Source: Octopus bimaculoides (Eukaryota). From it: DNA of 64,000 nucleotides. Positions 1-64,000 of the stretch are shown one piece after another. The stretch covers positions 37,152,828 to 37,216,827 of the forward strand of contig NC_068984.1 in NCBI RefSeq assembly GCF_001194135.2, in the 5' to 3' direction. The first letter of the stretch is position 1. Every line of letters begins with the position of its first letter. The notes under the pieces are model-generated. The model was not told the DNA's origin. It saw only the letters and a list, made by a program, of their open reading frames with translations, and searched no databases. The position numbers and the translations under genes are program-made.

Positions 1-658
<658 letters not shown>

Positions 659-682
659 CATCATCATTATTATTATTATTAT

Positions 683-830
683 TGAGTGAGGGAGCAGCGC
701 ATGCCATCAAAGTCCAGCATACGACGCCGACTAAACCCATCATGACACCCGTCTGATAAGGGTACACTAGGCATATGCATCACAACCATATGTTCGTGAC
801 ATGGTGATTTATATAAGTGTTTGGTGCATA
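683..830 (-). mobile_element. 3' part of a SINE-like interspersed repeat ending in a (TAA)n tail
   Basis: Minus strand ends ...gctgctccctcactcAATAATAATAAT; resembles an abundant octopus repeat from memory only. Confidence 0.4.
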
Positions 831-1129
831 AGAGTACACACATAGATGATAGATTAGAATCGTCTGTCATGGGCACCGGATATATAGAATATTAGCATCT
901 TGTCAGAGACTAAACTGCATTCTTTCTAATTCCCTCCCTTTTTATCTTCTCTACCAGCTTTTCCTGATTGTTTTTTTATTCTCTTATGATGGACTAGCAG
1001 CCAAAACTCCCAGATACTTTCCTCACGTTTTAAGCGTTTAACTAATACATTTCTCATAACCTACCTTCCCCATCTTCTGTTCGCTTTGTGCTCATTGCAT
1101 ATACATATGCATACCTATAGGTAAATAAA

Positions 1130-1132
1130 TAC

Positions 1133-1181
<49 letters not shown>

Positions 1182-1215
1182 TAGACAGACAGACAGACAG
1201 ATAGACGGATGGATG

Positions 1216-1277
<62 letters not shown>
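1130..1277. repeat. compound (GACA)n/(GATA)n microsatellite
   Basis: Direct reading. Confidence 0.95.
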
Positions 1278-1281
<4 letters not shown>

Positions 1282-1506
1282 GACTTTTCTTTATAGAAAA
1301 GCTTGACAGTGACTTCAAAATTTCGGGTTCTGTGAAAGCAGAACTTCGGAGTCAATATCAACCTCTCCCTTGAAATAGTAGATCGATATGTACTCTAGTG
1401 AAACGTATTGAGCAATCTTTCACATTAATGTTAAATTGATTTCATAACCTGGCATACAAACAAGCATCCAGAAAGATAGACGGACGGACAGACAGACATA
1501 CAGACT

Positions 1507-1554
<48 letters not shown>

Positions 1555-3243
1555 CATAGATACATAGATACATAGAAAGATAGATAGATTGTTTTGTACT
1601 CTCGACAGCTGCAGGTAATATACTTCGTTGAGGAAGTATATAAAACCGAAGCTTGTTCTTGGATTCTATCAGTTGGCTTTAACAAGGAGATCTACTCCCA
1701 CAGTAAATTTTATATATTTTTTTAAAAAATCATTTAATATTTAGGCGATATATCTCTTACCTCTCGACTTTAAATCTCAATGAGGCTTATAGTGAGTTTG
1801 TGTGTATGAATTGCATGATTAATCTTAGTTAACTGAAGACGTTCTACTCGCTATATACATTTGTGAAACCTTACACTATACAGAATGCTTCCTTGAGGAG
1901 ATATATATTAAGACTGAATTTCTTTCATTGAGAGAGTGTTACTTAACGGTAATTTACGCTTGAAAAATTCATTCTAGTTAAATGACTTATTCCACAAAGC
2001 AATGCATCGCAACACATTAATGCTTCAGAACACGAATTCTTAATCTCACTGAAAACACTCATGACACAAATATTGTAAGTTATTATTAGTACCGTTTTTG
2101 TCCCTATGTACGTTTGTCTAAAATCCGAAGACTTAACATTCGTCGAAGATATATACATTTATAATTCTTATATTTGAAATGAAAGTAAAATGTAGGTTCT
2201 ATAAATAAAACTAAGCTTGTCTGTAACTTCAGATATATATTATTCGGACTTAGCTATAAGAATGGTTGGAATTTATTAAAATAGACGCTGATCCGTCTAA
2301 AACGATGAATTATTATTATTGATGCTATAGTAGTTGTTGTTATTATATTATTATTACTCGATAAGTGTATACTTTCAATGTGACTCAGAATTCTTTTAAC
2401 GTCTTTTTATTTAGTTGATCTTTTAAAGAAATCAAAGAAGATTAAAGTATTAATTGTCAATATGTGCATTTAGATTAACATTCTGAAAAGCAGAGATTTT
2501 AAAAGGTTCCATGGATTTTCTGCCAGTCATAGCAAGCGAAGGAAAATCCACATTATGTGTCTATCAACATTTATTAAATTTTTATGTATTCGGACAAGTT
2601 TGTCGTTTAAGCGACTTACTTTGCCAACATTACTATCCAAAATGGAAAAAGGAAAAATATACAGAAAAATGCAAGAAACATAGTTAAACTTTCACTATAA
2701 ACTGAATTATAGTATAAAAAAAAATCCTTTATCATTCTCCTTCTTAGCTACTTGGTTTCTGTTTCTAACATTCCGACAACTGATGAAAAAGTATGAATTA
2801 TTGACGAAACTATATTTCAATTTATAATACTATTTATTAAATTTCCTATGCACACTTCCACAGAAAATTATGCTTACATTCAATTTAGCACGCATACATA
2901 CACATGGAATCTTATTTCCATGGTGCGTTTGCATGGGTGGAATAGGCATTTCTACATACCGCAACTGATGTGTTATATTAAAACATATAGAATAAATGCA
3001 TTCTTAAAAATAAATAAATTACGCATCAAAAGAAAGTGAAACTAAAAAGCGAAATAATAAAATGAAGAAAATTATTAAAACATATCAAAGAGACGCACTG
3101 AATTGTATTGGAATATCATTATGAATGAAGCAAATGAACAATTATTCTTGCAAATGTAAAGCATAAAGATAGAATAGACATATTTTACGTGAGGCATTTA
3201 CAGGGATGACCTAATTTAGCTATCGCATGCAAATCAAATATTT

Positions 3244-4108
3244 TATTGAGGCAAAAGTTGTGCAATATTATTGTAACTTAGTTCCTTTATTGGTCAAGCT
3301 ACAACAAAATAATCCTGGTCTTTAAAGTAGAGACCATCGTGTAGCACTGTTTGAAGTCACTTTTCTGCCAGTTCTTTGATTTCACGCTAATACTAGTTCC
3401 TATCATTCGAAGCAAAGAACTCCTACACTGAAGCCTCTACATCTTAGTTGATGGAGTGCCGCGAGAGCAGGAAGGGAGCCATGGATCGGAGGAAGTAATA
3501 ATACGAAGGTGATATTTTGCTGCAATCCTAACGTGCTTAAGCAGTGGTCAAGCAAGGGTCAGCTTCCGGAACCTATTGCCAAATATGAGCGTTTCGAACA
3601 CAAAGTGATTCTCTGCGTCTGATGAAATTATGAGGGGATAATTCTAAGGAGTTCGTTCCGGACGACTGAATCAACGATGCCGACCTGTACTCCATTCAGC
3701 TGTATGTCAATGTGCGGCATTGGTTAGCAGAAAGCAAGCTCTTCTGCAGCTAGACAACGCACGATCCTATACCACTCGAACGACCCGGAATAACGCCAGG
3801 AACTTGACAGGAATTGAACAGATGCCAAAAACAGCTTATAATCTGGACCTAGCTCCCTCGGATTATTACCTATTATGATACATGATTCACTTCCTATGCT
3901 CGCGTTGCTCTATCAGCCTAGAGGAGGTGAACTCTTCATTGAAGAAGTTCTGCACCTCGAAGAACAAAAACTGGTATCAGCGTGGGAACAAAAAACTGGC
4001 AGAAAGCTGGTTTCAGACGGAATAACACGATGGCCTCTACTATCAATGCTGCGCTGGTTTTGTTTTAACTTGCGAATAAAGTCATTAAGATATCAAAATA
4101 TTGCAAGG
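3244..4108 (+). mobile_element. decayed mariner transposon
   Basis: Remnants KQWSSKGQLPEPIAK..KVILCV**NYEGII, QLDNARSY, YNLDLAPSDYYL, WYQRGNKKLAESW; TIR-like start tattgaggcaaaagttgtgcaatat and partial inverse atattgcaa near 4092. Confidence 0.8.
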
Positions 4109-5081
4109 CTTAACGAAGCGTATGCCTTTGGAAAAGCATTAATGTCACACCTCTTATTTCAGTCTTTCCCAAAGCATGGGGCTTTGAGATACCAATTATA
4201 AAACAGAAAAATATTTGAAACAAAGTGAACAGTAATATGTTCCATGTATTATACTAAGAAATCCCAATGAAATAATGAATTACATTGCTAATGCTGAGAA
4301 CAAATCATTGTTTAACCACTAATTATGTTAAAAATGTAAGGGAGTAAACGCCGAATTTTTTAAATCTATTAATTAAATACAGAATGTTTCTTTAGAGTCC
4401 ATTGACAACTCCGGAACTCCACAACGACCGATAAATTAATGATAACTGGAAGATCTTCCAATGACTAGAGTTGAAATGTCTTAAAATGATGAAGAGTGTA
4501 AATAGTCAGAGATACTTGCTATATAAAAAAACATTTACAAGTAAAGTGGGAGCTTGCATAATTCTTTTATTTCTTTATTATTTCATTTATTATCAAAGAG
4601 ACTATGAAGTATAATTAAACACGACATAACAACTTGCTGTATGTACTTGTAATGCATTTAACAATGTGTATTAATCTCTAGTGTTAAACATGACCTCTTC
4701 ATATCATCCAATTAAATATAAGATGTTGATGACACTCGAAGATGGTTTTAAATATGAATAAATCATGTAGATTTCTTATTTTTATTTTTATATTGTTCTT
4801 ACTTTTCACAGTACAATTACGGAACGTGAGAAATCTTAAAATTCTTAAATTATAAAATTTATGGCAAAGTATTTTAAATGGCGGGGAAAGTTGATTATAA
4901 TGAAATTTCTTCGGTGTAACATTGTCCTATGTATTATATTTAAAATTTCTTGTTTGCATTTGAGAAACTAAAATAATTATAAATGAAACCAACAAAAATT
5001 ATTGTTTGATTTTATTCGGTTTCGCAACAAAATTTTCAACAAGAAAAGAATGTGTGTGTATGTGTTTATATGTATATATGC

Positions 5082-5084
<3 letters not shown>

Positions 5085-5156
<72 letters not shown>

Positions 5157-5345
5157 CATACATACACACAATTATATATACATGTACGTATGCATATATA
5201 TATATATGTTTGTGTGTATATAGTTCTATGTATATATGTATATATATGTATACATACATATATATATATACATATATGCATACTCACACACACATACACA
5301 AACACACACATATATATATACATATACATACATATATACATACTT
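5085..5345. repeat. (TA)n/(CA)n compound microsatellite
   Basis: Direct reading. Confidence 0.95.
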
Positions 5346-6060
5346 GCGTACATAGAATGCACACGCTATGGCAATTATCAATGCTAAATAATATGTGGAA
5401 TTAAAGTTTGGATATCAACTTATATCTCTTAACTTAAATGATAAATATAATCGCCATATTCATTTATTTATTTATTTGAATTAGGAATAAATTTAAACGA
5501 AAACCATAGTAGTTTTCACACAACGAAATTTATCTCACAAATATATACTGGTTAAATATATGTACACGCGTACTCTGCGTGCTGCCACGTGCGCACGTGT
5601 GTGGGTGTGTGTGTTTCACTACTTGTGCGCGCATGACTACCTTTGCGTATGTCTTTTTCTGCATATAGACATATAAATATATATTTGCGGGCGTGCGGGC
5701 GTAAAGATATAGGCAAATGTATTTATGTTTGTGCCAATGTCTCAAGATAAGCTAAATCTAGTACGGTAAAAATGTTGTTTTTTAATGTTATTTCATTTAA
5801 AACACTCTAATGAAACCTTAGTCGGTTGCTATACATTAAATTACTCGAAAACATAGATAGTATAAAAAGCAATAATTATTGTATGGACATTATTTACGCT
5901 TCCTTAATAGACAGTTAAACATATTCGCAGGCCACACACACGGATGGACAACCCACTATAGTGTGTGTGTCTGTCTGTCTGTGTGTATGTATGTCTGTCT
6001 GTGTGTGTATCTCTGTGTTTGTCTCTGCGTGTGCGAATGTGTATGCGTATGTGTGTGTGT

Positions 6061-6103
<43 letters not shown>

Positions 6104-7274
6104 TGTATTCTTAATTGATAGCACTTCCAAGATTTTTCATATTTTCTTTCGATTTCGAATTCATCACAGTGAGGGTTTATATATATTTGCAAAGAAATGA
6201 GAGTTATATACGTTCACACATGCGCGCAAGCATAATGTACATAGTNNNNNNNNNNNNNNNNNNNNNNNNNNNNNNNNNNNNNNNNNNNNNNNNNNNNNNN
6301 NNNNNNNNNNNNNNNNNNNNNNNNNNNNNNNNNNNNNNNNNNNNNNNNNNNNNNNNNNNNNNNNNNNNNNNNNNNNNNNNNNNNNNNNNNNNNNNNNNNN
6401 NNNNNNNNNNNNNNNNNNNNNNNNNNNNNNNNNNNNNNNNNNNNNNNNNNNNNNNNNNNNNNNNNNNNNNNNNNNNNNNNNNNNNNNNNNNNNNNNNNNN
6501 NNNNNNNNNNNNNNNNNNNNNNNNNNNNNNNNNNNNNNNNNNNNNNNNNNNNNNNNNNNNNNNNNNNNNNNNNNNNNNNNNNNNNNNNNNNNNNNNNNNN
6601 NNNNNNNNNNNNNNNNNNNNNNNNNNNNNNNNNNNNNNNNNNNNNNNNNNNNNNNNNNNNNNNNNNNNNNNNNNNNNNNNNNNNNNNNNNNNNNNNNNNN
6701 NNNNNNNNNNNNNNNNNNNNNNNNNNNNNNNNNNNNNNNNNNNNNNNNNNNNNNNNNNNNNNNNNNNNNNNNNNNNNNNNNNNNNNNNNNNNNNNNNNNN
6801 NNNNNNNNNNNNNNNNNNNNNNNNNNNNNNNNNNNNNNNNNNNNNNNNNNNNNNNNNNNNNNNNNNNNNNNNNNNNNNNNNNNNNNNNNNNNNNNNNNNN
6901 NNNNNNNNNNNNNNNNNNNNNNNNNNNNNNNNNNNNNNNNNNNNNNNNNNNNNNNNNNNNNNNNNNNNNNNNNNNNNNNNNNNNNNNNNNNNNNNNNNNN
7001 NNNNNNNNNNNNNNNNNNNNNNNNNNNNNNNNNNNNNNNNNNNNNNNNNNNNNNNNNNNNNNNNNNNNNNNNNNNNNNNNNNNNNNNNNNNNNNNNNNNN
7101 NNNNNNNNNNNNNNNNNNNNNNNNNNNNNNNNNNNNNNNNNNNNNNNNNNNNNNNNNNNNNNNNNNNNNNNNNNNNNNNNNNNNNNNNNNATATATATAT
7201 ATATATATATAGCTATATATGTACATATATATGCGAACTTTCGATTACTTAAGATATATTTGTCGTATATCAAC

Positions 7275-7930
7275 TACAAACTGCGGAGAAAAAATTCTTT
7301 GTTATAGGAAAAAAGAGGTGTAAAAACAGCGTTGCCCTTTGTCAGATTCCCAGACATCAATGTTTCTACCTCTTAAGATGTTATCAATAGAAAATACCTA
7401 ACAAAGACAATTCTGGACAAACTTAATGAAACCGTGGCTTCAAATAAAATACAGTCAGCTACATTGACTGATTTGCACAAGTAGGCTGTTACTGTCGGGA
7501 AAATTACGACAATAGCAAAAAGAAGTGTCTGTGAATTTTTTCGCCACAATAACTGCAGTGAATTTGTAGTTAGCAGTTGAAATATGTCACAAATGTATTT
7601 TAGCTACCCCAAAGTTCGCCTACGCCAAAACAGTGCTTGGCACCGATATTAGTGTGATTTTCACGACCTTGGCGGCCTACTAGCATGAATAAGTCAATGC
7701 AGTTAACTGTTTTTAGTGAAAACTCCGGCTTGATTAGATCTGTCCAGAGTTGCTTCTCCTTAGTATTTCTCATTGATAACATTTAAGAAGCTAGAAGTAT
7801 CGATGTCTGGGAATCCGACAGACGTCAGCATTGGAGATATATGATGTTTTTACACCTTATTTTTACCATAAGAGAATATATTTTCCCCCACAGTGACTGC
7901 AGTGAATTTCCTTTTAACAGTTGAAAATTT
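7275..7930. repeat. diverged inverted pair of a ~200-250 bp repeat, each arm with a degenerate hammerhead motif (Penelope/retrozyme-like)
   Basis: 7310-7487 aligns to the reverse complement of 7674-7865; arms contain ttct(c)a-TTGATAA-..-GAA(AC/GT)-at(t/c)gat-GTC-tgggaa. Confidence 0.65.
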
Positions 7931-7959
7931 CATCAAGGAACTACGTCCTTACGCGACAC

Positions 7960-8405
7960 AACTTAGTCACAAAAACTATATGTAATGCATAGACTCTCCT
8001 AGAATAAGTATAGAGAATACTCTTATTATTGAATACATACACAAGCATCAAAACGAAGAATACTGGTGGAACATTCCCCTCGAGACATCTCTCGACTATA
8101 AACATAACAAGCTGGATATTCTTAAGATAGAAATGAATACGTATGTACCGTCCTACAAGTCAGTTGTCCTGCTGGCATAAATATTTCTTTCAAAACCTCC
8201 AGCTGCTATATCCAGATAATATATATTCATATTTATACCAATAATAATTTTGTGCACTTGCCTTTGTGAGTAAAGGACTAAGTGACAATCTGGCTATGCT
8301 AAGGTTTTCAGAAAAAGAAATCAACCAACTAACTCGCACCTTACAAACACAATATGTAAGTGGATCAGTAAAAATACGCAAGACTTCTCTCAAGTATAAA
8401 ATGTG
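7960..8405 (+). mobile_element. 3' fragment of an RLE-type (R4/NeSL-like) LINE
   Basis: Frameshifted peptide EEYWWNIPLETSLDYKHNKLDIL..VSCPAGINI..PIIILCTCL/ALAFV..GSVKIRKT matches the YWWN..HNKPD..EVSCP..PIIIGALG..VKICKTF pattern. Confidence 0.75.
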
Positions 8406-9359
8406 AGATTGTTTTTGTTATCTATATTCCAACAATGAAGCTGTGTATCTTTCTTAGAAACCAGTTCCGTCCTCAGAAGAATAATTTAAATAATTAAAAG
8501 TAGAAGAGAACATAAACAGATATAATTTCATTATATTTCTATAGCACATGTCCAGAATATTTACATATGATGTCATTAATATTTTCTAGAGTAGCCTCAC
8601 TTTACAATTATAGCAAATCCTTGAGTGCGTATTCATAAAGAGTTGCCCTGTATTGCAACTCCACTAATGAAAAATGGTACGATGAACGAATTCGCCATCT
8701 GCCATAATGTTTTTCTATTTGATAGATAACTCAGAGGAATTTTAATTTCTGATCTTTGTAGCTAACTTCCGCACATTATAATCAGTTTGTACTGGTAAGG
8801 TGATTAATAACACGCTACTGTAATTTCCATACTCATAAGCTTTATAGTATTTACATGTTACCATGTTCTGAAACTGGTAAATGTTTATATAAATGTCATG
8901 GTCAAATGTATCGGAGAAATTGATATTTGGTACCAAGGCTTACGAGCAGCAACGTATATTCTTTATTATGTAACAAAGTATATTTTGTCGGAGTCATTGC
9001 AGTATGGTGTATCATTTCAGAAACTACACAACATGAATGACATTCATCTTGTGTATTGTGGCATTGTGAATAGTCATTTTTAGATGTTTAGATAGTATGT
9101 TCATGTGGCGAATTTTAGAGCATCTCTTGACCCAATCAGGTAGAATTTGTTATCAAGTCAGACATTTATTTTTTAATATGTGAGGAGCATTCAATGTGGG
9201 AAGTAGTCATGTAAACATATTGTTCTCGTTGGTAACATCATTGGGTTTGTTTCTATTCCTGTTTTAAGTTTAAAATTTAGTAGTTCAATGGCAAATACAA
9301 TTTTCTGAGAGGATTCTTGTTATGATATGCATAATCTATTTCCTATTTGTGTATGATCA

Positions 9360-9690
9360 TAATGGACAAGGCTAAATACCTGACTTTTTATGAGTTAAAA
9401 ATGTATGGTCTTAGCCTGTATGGTCTGACTAAGTCAAAATGTTTTTTTTTTGTATTCTTCTTTTCTACTTGGAGTGTTTAAATGTAGTTATCAAAATATG
9501 TCCTTCTGTTGAAATGTAATTTTCATTAAATTCCTATATCTTTGTGCAGCTGAGGATTGCTCTGCATTTTACATTTGATGTAATGTTCACATTGCTTAAA
9601 TAAATGGGGTCACATGAAACGATCGTACTGCATTAACTTTGGATATCCTTGTTGCTTATTTTGATTATATATATATTATCAAGTGACATG
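9360..9690 (+). repeat. old interspersed repeat, copy 1; homologous to 57505-57815 (minus); hammerhead-bearing
   Basis: About 300 bp alignable by eye to the reverse complement of 57505-57815. Confidence 0.8.
9545..9632 (+). ncRNA. type I hammerhead ribozyme-like motif with extended stem II
   Basis: tgcag-CTGAGGA-(59 nt)-GAAAC-gatc-GTA-ctgca: 5-bp stem I, intact core, palindromic stem/loop III (ACGATCGT), GUA cleavage triplet. Confidence 0.65.
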
Positions 9691-11689
9691 TAGACGAATT
9701 TAACTGAGATGAAAATATTTTATTTGCACTTGGACAACTTTCAGTTTTAATTTCATGTCTATTCAAATACTTATAGAAATCAGAATTCACTGATTCTTGT
9801 ATAGCTTCTTCATTTATGAGATTTCAAATTAATGTCCGGCTTTCCCGTCTAGCTCGTTGAATTGTCAAACTCCATTTGTTTCTCAAAAATATTTTAATGT
9901 CCTTTCTATAATGTTTATGATACAACGTTGTTTACTTTGAAATATTTATTCGCAAGACGTTTAAAAGTTTGTTGCAGACACTCCATGCAATTCCATTCCG
10001 CGTAAGGTACCTGGAGTCGCTAAACTGCTTGATTTGTGACCCATCGCGGAAACGAAGTAGCAGATAACTCCCACCTTCACTGATGGTACTGGATTTAGTC
10101 TTTTTTGTCTCGGGAAACAGACAACCATTGGTATCAGCATTCTCAAATCATGCTAAAAAGACTTGCGCATTGCACTGATGGTGTTGATAGAAACAAGAAT
10201 TAAAATTGAGAATCTGCCAAAGATAATAGGGGAAAGAGAGATTTATGGAATAGCCTTATGAAGTTACTCTCAGTTGCGACCATCACAAGAAAGAATTTTA
10301 AAATAAAACATACAAGTAAAATGAAATCAATATGATCAGCTGATGAAACTCTTAGGGAAGTAATGACTATTTATATTGAAGGCTATTGAACGCCAAAATC
10401 TTCCAACGTCTACCACTATTTAGAGCGTATCCTAAATTTGAGTATGTAATATTTTTCCACCTAGATATTATTTTTTGGTATGTTCTAATCGACAATACTA
10501 TGCTTTGATTTTCTATACTATGCTTTGGGCTTTCATAATGTTTCAAAATCTTTACTAATTACCTCAGTTTGTTACCTTATATATGTGTTTAGAATATGAG
10601 GTATTTGTTACAAAAGTAAACTGTCTAAGGGAACGGTATCCACAAGATTTTATGTATTTGAATCTTTTATTTAGGGTGCGAATGTTTTATGTGCTCGAGT
10701 GTTTGACGTCATGATTATTTACTGCTTATCGTAAGACTCATATTTTTTTTAATTCTCTAAAAGTACTACTGACTAATATCTGAATTATCTTATATAAAAT
10801 GTTAATTTATCTTTCCAGTCGCCATATATCTTGGCAAGCATTATATGTTTTAACAATATTTGAAGAAGTCATTACTTCATGCTGCTGTAATCTACCTGAT
10901 ATAGCCTATCTTCCACCTCCAATCAAATACTTGGTGTTCTACTGCATTAGTGGTGGACATGGCGAGAGAATACTTTTGTCTACTCGTGATTATACAGTTA
11001 CTTAAAACAATTAGCAAAAGCATTGTACACATGACCAGGTCATACAGGTTTGAGTGGTAAATACGGTTATTTCGGGCTATTTAAAGTATCGTTTTCTATT
11101 GTTGGTAGTAATTACAGACACTCGTCTAATTTATATCAATATGTATTGATATATTATGATGTTGAATATGTGACTCTGCATTACTTTTTAGCGTTCTTTA
11201 ATATATCTTGAATTTTGATCTTTAAATTATTGTGCTTGGATTGTTCTCGGGCCTAAATGTTTGCTTTGATGTTTTCTAGTTAGCTAATTTTTTTCAATTT
11301 CAATGCGGGCGGAATCTGAATATAGTTGTTCTTGTAAACTGATTACTTTGATGTAATAAGTAAACTGATTACTTTGATGGTGGAGTAGATACAAGGGCGT
11401 CGATGTTACAGAGGAAAATAACTGAATAAATCTTCGTATATTCTATTCTCTGAGCTGGTCTCATTGAATATATTTGATGACTGGATTTCCTTTTCCTGGA
11501 GCATCCTAATAAAAGAATCGGCTATATTTTACTTTAGGTGTTGCTAATTTTTATTCTGTGTCTCCTTCTAGAAATTACAAATAATAAAATATTTAAACTA
11601 ATGATTTTACTATACATAAAAATGTCATCGTTAAAGAAACTCTAAAAGGGCAAAAGAAGAACGCCTAAAATTATGGAAGCTATTTGTCG

Positions 11690-11905
11690 TACGGTGTTCG
11701 TCGTCGTCGTCATGTATCGCACGTCCCGATTCACGCGAATTCTCTGGCTGCCTTGCCATTCTTGTTCAACCAGCTCGTGATATTGCCTATCCATTGTACT
11801 CTTTGCCTGTCTCTTCATTTACTGCTCTCTACTATTTCTTCCATGATAATTTCTAGACTTTTGCTTCTTCGAATATGGCCACAATAACTGAGCTTTTGTT
11901 ATTTC
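11690..11905 (-). mobile_element. RTE-clade LINE 3' end
   Basis: KLSYCGHIRRSKSLEIIMEEIVESSK*RDRQRVQWIGNITSWL (consensus GHI.R...GRRRRGRP...W.D.I); short (GAC)n tail. Confidence 0.8.
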
Positions 11906-11965
11906 ATAATGTTCAAGATAGACTTTCACTTGTAAAAACCTATTCCTTTTTCTGGTTTTATAAGG

Positions 11966-12160
11966 CAGTGGTTCCTCACCTGTGGTCCGCGGAATCGCAA
12001 AGGTAATACTGGGGTTCCGTGAACTAAATTCATAATTTCATGTATATATATATATATATATATACATGCATACATAAGTATAAGTATATTAAAAGGGATC
12101 CCTGGGAAAACTCATTTAAATAAAAGGGGTCCTTGGCAATGAAAATGTTGGGAGCCACCG
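11966..12160. mobile_element. hAT-family MITE with 8-bp TSD
   Basis: TIRs cagtggttcctcacct / tgttgggagccaccg; identical flanks TTATAAGG at 11958-11965 and 12161-12168. Confidence 0.9.
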
Positions 12161-12689
12161 TTATAAGGGATACAGCTCACTAACAGTGAGATCGTATTTC
12201 TATACGTGATTCATGAGGACCAAGAAATCTCCTTCCCAACCACAGCCGATATATTCAAGGACAGTAGCAACAACAGCAGCGGAAACCAAGCGAACACCTT
12301 TCCAATTATAAAGACTGAGCCCAGACAGAAGTCTAACTGGATACATAGACTGCTTCAATAAAACTGAAGAATTTCCACCAAAACATTCAAAAGGTAATAT
12401 AAAAGAGGAGAAACTATCTGATAAGAGCTTATATGTTATGAATGAGAACCCTAATTTCATAAGATGAAACAAAATTTCTTTGTAAAGGAGATGAAATTCA
12501 CATCAGTTTTAATGAAGATTTAATAAGCCACTTACATAGAATTCGTAAAGAAAGTCAACACGAGGGAAATGGAGATCACTGTTTAAACAGCTTAAAAACG
12601 GTGGAAGGTAAGTTTAAGGAGTAGATAGTGTGTTATTTGTCAGCTATCCTCACTTACCCATTTCTCCAATATCCCTCACTTAAGATTCT

Positions 12690-13100
12690 ACAATCACCAT
12701 TTATTAACTATACACTTACGATCATCAAAGTAGAACAGGTTATCTGCCATTGTTGCTCAGTAAATTGCTGAGTGGTGCTAGTGCAAGGCATAAGAGCAGT
12801 AATGATAGCGGATCCCCTCATAAGATAACGCTTCAAATCCAGATTGTTCTCAATATTAGTTACCAAACTGCATAAGAGTAATTCACGATGGATTTCTGCG
12901 TCATTATGCATTCTGTAGTGAATTCAATAATTGCTGAGCAGACTCCAGGAGTGTCACACGCTGTCAAATGTCTTCTTGTTGTCGATCCGTACCATTCACA
13001 GGTGCATTTTCTTTCATTTGACCTTGTAATAAGATTTTTCTTGCCGAGCAGGTGGCCATTTATTTAATCACTGCTTAGTGCTGATTCTGCATCCTAATAG
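12690..13100 (-). mobile_element. possible Penelope-like GIY-YIG endonuclease relic
   Basis: Frameshifted YYKVK..CTCEWYGSTTRRHLTA..HHSAIY resembles the PLE Y..C.C...YIG.T.R.L..R..EH...SAI motif; heavily decayed. Confidence 0.4.
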
Positions 13101-13154
13101 GACTTACTGTTGCGTTTCATTATTATTACTATTATTATTATTATTATTATTATT

Positions 13155-13412
13155 TTATGTTTGACTTTTGTTTTGCATTTGTACAAGTTGGATCCAAGTC
13201 TCACCCAGAAACCTCAAGAGATAACAAGTTAGAAGTTCATGTAGGTGTTATGCCTAGGGTACCATATATTTGGATTTGTACAGTTTTGTTCAAGTGAATG
13301 TTTAAGAAACCATAAGAAAATTATGTGTTTGCTTTAAAATTTGAGATCACATAGACAGTATTTTACGTAGGATATGGGCAGTTCCTATAAGCACTATCTT
13401 TTGAGCTTCAGC
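13155..13412 (-). mobile_element. R4/Dong-type LINE 3' end with 3' UTR and (TAA)n tail, running into a gap
   Basis: EAQKIVLIGTAHILRKILSM*; (tta)n at 13120-13154. Confidence 0.85.
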
Positions 13413-14253
13413 NNNNNNNNNNNNNNNNNNNNNNNNNNNNNNNNNNNNNNNNNNNNNNNNNNNNNNNNNNNNNNNNNNNNNNNNNNNNNNNNNNNNNNNN
13501 NNNNNNNNNNNNNNNNNNNNNNNNNNNNNNNNNNNNNNNNNNNNNNNNNNNNNNNNNNNNNNNNNNNNNNNNNNNNNNNNNNNNNNNNNNNNNNNNNNNN
13601 NNNNNNNNNNNNNNNNNNNNNNNNNNNNNNNNNNNNNNNNNNNNNNNNNNNNNNNNNNNNNNNNNNNNNNNNNNNNNNNNNNNNNNNNNNNNNNNNNNNN
13701 NNNNNNNNNNNNNNNNNNNNNNNNNNNNNNNNNNNNNNNNNNNNNNNNNNNNNNNNNNNNNNNNNNNNNNNNNNNNNNNNNNNNNNNNNNNNNNNNNNNN
13801 NNNNNNNNNNNNNNNNNNNNNNNNNNNNNNNNNNNNNNNNNNNNNNNNNNNNNNNNNNNNNNNNNNNNNNNNNNNNNNNNNNNNNNNNNNNNNNNNNNNN
13901 NNNNNNNNNNNNNNNNNNNNNNNNNNNNNNNNNNNNNNNNNNNNNNNNNNNNNNNNNNNNNNNNNNNNNNNNNNNNNNNNNNNNNNNNNNNNNNNNNNNN
14001 NNNNNNNNNNNNNNNNNNNNNNNNNNNNNNNNNNNNNNNNNNNNNNNNNNNNNNNNNNNNNNNNNNNNNNNNNNNNNNNNNNNNNNNNNNNNNNNNNNNN
14101 NNNNNNNNNNNNNNNNNNNNNNNNNNNNNNNNNNNNNNNNNNNNNNNNNNNNNNNNNTTATAACGAATAATAATAATAATAATAATGATAATAATAATGA
14201 TAATAATAAGAGAAATTAAGATAAATAGACCAGATATAGCTGTCAAAGATCAT

Positions 14254-14306
<53 letters not shown>

Positions 14307-14307
<1 letters not shown>

Positions 14308-14670
14308 TAAACGTCGTACAGTATACAATATCATGAGATTGTTGAGTGAAGATATTGTGTCTACCGGGGGTTTGTACTGTTTCTCAAGTCACAACAAAGA
14401 CCTCAGGCAGTACTTTACGCAATATGCGTGCAGTTTGCCCCTCCTAAAGCTTACTATATCCGGCCTTCGGTGACCTAACACTTTGTCTATCTGGAAGTCA
14501 AAGTCCCAGAGGATTTTTGCCTTCTCCTTTTCGTCCATTAACCTTTACCGGTGTGTGTTGATACCAAGCATTCGTAACCTCATATCCATATTACAGTGTA
14601 TAGCCAGTGCCGGTGTAGGGCATCATTGTCGTGTCTACGCTTGTACTCTTTCTACGCAAGACTTTCACAA
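14307..14670 (-). mobile_element. internally deleted R4/Dong-type LINE 3' fragment with (TAA)n tail
   Basis: EYKRRHDN..LHRHW..WYQHTP..KAKILWDFDFQIDKVLGHRRPDIV then TARILRKVL; (tta)n at 14256-14306. Confidence 0.85.
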
Positions 14671-15648
14671 ACACATGGATATACAGAATACATGCAGACA
14701 AATGTACACATATGAATACACAGACACACACACACGCACACACACACACACATACACACACACACACACACATATACATGCATACACACTNNNNNNNNNN
14801 NNNNNNNNNNNNNNNNNNNNNNNNNNNNNNNNNNNNNNNNNNNNNNNNNNNNNNNNNNNNNNNNNNNNNNNNNNNNNNNNNNNNNNNNNNNNNNNNNNNN
14901 NNNNNNNNNNNNNNNNNNNNNNNNNNNNNNNNNNNNNNNNNNNNNNNNNNNNNNNNNNNNNNNNNNNNNNNNNNNNNNNNNNNNNNNNNNNNNNNNNNNN
15001 NNNNNNNNNNNNNNNNNNNNNNNNNNNNNNNNNNNNNNNNNNNNNNNNNNNNNNNNNNNNNNNNNNNNNNNNNNNNNNNNNNNNNNNNNNNNNNNNNNNN
15101 NNNNNNNNNNNNNNNNNNNNNNNNNNNNNNNNNNNNNNNNNNNNNNNNNNNNNNNNNNNNNNNNNNNNNNNNNNNNNNNNNNNNNNNNNNNNNNNNNNNN
15201 NNNNNNNNNNNNNNNNNNNNNNNNNNNNNNNNNNNNNNNNNNNNNNNNNNNNNNNNNNNNNNNNNNNNNNNNNNNNNNNNNNNNNNNNNNNNNNNNNNNN
15301 NNNNNNNNNNNNNNNNNNNNNNNNNNNNNNNNNNNNNNNNNNNNNNNNNNNNNNNNNNNNNNNNNNNNNNNNNNNNNNNNNNNNNNNNNNNNNNNNNNNN
15401 NNTATATATATATATATATATATATTCATGCACATAAGCACACATACACATATACACACATACACACATACACACATATACATATATATATGTTTGTGTA
15501 TATTTATAACCATCTATTAATATATCTAACTAAGCATGTGTATGTAGGTTTGAGTGCGTGTGTGTGTGTGTGTGTTTGTGTGTGTGCATGAGTGTGTTCG
15601 AAAATTATATAAAAGTACAAACAAACAGAACAGACGGAAAATACATAC

Positions 15649-15752
15649 ATAGGATGTCGTTAAATCTTCAGTTATCGTTGAAAAGATAGTAGCAATTTCA
15701 CGCCTTGAACGATAATATCGACCCCTTGGGCGGCGTAAGCTTCTAGAGGCCG
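15649..15752 (-). CDS. candidate exon of an unidentified gene (ASRSLRRPRGRYYRSRREIATIFSTITEDLTTSY)
   Basis: Acceptor tattttccAG, donor TAT|GTATGT, open in one frame, contains a furin-like RSRR; no homology recognised. Confidence 0.3.
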
Positions 15753-16550
15753 CTGGAAAATAGCTAGTAAAAAATAAGGGACGAAACAAAAACTAAATAA
15801 AGATTATATATTATACAATCAAAATAATATTCGTGACGAGTGATTGGACAAGAGAAAGATACAAAAACAAATACGACAGAATGTGGATATAGAAACAAAA
15901 TGAAATAAATAAATAGAATTAGGCCTTATGCTTATAAATAAATGCATGTGTGTATGTATGTATGCACATGTATATGAAGCTATCAGTTGCATCATTGAGA
16001 AACATGTCGAAAGTATAAGAAAGTTGCCAGACAAAGAGAAACTGAGATTATGTGAATTCCAAAATGTATTCAGTTATCCTTGAAGCGAGATTCGCGACGT
16101 TACTGAGTTCGTCACGGTACACATTCCTCATTATTAGAAGTAATGTTTCCTTAGTTTGGTGCATCATAAGATTTTCATAAAAGTTTAACGCCGCGTCTTT
16201 TCTATTCACTGAAGCTTTAAATTATTGCTTATGTAGTGTAAAATTCAAGCACATTATGAAAAGCTTATATGCCGAAATAAGAAAAATAATTTGATCTGTA
16301 AAACGATTGAGACCTAATGGAGCTAGAAATAGATATTCAAGGTTCACTGCAAGAATGATGTTAGTGCATTGTTCAAAGATAACTTCAGGAACAAAGCGTA
16401 TGATTAAACCAAAACATACGCAAAGACCCAAATAGTGACACACATATGCACACTCCACGCTCACGGATATTTGCGTGTATGTGTGTATCTGCACATATGT
16501 ATGTATGATGTATGTATATATATACATATATATATGTATGTATATATATA

Positions 16551-16583
<33 letters not shown>

Positions 16584-16594
16584 TGCATGATGTA

Positions 16595-16648
<54 letters not shown>

Positions 16649-16932
16649 AATACATATGTGCAGTTACACACATACACGCAAATATATATATCTGTATGTT
16701 ATGTATTTATATGTATGGAAGTATGCATTTTTATACATATNNNNNNNNNNNNNNNNNNNNNNNNNNNNNNNNNNNNNNNNNNNNNNNNNNNNNNNNNNNN
16801 NNNNNNNNNNNNNNNNNNNNNNNNNNNNNNNNNNNNNNNNNNNNNNNNNNNNNNNNNNNNNNNNNNNNNNNNNNNNNNNNNNNNNNNNNNNNNNNNNNNN
16901 NNNNNNNNNNNNNNNNNNNNNNNNNNNNNNNN

Positions 16933-16977
<45 letters not shown>

Positions 16978-17486
16978 AATACATATATGTATTTTATATA
17001 TTTCATATATGTATATATACATAGACACATATATGTGTGTGTGTTTGTGTATGCATGTATGTCTGTATGTGTGCGTGTGCGTATGCATGCATGTATACTA
17101 GTGTAACGTAATATATTTGATGCATTGCGAATTAGAATTAGAGATGATTAGAATGCCATAATGTTACAACTTAAACATAGATAGAAATTAGAACAAACGT
17201 AAACGTTTGCCTTCAAGGAAAATACACAACCTTTTCATATCTGTGGCCTTGAACTGCTAAAGTGCTGAATCAAAGAAGTAAACGTATGTGCGCTAGGTGT
17301 TCGTTTTCATATCTATATTTCTTAATTGAGACGTTCACTACATTATTAATGTGTGCCTTTACAAATACATACATACATACGTACATAATGTATGCATTTA
17401 TATGCATGTACGATTGTGCGCGCGGGTGTTGATGTTTAAATTTATGTATGCATACATGTGTGTTAATATCTGTCGTATTTTAAAAC

Positions 17487-17598
17487 CTTATGTTAGGTCG
17501 CTCTTGACTGCTATTGGTAACATGTACAACCCCTCTCATGGTCAGGTCGTCGGCGACAGAACCGGCAACCTCAGCAAGATTGCTTGACGTTGAGGGCA
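17487..17598 (-). CDS. candidate exon (PSTSSNLAEVAGSVADDLTMRGVVHVTNSSQERPNI)
   Basis: Strong acceptor gtcttgatttacAG, only one frame open, GC-richer than flanks; donor AG|GTTTTA is weak. Confidence 0.3.
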
Positions 17599-18885
17599 CT
17601 GTAAATCAAGACAGTCAATGAGTATCTGTATATGTACACACGGATATATTTTCATATATTCATATTAGTGCGAACACGCTATATTTAAGATAGCATGATT
17701 TACATTGATTTTATATCATTGTATCATATACTCGTATAGTGTATATTTTAAAGTATTTATATCGCATGCACGTAGGAAGGGCGCTGGTAAGACATGGGAC
17801 ATGAAGGAAGCTGGAACGACAATAGAAGAAAAGGCAAATTAGAGTTATTAGGTTAAATGCAATTAGGTTAAAAAAAACGTGCATTTACAAAGCAATTAAA
17901 AATTACTACCAAAATACTCTCAATAAATTTTGACATATATATATACACACACACACACAGACACATACGCGCGCGCACACTCACACACTCTGATGCATAT
18001 TTAATACTGTCAGTGTTCCTCTATTCCTTACAGTATCATTTTAAATACAGTTGTCCTATCTATGCTTATGTGAAGTGGAAAATTAAGCACATCTCATTCA
18101 CATTATTGTCACCTATTTGATGCAAACCGAACGATAGAAGTTTATTGTTTGTTCATATATAAAATAAGGCTGTATAATCAAATTTTGTTACATACAAAAT
18201 GAAAGTGAAGTAAATCAAGCAGATATATAGATATTTAATACCAACATAATCTTAGTCCTTCGTTTTTGGATTTGGTTTGCAAGATTCTTTATGTGAGTTC
18301 GTGTGTTGAAGCATATTCTGTTGTGTCTGGGGAGAGTCATTTTCTTTCTGGAAAGAATAAGTGGAAATTTTACCGGCGAGTGTGTTAAATTGTAAGGCAC
18401 AAAAAGAAAATGACTCTCACCCGACAAAAAAAAATCTTAGTACTACTTATGTTAAAGCAATGGCCGTATCTGCAGAATTACGTCACACCAATTTGTTCCC
18501 TCATCACTTCCAGAAAAATTGCCTTTTTTAATGAAAATTTACACAGTATATTCTCCTGAATTCAGAAAAATTCATTCCTTTTTTTTTTTTTTCCTATAAA
18601 CGAGTATTTTTAAATGAAAATTTCTATAATTACCTTTCAGAGTGTGCAAATTACTATTATATGGAAATTTGGTGTGAAAATTAAAATGATGAGCATGCAT
18701 GCATGCATACACACTAAAATACATCATAAATTTTCGAAAGTTAAAGTTCCATTTTGTAGATATATGTGATGTGTGTCGGTGTGTGAATGTGCTTGCCCAC
18801 CATTTATCTTTTGTTTGTGTTTTGTATTTTTTAAATTTTTTTTGTGTCTTTTTCATATTAAATTCCTAAATAACCGTAACTTACA

Positions 18886-19531
18886 CACTCTGAAAGATAG
18901 TTTTCTGCAAGTTATGAACAAAGAAAGGCTGCTCGCATGTAATTTCCGAAACTACTCTTCCTACACACAAAACTTCTTTTCACAACAAATTTCTATATAA
19001 ACGATATCTACACCATCTGAAGCGTATTTCAAGAGTATATCTGTAAGATATATCAAATGTTCTAGACATTATGAAGAGGGAACAATATGAGGACACGCAT
19101 GTGTAGGTATGCCTAGCAACGGAATATTATTTCTTAGGAGAACGCCTTAACAGTTGATTTTAATATTAAAAAAAACACTGGTCAATAAATTCAGAATATC
19201 AATAGAAAAAAGTGTATGAAACATAAATTGTGATAGAAGTTGTAGATATATCCGAAGATGCAATGTTTGCCAGATAAAAACTCAAATGACATGCGCACAA
19301 ACTGTAGCAGGCGACGAATGCTTTGCTCCGGCCGAATCCGCAGGTTATTGTATATCATTGCGCGTGTGTTACTGGAAATCCATAAGAAATGTTTTTTTAC
19401 AGATATACTCTTCAAATACGCTTCAAATGGTGTAGATATCTTTTATATAGAAATTTGTTGTGAAAAAAAGTTTTGTGTGTAGGGAGAGAAGTTTCGGAAA
19501 ATACATGCGAGGAGCCTTTCTTCGCTCATAA
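18886..19531. mobile_element. foldback/MITE with TIRs of at least 135 bp; right end in a gap
   Basis: 18912-19046 is the near-exact reverse complement of 19396-19530. Confidence 0.75.
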
Positions 19532-21285
19532 NNNNNNNNNNNNNNNNNNNNNNNNNNNNNNNNNNNNNNNNNNNNNNNNNNNNNNNNNNNNNNNNNNNNN
19601 NNNNNNNNNNNNNNNNNNNNNNNNNNNNNNNNNNNNNNNNNNNNNNNNNNNNNNNNNNNNNNNNNNNNNNNNNNNNNNNNNNNNNNNNNNNNNNNNNNNN
19701 NNNNNNNNNNNNNNNNNNNNNNNNNNNNNNNNNNNNNNNNNNNNNNNNNNNNNNNNNNNNNNNNNNNNNNNNNNNNNNNNNNNNNNNNTATATATATATA
19801 TATCTTCCGATTGTAAAGAGATTACAAACGATGATAGAAGTCCAAATACATGTTTAAGGAGACCATATAAAGCATTTGAATTCTTTCTGTGAAGTACATT
19901 TTGAACATCCAATATTTGTGACCACAACGTGTTTTTAATCTATTAAAATCTCGCTAGAGCTCTGATCTCTGCGACTTAGAGGAGTTATACAGACTTTATA
20001 TTCTTTGCACTTAGATCAAATGAAATCCTGTGAATAGATTGTTTTCCCCCAACAGCTGGCATATTTCATTCTTATTGTTGTCAAACCAGTCTCTGTGTAT
20101 CTTTCTGTTGATTCCGAAGATAGTGCTGCCCAAATCTGATCCTTGAAATTCTTCCAAGTTCTATCAAAACTAATATCATTGAACTTGCTTTGAACAAGTT
20201 CCAATATATTTGATAGAGTTAATTTATCAACATCAATTCGCTTTGGTACTTTTCCACTGTTCATGAGAATTCTCTTCCGAACCCGAAATTTGAATTAAGC
20301 CGTATTCGTTTATGATCACTAACACAATCTATGCCGTGTAAACACATAGATTACAGACTTCCTGCAAATCAGAATTTGGAGTAAGAATAAAATCAATAAT
20401 GTGACCTTGCCTTGATTATGGATTTGTCCATGTTATTTGATACCTAGCAAAAGTGTTTAAAATGTTTAAATTAATTTCGGAGCAAAGTTGAAATGCAATC
20501 AGTTACTATTCTCATGATCAATGCCATGGCGGCCAAACGAACCCCTAATCTGAAATTGCCCGCCAGTACGAGCATTAAACTCTCCCAGAATCATAAGTTA
20601 ATTTTTCTAGGAAGGTGTAACATAATTGATATTTGGGAATGACTTGTAGATAGATTACATTCTCATTTACCTGAAGAGTTGATACATACACAGAAAACAA
20701 CCCCAAATATTTTCCAACCACAAATATTTTGAACCCAAATGAAGCTTCTGTCAAATGATCTTCACGAGAAGTGGAGTTTCTTAAGGCGTTATTACATATA
20801 CGGTGAAACTTTGCAGTTATTTAACCACAAGTTCAGTCAGACATTCAGGACAATTCGCATGATCTAGAAGCGATCTTGTATTCCAACAGCAGATGTTAGA
20901 AATGTCATTTTACCTTCAGAATAAAGTCTAGCGTTAAATCATTTTTCTTTTCTGAATTTGATGAACTGCCACCAATTGCATTTAACTAACCAGCTTAAGG
21001 GGAAAGGCAGAGTTTAGTGCAGATTTTCTAGCACATTCCAAGACACAGAGTGAATGGGTGAGCAGTGCGTCCTAAAACACGGTTTCTCGGACACAAAGAA
21101 CTACATTGAATCCCGTGAACGTCCGCGATTTCATGAGTCCTGCTTTTGAGATACATTGTCCACTAATCAACCTCGTCAACAAAACTGGCTCGTAAGATTG
21201 TCAGTTTAGTCACCGACAACCCGACCGCGCAACAGGTTGTTCTGGATTACACGCAACCGTAGTATTTTATAGTGACCTGATAATA

Positions 21286-21328
<43 letters not shown>

Positions 21329-21660
21329 GTATATATATATATATATATATATCGTGTAAACAGAGTTAGCATTTACAATAACCGACTAAGGGATAGAATA
21401 TTCGTATATAATATTGGTATACGTTTCCCATGTTATCCCCGGGCATTGGGTAATAAACTGTAGTATTCCCTACACCATTACCAGCTCACTCTTTTACCTA
21501 CGTACCTCGTAGACCCTAGTTAGAAGATTATATGCTTTTAACATATTGGGATTCTAGACTTTTTTCTATGCCATGTTTACTCGCCTTTCCTTCTTCCCTT
21601 TGTTTCTATTGTATACTCATAATTTTCACTCTGATGAACCTCCGTGCCTTAATTGGAACG

Positions 21661-21741
21661 TCCTATGAAGATGAAGAACTTTATTCTCGCACTTATTTAT
21701 AGACAGCATTTTGGCAACGGATCGGAAACGGCCGTAGGATA
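21661..21741 (+). ncRNA. degenerate hammerhead relic
   Basis: tcc-(t)ATGAAGA..GAAAC-ggcc-GTA-gga; palindromic ACGGCCGT; core C3 lost. Confidence 0.35.
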
Positions 21742-22368
21742 TGTTACGTCACCTATTTGTCATGTCATGCTTTGTATTAAAAACAATAGCTATAAATGTG
21801 ATCCAATCGATGTGTTTGTTAATCTGAGGTTTTCTCCATTTTCTCATTATATATATATATATACATATATATAAGGATTTTCTCCCTTTATGTATATGTG
21901 AATTAGTTGAAAACGGTCAATAAGTCAATTTGTATGCACGTGGGTAACTTTTAAACACCATATATAAGAAATTTTTGGAGGTATGGATAGAAAAGACAAA
22001 TGTAAGGAAAATAAGTAGTTGCTTTCTGGGGTGCTTGATTTGATGACAGATAAAAAGGAAATCAAGCATATTATAAAAACAATAGATTGTTGCGTTTAAC
22101 TATTGAAATATTGTTCGGCTCTTATTGAAGAATGAGACAGAACAAAGAGTTCCGAAACATCCTTTTTCCAAAACTCAAGATCAATTGCACACGTAACCTT
22201 TTTCAACTCACTCACATATACTTGAAAGGAGAAAATCATAAACAAACTACAATTCATGGTAATACCTGGAGGTCATGAAAGTACCCAATAAATAGTATTT
22301 ATACAAATGCTGAGTACTTTCTTCTTATACTAATACATACATATATATCCACATACAGACACACGTAC

Positions 22369-22435
<67 letters not shown>

Positions 22436-22975
22436 NNNNNNNNNNNNNNNNNNNNNNNNNNNNNNNNNNNNNNNNNNNNNNNNNNNNNNNNNNNNNNNNN
22501 NNNNNNNNNNNNNNNNNNNNNNNNNNNNNNNNNNNNNNNNNNNNNNNNNNNNNNNNNNNNNNNNNNNNNNNNNNNNNNNNNNNNNNNNNNNNNNNNNNNN
22601 NNNNNNNNNNNNNNNNNNNNNNNNNNNNNNNNNNNNNNNNNNNNNNNNNNNNNNNNNNNNNNNNNNNNNNNNNNNNNNNNNNNNNNNNNNNNNNNNNNNN
22701 NNNNNNNNNNNNNNNNNNNNNNNNNNNNNNNNNNNNNNNNNNNNNNNNNNNNNNNNNNNNNNNNNNNNNNNNNNNNNNNNNNNNNNNNNNNNNNNNNNNN
22801 NNNNNNNNNNNNNNNNNNNNNNNNNNNNNNNNNNNNNNNNNNNNNNNNNNNNNNNNNNNNNNNNNNNNNNNNNNNNNNNNNNNNNNNNNNNNNNNNNNNN
22901 NNNNNNNNNNNNNNNNNNNNNNNNNNNNNNNNNNNNNNNNNNNNNNNNNNNNNNNNNNNNNNNNNNNNNNNNNNN

Positions 22976-23016
<41 letters not shown>

Positions 23017-23021
23017 GTATA

Positions 23022-23925
23022 TTGGGTCATCCCATAAATAATACAGTTCTTTTCAGTTGCCTGAACTAAAAGCCGTAGAAGGACAGGATAAATTACCAGC
23101 ATCAACTTGCTATAAAAAGCAGGTAGTAATTTTACTTACTTATTCTTAGTACAAGCTTTGAAGAGAGCAGTTCGATTTTAACAGTTACTTTTTCAAAACT
23201 ATAATTGAAGTGACATAGAAGCGCATTCTGCATATGTTGCTTTATGAATTTAATAAAAGCAACAACGCAAAGGAATGTGCGAGGAATATTAATGCGGTAC
23301 CTGATGATTGGACAATAGGCAAAAGCCAGTGTGATCGGTAGTTCCAGAAATTCGGAGCCAGAAACTACAGCCTAGAAAACGAGCCGTGTCCTAGAAGATC
23401 TTTAGAGCTCGACGAGGTCGTCCTGCAACCCTGCTGGAACAAAAACCCATCGTAACTGTTGAGGAACAAGCAGAGAAGCTTGGATTTGGTCTTTCAATCA
23501 TTCATCGACACGTGCCATGAGAAACGTCAACAAATTGGGTCAATGAGTTCCTCACAAACTTTTCGAGTCTAATCGTGTGCAGAAAGTAAATGTGGGCATA
23601 TCTTTACTATATTTCACGTCTCATGAACAAACTATTACGAGACTGGTTACGAGAAATCTGTTCTCTATAAAAATGTCATTTAGGCCGCAATCTTCAAAAT
23701 CATTTGAACGGAAAAAATATGAATTCTGTAGAGGTCAGAACAGACATTTTTCGTCACGGACAAGTGAATTTTGGAAGAAGGGTACTGCAAGTCTACCAGA
23801 TAGATAGAAAAGCATTGTAGAAAATGAAGGAGAGTATATTTTAGATTAAAAAAGAACTTTGTTTATCTTAATTTTGAAAAATAAATGAAGTATAAAAAAA
23901 CCGCATTATTTATGCGATGGTCCAA
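23022..23925 (+). mobile_element. internally deleted mariner with both TIRs
   Basis: TIRs ttgggtcatcccataaataat / attatttatgcgatggtccaa; LLYEFNKSNNAKECARNIN.., KLGQ*VPHKL, FWKKGTASLPDR*KSIVENEGEYILD. Confidence 0.88.
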
Positions 23926-23954
23926 TGTATACGTATACATACATACATATATAT

Positions 23955-23987
<33 letters not shown>

Positions 23988-23989
23988 AA

Positions 23990-25173
23990 TTTAACACCAA
24001 TCAAATTTCATTGTGCTTTTTTTTTGTATTGTAGATGGTTTTATTTATCTAATTTAATGCTTATGTCTATCACTTTTTCAGACTGTAGTATAAATTAAGC
24101 TAAGATGCGTAACCTCACCGAGTTCGAAAAAGCGCAAATTGTTAGAGCTCGAATGGAAGGAGTTTCCGTCACCAGAAAAGCTGGACTTCTTGGTTTTTCG
24201 AGAGCTAGCATATCAAGGACTGTGACTGAATTTGAGAAGCAGAGCAAAGCCTGCATCAGGAGGCGTAAGTCCGACAGGGCTTCGAAGCTCACTGAAAGAG
24301 GCCAACGACTGTTGAATCTCCTTGTGACGAAAAATTACCGGACAACTGCCCCTAAATTGACTGCAGAGTTGAATCAACATCTGACTAGTCCAGTTTTCAT
24401 CAAAAATGTTCGCCGTGAGCTGAATAAAGCCAGATATCATGGAAGAACCACCATGAAGAAACCTCTGCCTTTTCATCAAAACATTTAGAAAGGGCTGAAC
24501 TGGTGTAGAGATCACAAGAGTTGGTCAAAAGACCAATGGAAGCAAGTAGTATTCTCCGACATGTTCACTTGTTCTCTTTTCCCCACTGCAGGACGAGTTT
24601 ATGTGTGGAGGTAGGCCGGGAAGCTTTTAATTCTGACTGCCTTCTTCCTACAGTGGACCATGGAGGAGGTTTGGGCAGCATTTTCTTGGAATTCTCTTGG
24701 TCAAATCGCTTCCCTTCGTAGTAGGACCAACAGCAATGATTATTTGAATATTTTTGGAAATCAAGTCTTTCCCATGGTCCGGACATTATTCCCCGATGGT
24801 GAGGACAGCTTCCAAGATGACGATGCTCCAATACACACCTCTCATGTGGTTGAAAATTGGTATGAGGTGCATAGTAATGAGCTACAATACATAGAATGCC
24901 CACCGCCTCAATCTCCAGGTCTTAATATTATTGAGCATCTGTGGTGCATCTTAGAGTGACAAGTTAGAAGTAGTTACCTTCTACCGTCGTGTCTGCAACA
25001 GCTGGAGCAGGTTTTGCAAGAAGAATGGATCAAGATTCCACTCAATGAAGTCAAGAATCTGTATTAATCAATTCCTAGATGCATCGAAGCTGCTCACAAA
25101 GATAAAGGAGGATCATATTTAATTCATATTCATTGAATTTAACACATGTTCCAATTATTTTGTCCAACCTCTG
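23990..25173 (+). pseudogene. Tc1-superfamily transposon, near full-length transposase pseudogene
   Basis: ORF pieces MRNLTEFEKAQIV.., WKQVVFSD, FQDDDAPIH, PQSPGLNIIEHLW; 3' TIR ccaattattttgtccaacctctg+TA; 5' TIR not seen. Confidence 0.92.
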
Positions 25174-25362
25174 TATATATATATGTGTGCGTGTGTGTGT
25201 AATCTATTTGTATATTGATTCTAAAGTGGCCCTACGTTGAATTCCACTGTTATATATTTCCAAGATCTTTACAATAGGGTTCGATCAATAAATTTACTGG
25301 AATCTGTAAAATCGATTATTTTTTCCAGCTAAGTTTCAGAACTTGTAACATGTAAAAATAAT

Positions 25363-25395
<33 letters not shown>

Positions 25396-26479
25396 CTGTG
25401 TGTGCACGTTTGCTCGTATTTGTGTGTGTGATGCGACTATGTGTTCGTGCTTATTTATATATGGGTTGTACATGGTAACATACAAACCTTAATTAAACTA
25501 TCACTCGGTGAATTTAAATAGGATATTACATTTAATTTCGCGATGAAAATTTAGACAGTGAGTTCGAATTTTCGACAAACGTTGGCTTCATCAGACAGCC
25601 TCACAAACGAAATTTCGAAGTCACTTTCTACCTTTTCTTTGTAAACATAAATCCAAATGTGTGTGGTTTTATGTATATGAATATTTGGTTTTTGTGTGCG
25701 TGTTACACATTTCTTTTAAGCAACTTTTCCATGTAAACCTCATAATTTACACGTTATATTTTCTTTCATTTTCTTTAGTAACTATTTATTATATATGCAA
25801 ATATTTTCTAGTTTCGTATATATTTGCTAAAAATTGATCGAATTGGTTCTTGTACTGAAGATCAAAAGTACCATATTCTTTGGCAACTTAACAAGAGCAT
25901 TATATATGAAACCTAAGTAACCGTACTTTTTCCTTTTCAGCCTATAGAACCGACCACATACTAGCTTTAACGATGGCTTTCCTTTCGTTAAAGTAGGATG
26001 GGAGGCGATTTAAATATTATCACGAACCCTTACAAGTAAGAATCAATAAGATTTGAAAGATATCTAGCTCTGTGAACCAGCACTTGGAGTGGCTTTCTTT
26101 TGTGCATTAAAATATTTATACTATTACTGAATATACAAAATAACTGGTCCATTTAGTTATATAATATTTGATATTATTACTGTTGGAAGAAGGGGATTGT
26201 TTGAGTCACTGGCTGAGTAAATGATTGACTATTTGAGCAGTTGTCCGATTATGATGATATCAGAGTGATTGAGGAAATTATAAATTAATTGGTAGGCTGA
26301 TTGACAGATCGATTGATTTATTGATTGAATCGAGTTCAATAATTTTGCTCGGAGTTCATTATATAGTCTTAATTTTCTTTAGTACATGCATATTTGTATG
26401 AAAATAGTTCATAAAATACATGTAGTACAAGAAAGTATTTAAAGAAGCAGAAATTAAAATGAGGATATATCTCTCAATA

Positions 26480-27480
26480 CGAGTGTTGTATCAAAAGTAA
26501 TGCAAATTAACTTTCGTAGGTCGTCCAAATTGCACGTTGGTTGAGTAACTCTTCCTCTATAGTAAGTATTCTTTACGTTCTTGTTCATTGTAGGTAATGA
26601 TTGGATGGGTGCGGGTGCTGTTAAGGCTGTCTGTATCTACAGAAGGCAACATGTTTACATTGATGACACCATTGACAAGAGTAATAGGCACAGAGAGATG
26701 AAGAAGTTTACAGAAGGAGAAACCAGAATCGAAGACATCAACTGTGACTACGGAGAGGATTCGCTAAGAAGTGGACGAATTGATTTGCACAGACAGACGA
26801 ATCAAAATGTGATTGCACAAATTGGATTGTGGTCACAGTGAAACACAGAAGTTTTTCGATGAAAGAATCTGAGTATCGGGAAGTATGTGCAAAGTGTCAC
26901 CTCGGCGCGATTGACACATGATTTGAAGGAGAAAATGTGAAAGTTTACTCTGAGCTGCTGCAAACGTTTTCCGATCCGGTGAGATGGTATAAAACGTGAC
27001 CAAATTTTCATGAGCGGGAAATAAAAGACGGTCAGTTTACACAATACCGTCTCCAAGGCCTATGAATATCGAGAGACAAGAAAATCATTCTGGTTGTCTA
27101 TCGGGATGACAACTGTGCTGTGTTATTAATGCTGTTTTGCAACACGGAATATCAAGAAGAGCGAGCAGTACTTTCAGATACTTAAAAATACCTGATCAAG
27201 AATTTGAAAACGATTTACAGTCTCCATGACAATACGCAACTACACATGTCTTTGGTAACAAAACAAACAACTGGAAAATTTGACTGATCACCAATACTCA
27301 TCGGCCCAACGAAGGACAGTCTTTAGACAACCATTTGATAACGCAGCGAGATGAAAGTAGCGCCAGAGAAATGGGTACAATAGTGCACACCTGAATGATT
27401 TGGAAGAGGATTCAAGAGTTAAGTTCAATGATTGCGCAAGTGCGTGTTTACTCTGATACTGTATATTTTGCTATACTACA
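26480..27480 (+). mobile_element. highly decayed mariner
   Basis: TA+cgagtgttgtatcaaaagtaatgca TIR-like start; KKFTEGETRIED; gYRKVCA-like segment; C-terminal remnants. Confidence 0.6.
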
Positions 27481-27759
27481 TTTCAAATCTTGATGTTCCT
27501 GTGAATCAATGATGTATTGTCTCCACTTCGTCCCGGGTGGAGATGCAAGTCAAAGGGTTTAAGCCTAACTGTATTTTATTATGATCATCTTGTAACTCTA
27601 GGTAAATATAAACAATATTCCAACGCTTACATGTGGCATTTTGCTCCTCCACACGTGTACCTCTGTGATGTATAAAAGTGTTGCCTTCAATAAGATTGGC
27701 ATTAACTACAGATGCCTAACCATCCAGTCTATTGTCGAGATAAAGATGAGGAATAAAAG

Positions 27760-28210
27760 AACCATGCTAACCTGTGTTGGTTGGAATGTAAGAAGTTTAC
27801 AAGACAGCAAAAACTGCCTAGAACGAAAATCAGAAATACTTCCGAAGGTAATGGGATGCTATAATATTGAATATTCAGTGTCTGCAAACCTGTTAAATAG
27901 GAAGAAGTTGGAAGTGGTAATACTTTTTGGAGTGGAAAGCCGGCAGATGAACCAAAAGTGTATGGTACTTCGGAAATCCCCATCCATCCCTCAAGCTGTT
28001 CATAAGCGTCTCACCGTTCCGTATCCCGATAGTAAACCCTACCCTATGCATATTATCAGTACATATCAGCATGCAAACAGGGACACAACATCTACTCCAA
28101 ACTGCTGACAGTTGTCAGTAAAATTCCATATCATGACAAAATCATATTGAGGGGCGATTTTAAATTCCAGAATATGTAATAAACTCACAGTATAGTCAAG
28201 TGTATAAGGA
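27760..28210 (+). mobile_element. RTE LINE apurinic endonuclease (APE) N-terminal relic
   Basis: MLTCVGWNVRSLQDSKNCLERKS..YNIE (consensus TWNVRTL.D...ERR..RYNIDI) and IILRGDF. Confidence 0.75.
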
Positions 28211-28239
28211 AAGCATACAGTGAATGTTGAGCATACAGT

Positions 28240-29240
28240 GAATCTTTTCGCCTTCCTTTTTAACTATTCGTGGTTCAAAGGGCATGCAACATCAACTATA
28301 TAGCATATGTGGTGCACCTTGTCCACCACCATCAGGTCCGGTCTATTATGCTCTAGTACCCGATGTGTTTGGATTGTGAAATCACAGAGGGTTTTGCTAG
28401 TGTCCGACTCCGCTACTATCTGCAGTTTGTGCTCATACCACGACTAGCCCCTCTGTAGTCCCCCACTTTTCGCACAGTTTCCAATGTAGCACTTTCGCTA
28501 CCTGGTCGCGTCGCCACAACTTGTAGTGGGGTTGGGCAATTCTAGGGCATTTGCTCGAGGGCATACGGCACAGCGCAGACACTTGCTCATTCCTAAGGTT
28601 GAACCCTCCAGCGCCTGGCAAAAGCTTGGTCTTCACCTGCCAGTATAGTGCTCTCGCTATCTTTTTTTAGTATTCCTTTCATCAGCCAATCCCACCTATT
28701 TTTATAACAATTTCGTTTGTGGCAACATTGAATAGATTGTGCAGTCCCTTCTTGCTGAATTCTTCTTCATGTCCTTCTTGAACTTCCTCCTTTGTTTTCC
28801 TTTTTATCTTTGCTCTCAATACTTCCTCGTTCCTAACTGTCACTAGCAAGGTTTCCTTACTTTGGGCTAGGTTTCTCATTAAGCTATCGAGTTCGATACG
28901 CACGCAGTCTTCCACACTTATCAGTCCCCTTCCTCCATTCGCTCACTTCATGTAAAGGCGATGAGTGAATGCACGTGGATGATGGGCTGCATGAAACGTT
29001 AGAAGCTTTCTTGACTTCCTGTCCGTCTCATTTAGCTCCTCATCTGTCCACTTCAATATTCCAGCGCCATACTGAACTACTGCGACTGCACGCGGGTTTA
29101 TTGCCGAAATTATGTTTCTGGCCTTCAACTTTGAAGCCAATATTATTCTCACTCGCTGTAGATACTCTTTTCATCTTTTCCTTCAGGTCATGTTATTCTC
29201 TTCCTTCATGTCATTTTGTTCTTTTCCATCCTTTCTTTTC
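28240..29240 (-). mobile_element. R4/Dong LINE fragment (RT thumb, CCHC region, RLE)
   Basis: EYLQRVRIILASKLKARNIISAIN..YGAGILKW..DRKSRKLLT..HPRA..RLY, EGGRGLISVEDCV, LHWKLCEKW, WYEHK, HNRPDLMVVDK..VDVACP. Confidence 0.9.
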
Positions 29241-29245
29241 CTGAG

Positions 29246-29480
29246 TTATTATTATTATTGTTTGCATTATTCTTTCTTTTTCTGTGTCACGTCTTCGCTC
29301 CTTTCCGCAGCATAGAGACACAACACTTTCCTCAACACATGTGTTGTTCCCAAGTGCAGCTATTATGATAGGTATCAAACTCACTTTTTAATCTCTGTAA
29401 ACGTGTTTCAATTCCAGTGCTAGATCTTGGTACTTCTTGACTTTCTCGTTGTCTGTCTTCACAACAGGAAATGAATCTGA
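29246..29480 (-). mobile_element. second R4/Dong 3' end whose (TAA)n tail abuts the 28240-29240 copy
   Basis: KTDNEKVKKYQDLALELK..PIIIAALGT..HVLRKVL; (tta)4 at about 29246-29258. Confidence 0.75.
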
Positions 29481-29769
29481 GATCCTTTCCAGATAATATT
29501 GCACTACACGGAAAAAGTCCTATAATGTTGTGCCAAACCATCCTTCCGTCAGGTTCTCTTCACATCAAGTAAAGTTTCGCCCTCCTTCAACAAACTACAT
29601 AGTTACTGATTCGCCAAAAATCCTATGCAAGCGGAACTTACGTAGTGTTGCATTTATCCCAAATAAGCGAGGAAGGAGACCATTGAATGCTGCACTGCAA
29701 GTGTTTCAGTCTTAGATAGAACTTCAACCTCACCAAACTACCCTTCTTCATGAATTGTTCTTCCTATTG

Positions 29770-29990
29770 GTGCGAATCAAAGCGACGAGTTTTTACATGC
29801 ATATTATGATGATGCAAGAGAGAGACGTCACGGGGCGGTATCAGCCTCAACCCAGTCGACAGATTACCGCTGTGACATCTATGGGCGCCTGTGTGCTTCC
29901 AGCTTCGGACTGCAGAGTTACATGCAGCGCTGAGAACACATACTTTGTCATGATCGGATATCGATGGCCCATCTATCATGATATATATCA
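29770..29990 (+). mobile_element. RTE LINE 3' end with a single decayed C2H2-like finger
   Basis: ASTQSTDYRCDIYGRLCASSFGLQSYMQR*, compared with the RTE consensus C..CGR.C.S..GL.SH.R.H. Confidence 0.7.
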
Positions 29991-30896
29991 GTTACTCAAA
30001 CAGTTGGGGTTGGAGTATCAGAAGAGGATATAAACTTTACCTTTCTCCCTTTAATGTTCCTACATCGAGTGGCATGTTGTAATTTTGCCCGTTTATCAGC
30101 AAATTGTCCATTTCCATTGTAGAGAGTATTCCTGCGACAAATACCCTGCTATTGTTGCTGCTGTTGTCACTAATGATTTTTGTTTCACCAATGTTATTGC
30201 GTGTGACGTTGCTCTTGCTACTGCTGTTACTGTCGTAGTTACTGCTGACGTTACTATTTATTCTTGTGGTTTTGTCTGTTGCTATAGTTTCTTTCTATAG
30301 TGGTGGCGGTGATGGCAATGATCACTTTTCTAAGAGGTTCTTTGTTTGACATGTCATTGTTCCTACTGCTGCTGCTGACGTCATTCCTGGGGCTTATATC
30401 ATTGGTGTGGTTTTTCTTGTTATCACTGCTCTTGTTCTTTTGTGTTTTTTGTTGTTTTTGTTTTATAGCTACTGCGGTAATTCTTGTTTCTGCATTCGTC
30501 TTTTTTTCTTCGGTAGTCACTGCTACAGGCCATAGTCAAGATGGTTGGAGGTTAGAGAAATCATCACTAAATAGTGTCGTCGTGAGAGGATTCATTTCAT
30601 TCTTGGCACTTCATAGTTTGATAGGTGTGTGTTTTGTTGTCACCATATTTTTAAACATGAAAATTTACATGATTAAATTTTTGCTATGATAGATATGTCA
30701 CTAAGGGTTCATACTTACTATCCACTCTTTCAATACAATGAAGTAGGGGTCATTATCTAACAAAATGTCCCCAAACATTTGAACAAAATAATGTATTTCC
30801 AGCAAAATCAATAGACTCTTACGAACCGACGCGATGCACATCCTACACAGAACGATAATAGTGCTAATAATAATGCTGATAATATTTTTTTCTAAA

Positions 30897-31093
30897 GCTG
30901 CAAGCTGGTAGAATTGTTAGCACTCCGGACAAGTGCCTAGCGGCATTTCGTCCGTCTTTACGTTCTAAATTCATATTCTGCCAGGTGGATATTGTAATTC
31001 CTCTTTCGGGGTCGATAAAATAAGTACCAGTTGTGAACTTGGGTCGATGTGATCTCCTGCAATTTCTGGCCTTGTGTCAAAATTTGAAACCAA
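30897..31093 (+). mobile_element. tRNA-derived SINE
   Basis: A-box-like gctggtagaattgttag, B-box-like ctaaattca, body ctttcggggtcgataaaataagtaccag. Confidence 0.8.
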
Positions 31094-31102
31094 TAAATTT
31101 TT

Positions 31103-31290
31103 CTCTAAATTTGACACAACGCCAGCACTTTTCACTGGAAGGGCGAGTCGATTGCATTGTCGCCCAGTACTTGATTGGTATTTATTTTAATGATACCGAA
31201 ATGGTGAAAGGTAACATCGATCTTTGTAAAATTTGACTCAGAACGTAAATAGCTGGAAGAAATACCGCAAGCGTTTCACCTGGCGCGCTA

Positions 31291-31293
<3 letters not shown>
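31103..31293 (-). mobile_element. same SINE family, opposite strand, tail-to-tail
   Basis: Reverse complement aligns to 30897-31093. Confidence 0.75.

Positions 31294-31348
<55 letters not shown>
31291..31348. repeat. (AGT)n microsatellite
   Basis: Direct reading; a similar tract lies at 32828-32884. Confidence 0.95.
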
Positions 31349-31349
<1 letters not shown>

Positions 31350-32827
31350 ATGATGATGATGATGATTTTAAACAGAATTAAGAGTAAGAAATGTTATCTT
31401 AACAATCCAGTCCATCTCATTTCCAAATGTGTTATCTCCTGATTAGGTCTGATATATATTATTCCAAATAAGACCACGGCATCATATTTCTTATGAATAT
31501 AAAACAAATATGCCTTTGACGATATTCGGTAACAGTTATTCTTTAACTTACGTATGTGAATTCCAAATATAAAAGAAAACAAGAATCAATACGAAAATAG
31601 ATTTCACTTTGTCCTGAAACCGAGAGGAAAAATCGATAGATTTCGTTCAAGTGTCTTTGTATTAGCTTCAACACCGATAGATTGGAACACCAAAATCTTC
31701 CAGAGAATTTGACCTCAATAGCTTACACACATAAATATAACGAGCAGAATTACTTCATAAAGTTCTTTTTTTACTGTAGGAATAGGACAATATTATATAC
31801 TCTGTGTTCATAATTAATTAGATTACCAAGAAGAATATTGAATTCATACCATAGTTATTTCTTTAGAGGGACAGCCTAAATATATCCAGATCTAGACTGG
31901 TAGTTGCAATATAATGAAATAGATATTTTACTTCAGAGCAATTTACGATATTCGTACACGGAGAGAATTGGTAAAGAAAGTTTTCTGCAGTTAATGCAGA
32001 AAATTTTGATCATTCCAAGTCACTGTTTAAATATATTTCTTAGCACAATGTAATTTTTTTTGTGTCGTTTTCGTTTGTTTGTTTGTTTGTTTTTTAATCC
32101 AAGAAACTTGACATTTTTCCCTTCTGATATAAATCAACGCTATTTTTCTACTACAATATTTATATTTGAACTTCACATATCTTTCGAGAATGACATTTGT
32201 CAAGGTAAAGAATAAGCTGTTATTTCGCCTGACATTAAGATAGTTGTATTATTTTGTTACAGATGGTGAATGTGAAAAAAAATTACGTGGAATTTATCCC
32301 AAAAAGAGATACAATTATGTGCTGGAAATGAATTGGGGGAAATATGGAATATCAATAGAGATATACGAAGCGCTATCATTCTAAAGCCTTTGTAAAACTG
32401 AAGCAATATGCTAGCATGTGCATTCAAATAAGACTTATACACTTGTTCTGAAATTTTCAACACTAAGCATACCTCATTTCATTATTAATAACAACGTTAT
32501 AAACTACATTTATCGTTTCCATTAACTAAAAGTTCGATTCTTTGCGATACTGTTTATCAGAATTTTGAGCAAATAATGGAAATGAAAACAGCTATGCTTT
32601 GAATCCACAGCTCAATAGATTGTATTATTAACAAATCCAATTTAATAATTCCAACCACATCACAAGACATTATAAGGTTTCTGTCATTGGAAATTCGCTT
32701 ATATCATTTCAAAATTAAATTTTCATCAATTCATATTGACTTTTCGGCTTTTCTCTTTTTCAATGTTATAACTTGAGTTAACAGGATTTAAACTTTACTG
32801 GCTGAAATTCTAAAATGTAAAATAAGC

Positions 32828-32885
<58 letters not shown>

Positions 32886-33335
32886 TCATAGAGGAGGAGT
32901 AGTTCATAGAAAGGAGTAGGGGGAGAGGGAGGTAAAGTTGTAGGAAGTAGAGAAGTGAGGGTAGGGGGCGTTGGTAATGAACCCAGCAAATAGATGACTG
33001 TTTAAAATTTTGAAATGATTTATTAACAGCAATATGCTTTCAAACTATTAAGCCGGGATTTAAAAATGCAGCTGCATCTGCACAGATAGGAAAATAGTAT
33101 TAATGACGAGGTCGCAAAGATGCGACTTAATACTTCTTAATGTTTAGACAAAATTGAATATAGCTGTCTGGGAAATTTGAATAACTATCATGACACTTCA
33201 GTTTATATCTGTGTACGTGCACGTATGTGCGTGTGTGTATATATATTATATAAATATGAATATAATTATATATATATACGTATATATGTATATATATATG
33301 TATACATACATTCATATATGTATGCATATATATAC

Positions 33336-33373
<38 letters not shown>

Positions 33374-33607
33374 NNNNNNNNNNNNNNNNNNNNNNNNNNN
33401 NNNNNNNNNNNNNNNNNNNNNNNNNNNNNNNNNNNNNNNNNNNNNNNNNNNNNNNNNNNNNNNNNNNNNNNNNNNNNNNNNNNNNNNNNNNNNNNNNNNN
33501 NNNNNNNNNNNNNNNNNNNNNNNNNNNNNNNNNNNNNNNNNNNNNNNNNNNNNNNNNNNNNNNNNNNNNNNNNNNNNNNNNNNNNNNNNNNNNNNNNNNN
33601 NNNNNNN

Positions 33608-34040
33608 AGTATATATAGTAGGTATAATAAAATGAAATGAAGTATTGATTGTTTTATTGAATAAATGAAATATTGAATATCAGATATTAAAGAACGTGCT
33701 TGCTGACGGCGAGGTACGTTAGCCCGTCTCCGTCGGTTAGCCGTGCCTGCGCTTTCGTGGAGCGACGGGCCCGGTCGAGAGAAGTGGGTGGGTCCCGACG
33801 CCGGCCGGTCGCGAGGTCGACGGTGGCAGGGGGAGGGGGGGTTATCTGGCACCTGCGGACGCCACGCGCCTAACCGACCCGACGGGAACGGGTCGCGACG
33901 ATGGATCGGAGATGAAGTGCGTCCGATGCCGGTCGGAGGGGAAGCACATCCTTTAATATTTGATATTCAATATTTCATTAATTCAATAAGACAATCAATA
34001 CTTCATTTCATTTTAACTATACCTACTATATATATATACT
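33608..34040. mobile_element. unclassified foldback element: ~94-bp AT-rich TIRs around a 240-bp GC-rich core
   Basis: 33608-33701 versus reverse complement of 33942-34040 differ at about 7 positions plus a TA-repeat indel. Confidence 0.8.
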
Positions 34041-34189
34041 ATATATTCTATATCTTACATTAAGATTATAAGAATATAAATAAAACATAAAAAAACAGAC
34101 AGGGTTGGAATTCCTTTCAATCATATATATTTATATATGTGTGTGTGTGTGTATGTATCATATACGTACGTATATATACATATATCTGT

Positions 34190-35029
34190 ATATATTATCA
34201 TTATTAATAAATCATAGGGCAGCAACAAAATTTTAGAAATTTAATTTACCACCAGTGGTCCAGCGAGAATAAAAATGAGTCAATAGACTATATATATATT
34301 ATTCATTTGAAATACAGAGATGCCTATAATAGGACATCTAACCCGCTAGAAAGAGCAGCAAAAAACTCTATACCACAAAAATAGGGATAATTTCGAAAGA
34401 GAATGAAAAATAAAAACTTTTACCAGTCTATACTCTGTACCATGGTTTCAAGTTATTTAGCAAGATAAAAATATATCTTGCTCGATTTTCCCTCAGAAAT
34501 TAGCCAAAAAATATATCTTTTTATTTTTCATTCTCTTTCGAAATTATCCCTATTTTTGTGGTATAGAGTTTTTTGCTGCTCTTTCTAGCGGGTTAGATGT
34601 CCTATTATAGGCATCTCTGTATTTTAAATGAATAATATATATATATAGTCTATTGACTAATTTTTATTCTTGCTGGACCACTGGTGGTAAATTGAATTTC
34701 TAAAATTTTTTTTGCTGCCCTATGATTTATTACTAATGATAATATATTTTTTGGCTAATTTCTGAGGGAAAATCGGCATTTGTTTTATATTTACTGCCGA
34801 TAAGTTAAACCGCACATGCGCGGTAAATTTTGAAAAAATAAGCATGTAAGCACAAGTGTTTTCCTATGACTCGTGTTTACACGCTGTTCCGGTACTCTGC
34901 TGAAGATAGTCCCCGAGCAAGATATATTTTTATCTTACTAAATAACTTGAAACCATGGTACAGAGTATAGACTGGTAAAAGTTTTTAATTGTCATTCTCT
35001 TTCGAAATTATCCCAATTTTTGTGGTATA
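34190..35029. repeat. permuted inverted repeat array (A-B-C / inverted A-C-D-B-A'), Penelope pseudo-LTR/retrozyme-like
   Basis: 34190-34416 = rc(34518-34747); 34483-34516 = rc(34742-34775); 34370-34484 = rc(34914-35029). Confidence 0.85.
34893..34967 (+). ncRNA. type I hammerhead ribozyme-like motif
   Basis: tactctg-CTGAAGA-..-GAAAC-catg-GTA-cagagta: perfect 7-bp stem I, intact core, palindromic loop III. Confidence 0.65.
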
Positions 35030-35140
35030 TCTGTATATATATGTGTGTGTGTGTATGCATATATATATTTATGTATATACATATAAATGTATACATATGC
35101 ATATATATATATATATATATATCTGTATGTNNNNNNNNNN

Positions 35141-35183
<43 letters not shown>

Positions 35184-35682
35184 TTATTTAAAAGAGTTCC
35201 AACTCTGTTTTTCATGTTTTATTTATATTCTTATAAAATTTATGTGGGATACAGAATATGTAATATAAATAGTAAAATCAAATGAAGTGCTGAATGTCTT
35301 ATTGAATATATGAAATATTGAGTATTAAATATAGAGTATTAAATATATGAGGACTAGTATACTTTCCTGCCTCATGGCAGTCATCAAGGTCCTGTCTGAT
35401 ATTGAAATTACAACGGAGGACCCTTGAATCTAGGTTAGAAACCGGGTCTTTCTTTATCGGCAAGAAATCTTGTAATAAAACTGAATAATGGCATACATAC
35501 ATACATACACACATATATACATACATACATGCATACATACATACATACATACCCTGTTAATGTTGAAGTCCCAATAAAGGATCTTTGAATCTAGGTTAGA
35601 AACCGACACTTTCTCTATTGGCAAGAATCCTTGAAACCTACGTATATACGTACGTATGTATGTGTGCATGTATGTATGTATG

Positions 35683-35713
<31 letters not shown>

Positions 35714-36050
35714 GTATGTATGTATGTATTTGGCGGCCAAATTTGAGTTGCACTGAAATCAGAACGAACTGTACTTATGAAATGATATTGCTAGAGGGTT
35801 ATTTCTAATTTATCAAGTTCTTTTCATTTCTCCAATTACTGTTCATCAGCTTTTATAAATTTTATTTTTGCCTTTTTCTTTGGGCCGTCGTAAGTAGTCA
35901 ATCCCACTCGAAGAATAAATCATATGTGCTTGTATCTGTATGAGTGTATCTGTCTGTGTGCTTTTGCGCATGCATGTGTATTGTATATGAATATGATATG
36001 TAATATGTGACTGTGTGTGCTCGCGCGCGTGTATGTGTGTGTTAAAAAAA

Positions 36051-36537
36051 GTAGACAACAAAACCAAGGTTGTATGGAATTTATAGGACATTTATAAAGA
36101 GGAATAGGTATGCCCTTTAGAAAGATGCCAAGGTATTGTTTATCCATTATATAGGTTTTACCTATAATAAGTGCTTCTATTAGTAAGGAAGCAATGATAT
36201 GAGAGGTATTGGTATCCAGAAGCCCCAAGGTGGTAGGTAAAGCTATGTAAGTGGTACGGGAGAACCGAAGTTAAACTCTCGGTTCGATAATAATACGAGT
36301 GAGGAGTCTAATCCGAGTCTTGTGTGAGCATTTTATGTTAAGTAAAATGAGACAAAACCAAGAATGTGTGGAATTTATAGGACATTTATAAAGAGGTATA
36401 GGTATGTCCTTAAGAGAGATACCAAAGAATTGTTTATCCATTATATAGGCGTTACTTGTAATAAGTGTTTGTATTAGCAAAGAAGCAACGATAAGAGAGA
36501 TATTTGTATCCAGAAGATCCAAGATGGTTGTGTAAGT
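36051..36537. repeat. diverged direct duplication, ~190-bp units at ~295-bp period
   Basis: 36051-36238 versus 36349-36537, about 24 substitutions counted by hand. Confidence 0.85.
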
Positions 36538-36644
36538 TTGTTTAATACACATATTTATGCATATAGATATTATAGTATAACACAGTCAATCATATATATG
36601 ATATATTGTCTCGGTCACACCGTGTGCGTATCTCTCTCTCTCGC

Positions 36645-36679
<35 letters not shown>

Positions 36680-36701
36680 ATGTGTGTGGGTNNNNNNNNN
36701 N

Positions 36702-36772
<71 letters not shown>

Positions 36773-37436
36773 AATTTGTACCAAGTAGTGATTACCTTAT
36801 CATTATTGATTGATTCGAATTTGAGGACGGAGATGTTGGAGAGTTAAAGAGAAATTAATTACAACAGTAAATGAACTCCGACAGCCTAGCATAAGAAAAA
36901 GAAGAGAATAATTACGAGGGCTAATAATAAGCTATATTTCCTTCAATAAGCAATCACCTTGCTCTTTAATTGAATTAGGTTGTCGAAGGTGATCAACAAA
37001 TTACCGATGGAACAATTCAGAAGTGGATAGCAACGCTTACTTTATAGTATAATCTGACAGCGAAAAGTAACCAGTTTCTCCATCAATATACAAACATTAC
37101 AGATGCATACGTTATGTTATATTTTTCTTTCTTGTTAAATATTTTTCATATAGTCGCAAAGGCAAATTCAGTTCCTTTGTAACAATAAATTTCCTAAATC
37201 CAAGTTCAAAGATTCTTCTCTAGGCATTCACAGCGTTATCATCAGAATTGTTTGTAATTGTTTCATTAATTGTATGCGGATTCCACGCTTGTAAGCACTA
37301 CTCCTGGAATTTAGAATTCGAGAGGCAACACATCCATTCCAAATAGAATCTCCTAATAAAATAAATTATTAATAAGAGAAATGCTACGCATAAGACAACA
37401 TGGTGCATGCGTATACACATATACGATCAAACAAAC

Positions 37437-37567
37437 TGCCTTTATTTTGACGCATAAATCTAAGAGTCAAATCTGAATTTTCGGAGACAAAGTCTACATA
37501 GATAGCATCGCTCCCTCTAAAAGTGGTCGCTATGTACTCCAAAATCATTTGCACTCTGATTATGTAA
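37437..37567 (-). CDS. candidate exon (YIIRVQMILEYIATTFRGSDAIYVDFVSENSDLTLRFMRQNKG)
   Basis: Acceptor cccttctaggttttcacAG, donor GCA|GTTTGT, open frame. Confidence 0.3.
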
Positions 37568-39514
37568 CTGTGAAAACCTAGAAGGGTCGATGTAATATAT
37601 GTAAAATATGAGGAAAGGAGACCTCTGACAAATGTCAAAGTTATTGATGACATTTGTTAAGTGAATTATCAGTATACTGAAAGGAAATTCTTTACGAAAG
37701 GACAATATTATACTTCTGAAAGTTAAATTTGTATTGTTATCCAAAAGTTAACATCAACTGTTATATCACCAAATTCTAGATATGGAAAAATATGTCAAAA
37801 GAACAGTACCTATAGCTAGAAGGCTCTGAAGGCAGACAAAGCAGATGTATGTCGGTAAAAATATATCACAAATTATGATGAACGAATTGCACGAGATTCA
37901 AAACTAAGAGGAATTGCATGAGATTCAAAGCTAAAACAAAACTTAGGCAAATCGTCATCATATAGCGGTACCCATGCAATGCTCTATGTTTCCTTTGAAC
38001 TAAGCCCTTTACCAGACTCGGCAGCCCTATTTAATCCGCTAATACCCTGTTATTTTTCAATAATTCAATTCCGTACTAAACATTTGGCAAATACTTCGTG
38101 AAAATTTAATCTGGAAATTCATTAATGCCCTATTTGTATTCCATGTATATGAACCATATATATTAAAGCTTGATGAGCATCTGTATCAACTGGAACTGCA
38201 GAATCTAGCAAGCGAACTGAACCCCAAAGAGATCCACAATCCAGCAATCCAGCAAGCGAGCCTATATATTACGATCCGACCAACGTGAAAAAGTGACAAC
38301 ACTGCCTTAGATCACAATTTACTGGTTTTAAAATGGTAGACCACCTAGATAATGCAGTTGTTGCTTTATTAAATCTGGCTGATTGGGAATGCGTCAGAGC
38401 TGATCTATATCTGAAGAGCTGGTTACAAATCTCTGAATGCATGCAAAGGCTAAACAGTCTCCACATCTTTCACCTCTACTTTCTTTCTCTTGGCTAAATA
38501 ATGAAGCATTTATATAATAACATGCAACACTTGCATTCGTTTTCTATTATTATTCGGAACGTATGTGTAATGAAGCCCCTTCAAAACTAGCATGATTTTG
38601 CGTGTATTAGATAAAGGAATTTTTAAACATATTTCTATCAAGAAATCTGCGTCCATCTGTTTGTAATCAATCAATATTATGGTTAACTCACGAAAATTGG
38701 ATTAATACATTCAAATACATATCAATTCGTTATCGTGGTTATTTCTCAAAGGATGATTGATCATGCTAATTTCGAATACATAGAAACTGAGAATCATAAC
38801 GTCCTTGATGTTTATACTAGTTTCATTAGCTACTCGAGTATGGGAATTAGCTAAACACAAGAAAAGAACAGGTGACTGAAACGCGGCAAACTACCACGCT
38901 TAACTCATAACAAATTATAAATTTAAAATGACATATATTGGGAAAAATACTTTACGTTTCCTACTAATATTAGCAATAAGCTCACATATGACAAGAAAAA
39001 TTTAAGTGGAAGACAAGATCTATTGACGATTTGAATGTCGGTTAATGGTTAAAATGTTTTCTAGTCATTCGTTTAAGCGTCGCAATATACCTTTCCATAA
39101 TCTTCCAATTTTTTTGTCTGGTTTCCAATATTAACTATAGGAACAAAACATCTTACACCATCTATCGTTGACATCTAAAAAAAAACATGTTCATAGTAAC
39201 TTATATTCTACTGTATGGTTATTACAAAACAAAGTATAAAAAGAAATATATAGTAAATATAATAATGCAGTAAAAATGCGAATTATATTTACGATAAAAA
39301 AATATCCTCCCGATAATCTATTTAAATATGTCATAAAATATATTTATTACTAAACTTGCCATTTACAACGCAAATTGAAGTACGCTATTTCCAATGAATG
39401 CACTGAAGACGCACAAAATTTTCTTTAAAAATTTTATCGTGTATGCTTCTGTGCTTGTCTGTATATGTGTGTCAATGTATGTATATATATATATATATTT
39501 GGTGGGGACGGGTA

Positions 39515-39581
<67 letters not shown>

Positions 39582-39809
39582 ATATATATAAGTATAACTA
39601 ATTTCAAAGTTGCATATAGAAATGGATAGACTATTCTGTAACTTCTGACCCAATTGAGTTTCTAACACTCTTATGGAAATTTATGAATACTTGTCTTTAT
39701 CAAGAGCACTGCAACAAGCAAGCCGGGGGTGAATGGCAAAACATTAAGAATAGATATATGACCACATTTTATACAGGCATGTATATATTTAGGTAGGTAG
39801 GTAGGTAGG

Positions 39810-39882
<73 letters not shown>

Positions 39883-40628
39883 TAGTTTATATTTTCGCTC
39901 ATTGTCTTGTGTTTCTCTCCTGGAATGTCGGTTATATATAAAAGGAGTCCATTTCTAAATTTTCACTGCAAATCTTGTGAATTCTTTTGTAATAATCATG
40001 TCACAGTGTTCTAGATAAAACTCCAATTGTAATCGGTGTATTTATCTATAAATGACACGTCATTTCCCTTATATATTACAGCCCGATAATCTTGATTTGT
40101 TTTAGCTATCATTTGACTGGACTAAAACGTTTGCTTTTTCGCCGAGTGTGCATCCGATTTTTGTGGGTATCCAGGATAAATAACTTAGGAATGTCATCTA
40201 CTCATCCTCACTATAACTCTCTATGGATATGTGCGACAGTGTTTCTATTTGCATTTTTAACTAGTAGAAATCAACATGGAACAAGGTTGATATTATAACC
40301 TTCACAATCTTACATTTGTAAAATCAAATTTAAAATTCTCAAGAGTTTTCATCGGAAAAAAAGGACATTTTCATGATTTGAAGTCAAATGTAAATGTTTC
40401 TTTGCTGGGAAACGGATTTTAGAGAAAACAGATTTCATGGTATGTGCTTTATCATTCTTTCACGGGTACGACACCTGTTGTCTCTCCACATTCAAATATG
40501 TATTTTTCGTTCATAGGAGTTGTTCGATAGAGGTTGCAGCAGTTACAAGCGACCGCATGCACACCACACACATATACACATACCAGCATAGACTTACCAA
40601 CACACAATCGGACATACACAGAATACTA

Positions 40629-40840
40629 CAGGGTTTCCACAAAGTCTGGGTACCTGGAGTAAATAAAATCATAACATAAACAATTAAATATAACAAATAA
40701 TAATTTCTTAAAATATGTGTTAATCCTCATGTGGGTACATGGAGCAAATAAAATCATAACATAACCAATTAAATATAAGAAATAATAATTTCTGAAAGTA
40801 TGTGTTAATCCCCATGTACCCAGATGTTGTGGACACCATG
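40629..40840. mobile_element. Tc1/mariner-type MITE with an internal ~85-bp tandem duplication
   Basis: TA-flanked TIRs cagggtttccacaaagtctgggtac / gtacccagatgttgtggacaccatg. Confidence 0.85.
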
Positions 40841-42507
40841 TATAAATATCGATCTGCTTGGTTTATTCCATTACAAAATGTTTTCTTTTTCTTGTATTAC
40901 TAGGAGATTATCGGCAAAATGCGGATATGAACGAGAATACACAATACTCCATTCCAACTTTTGGCGGTGTTTCTTTTTTTTTTGTTTTAGGGTTGTGTTA
41001 AACGTACAGACGGAGAGATTTACATAAAATAGAAGCCTAACACATCTTCACACAAAAATATTTAAAGCGACGATGGGAAAAGTACAATATCTAAAAGTCG
41101 TGAAAACATCGACTTACATGACGAAAACTGTGGAAGCACTAAGAGCTCTAAGAACAACGGCAACTCATCTTTTGTTCTTTTGTTAATATTACAGCTCCAA
41201 GAGAATTAATGGAATGAACCGGCTCCAAACAAAAGTGGGAAGTCGTACGTGAGAAATAAAATGATTTTTTTGTATTTTTGATTTTTTTATCCTATAACCT
41301 TCAAATACGAAAACAAACTACCTCCGTTTTGCAAAAATCGGAAAAGAGAAAGAAAAAGAAAGTTTAAGAACACAAAAGGAATGATGGGTTGAGTCCTGGC
41401 CGATGTTTGGCACAATGAGGGCTCCTTCCACTCGGAAAATTCAGAGAGAAATTAGAGCATCGTATTTAAACTGATTGTAAGATATGAAGTTCTAGAGAGG
41501 TTGTAAGCTAAACGACAGCCCACGGAATGGTACCACAAGAGAAAAATGCAATCTAGAGACAGTGATACTGAGATAAATCTGAAGGAATATGCTGTTGTGG
41601 GTGTCTGCATTTTTAGCCTTTCTAGTTTAATGTATACACTAACACCCAGGTTTCGATTAAGCCAGTAAAACAACAAAATTATGTTGGGATTATAACCCAC
41701 CGAAGGAATAAACATAAAGTCTGTCTCATTGCAAGTTCAGAGAAGTTTCACTTAGAATGCAAGTTGCAATAAATGCCATTTAGGTGATTCTTCCTAGATG
41801 AGATATAACGAAAAATGAGTAGTGAGCAATACAGGTGATGACAGGTGACATTAGCGGGCCCTTGCAGTGACGTTATGAGGGGTTAGAAGTGTGTCTCTTC
41901 TTGTTACTGAATACAGAAACCACATGCTGCAATTCTCTTAATGAATAGAGTGAAAATAGAGAGGAAAGGAATGACCTCATTCTTAATGCCACCGGTGCTA
42001 GAGCCAGAGGTAGTAGGACAGTGATACCCGGTTATTATTGTTCTTAGCACAAGGCCGTCTACAGGAGATAAGCAGTTGTACTATATGACATGAAAATACA
42101 GCGACAAGGGTTTCGGCTAAAACAGAAGATAATCGGTTTAAACGATGAGTGATCAGAATTGTGGAGCGCATGACACTACCTGGATTGAGGCATCGCCATC
42201 ATAAGTGGATAATTTACTGTTATTTGTTTTAATAAATTTTTAACTTGTTTCAATATACGATGTTATATTTTTGCACATGTGTTCAAAAATGAAATAATTA
42301 TTACTTCTATTATCACGATGGCTATTTTACAGCAACTCCTACAACAAATGCTACCAGTTTTACCATAACTATTTGAGCGTATTAATGATTTCTATATAAT
42401 AGATTTAAACTGATATTTTTCATTCCAAGAAGTAACATGGCAAGTGTTCTTCTTTTATTATTGTATCGGTGCTTTTAATGTCTTGTAATTTCAGTGACCT
42501 TCTTTAC

Positions 42508-42683
42508 TTTGCTTTTTGTTTTGGTAGTTTCGTAGTCGAAGATGGAATTCGAAACAAAATAGAAGCAATGATTTAATAAATGCATCTCATCTATATTTTT
42601 CAGATACGATGTATCAATGACAGCATTATACATTGTGTCCTTCATTTTTGAAAGAGGATAGGGAGCTATATCTTGATTTGAAA
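42508..42683 (-). CDS. candidate exon (SNQDIAPYPLSKMKDTMYNAVIDTSYLKNIDEMHLLNHCFYFVSNSIFDYETTKTKSK)
   Basis: Open frame with globular-looking composition; acceptor tttccacaAG, donor AAA|GTAAAG. Confidence 0.28.
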
Positions 42684-42937
42684 CTTGTGGAAATTGAAAC
42701 ATTATGATATTTACGAAAATACCATATATACAATTTCTACGTTTCTTTCTTCTCTTAGTTTAACAGCATGTTAAATGAAAGAGGTCTGTCGCACCTCGGT
42801 GATATAATCACTGTGCAATAGATATGTATATTTGCTATGGAATTGTGCAAATTACTTAGGCCATAAATATGTTCTACACTTAATTGCACATGTTCAAATG
42901 ACAGGTCTGCTGGAAACAAGGCAAGAAAACTGTTTCA

Positions 42938-42970
42938 CTGATGATGCCACTTCAGACAGAAACACGTGTC
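42938..42970 (+). ncRNA. hammerhead core lacking a matching stem I 3' strand
   Basis: CTGATGA-tgccacttcagaca-GAAAC-acgt-GTC. Confidence 0.45.
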
Positions 42971-43190
42971 CACCGAAGCATATCTTATCTCCAGCCAGTT
43001 ACAATGTTTCTCCCTAACAGGTTTGAAGAATTCTTGCTTATTGAGATCACCTTCAAGCTCTTATTTGGAATTGATCCTAAATGCCATGAGGCGAATATGT
43101 TACCTTTGGGAGCGCAGATAATTTTAATGAATCGTGAATTTATATTGTTTAGCATTTGTTATACAATTGTTTGATATGTTAATGTAAATA

Positions 43191-43714
43191 TTAAGTTGGC
43201 AACTAAGTTCCCGCCGTTTTTTTTAATTTAATTTTTTTAAAAAGGTTTAATAAAAAATAACAACTAATTAATCAATAATGTATTCACCCTTGTTGTTTCT
43301 AACTTTTTCCCAACGTTCAACAAGATTTTCAATACCTCGTTGGTAGAAATCACCCGATTTCGACTCGAAAAATGGATCCAACCAAGCTCTTAATTCTGCA
43401 TCAGTATTGAACGAAACTCCGCGCATAACATTTGAAAGAGATCGAAAGAGGTGGAAATCCGTTGGTGCCAAATTAGAAGAGTACGGAGGGTGTGGTAGCA
43501 CTTCCCAGCCATGCGTTTGAATGGCTTCCTTGGTCATATTGGCGATATGAGGGTGGGCGTTGTCGTGCAGCAGAAGAACTCCATGCTGTCGATTAGGTCT
43601 TTTCCCTTGAATAGACGTGTTGAGTCGTTCCATCTGTTGAACCGTTTGGTTCCGTTCAAGCAATTCGTAATGAATAATCCCTTCTCAGTCCCACCACACG
43701 CACAACATCGATTT
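43191..43714 (-). mobile_element. mariner (DD34D) 3' half, rest in a gap
   Basis: LLHDNAHPH..HPPYSSNLAPTDFHLFRSL..GIENLVERWEKV..GEYIID*; 34 residues between the catalytic Ds; TIR TA+ttaagttggcaactaagttc. Confidence 0.93.
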
Positions 43715-44623
43715 NNNNNNNNNNNNNNNNNNNNNNNNNNNNNNNNNNNNNNNNNNNNNNNNNNNNNNNNNNNNNNNNNNNNNNNNNNNNNNNNNNNNNN
43801 NNNNNNNNNNNNNNNNNNNNNNNNNNNNNNNNNNNNNNNNNNNNNNNNNNNNNNNNNNNNNNNNNNNNNNNNNNNNNNNNNNNNNNNNNNNNNNNNNNNN
43901 NNNNNNNNNNNNNNNNNNNNNNNNNNNNNNNNNNNNNNNNNNNNNNNNNNNNNNNNNNNNNNNNNNNNNNNNNNNNNNNNNNNNNNNNNNNNNNNNNNNN
44001 NNNNNNNNNNNNNNNNNNNNNNNNNNNNNNNNNNNNNNNNNNNNNNNNNNNNNNNNNNNNNNNNNNNNNNNNNNNNNNNNNNNNNNNNNNNNNNNNNNNN
44101 NNNNNNNNNNNNNNNNNNNNNNNNNNNNNNNNNNNNNNNNNNNNNNNNNNNNNNNNNNNNNNNNNNNNNNNNNNNNNNNNNNNNNNNNNNNNNNNNNNNN
44201 NNNNNNNNNNNNNNNNNNNNNNNNNNNNNNNNNNNNNNNNNNNNNNNNNNNNNNNNNNNNNNNNNNNNNNNNNNNNNNNNNNNNNNNNNNNNNNNNNNNN
44301 NNNNNNNNNNNNNNNNNNNNNNNNNNNNNNNNNNNNNNNNNNNNNNNNNNNNNNNNNNNNNNNNNNNNNNNNNNNNNNNNNNNNNNNNNNNNNNNNNNNN
44401 NNNNNNNNNNNNNNNNNNNNNNNNNNNNNNNNNNNNNNNNNNNNNNNNNNNNNNNNNNNNNNNNNNNNNNNNNNNNNNNNNNNNNNNNNNNNNNNNNNNN
44501 NNNNNNNNNNNNNNNNCATGTGTGTTTGTGTGTAGATGTGTTTGTGTGTAGATGTGTTTGTGTGTATGTGTGTGTGTGTTTGTGTGTGTGTGTTTGTGTG
44601 TGTGTGTTTGTGTGTGTTTGTGT

Positions 44624-44663
<40 letters not shown>

Positions 44664-47284
44664 GTGTGTGTGTGCGCGCGTGTAGCTTAGCTTATTCCAG
44701 ACAGCTAGAATTAATTCTGCATAACAGTCATTGAAAAGTATGATTTCACGCTAAATAATAAACCTGTTTTGTCTTAGGTATTATTTATATTTATATATTA
44801 AAACACTTTCCATGTTCCTAAAATTGTAATTAAAATTTAAAAAAAAAACAATTTCCTAGAGATTTTCCATAGTTTAAATGTATAAAGCCTTGTGTTAAAC
44901 TGGTAAGGACAATATACATGTAAACCTGCAAGAGATTCCAATATTTCATAATATGCATAAAATGGCATTACCATGAGGGATTTATAACATTATAAAAAAT
45001 TAGCAAGTCAAGAAACGTAAGTGATGATTTCCAAACAGTGTTCCATTCTGACACTTATCTGACATTTTTCTTACTATTTCTTATCATCTCTTAAATTTTT
45101 TAAACTTTTATTTGATGACTCAACAAGAATCTGAACTCAAAGATCTTGGCATTCAGCTGTATAAAGCCTAACATTCTATAGCGTTCTAAAACCACGTAAA
45201 CATTCTTGTTTCTCGGATAAAAACAAGTGGTGAGTAGCAAGAAAAATGTGCAACCACCATACTTCAGAATAGTTATTTAAATAATTCAAAGCTCCTTGGC
45301 AATAACAAATAACGATGAGATCTAAACGTTAAGCACTGGACTTTCTGGTGTTTATCTCCAAACTGCTAAGCATTAAGAGATTCTCTATTCTATATTTTAT
45401 AGCCATTGCTAAGACGTTGATAACACAAACTTAAATTTAGAATTCTAAATTTTGATTGGTAATCTCAATTTCTTCGTATTCCTGTATGTTATTCACAGAT
45501 AGTTCGATTGTGGAGAAAGATTTATCTTTGGAACCGAAATATCTACGAAATTAATCATACGGTTGAATTAATAGCAACTAGAAGGGAAGAAAAATACAGA
45601 CGGTTGTTGATTACAATCTTAACGGCAAATAGCAACGTCAACGACTGACAATATAGCAGATATATTAACGGCATTCTAAATCGAAAAGGCATTTCTTGCC
45701 TGCATAAAAGTCATAATGATGTGGTCTCCTACAACCGCGATCTTTTATCTGAAGTGCAAAATTTAGCAGAGATAAGTTGTCCAGACAACCAGGTCGAATA
45801 AAGCAATTTCTATAAACACTTAAAGCATTCTGTTGACACTTACTGGTGATCAATACATGCAGATTATCATAAGTAAATCACAAGATTCTCAGCTTACAGT
45901 TAAATCATACAATATTCGTCTTCAAGTTCTAACGTCAACGTTTTTGGTCGATTAACTGAACCCTGGGAGATATGTGTCTAATTAGGAAAGATGTGGATTG
46001 TTTCTATAAAAACTTTTTGTGATTACAGCTTACAAGGTAAGTATGAGGAACATAAAAGCTAAAATGTTTCATAGGAATTGATTCAAAGTTTACGAAGAAA
46101 TATCATCAAAATAGAAACATTGGATATGGACAAACAGACACACAGAGACAGAGACGCTCAACACAATTTATAGATAAGATATCAGTAGTATTATGCATCT
46201 TCAATTCATGAAGATAAACTAAATCTTTTCTGTCAAATATAGAATATCTCTTCACATTTATCAGCAAATTGTTTTTATTCCAACTCTTGACGGGATAGAT
46301 AACTTTTAAATTATTCCATTTTCGTTATGATCCCTTAATCCCTGTAAGTTTCAAAGTTACTCAGCGATTAAATTGATTGTATTAAAAGTGATTTCTATCC
46401 CCAATCTACGCGTCAGCTACGGATAGTTTGAACAGATATTTTTTATTATTTGAATTAAAATATGTCATATAACGGACGTAAATGAAGTACGATATATCAT
46501 ATTTTAGTTAGATAGCCAGAGATATTAACATATGGATGATAAAACTTTCAAATCATCCTCTGAATTTCACTATTAAAATCATCATTGTTTCATTGGAAAC
46601 AAAGGAAAGGTGTTTTTAAAATGAGCTCAATAGGTTTTTTTCCTTTTTGCAAGAAGACGTGGCTCTATAATTCATTCCCCAGCCAAAACGAATATTATAC
46701 AGTTGACAGTACTGTTCCTCTATTTGATGTATCAATATATAGACAATAGTCTTCTCTTTCGAACTTCATCTGTTATTAAGCAAATATCTGCAGTTATATA
46801 CTTCTTTAGAAGATAAATTCCTTCTTATTTGTTTCTGTCGTTAACAACGTTTTTTCTGCCATTTTGAATCTCTCATTACATCTATATACCTCTTCAATAT
46901 CACAACTACACAACTTTTCATAAGATATTACTATTTCTTATAAAACCAAGAGGTTTTTACATTATATTTAGTTATTGAGATTTTCTTTTCACTAGGTATT
47001 TTGAGAAACTTCTTTTTCGATTTTTAGTGTCTTTCAGATTTTCACCTTTATTCATAGTATGAAGCCATAGTAGCCACACATGTCTGAATCTATAATGATA
47101 CAAAACTCTCTTTATTTTCGAAAATGCCGGGAAATTTTTCTAAAGGTCTTTTGTCTCGTGATATAACAATAAAATATATTCTAAATTAACAGCTACAGAA
47201 TAACACGATGTAGTGACTTTGTATTCCATTTAAAATGAATATAAACATATATGTATACCATGCGATTGTATGTATAAATATATA

Positions 47285-47722
47285 GGCGCAGGAGTGGGTG
47301 TGTGGTAAGTAGCTTACTTACCAACCACATTGTTCCGGGTTCCGTCCCACTGAGCGGCGCCTTGGGCAAGTGTCTTCTACTATAGCCTCGAGCTGACCAA
47401 AGCCTTGTGAGTGGATTTGTTAGACGGAAACTGAAAGAAACCCGTCGTATATATATATGTGTTTGTGTGTGGGTGTGGGTGTGGGTGTGGGTGCGCGCGC
47501 GCGTGGGGTGGGGGGGTAGTCTGTGTTTGTCCCACAACATCGCTTGACATGCGTGCTGGTGTGTTTACGTCCCCATGAATTAGCGGTTCGGCAAAAAGAG
47601 ACTGAGAGAATAAGTACTAGGCTTACAAAAAATAAGTCCTGGGTCGATTTGCTCAACTAAAAAAAGGTGGTGCTCAAGCATGGCCGCAGTCAACTGACTG
47701 AAACAAGTAAAAGAATAAAAGA
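47285..47722 (+). mobile_element. full-length tRNA-derived SINE
   Basis: A box (gtgtggtaag), B box (gggttccgtccc), internal microsatellite, tail gcatggccgcagtc..tgaaacaagtaaaagaataaaagaa. Confidence 0.9.
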
Positions 47723-47774
47723 AACCTCATTTGCGTAACAGGATGCTCAGGGCTGCCATCTAAACTATATTGTC

Positions 47775-47943
47775 GTTACAGGAAATTTGATCGTTAGTGG
47801 GGCAGCAAAAAAGACTGATAGATTAAGTGCTAGGCTTTGAAAGATAATTCTTGGCATCGATTTGTTTGACTAAAACAATCCATCAACGTGGTACTCCAGC
47901 ATGGCCTCAGTCAAATGATAAACTGGTAAAAGAATAAAAGAAC
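47775..47943 (+). mobile_element. SINE 3' fragment, same family
   Basis: Tail ccagcatggcctcagtcaaatga..gtaaaagaataaaagaa. Confidence 0.75.
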
Positions 47944-47954
47944 ATATATACATG

Positions 47955-48064
<110 letters not shown>

Positions 48065-48380
48065 TGCGTGTGTACATATGGTAATGCAGGGAAGATCAAA
48101 TGGATTTGAGTATCTGGGTAAATTAGAAGCACGACTAAGTATCTGTGGTTAAGCAGATTGCTCCGAAACAATATATACCCAATAATTCGACTGTTCAGTA
48201 CAGCGGTCCATACACATTTACAATGTTGCCAACTGTGCTCCAATACTCTACAAATCCGTGTATGTATCTGAGGAGTATTGCGCGATGTATTATTTAATAA
48301 AACAAAAATCGATGGCTTTTCCAGAAATCACTACGCATGTATCAATAATATGGTTTAATCCCAAAATACTAAGCCTGGGG

Positions 48381-48558
48381 CTACTTGCTGGAGCCTAGCA
48401 GCGGGAAGTTTAGACAGTGTCATGTGACAACTGGCTGGCGCTGCCTACTGGACTCTAGCAGCGGGAAATTTACACAGTGTCACGTGACAACTTGCTGGGG
48501 CAGCTTGCTGGAGCCTAGCAGCAGGTATAAAAAGGGGAATTTGACATGACAATCAGTC
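48381..48558 (+). promoter_or_regulatory. Pol II promoter-like module: 2.4 x 60-bp repeats with GTCA(C/T)GTGAC, TATA box and Inr
   Basis: TATAAAAAGGGG at 48526; TCAGT at 48553-48557 (about 29 nt downstream); LTR-U3-like layout. Confidence 0.6.
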
Positions 48559-48605
48559 GGACGCTGACGCTCGTTGATGCTGCATCGAAGAGGCCAGGGA
48601 ATAGA

Positions 48606-49204
48606 AGAAAGAAGACATGCACCCNNNNNNNNNNNNNNNNNNNNNNNNNNNNNNNNNNNNNNNNNNNNNNNNNNNNNNNNNNNNNNNNNNNNNNNNNNNN
48701 NNNNNNNNNNNNNNNNNNNNNNNNNNNNNNNNNNNNNNNNNNNNNNNNNNNNNNNNNNNNNNNNNNNNNNNNNNNNNNNNNNNNNNNNNNNNNNNNNNNN
48801 NNNNNNNNNNNNNNNNNNNNNNNNNNNNNNNNNNNNNNNNNNNNNNNNNNNNNNNNNNNNNNNNNNNNNNNNNNNNNNNNNNNNNNNNNTCCTCCTGATG
48901 ATGTCTTGAGCTAACTGGATCCTAATCCACCAAGGGAAGGTATGTCAGAGGAAAGTAATTCAACAACGCGGGTTGATGAACCGTAAGACGTGTGACCAGA
49001 ACCTCCTGGAAAATAACCATAGCGAGGGACATTCCACAGTTGAATTAGAACAGTCACAAACAGTGAAAGAAGACATGCACCCAACACCAGAGCTGAAGAC
49101 ACCTCCGAAAGGGGGTGGCCCCGCCACGTCAAAACGGTAGAGGAGTAGGGGCCGAAACCGGATGTGGTTCCTCCTGATGATGTCTTGAGCTAACTGGATC
49201 CTAT
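48606..49204 (+). repeat. direct repeats (gaaagaagacatgcaccc...ctggatccta) with a hammerhead-like motif; LTR or pseudo-LTR relic
   Basis: Same 5' and 3' segments at 48606/49066 and 48889/49168; first copy spans a gap. Confidence 0.65.
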
Positions 49205-49814
49205 AAAGGAGCTGTTGTGGTAGCAGGCCACGAATCATGGTTGAAATTCATCAGATTCCACATATTAGATGATATTACATAAATTTGTATTTTACACAAC
49301 CTTCTCCCAATCCGCCATTCTGGCGGAATACTATTTTGCCGAATATTTTTGCGAAATGCCATGCGTGTGTGTTTGTCTGTCTGTCTGTCTTTCTGTGTGT
49401 CTGTGTGTGTGTCTCTCTGTCTTTCTGTGTGTCTGCGTGTGCGTGTGTGTGAAGTTCACACTTTTAAATGTAGGATTTTAATGTACTAACTTTGAGTTCC
49501 CCCTATAGACTACCGACTATTTCCCAACGTCATAACAGAAGTGCCATCGGTCAAAATAAAATAATTTGCTCCATCATATTTATACAGGGCATATCTGAAA
49601 ACAAAATGAAATAAGATATAGCATAAATTATATCTCTGGAGCGAACGTTTTTGAATAATAAACGAATATTATAACCTAGATTGTGTAAATCACTATCTGA
49701 TAAATGCCCATGTCGCAATATTATTTTATATCCATCAATAAAAAGCAAGAAAGGAAAAAGGAATTAGATTCAAGAAGGACACCGTATTAATTTAAATGGT
49801 AGCGATACAAGTTA

Positions 49815-49990
49815 AAATGGAATCTAATTTGCGTACGCTACCAGCAATTTTCAGGGGAACAGATAGTAGATTATATCGGATCAAGACTTGACTGATGCTT
49901 CGCTTTAATGAACCTGGGGGGATGAGAGGTAAAGGCGATCTTTGTGGGAACTGAACTGAACTCACAAAGTAACCAGTCGGAAGGAATGCT
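49815..49990 (-). mobile_element. decayed SINE fragment related to the 30897 family
   Basis: Partial similarity to the SINE body (ctttgtg..gatcgcctttacctctcatcc). Confidence 0.4.
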
Positions 49991-50223
49991 GAAAGGGATT
50001 TTCCAGCACCTTGTTATCATGACAGAATTTCTGGTTTTGGCTTCAGATCAGGAAATTTCGACCTCAACATTACACTCGTAATTTATTTTCCCATTAGACT
50101 GTAGTTTCGCCTTCAAGAATTTCAGTCGAACCACTAATTTACGGGAACGTAAACACAACGACACTGACAGTCAAGCGGTGCTGGTGGGACATTTATAGAT
50201 TCAAGGACGCACATAGATGGATA

Positions 50224-50314
<91 letters not shown>

Positions 50315-50675
50315 TATGTGTATGTGCGTGCGCGCTTGTGTGTGTGTGTATGTACCTGTGTCTGTGTTTGTGAGGTGTGAAGAGTGTGGCCTAGTGTTTA
50401 AGCTGCTGCACTCATGTTCTCTGGATTTATGGGTGCGATTCCCAAAGCAGCTGACTCGTTATGTTCATTAGCAAAACACTTCATTTCACGTTGCTGCGAG
50501 TCCCCTTTCGATGAGGAGGGAATGCTGGCTTGATCACAAAAACACTGGAGTGGCGTCATGCGAAGGCTATATCGATGCAAAGCGCACTATGGCCAGTGAT
50601 TTGCAACAGCATCTGACAGTCTGATCAGTCACGTGATCACGTGAAATAGACAGACAGGCAGAGAGACTGACAGAC

Positions 50676-50779
<104 letters not shown>

Positions 50780-51551
50780 GACGGGTTTCAATCGGTTTCT
50801 GTCTACCAAAACACAAAGCACTAAATTTCGTTACCTTCCAGGGAACATTCAAATATATTTTTAAAAAATGAAATATAAGATTCGTAATGCTAATACCTAC
50901 AAGTGAATATTTAGTAAATTGTTATTTTTTCAAATTTTGTAATTAGAAAGCATTACAAAATCTGTTTTATATTACGTAGTTAGTTACAATTTTTGGGGTC
51001 ATTTTGAAAATGCTTTAAGATATTTCAGTTAACTTCTTGATAAATGAAACAGATCTCAAGTTCGTTCAGTTTACTATCTGTTAAGAATATATAAGTTAAA
51101 ATTAATTTGAAAATTCATAGCAACAGTTTAATACTTAATAGCATTAGATTAATAAATCTTAAATACATAATAGCATTAAGATCATAAATCTAGATTCTGT
51201 TAGATAGAAAGCCATTTTTTAAAAATTCCATCAACATATCTAACTCATTTGAAGTAACTAGCGCACTGAGCTGATGAAATTTTTTTGTCTCAACTCTTTG
51301 CTACTGTGGTAACTCTGGTAACAGTCAACCAGCTCCAAAACTGAAATCCATATAAATATATATATATATATGCATATATATATATATATATATATANNNN
51401 NNNNNNNNNNNNNNNNNNNNNNNNNNNNNNNNNNNNNNNNNNNNNNNNNNNNNNNNNNNNNNNNNNNNNNNNNNNNNNNNNNNNNNNNNNNNNNNNNNNN
51501 NNNNNNNNNNNNNNNNNNNNNNNNNNNNNNNNNNNNNNNNNNNNNATATGC

Positions 51552-51587
<36 letters not shown>

Positions 51588-54014
51588 GTAGATAGATAGA
51601 TAGATATACATGTATTACGGAACAGTCATCTACTGTAGTTTTAACTTCAATGTTTGGTGCATATTTCAACATTGCCGTCAAATCACTTTGCTCCAACATT
51701 CCTGTTAAGTATAATTCTATTTATTTTTACCTTATTTTCTTTAATTCAATTTATTTTATTTTATTTAATTCATGTTGTTTAATCACTGAGAAAATACATT
51801 GAGAATAAATTCAAATATGAATGAGAAGCAGTGTGAGAGTTGTAGATATCATCGAACACATATACTCAATGCATGTGTCTTGCTTCTTTACTAATAGGTT
51901 GTGATTTCGCAGATTTGGGTGTAAAAACCACCTGAAAGTCATAAATAAGTGAAACAACTCACCACTGAATGGGATTTTAATTCGCATTTGAATTTTATTT
52001 ATTGCTTCTAATTCATATTTATTCCTACGTATCCATCGATAGGGCAGACCCGCAGATGGTCTTTACATTAATTTGCATATAGTCATGGACTGGCGGTTTA
52101 ATTCGCATCCGATTCAGTTAAGGTGGGTGATGTTGACAAGCTACAAAAATGGCGAAGCATCGATGTCCATCCTTCCTGAATGGGATTTGGGATGAGTTGT
52201 CTCACTTGTCTATGACTTTCAGGTACTTTAACACCCGGTGCTTTGAAATGGTCATCTCCACCGAGTCAAACCGCAACGTTCAAGCGAACAAGTATAGCGT
52301 ATACTTTGAGTACGCGTGTTCGATAACGTTGCAACACTAGCGCTGCTTCTAATTCATATTCAAATTATTCTTAAGAATTCAAACTAATTACATGAAATCA
52401 GGTTGATTAAGCCCATCTCTTCAAAGCTATATTTGGAGGAGAGCTTGACCACACCACTGCAAGATAAAGAAGACCTTCATGAGAACCTGATTGGCATTAA
52501 TACAGACAATAGTAGGTTGTTTCTGTTCGTCATTACCTACATGCAACGATTTACAATGAGCCGTCTGATCACTTTGCGTTTAGACTATAGACATAAGACA
52601 GAGTTGTTATCAACACTCTTGGAGATTACGTAATTGATCATTCTTTCTACTAGAGTGTTACTCATCATATGACGGATAACTTCGGATGCATATTTTTCCC
52701 CTCTCTGACTCTGTGTGTGTGTGTTTGTTTCTTTGTTTGTGTACTTGTGTGTGTGTGCTGCACTTCTGTCACCAAGTCTTTGCCTGTCACCAAGTCTAGT
52801 ATGTAATCTCATCCTGTAACTCTTTTTTTAAAATCACCCAAGCAACCAACCGACCAACCAACACTTTTATCGGCTACTCTTAAATAAAGATATTCTTCAT
52901 TGAGATAATATAACGAAATCATATGAAGATTTTATTGCGCGCATATGGAAAATACCATACAGCGCATTGGAAAACAAACGTGTGATTTATATTTTATAAT
53001 GAGCAATATTACATAACGACAAATAATCTTCAAAGTGCAATTTTTAATTATATTTGAAGTACAGGAAAATGAACAAACAGAAAGAACGTATAGATATTCT
53101 GGCTGTTTGAGTTTTTGCAAGTTTAAGTATACATGTTTCACTAGAGTGAGTAAATGGCAGAGGAAGGAAGAGTCGGATAGAAGGTTAGAATGCGAGAAGC
53201 ACTATGTGATCATATTTGTTTGTAAGTGCTTGTGTATATATGTGTAAATAAATGTAAGTATAAGTAAAATAGAGATAAATGTATGTGTGTATAAGAGTAT
53301 GCCTGTTCTTTCTAATGTATTTAAGCATAATTATGTTTATACATTATCAATATTTATTCAAAAGCAGCTTTTATCATTGTACTAAATGGTATTCGTTTGA
53401 TGGCGTGTCGATTGGTTGGATAAATAGGTAAATGCCTACTGAGCAAGAGAGAAAAAAAGATAAGAAAACAAAGAAAGATCTGGACGGAAATAGAATGAGT
53501 GATATGGTAATATATATGAGAGAAATTAAAGTGTAATAAAACCTATTAAAGTCTTAATTTCACTTTGTAATGATACACTTTCACACCATCCTGCACCAGC
53601 CTGTCTTCTCGTCTAGGAACAGAAAGAGTAGCAATAAAAGCTAACTTTGTGTTGAATAACATATCAGTGTCTCCGATAAATCCCGTTACAGACAGACTCG
53701 ACTGAAAATTTCACTTTTGAGTAGGAGTAGATAAATTCACGAATCAAACGTTGCAGCTGTTTTTCCTGGACAAAGAATAGTATTTCGAAAAGGATATATA
53801 ATTGCTTTTAAATCTACCCTGGTTTTAGTGAATGGAGAACGGCCATGTTGGGGCAACGATTTCAAGAGCTTTAGTTGATGAAATAGGTCACATTATATAT
53901 TTCACTGTAGTAATTATTCATCCATTTTTATTTATGAAAGTTTTGACACAATGCCGATATTTTCACTGTTATTTACGGTTAATATAAGCAGGGACACAGA
54001 CACACCCGCATACA

Positions 54015-54311
54015 TAACTGGCACTCCGTTGTTGTTACGACGAGGGTTCCAGTTGATCTGATCAACGGAACAGCCTGCTCATTAAATGAACTTGCAAGTG
54101 GCTGAGTATTCCACAAACATGCATACCACTAAAGTAGTTGTTAGAGTGATCCAAAATGTGAGGGGATGGGTCTTTGAGCCACAAGCACTAATCATTTTTG
54201 CAAGCTGAGTGGACTGCAGCAACGTGAAATAAAATACTCAAGGACACAACGCTAGATATCGAACTCACGATCGTGAGCCGAATTCCCTAAACATTTAGCC
54301 ACGTGCCTTCA
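54015..54311 (-). mobile_element. tRNA-derived SINE sharing its tail with 62825-63200
   Basis: rc tail ggaaccctcgtcgtaacaacaacggagtgcca; B-box-like gttcgatatc. Confidence 0.75.
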
Positions 54312-54859
54312 TATAACCCGCACACATATACACAAACGCGTATGCATATATGTGTGCACGACTTTGTTTGATCAATGTGAAGCCAAAGAGAACCTAATGA
54401 AAATTTGCAGACAGCAATGTTATTTATCAAATAACAATGAAATACGTAAACAAACGAGGTAAAGGCAAATGATATACATAAACAACGAGGAAAATGGAAA
54501 ACAGGAGAAGTTAACACAGAGAAAGGGCCCTTCATCAATTGTCGGCTGTCTATCTACTCCTCATTTCGAGCATTCAATGGAGATATGAATCTTCAGAGAC
54601 AGTTGCTCCCATAAATTCTAAAATAAAATTTAGGATTTATGGAGGGCCGAAGTTGGGAATGAAAAAATGTCAGTGGAGACATATAAGGAAACCGAACGAA
54701 AACAAACATGGAGTGCCATTAGACGAGAACAAGAGGAAAATAGTGAACGGTGGGAGAATTTTTTTTTTTTAGACGAAAAGATAGAAGAAAGAGACAAACA
54801 CTGAGGCTTTGTATCGTTTAACAACACACATAAGTTAAGTCTATGATATTGATAATGCT

Positions 54860-55010
54860 TATTCTCTATCTGTTTATTTTCTCGTGTTCCTACCTATTGA
54901 AGAGCGTAGGCTCGAAACGTAAAATATTTTCTTACCTTCCCGAGCGTTAAACTAATACACCTGTTTGTTGTTTATACACCTGTCTTCGTCTTTTGAATTT
55001 TGTAAATTCC
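54860..55010 (+). mobile_element. Penelope-like terminal fragment with a minimal hammerhead relic
   Basis: TTGAAGA-gcgtaggctc-GAAAC-GTA; flanked by a 56-bp inverted repeat at 54800-54855 / 55260-55315. Confidence 0.5.
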
Positions 55011-55465
55011 AAATTTATGTATATATATATATATATGTATGTACATANNNNNNNNNNNNNNNNNNNNNNNNNNNNNNNNNNNNNNNNNNNNNNNNNNNNN
55101 NNNNNNNNNNNNNNNNNNNNNNNNNNNNNNNNNNNNNNNNNNNNNNNNNNNNNNNNNNNNNNNNNNNNNNNNNNNNNNNNNNNNNNNNNNNNNNNNNNNN
55201 NNNNNNNNNNNNNNNNNNNNATATATACACATATATATATATATGGGGGGGTGTAAACGTTATCAATATCACAGACTTAACTTATGTGTGTTGTTAAACG
55301 ATACAAAGCCTCAGTATTTCTTCTAAGGGAGATCCGTTTAAAGATTTCTGTTTAAAGGCGTATAGTGTTAAGAAGCACAGCGTACTTCAAAGATAGTCAA
55401 AAGGATATCGCTACGGAAGTGAACGAGTGTGCAGATACCGATAATTCGAGGTAATAGCTGCTCAC

Positions 55466-55546
55466 CAGTCACATACTCCTCCACTTCCGGAACAAATCGC
55501 AATAGCCACCCAGAGGTAAGTATACTACGAGTGTAAGAACTATTTT
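55466..55546 (-). CDS. candidate symmetric phase-1 exon (NSSYTRSILTSGWLLRFVPEVEEYVT)
   Basis: Acceptor cttttgcacttcAG, donor CTG|GTGAGC, 81 nt, open frame. Confidence 0.3.
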
Positions 55547-56079
55547 CTGAAGTGCAAAAGCGTCGCACTAGTTAACCGAAATTCGAATTCCGTGAACATG
55601 CATACGTTAAATACATGATATTGATAATGCTTACATTATTGAGATTGAACCGCTTGTAACAAGAAATTCGAATACAATATATAAGGATGAAGTGATACTA
55701 ACGTGTGCTGATACGTCTTTATAGTAAGTAGACCCTATACCAGTGGTGTGGATATTTTCGCCGGGAGATTCATTTTTGAACGTTCGATTGATGATCAATC
55801 TATGAGATGTTTATTTATTTTTATTTTATCTCTGCGTTTCGTTTAACATTGCACCATGTTTATGAGTGTTGCTTCCATCATTAAACCTGCATTTTTAAGA
55901 ATAATTCCGTAAGTACAGATGTGTTCTCTACGATATTCCTATTCAGTTTGATTTTTGGCTGAGTAGTATTATATATACAGAAAAATCTCCTTGCAGTAAG
56001 TGCATGTTAATCCGACAGAAAATTACCGCACTTGTAACTTGCATGCCCACTAGGTCCATTGAATTGGTGAATTGCAAAT

Positions 56080-57060
56080 TCAAGTATGCAATATATTTTA
56101 TAAATCACTTTGGACATTAGTGGCTTGTTCATGGCTTTACATGCTTATCATCTGTTATTGTGACTTTTTCTTTTAATTTTAGTGTTTTTGTGGTATATTT
56201 ATGGCATAGTGTAAGCATTCTATGCTACGTTTTATAGAGCTTTGGATAATATATTCAACTGTATTGTAGTTAGTATGTGTTTGATTCATGCAATACACAT
56301 GTTTTGTTTGTGTACATCTAATTGAAGTGTATAATTTATTATTGTGTTGTGTATCGTCTTGTATTGTTCTACGGCTTACCCTATCAGTTTCATAGAATAC
56401 CCGATGTTGATTAATGTGTTTTATTCTGAAGATTTATTTGTTTAGCACTTTGTTAACGGCATAATCCGTATGCTTTTCAAAGAAGTGATTTTACAACTGA
56501 CATTTTGTATCTATAGGGAAATTCGATGCTTTCACGTAAGTTTATGCATTTATGCGTGGTTTTGATGTAAACGGACGCGATGTATCATTTTCTATCTGAA
56601 CGTTTATGTCTAGAAGTGGAATCATTTTATTGCTAGAAGTGGAATCATTTTATACTATTCAGGATATTGACGTTTAGTACAGAGCTATTTTGTTGATCTT
56701 TCCATTAATTTCATAGCATATTCCAATTTGACCTTTACAAGCGGTACAGGCTCAAGGAGCCTGATGTATATAATTTTGTCGTTGTTGCAATATGTTCTGT
56801 ATTCGGTTGCATGGGAGTACTTAGAATTAAATCCATGGGCACTACTTGTTGATTTACAGTGTACATTGTGGATACCGAAAGGATACTTCTTTTGAGAATA
56901 ATAACAATATTACTAATTTCTTCCGTTATGTTTCATGCTACTACGAGTAGGTTAATTATTAGATGTTTCTTTAGAGTATATAACATAGTCAGATGCTTCA
57001 AAAAGACCTCTTACCATTTATTTCAATGTAGGAATTGATAGGTGCACTCTTATTCAAGAG
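56080..57060 (-). mobile_element. very old CR1/L2-like RT relic
   Basis: LVKVKLEYA resembles LVR..LEYA; otherwise heavily decayed. Confidence 0.4.
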
Positions 57061-57504
57061 TATGGAACTCAATGCTGTTTTTTTTTTATTCTGCTGTATG
57101 AACTTTGGCAAAAAGGCTTTACACATCTAATGTTTTTGTGACAGTAACGTTGGTAAAAAAAAAAAAGAATTACTTTCCGAGTCTAACGTGCGATTCTTAC
57201 TTAAACATTTCGCGAAAGTATGAAGACCAACAACGCTCTACACACCATAAAGTGGAGGACCGCAATGAATTCTTGATCCGAAATTTTTACTAAACGAAAG
57301 CATCTGGATAAGCTTCTATTACGGGACTGAAAAATATCACCCTCTCTGTATTAAGCATAGAGTTTCACTTTAACCATTCTTCGTTGAATTTATTACATCA
57401 ACAATTGCTATTTCCAATTCTTCCAGATAAAGGGGACACAACTTTAAGAGCGCTTGTCCCCATACTGTCTTCTCGTTTGTATCTAAGTTCTTATCCCGTT
57501 CTTT

Positions 57505-57815
57505 CTCTCTTTTTATATATATAAAATCAAAATAAGCAACACGGATTTTAAAGATGATTGCAGTACGCACGTTTCATGTTACTCCATTTATTTAAGTAAT
57601 GCGAGCATTACATTAAATGCAATATGTAGAGCAATCTTCAGCTGCACGAAAATGTAGAAAATTACAGTAGAATAGACATATTATAATTGTGGCAACATTT
57701 CAAATCCAAGTGGGAAGAAGAAAACATAAAAATCCATCTTGACATAGCCAAGGCTCTCAGGCTAGTAATTGGTTCTAGGCAGACATTCTAACTGTCTCTG
57801 ATTTTATTGTCTCTT
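57505..57815 (-). repeat. old interspersed repeat, copy 2; homologous to 9360-9690
   Basis: Alignable by eye. Confidence 0.8.
57559..57646 (-). ncRNA. type I hammerhead ribozyme-like motif, paralog of 9545-9632
   Basis: tgcag-CTGAAGA-ttgctc..gagtaa-cat-GAAAC-gtgc-GTA-ctgca. Confidence 0.62.
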
Positions 57816-58172
57816 ATCTAGTAGTTATAGTATAAGGGGCAATCACTTGTAAGGAAAGGAAAGGTGTAAGCATTATACATGGATATGGTTATAAAGGTTT
57901 CTCTGGTCAGAGTGGCAGCACTGTTATAGGTTGGGGTTTTTCTACTACTATTATAATGTTGAGGAATTNNNNNNNNNNNNNNNNNNNNNNNNNNNNNNNN
58001 NNNNNNNNNNNNNNNNNNNNNNNNNNNNNNNNNNNNNNNNNNNNNNNNNNNNNNNNNNNNNNNNNNNNNNNNNNNNNNNNNNNNNNNNNNNNNNNNNNNN
58101 NNNNNNNNNNNNNNNNNNNNNNNNNNNNNNNNNNNNNNNNNNNNNNNNNNNNNNNNNNNNNNNNNNNNNNNN

Positions 58173-58237
<65 letters not shown>

Positions 58238-58754
58238 AATTATATATATATACATGTCCCTATGAACTGATGCATATATACTATACAAAATGTATATATG
58301 TATATGCAAACACAAGCGCGCATATATACATACATGCACACATACATACATTCATGTGTGTCTGTGAATGTGCGTGTATGTATATAAATTATGAAGGGAA
58401 GATGTTATGTCCATACCATTTATACATACTCCAAGATCGGTGGACGCCTCTACGAAGAAAAATATCTGTAATATCAGAAGAAATTCGCTGCCATATGAAG
58501 GACGAACCACAGTAAGGTGCTAAATAGAGTGTCAAGAAGGACGAAAAGTGGAAAGACACAGTCACGAATGAAGACAACTTCGATGTGCACAAAATATGGC
58601 AGCAGCAGTAGAAAAATAAGTAGAATGAAACAACCCGCTTATGGCCCAGTAGTTGTCGTGTGTTTGTGAGCAGCGTCATGCCAGTGAGTTGAGTACTTTC
58701 TCTGTTGGGGTGATCTATGATGTTGAGTGCGTAACAGTTACACTTTCCCTAATA

Positions 58755-59296
58755 CGGGTGCTGTATTCCTTGCGGAATATTTTCTGGTTTTCGAGCGAAA
58801 CACTAACATCTCATTTTAACAGATGTCGGTAACACTGACATCTCATTTTAACAGACATATTTACCAAAATTACATTAAAAATATCTTGAAATATCAAAGA
58901 GTAAATTTATTCAATAGAATTGCCATTGGCTTCAACCACAGCCTCCATACAACTTCTGAACCTCCTGCTACTCTTCTAAACGGTCTCCTGGTTTACGTTG
59001 GTGAATGCTGACATAATCCTTGCCTTCAGTCCATCTGCAGTCTGGGGAGTTAGGTTGTCAAATGTTAGGGGTGATGATGTGGTCGCAGAAGTTGTCTGAC
59101 TGTCATGACTGGGTTCTCCTGCTTGTGTGGCATGGTGCAGAGTCCTATATGCCAAACATAGAATCTTCCAGCAGCCACCCTCTTGACTCAGAGCAGCAGT
59201 ACCTCTTCCAGGCACTTGATGTAAGCCTTCGTGTTGAGGCTGGAGGCGTCACTGATGATCACTCCAAACACCATGATGTTGACTGGATGTTTGATA
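58755..59296 (-). mobile_element. maT/DD37D-like Tc1-mariner relic, internally deleted
   Basis: KHPVNIMVFGVI..YIKCLEEVL..VAAGRFYVW..DSAPCHTSRRTQ..PNSPDC..LKARI..MEAVVEANG; end ..gcacccg+TA. Confidence 0.85.
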
Positions 59297-59680
59297 TGTT
59301 TATATCTCGCTCAAAGATTTAATATAACATTCCCTCTCTTCTACGAGATCAGCGACAGTGAATCGCTAGAAAAATATTGAGTAATTTACGAGTGGAATGA
59401 GCTTCCATCACTAGCTGGTGATTAACACATGCTGAGGACGGGTAACCATCAAGAAACTCGAGTCTGTGTGTGTCACGTGAGGCTAGAGATGGGAGCCATG
59501 ACCTCCCGTCGCAAATACTAATCGGACACAGAATGTATGTCGTTAGCCAACTGGAGGAGATGTCTTCCTGACGCTATAAGCATCAGTAGAACGGTCCTGT
59601 ATAGGACGCCACATCTAGTTGCCAAATATATGTTAAGGTTCCGTAGTGCTACTGTTTATATCTCGCTCAGAGATTTAATA
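59297..59680 (+). mobile_element. terminally redundant 356-bp unit carrying one hammerhead (retrozyme-like)
   Basis: 28-bp direct repeats at 59297-59324 and 59653-59680 (1 mismatch). Confidence 0.6.
59425..59471 (+). ncRNA. minimal type I hammerhead ribozyme-like motif
   Basis: acacatg-CTGAGGA-cgggtaaccatcaa-GAAAC-tcga-GTC-tgtgtgt; palindromic ACTCGAGT; stem II imperfect. Confidence 0.65.
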
Positions 59681-59687
59681 AAAGAGA

Positions 59688-59736
<49 letters not shown>

Positions 59737-59818
59737 NNNNNNNNNNNNNNNNNNNNNNNNNNNNNNNNNNNNNNNNNNNNNNNNNNNNNNNNNNNNNNNN
59801 NNNNNNNNNNNNNNNNNN

Positions 59819-60195
59819 AAACCAGACAGTGTTTTGAAAAAACACCCACACAGATTGCACCTCTGATTTGCACTACCAATACCTGCAAGTAAGTTCTGCT
59901 CATTGTGGATCCTAACATGTCTTTTAAGACCCCCATTGGATTTGCAAACCCTCTGGCACACACCACATTCAAACGTGTGCACAGACATGTAATCAGAATA
60001 GCTGGATGAGGTTTGTTTTCCATGGGTTCGCAGGTGAGATTTGAGGCCAGCCAAGGACAGACATGGTCTGTCACAGACTGTGCACACAAAAAGGTCCTTG
60101 TCATTCAACTTCTCAGTCTTTACATTTTTCCTTAAATGTCTCTTGAGCCCTGCTTGCATCATCCTGGCCTCTTCAAATGCTTTCACTCCACTCCA
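59819..60195 (-). mobile_element. 5'-truncated RTE LINE C-terminus with at least 3 C2H2 zinc fingers
   Basis: GVKAFEEAR..KR.. (RTE C-terminal helix), then CTVC-x12-HLRTH, CGVC-x12-HVRIH, CNLC.. cut by a gap; open frame throughout. Confidence 0.75.
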
Positions 60196-60380
60196 AGGAA
60201 ATAAAGCACCGTAAAGGTAAAATTATAAATAGGAAATAATGGCACAGCAAAGTATCAATTTTTCGCCACCCGCACGCATCTTTGCTTCTATACATTCATT
60301 GAATCTTTACCTAGCATCGACCGGTTATCGACTGTTATTTCCAGTAAAAATTGGTACCTTGTTGTGCCACTATTTCCTAC

Positions 60381-60440
<60 letters not shown>

Positions 60441-61199
60441 CTGTATGTATGTATATACGAATGTATGTATATGTAGAGCTTTGTAATTTATTTTGAGAGA
60501 GAGAGAGAGAGAGAGGAATGTACGTGAGTGTGTTTCGTATGTTACTACATTTATGTATATACGTGCGTGTCTCTGCTTTCGCCCTCTATCTGTGTGCAGT
60601 GTGTGTATTGCCACTTATCTTTCGTCATTGATCCTCAATACAATTCAATACGCTTTCCTACACTTCACATATTTCATCACCCAGACGTTCTTTTCACTAA
60701 CGACATATGCTGTTTCCCGCTGAAACAATGCCAAACGAATAGGATGTTAATAATAATTCTGTTGGCAGTTTTCATTCCTCTGAGTTTTCAACTATACAAC
60801 ACAATACAATATGTAATTAACCAGAAATTGTCGTTTTGTAGCATTTAATACACAATGCGGATCTTATCGTTTAATCGAAATATCGTAGCTGTCTATTCTG
60901 GAAGTAACACCAGCCAGCAAGCTCCGATTTCCTTTTATAAAGAAATAGTAGAGATAACAACTATTTGGTTATTGATGTCTCGCCTATTAGAGGTTTGGTC
61001 GGATGAGGCTTCCTCCGCTCACTTTCAGTATTAGTATTACTTCCTTTCAGCCCATATATATATATATATATATATACATATATGTATATTGTTGTGTCTG
61101 AGGAGTCATAATGCCTTACTATAACACACCGACCGGTTCAATTTCCACTTATTTATTCATTTTGTTATTCGAGAATGCATTTTCGTAGCTGCATTTAGA

Positions 61200-61254
61200 A
61201 CTGTATCAATGGATTTTCATTCTGACAGTCAGAGTCAAAATCCATTGATACAGT
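61200..61254. repeat. 55-bp near-perfect palindrome
   Basis: actgtatcaatggatttt-c-at-tctgac-a-gtcaga-gt-c-aaaatccattgatacagt. Confidence 0.9.
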
Positions 61255-61269
61255 CGGAAATATTTGTGT

Positions 61270-61464
61270 GTCTGTGTTTGGTCCACCCACAATCGCTTAA
61301 CAACCACTGTTGGTGTGTCTTCGCCCACGTAACTTAGAACTTCAGCAAAAGACCGCGGTAGAATAAGTACTCAGCTTACAAAGATTAAGTCTTGGGGTCG
61401 ATTTGTTCGACTATAGGCAGTGCTCCAGCATGGCCACAGTCAAATGACTGAAACAAGTCAAAGA

Positions 61465-61465
<1 letters not shown>
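61270..61465 (+). mobile_element. SINE 3' half, same family as 47285
   Basis: ..gaataagtactcag..gggtcgatttgttcgact..ccagcatggccacagtcaaatgactgaaacaag. Confidence 0.85.
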
Positions 61466-61525
<60 letters not shown>

Positions 61526-61593
61526 GACAGAGACAGAGACAGACAGAGACACAGAGAGAGAGAGGGAGAGGGAGAGAGAGAGAGAGGGGGGGC

Positions 61594-61787
61594 GGGAAGG
61601 CCGGTTTATGTGATTACCCTGGGTTTCCCGTCCGTAAAGGGTTTCGCCTTATGGCGCATCGTCAATCCCCAAAACGTGTTGGCCTAAGAGGTCTTAGGTC
61701 AACAGGTTTTGAGGTCTGACGATACTCTATAAACTAAACCCTTTATAGACGGGAAACCCAGATTAGTCCCATAAACCGGCCTTCCCC
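61594..61787. mobile_element. MITE with ~55-bp TIRs and GGG termini (PIF/Harbinger-like)
   Basis: gggaaggccggtttatg..ctgggtttcccgtc..taaagggttt mirrored at the right end. Confidence 0.8.
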
Positions 61788-61879
61788 ATTAAAATATAAA
61801 CTGCTCTACATCTCAGAGCGTGTTTCTTCTTTGGATTTTTGTTTTCTACAAACGATATATATATTAGTTCTTTAATTAT

Positions 61880-62760
61880 TTCTTTTATACGTTTCAGCCC
61901 CTAAGCTGTGACCATGCTTGGAGCACCACCAGTGTCATCATCTTTTCAATGATCAGTCTTATGTAACTGGCTTTTGGTGAAGGAGGGAGTTAGATCCTGC
62001 AGCCCTCTTTTGAGTTTCCTACCATGACATAGGTTCATCTGGGATCTTGGTTAGCAGGCGCTCAAGTTGTTTCTTGAAAACATCTGCCTATACCCCATAA
62101 AGACACCCCAGATGTATTGGCAAGGCGTTAAATATCAGTGGACCATTGAACCCCAAGCTATTTCAGTGCATGTTCCTCACTCTAGACGGGATAGCAGGGA
62201 CCTCTGGAACAGTGCATTGATGTCCAGTTCGGGGGCTAGTATAGCCCTCAGTACCAAAGTTTGATGACAGCCCCTCCCGGATCTTCCATACGTATATCAC
62301 TGTATACCTTTCCCGTCTTCGCTTCAATGAGTAGAATCGTATCTATTTCAGTCTCTCCCAGTAGCTCAGCTGTCCCATATTTACCATTTGTTTCACTTTA
62401 TCTGGTAGATGATGTGAGCACACAAATACGCATTATTATAGTCGAAGGTCATTTGGTCAGAGTACTTCAGTTGTAACCAAATTAAATAACTTATATTTCT
62501 TTTGCAGTATGCGAGAAGTATTTCGTAAAGAAGACAACTGAACCGATGAGATGTGTATCCAGCCTATATTTACAGATAGCCATGTAAATTCTAGCACTAA
62601 GCATTTCAGCAAAAAATATTACAAGCAGTTGTTTTGTTTCTTGGAGTTGGAGCATTGCTGCCTGCTGAACAGTCTTAATCTCGTGATCACCGGCCTCACT
62701 CACTATATTTGTCACTACTAGGCTTAAATTCATCTTATATGTAGACTTCTTAGCACTTGA
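61880..62760 (-). mobile_element. CR1-type LINE, RT C-terminus and 3' UTR
   Basis: LSYWERLK*IRFYSLKRRRERYTVIYVWKI..GPLIFNALP..FKKQLERLL.KIPDEP; tail ggtgctccaagcatggtcacagc..gctgaaac. Confidence 0.88.
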
Positions 62761-62824
62761 AAGTAGGTTTATCTAGAAATATAGGCGTTCTGCCATAATT
62801 CTTCTAGTCATACATCAGTGTGCA

Positions 62825-63200
62825 GGTGCAATGGCCCAGTGGTTAGGGCAGCGGACTTGCGGTCATAGAATCGCGGTTTCGATTCCCAGACCGGGCGTTG
62901 TGAGTGTTTATTGAGCGAAAACACCTAAAGCTCCACGAGGCTCCGGCAGGGGATGGTGGCGATCCCTGTTGTACTCTTTCACCACAACTTTCTCTCACTC
63001 TTACTTCCTGTGCCTGTAATTCAAAGAGTCGGCCTTATCACACTGTGTCGCGCTGAATATCCCCGAGAACTACGTTATGGGTACACGTGTCTGTAGAGTG
63101 CTCAGCCACTTGCACGTTAATTTCACGAGCAGGCTGTTCTGTTGATCGGATCAATTGGAACCCTCGACGTCGTAAGCGACGGAGTGCCAACAACAGCAAC
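62825..63200 (+). mobile_element. tRNA-derived SINE, second family
   Basis: A box tggcccagtggttag, B box ggtttcgattccc, tail ggaaccctcgacgtcgtaagcgacggagtgccaacaac. Confidence 0.88.
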
Positions 63201-64000
63201 ATACATGCAGTATTTGAAGGACTCTAGTATCTCTTCGATGGCTGTTATTAATATTTTTGCTGTTTAGTCCCAGAACAGTCTTGACCGAGAAAACTTATGA
63301 TCATCCGTTGCGACTGAACTCGGATTATCTTGCCTTTTCTCGCAGGTAAAACAATTTCTTGCATTATTTTTTAAAAGACAGCAGAGTATGATTTGAGGAA
63401 CATTTGATTGTTTCTTCTCTCAGTTCAAGCAGAGATTCTATCTATGGTTCGTACTATGTCTAACATGCTTGTTTTGAGGTGTAGTATATTTCTGACTTCA
63501 ATGTCTAAAGTTACCTTCTTTGTCTGAGATGCTAATATGAGAGAAAATTAGCTGTTATTTCTAGAAGGTTGTTCGACCACGTAGAAACATTCTCATAGGT
63601 CCGTTGCTTTTAAGGATTCATGTAAGGCTTAATGTATTAGTTTTACTTGAATACTTTTACATTTTGTCTGTGCTTCAACTTGTAATATACCTCTTTACTT
63701 TCTTTCTGGTTGTTTTCTCGTTCCTGTTTCTTTTCCGTATTTTATTCACACTCTCTTCTCCATCTTATTGAGTTTTTTTTTTTATTCCTTTACTCTGGTT
63801 GTATTCCATTCTTATTCAATTACATTCATTTTATTCTCTTTACTCTACAGTGAGTTCACACTTCTTTCGGTTGTTTTCTATTTAAGACTCACCCAATTCC
63901 TTTCTATCTGACTCTTTTTCCTTCCTACCCAGTATTCCACCAATCACACGCACATCCTTCGTTTCTCTTTCTCTTTCTCCATCATACAGACACACACACG

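What the first reader, a model, noticed from the sequence alone, without database searches (positions are those of the whole stretch)
33608..34040. GC/CpG-rich foldback cassette inside long AT-rich TIRs
A 240-bp core, roughly 70% GC by eye and dense in CpG, sits in otherwise very AT-rich DNA, bracketed by ~94-bp TIRs beginning AGTATATATAGTAGG. The core is itself a diverged palindrome (cccgtctccgtcggttag vs rc cccgtcgggtcggttag) with a central G-run (ggcagggggagggggggg). AG..CT ends with long TIRs recall Polinton/Maverick termini, and the core could be a captured promoter, origin or structured RNA. It does not match any family I can name.
Basis: partly seen in the sequence, partly recalled or inferred. 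Interest (0 to 1): 0.7.

Follow-up and report, generated by a model that had tools for sequence, protein, structure and literature searches.

The report
GC-rich island between long inverted repeats
A real but ordinary-looking relic of a small non-coding mobile DNA element (or a local inverted duplication) in a repeat-rich, gap-ridden eukaryotic assembly; its only odd trait is an orphan 240-bp, 70% GC centre, and the proposed Polinton-like ends are an artefact of an assembly gap.

Summary
The inverted repeat and the GC-rich centre are real. The arms 33608-33701 and 33942-34040 are 92.5% complementary over 93 nt. The 240-bp core is 70.4% GC against 35% for the window and is the only GC island in 64 kb.

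1. The 'AG' start is the first base after a 234-N gap.
2. A third, solo arm at 35181-35335 shows this, so the arms are about 185 nt and the true termini and TSD are unknown.
3. The core is not a palindrome beyond chance and does not fold better than shuffles.

The core shows no coding periodicity. It has no Rfam, Pfam or protein match and no hit in the phage, plasmid, viral, metagenome or prokaryote collections. No polymerase or integrase lies nearby.

The best reading is a decayed non-autonomous long-TIR (MITE/foldback-like) element carrying an orphan GC-rich passenger. It is one of at least four short long-IR structures in this window. A local inverted duplication or a chimeric assembly cannot be excluded. 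No eukaryotic repeat library or host genome was available, so family assignment stays open. Interest is low.

The parts
33374..33607 (.). Assembly gap (234 N) that cuts off the outer part of the left arm and hides the left terminus and any target-site duplication
33608..33701 (+). Left arm, inner 94 nt only (20% GC); contains TATTGA three times at 33643, 33655 and 33671
33702..33941 (.). Orphan GC-rich core: 240 nt, 70.4% GC, CpG o/e 1.31, G>C on the + strand (103 G, 66 C). No coding periodicity, no significant self-complementarity, no database match
33942..34126 (-). Right arm, full length about 185 nt (20.5% GC). 33942-34040 mirrors the left arm. 34041-34126 is the outer part, matched only by the solo arm. 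The exact outer end lies somewhere within 34112-34126
35181..35335 (+). Third, solo copy of the arm: 76-80% identical to the other two, in the left-arm orientation, preceded by an (AG)n tract and a 10-N gap. It is followed by unrelated AT-rich sequence, not by the GC-rich core. Its inner end carries a 14-nt unit x3 (35309-35351)

Best explanation
The feature is a decayed, non-autonomous DNA element of the long-TIR / foldback (MITE-like) kind. Two AT-rich arms of about 185 nt in inverted orientation enclose a 240-bp non-coding passenger of foreign composition.

Shown: the arms, their extent on the right side, a third diverged arm copy nearby, the compositional step (20% to 70% to 20% GC), the lack of coding or RNA-structure signal, and the lack of relatives in everything searched.

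Inferred:
- The arms once served as the recognition ends for a transposase supplied in trans. The short repeated motifs inside the arms are the candidate binding sites.
- The GC-rich centre was picked up as passenger DNA, as happens during gap repair in gene-capturing long-TIR elements.
- With arms now about 7.5% diverged, the copy is an inert relic.
- If it is transcribed by read-through, it would fold into a long hairpin through its arms.
For: - The TIR is highly significant.
- The arm is a repeat unit seen three times, and the third copy has a different interior. The arms therefore behave as a module separable from the core.
- Both flanks are TA/TG-rich microsatellite-like sequence (33240-33373 and 34127-34189). 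This is compatible with insertion into one tract.
- The window holds at least three other short structures with long inverted arms (34190-34747, 18912-19531, 7333-7827). It also holds Tc1-like, mariner and LINE fragments. The setting is therefore a TE-rich eukaryotic region where such elements are commonplace.
- The core is non-coding. GC by codon phase is flat at 0.71/0.66/0.74. There is no Pfam hit. There is no protein relative in either fully open frame.
- Arm subrepeats: TATTGA occurs three times per arm at matching positions, and TRF finds ATTCAATA x3.
Against: - The left terminus and the TSD are unobservable because of the gap.
- Only three arm copies were seen, all within 1.8 kb, and none in the other 62 kb. 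That clustering fits a local duplication at least as well as a dispersed family.
- No autonomous partner and no transposase-linked copy of the arms was found.
- No parent locus for the core was found.
- No eukaryotic repeat library or host genome could be searched, so copy number, the defining property of a mobile family, is untested.
- The arm motifs were chosen post hoc.
Confidence: 0.5

Rival explanations
1. A local inverted duplication, not a transposon. An AT-rich segment of about 185 nt was copied in place by a fold-back or template-switch replication or repair event, twice in inverted orientation around a pre-existing GC-rich patch and once more 1.1 kb downstream.
For: All three arm copies lie within 33608-35335 and none lies elsewhere in 64 kb. 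The neighbouring 34190-35029 region is itself a nest of inverted duplications, some 97-99% identical. This suggests a locally unstable, palindrome-prone tract. No TSD, transposase or dispersed copy was demonstrated.
Against: It does not explain why a 70% GC patch sits exactly between the arms in 35% GC DNA. The solo arm is much more diverged (76-80%) than the pair (92.5%), as expected for separate copies of a family. Similar microsatellite-like sequence on both sides suggests an insertion.
Confidence: 0.25
2. An assembly artefact. The GC-rich core, or its junction with the arms, is a chimeric join or contaminant sequence placed at the start of a short contig (33608-35130) in a draft scaffold.
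For: The element begins exactly at a gap edge. The window has 15 gaps, 5220 N in all. The core's composition is foreign to the window and it has no second copy here.
Against: The core is embedded between two host-type arms that are diverged from each other (6 mismatches and 1 indel). A chimeric join or collapsed read would not produce that. There is no match to plasmids or vectors, phages, viral contigs, metagenomes or prokaryotic genomes beyond one hit seeded by the search pattern itself. The flat GC by codon phase argues against a high-GC bacterial gene fragment.
Confidence: 0.1
3. A functional GC-rich unit framed by a hairpin: a fragment of rDNA spacer or expansion segment, a CpG-island-like promoter, an origin, or a structured or small-RNA-producing locus.
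For: CpG is not depleted in the core (o/e 1.31, against 0.80 for the window). There is a sharp compositional island. The arms would make a long double-stranded stem in any transcript.
Against: There is no Rfam family at gathering score in the window and none for rRNA or any plausible RNA at E <= 10 in the region. There is no tRNA. Core folding is no better than shuffles and there is no canonical G4. A CpG o/e of 1.31 lies below the window's 95th percentile for 240-bp windows, which is 1.44. Similarity to the host's own rDNA spacer could not be tested.
Confidence: 0.08
4. A Polinton/Maverick-related terminus or miniature derivative.
For: Only the long TIRs and the apparent AG..CT ends.
Against: The AG is a gap edge and the CT is internal to the arm. 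The element is about 0.5-0.6 kb. The window has no ORF of 110 aa or more, outside gaps and microsatellites, other than Tc1/mariner/LINE fragments. No coding signal lies within 31-38.5 kb. Intact Mavericks are defined by about 8 conserved ORFs, TIRs, 6-bp TSDs and repeated AG/AGT end motifs (PMC8097293).
Confidence: 0.02

Closest known systems
MITEs / non-autonomous TIR DNA transposons
   Same: Short (about 0.5-0.6 kb), non-coding, bounded by inverted repeats, AT-rich ends, able to fold into a hairpin, and lying in TE-rich DNA next to microsatellites.
   Different: The arms (about 185 nt) are far longer than typical MITE TIRs. The TSD and copy number are unknown. No parent transposon was identified. 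The 70% GC interior is atypical.
Foldback (FB-type) elements (from general knowledge of Drosophila FB and similar elements)
   Same: Long inverted arms make up most of the element. There are short repeated motifs inside the arms (TATTGA x3 per arm; 8-nt and 14-nt tandem units). The middle region is variable: the solo copy has a different interior.
   Different: The arm subrepeats are few and weak (TRF scores 36-63). The arm length is modest. No family-level evidence is available.
Pack-MULE-type gene-capturing long-TIR elements (PMC5861414)
   Same: Long AT-rich TIRs frame a passenger that is much more GC-rich than its surroundings. [quoted passage not shown]
   Different: Pack-MULEs are defined in plants, by 8-11 bp TSDs, TIR similarity to an autonomous MULE and an identifiable parental gene. 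None of these could be shown here. The passenger has no coding signal and no parent was found.
Tc1-like elements with long IR/DR ends and their deletion derivatives (from general knowledge: Minos, S, Tc3 and Sleeping Beauty-type ends of about 200-460 nt)
   Same: The arm length class is about 200 nt, with repeated internal motifs. Tc1-like and mariner transposase fragments are present in the same window.
   Different: There is no sequence similarity between the arms and anything near those transposase fragments. The TA TSD and terminal motif are unobservable.
Polinton/Maverick
   Same: Long TIRs only.
   Different: The size differs by about 30-fold. There are no genes. The end motif is an artefact and the TSD is unknown.

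Membership tests
Polinton/Maverick | 15-20 kb unit encoding protein-primed DNA polymerase, integrase, capsid and packaging genes (PMC8097293) | tested here: not met
   The element spans about 0.5-0.6 kb. Both fully open frames of the core lack any Pfam or protein relative. No substantial ORF lies within 31-38.5 kb. The long ORFs of the window are SSR or gap artefacts or Tc1/mariner/LINE fragments.
Polinton/Maverick | Terminal AG/AGT...CT/ACT end motifs at the true ends of the TIRs | tested here: not met
   33608 is the first base after an N-run. The right arm's homology continues 86 nt beyond 34040.
Polinton/Maverick | 6-bp target-site duplication | not testable with these tools
   The left terminus lies in the 234-N gap.
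MITE / non-autonomous TIR transposon | Short, non-coding, with terminal inverted repeats | tested here: met
MITE / non-autonomous TIR transposon | Flanking target-site duplication of family-specific length | not testable with these tools
   The left end is hidden by the gap. The right end is only bracketed to 34112-34126.
MITE / non-autonomous TIR transposon | Multiple dispersed copies in the genome | tested here: inconclusive
   There are three arm copies, all within 1.8 kb, and none elsewhere in the window. No copy was found in the viral or metagenome collections. The host genome was not available.
Foldback-type element | Long inverted arms built of short subrepeats, with a variable middle | tested here: inconclusive
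   The arms are about 185 nt against a 240-nt middle. Only weak subrepeats are present. The solo copy has a different interior.
Pack-MULE-type capture element | Passenger derived from an identifiable parental gene; 8-11 bp TSD; TIRs shared with an autonomous MULE (PMC5861414) | tested here: inconclusive
   No parent or relative of the core was found in any collection searched, but none of these holds the host genome. The TSD is untestable. No MULE transposase is present in the window.
rRNA / catalogued structured RNA | Match to an Rfam covariance model | tested here: not met
   There are no matches at gathering score in the window. At E <= 10 in 33608-34120 only five chance-level hits appear, none to rRNA. 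There is no tRNA. rDNA spacers are not covered by Rfam.

The most novel reading that the evidence does not exclude
The core is a genuine transduplicated fragment. That is, a long-TIR element in an animal genome captured a GC-rich, CpG-rich piece of host (or foreign) DNA in the way Pack-MULEs do in grasses. The arm module would then carry different passengers at different loci, and the solo arm's different interior would be a second example.
Probability: 0.12. Interest if true: 0.45.

Novelty: new member of a known kind. Interest (0 to 1): 0.2.

Why it matters
As it stands this matters little. It is one more unclassified short inverted-repeat element in a repeat-dense draft assembly. The practical lesson is that termini read at a gap edge must not be used for classification. 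If genome-wide data showed the same arms carrying different GC-rich passengers, it would be an animal example of systematic sequence capture by a long-TIR element. It would also be a local source of GC/CpG islands and hairpin transcripts, which would be of moderate interest to transposon biologists.

Tried and rejected
- **Core as structured RNA or palindrome: rejected.** Folding z is +1.25 and -0.59. An internal inverted-repeat shuffle test had 55 of 300 shuffles doing as well. There is no G4 motif.
- **Core as rRNA, tRNA or a known ncRNA:** no Rfam or ARAGORN hit.
- **Core as a coding fragment:**
  - Both fully open frames were searched. The + frame against 5.8e9 proteins gave none. The - frame against 1.84e9 representatives with full HMMER gave none. 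Pfam gave none.
  - GC is flat across codon phases.
- **Core or arms as contaminant, vector, phage or virus:** plasmids and phages by blastn gave none. Exact-pattern and back-translated scans of viral contigs gave none.
- **Metagenome contigs:** the arm pattern and the core peptides gave none.
- **Prokaryotic genomes:** one hit (L001, a Nanopelagicales MAG). It owes its score to the 8-residue seed pattern and has only 26 nt of 81% DNA similarity. I rejected it as chance.
- **Finding the source contig or other host copies by exact ORF look-up:** four window ORFs were tried and none is on record.
- **Host identification through window proteins:**
  - The C2H2 ORF has a single 40% relative next to RVT_1 ORFs, which marks a LINE tail.
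  - The mariner fragment's best hits are unnamed ENA proteins and nematode UniRef entries at 82-86%. This is uninformative because mariners spread horizontally.
  - The host stays unidentified. Its composition and microsatellite load are those of an AT-rich invertebrate-type genome, which is an inference only.
- **Arms related to the Tc1-like or mariner copies in the window:** no similarity.

Full report
**Setting**

The window is AT-rich (35% GC) and carries 15 N-runs totalling 5220 bases. Strict microsatellites of period 6 or less cover 4.6% of the non-N sequence, and many of them abut gaps. It holds fragments of several transposons:
- a Tc1-like transposase N-terminus (24105-24488);
- a mariner catalytic fragment (43268-43663);
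- a C2H2 zinc-finger ORF (59656-60186), whose only relative sits just downstream of reverse-transcriptase ORFs in an ENA contig.

This is a draft eukaryotic scaffold, and the organism could not be identified with the collections on hand.

**What is at the coordinates**

The inverted repeat is real:
- 33628-33701 pairs with 33942-34015 (74 nt, 93%), and 33610-33632 pairs with 34012-34034.
- As one gapped alignment this is 86/93 identical with one indel, in-window E 2.6e-33.
- The 433-nt stretch folds as single-stranded DNA at -126.9 kcal/mol, against -56.6 +/- 4.2 for shuffles (z = -16.9). The centroid structure shows that the long stem comes from the arms.

The centre is also real:
- 33702-33941 is 240 nt and 70.4% GC, with 37 CpG against 28.3 expected.
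- Its CpG o/e is 1.31, against 0.80 for the rest of the window.
- The three GC-richest 240-bp windows in the 64 kb all fall in it, and the next best reaches only 54%.
- The arms are 20% GC, so the composition steps by 50 points at each junction.

**What is not as described**

1. The 'AG' start is not a terminus. Base 33608 is the first base after the 234-N gap 33374-33607.
2. The 'CT' end at 34040 is not a terminus either.
   - A third copy of the arm lies at 35181-35335 in left-arm orientation. It is 76-80% identical to the other two.
   - The right arm's similarity to it runs on outward to about 34126. The outer 86 nt taken alone match 35181-35259 at 79.8% over 84 columns, E 1e-16.
   - The arm unit is therefore about 185 nt. 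The corresponding outer left arm must lie in the gap or be missing. The true ends and any target-site duplication are unknown.
3. The core is not a palindrome beyond chance.
   - Its best internal inverted repeat scores 9.5 against 8.5 +/- 1.2 for dinucleotide shuffles, and 55 of 300 shuffles do as well.
   - Its RNA folding energy is no better than shuffles on either strand (z = +1.25 and -0.59).
   - The G-run gives no canonical G-quadruplex pattern.

**What the core is not**

- It is not a known RNA. There is no Rfam family at gathering score in the whole window. At E <= 10 the region gives only five chance-level hits to unrelated families and none to rRNA. There is no tRNA.
- It does not look coding. 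Two frames are open across the core, as expected at 70% GC, but GC is flat across codon phases at 0.71/0.66/0.74.
  - Neither open frame has a Pfam match.
  - The + frame has no relative among 5.8 billion proteins.
  - The - frame has no relative among 1.84 billion representatives read exhaustively by HMMER.
- It matches nothing in plasmids or phages by blastn, in viral contigs or in metagenome contigs.
- The one prokaryotic 'hit' is an artefact of the 8-residue seed used to find it.
- The core has no second copy in the window.
- The arm pattern is absent from viral and metagenome contigs.
- None of these collections holds eukaryotic repeat libraries or the host genome. The nulls therefore exclude contaminants and prokaryotic or viral origins much better than they exclude a catalogued host repeat or a host rDNA spacer.

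**Neighbourhood**

No ORF with any coding signal lies between 31 and 38.5 kb. Immediately to the right sits a different, younger foldback structure.
- Its arms are about 34190-34416 and 34518-34747, 84-99% complementary in three collinear blocks, with a 101-nt loop.
- A further inverted partial copy lies at 34914-35029 (116 nt, 97%).

Two more short long-IR structures occur in the window:
- 18912-19046 with 19397-19531 (135 nt, 93%); the right arm again ends at a gap.
- 7333-7449 with 7711-7827 (117 nt, 71%).

Their spacers are 31-40% GC. Long-armed short inverted-repeat elements are thus common here, and only the 70% GC centre sets the finding apart.

**Most likely explanation (confidence about 0.5)**

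The feature is a decayed non-autonomous long-TIR (MITE/foldback-like) element carrying an orphan GC-rich passenger.
- The arms behave as a module separable from the interior, because the solo copy continues into unrelated AT-rich sequence.
- The paired arms are much more alike (92.5%) than either is to the solo arm (76-80%). That is what one expects of two ends of one insertion compared with a separate copy.
- Both flanks are similar TA/TG-rich microsatellite-like sequence, as if one tract had been interrupted.
- Each arm carries TATTGA three times at mirrored positions and short tandem units. These are candidate protein-binding subrepeats, but they were picked post hoc.

The mechanism is inferred rather than shown: a transposase acting in trans on the arms, capture of the passenger during repair, present inertness, and hairpin formation if transcribed.

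**Rivals**

- **Local inverted duplication (about 0.25).** This is a serious rival. All three arms lie within 1.8 kb and none lies in the remaining 62 kb, and the adjoining DNA is itself a nest of near-identical inverted duplications.
- **Chimeric assembly or contaminant core (about 0.1).** The gap edge and the foreign composition suggest it. Against it, the core sits between two mutually diverged host-type arms, and it has no contaminant match.
- **Functional GC island, rDNA fragment or RNA locus (about 0.08).** This has no positive evidence.
- **Polinton/Maverick link (about 0.02).** It rested only on ends that prove to be artefacts. The defining gene set, size and end motifs (PMC8097293) are not met.

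**Comparison with known kinds**

The architecture is that of a MITE or foldback element. The combination of long AT-rich TIRs with a much more GC-rich passenger is most like gene-capturing Pack-MULEs. Those preferentially duplicate GC-rich sequence and create sharp local GC transitions (PMC5861414). Membership cannot be claimed, because the TSD, the autonomous partner and the parental locus are all unavailable. Tc1-like elements with about 200-nt IR/DR ends are another formal possibility, but the arms share nothing with the Tc1 and mariner fragments in the window.

**Verdict**

This is a real feature of a known, ordinary kind. It is unclassified for want of the right library, and its ends are hidden by a gap. 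Interest is low (0.2). The most novel reading still open is systematic capture of GC-rich DNA by this arm module in an animal genome, which I put at about 0.12 probability.

Noticed in passing
window 34190-34747 and 34914-35029: A second, unrelated foldback structure lies directly to the right of the finding. Its arms of about 227 nt are complementary in three collinear blocks (58 nt 84%, 76 nt 95%, 128 nt 99%) around a 101-nt loop. A 34-nt perfect inverted pair lies at 34483-34516 / 34742-34775. A further inverted partial copy (116 nt, 97%) at 34914-35029 runs into microsatellite and a 10-N gap. The near-identity suggests a young element or an assembly duplication.
   Followed up: partly
window 18912-19531: An inverted repeat of 135 nt at 93% (18912-19046 / 19397-19531) with a 350-nt spacer of 35% GC. 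The right arm ends exactly at the gap 19532-19788, so its terminus is hidden by a gap as well.
   Followed up: no
window 7333-7827: An older inverted repeat, 117-nt arms at 71% complementarity with a 261-nt spacer (40% GC). It may be another decayed MITE-like element.
   Followed up: no
window 35309-35351 and 35399-35636: The solo arm ends in a 14-nt unit repeated three times. Downstream, a 77-nt unit occurs twice (35399-35475 and 35560-35636, 78%) on either side of an (ACAT)n tract.
   Followed up: no
window 43268-43663 (-): A mariner-type transposase C-terminal fragment (Pfam DDE_3), cut off by the gap starting at 43715. Its best relatives are 86% (unnamed ENA protein) and 82% (UniRef 'Mariner Mos1 transposase', Heterorhabditis bacteriophora). 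This fits a horizontally spreading mariner lineage and does not identify the host.
   Followed up: partly
window 24105-24488 (+): A Tc1-like transposase N-terminal ORF (weak HTH_Tnp_Tc3_2 / HTH_29 matches, below the Pfam cut-offs). No intact catalytic domain was seen among ORFs of 110 aa or more.
   Followed up: no
window 59656-60186 (-); L002 3645-5552: A C2H2 zinc-finger ORF running into a gap. Its single database relative (40% identity) lies immediately downstream of RVT_1 ORFs on an ENA contig, so it is probably the C-terminal part of a LINE ORF2.
   Followed up: partly
window, all 15 N-runs (e.g. 6246-7190, 13413-14157, 22436-22975, 43715-44516): The gaps examined are bordered by microsatellites: (TA)n before 33374, (GT)n before 22436, and (AG)n after 35140. 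The assembly evidently breaks at SSRs. Any feature that 'starts' or 'ends' at a gap in this scaffold is suspect.
   Followed up: partly
window 36058-36528 and 40647-40816: Two local direct repeats: 177 nt x2 at 86% (spacing 294) and 85 nt x2 in tandem at 92%. Their nature is unknown.
   Followed up: no
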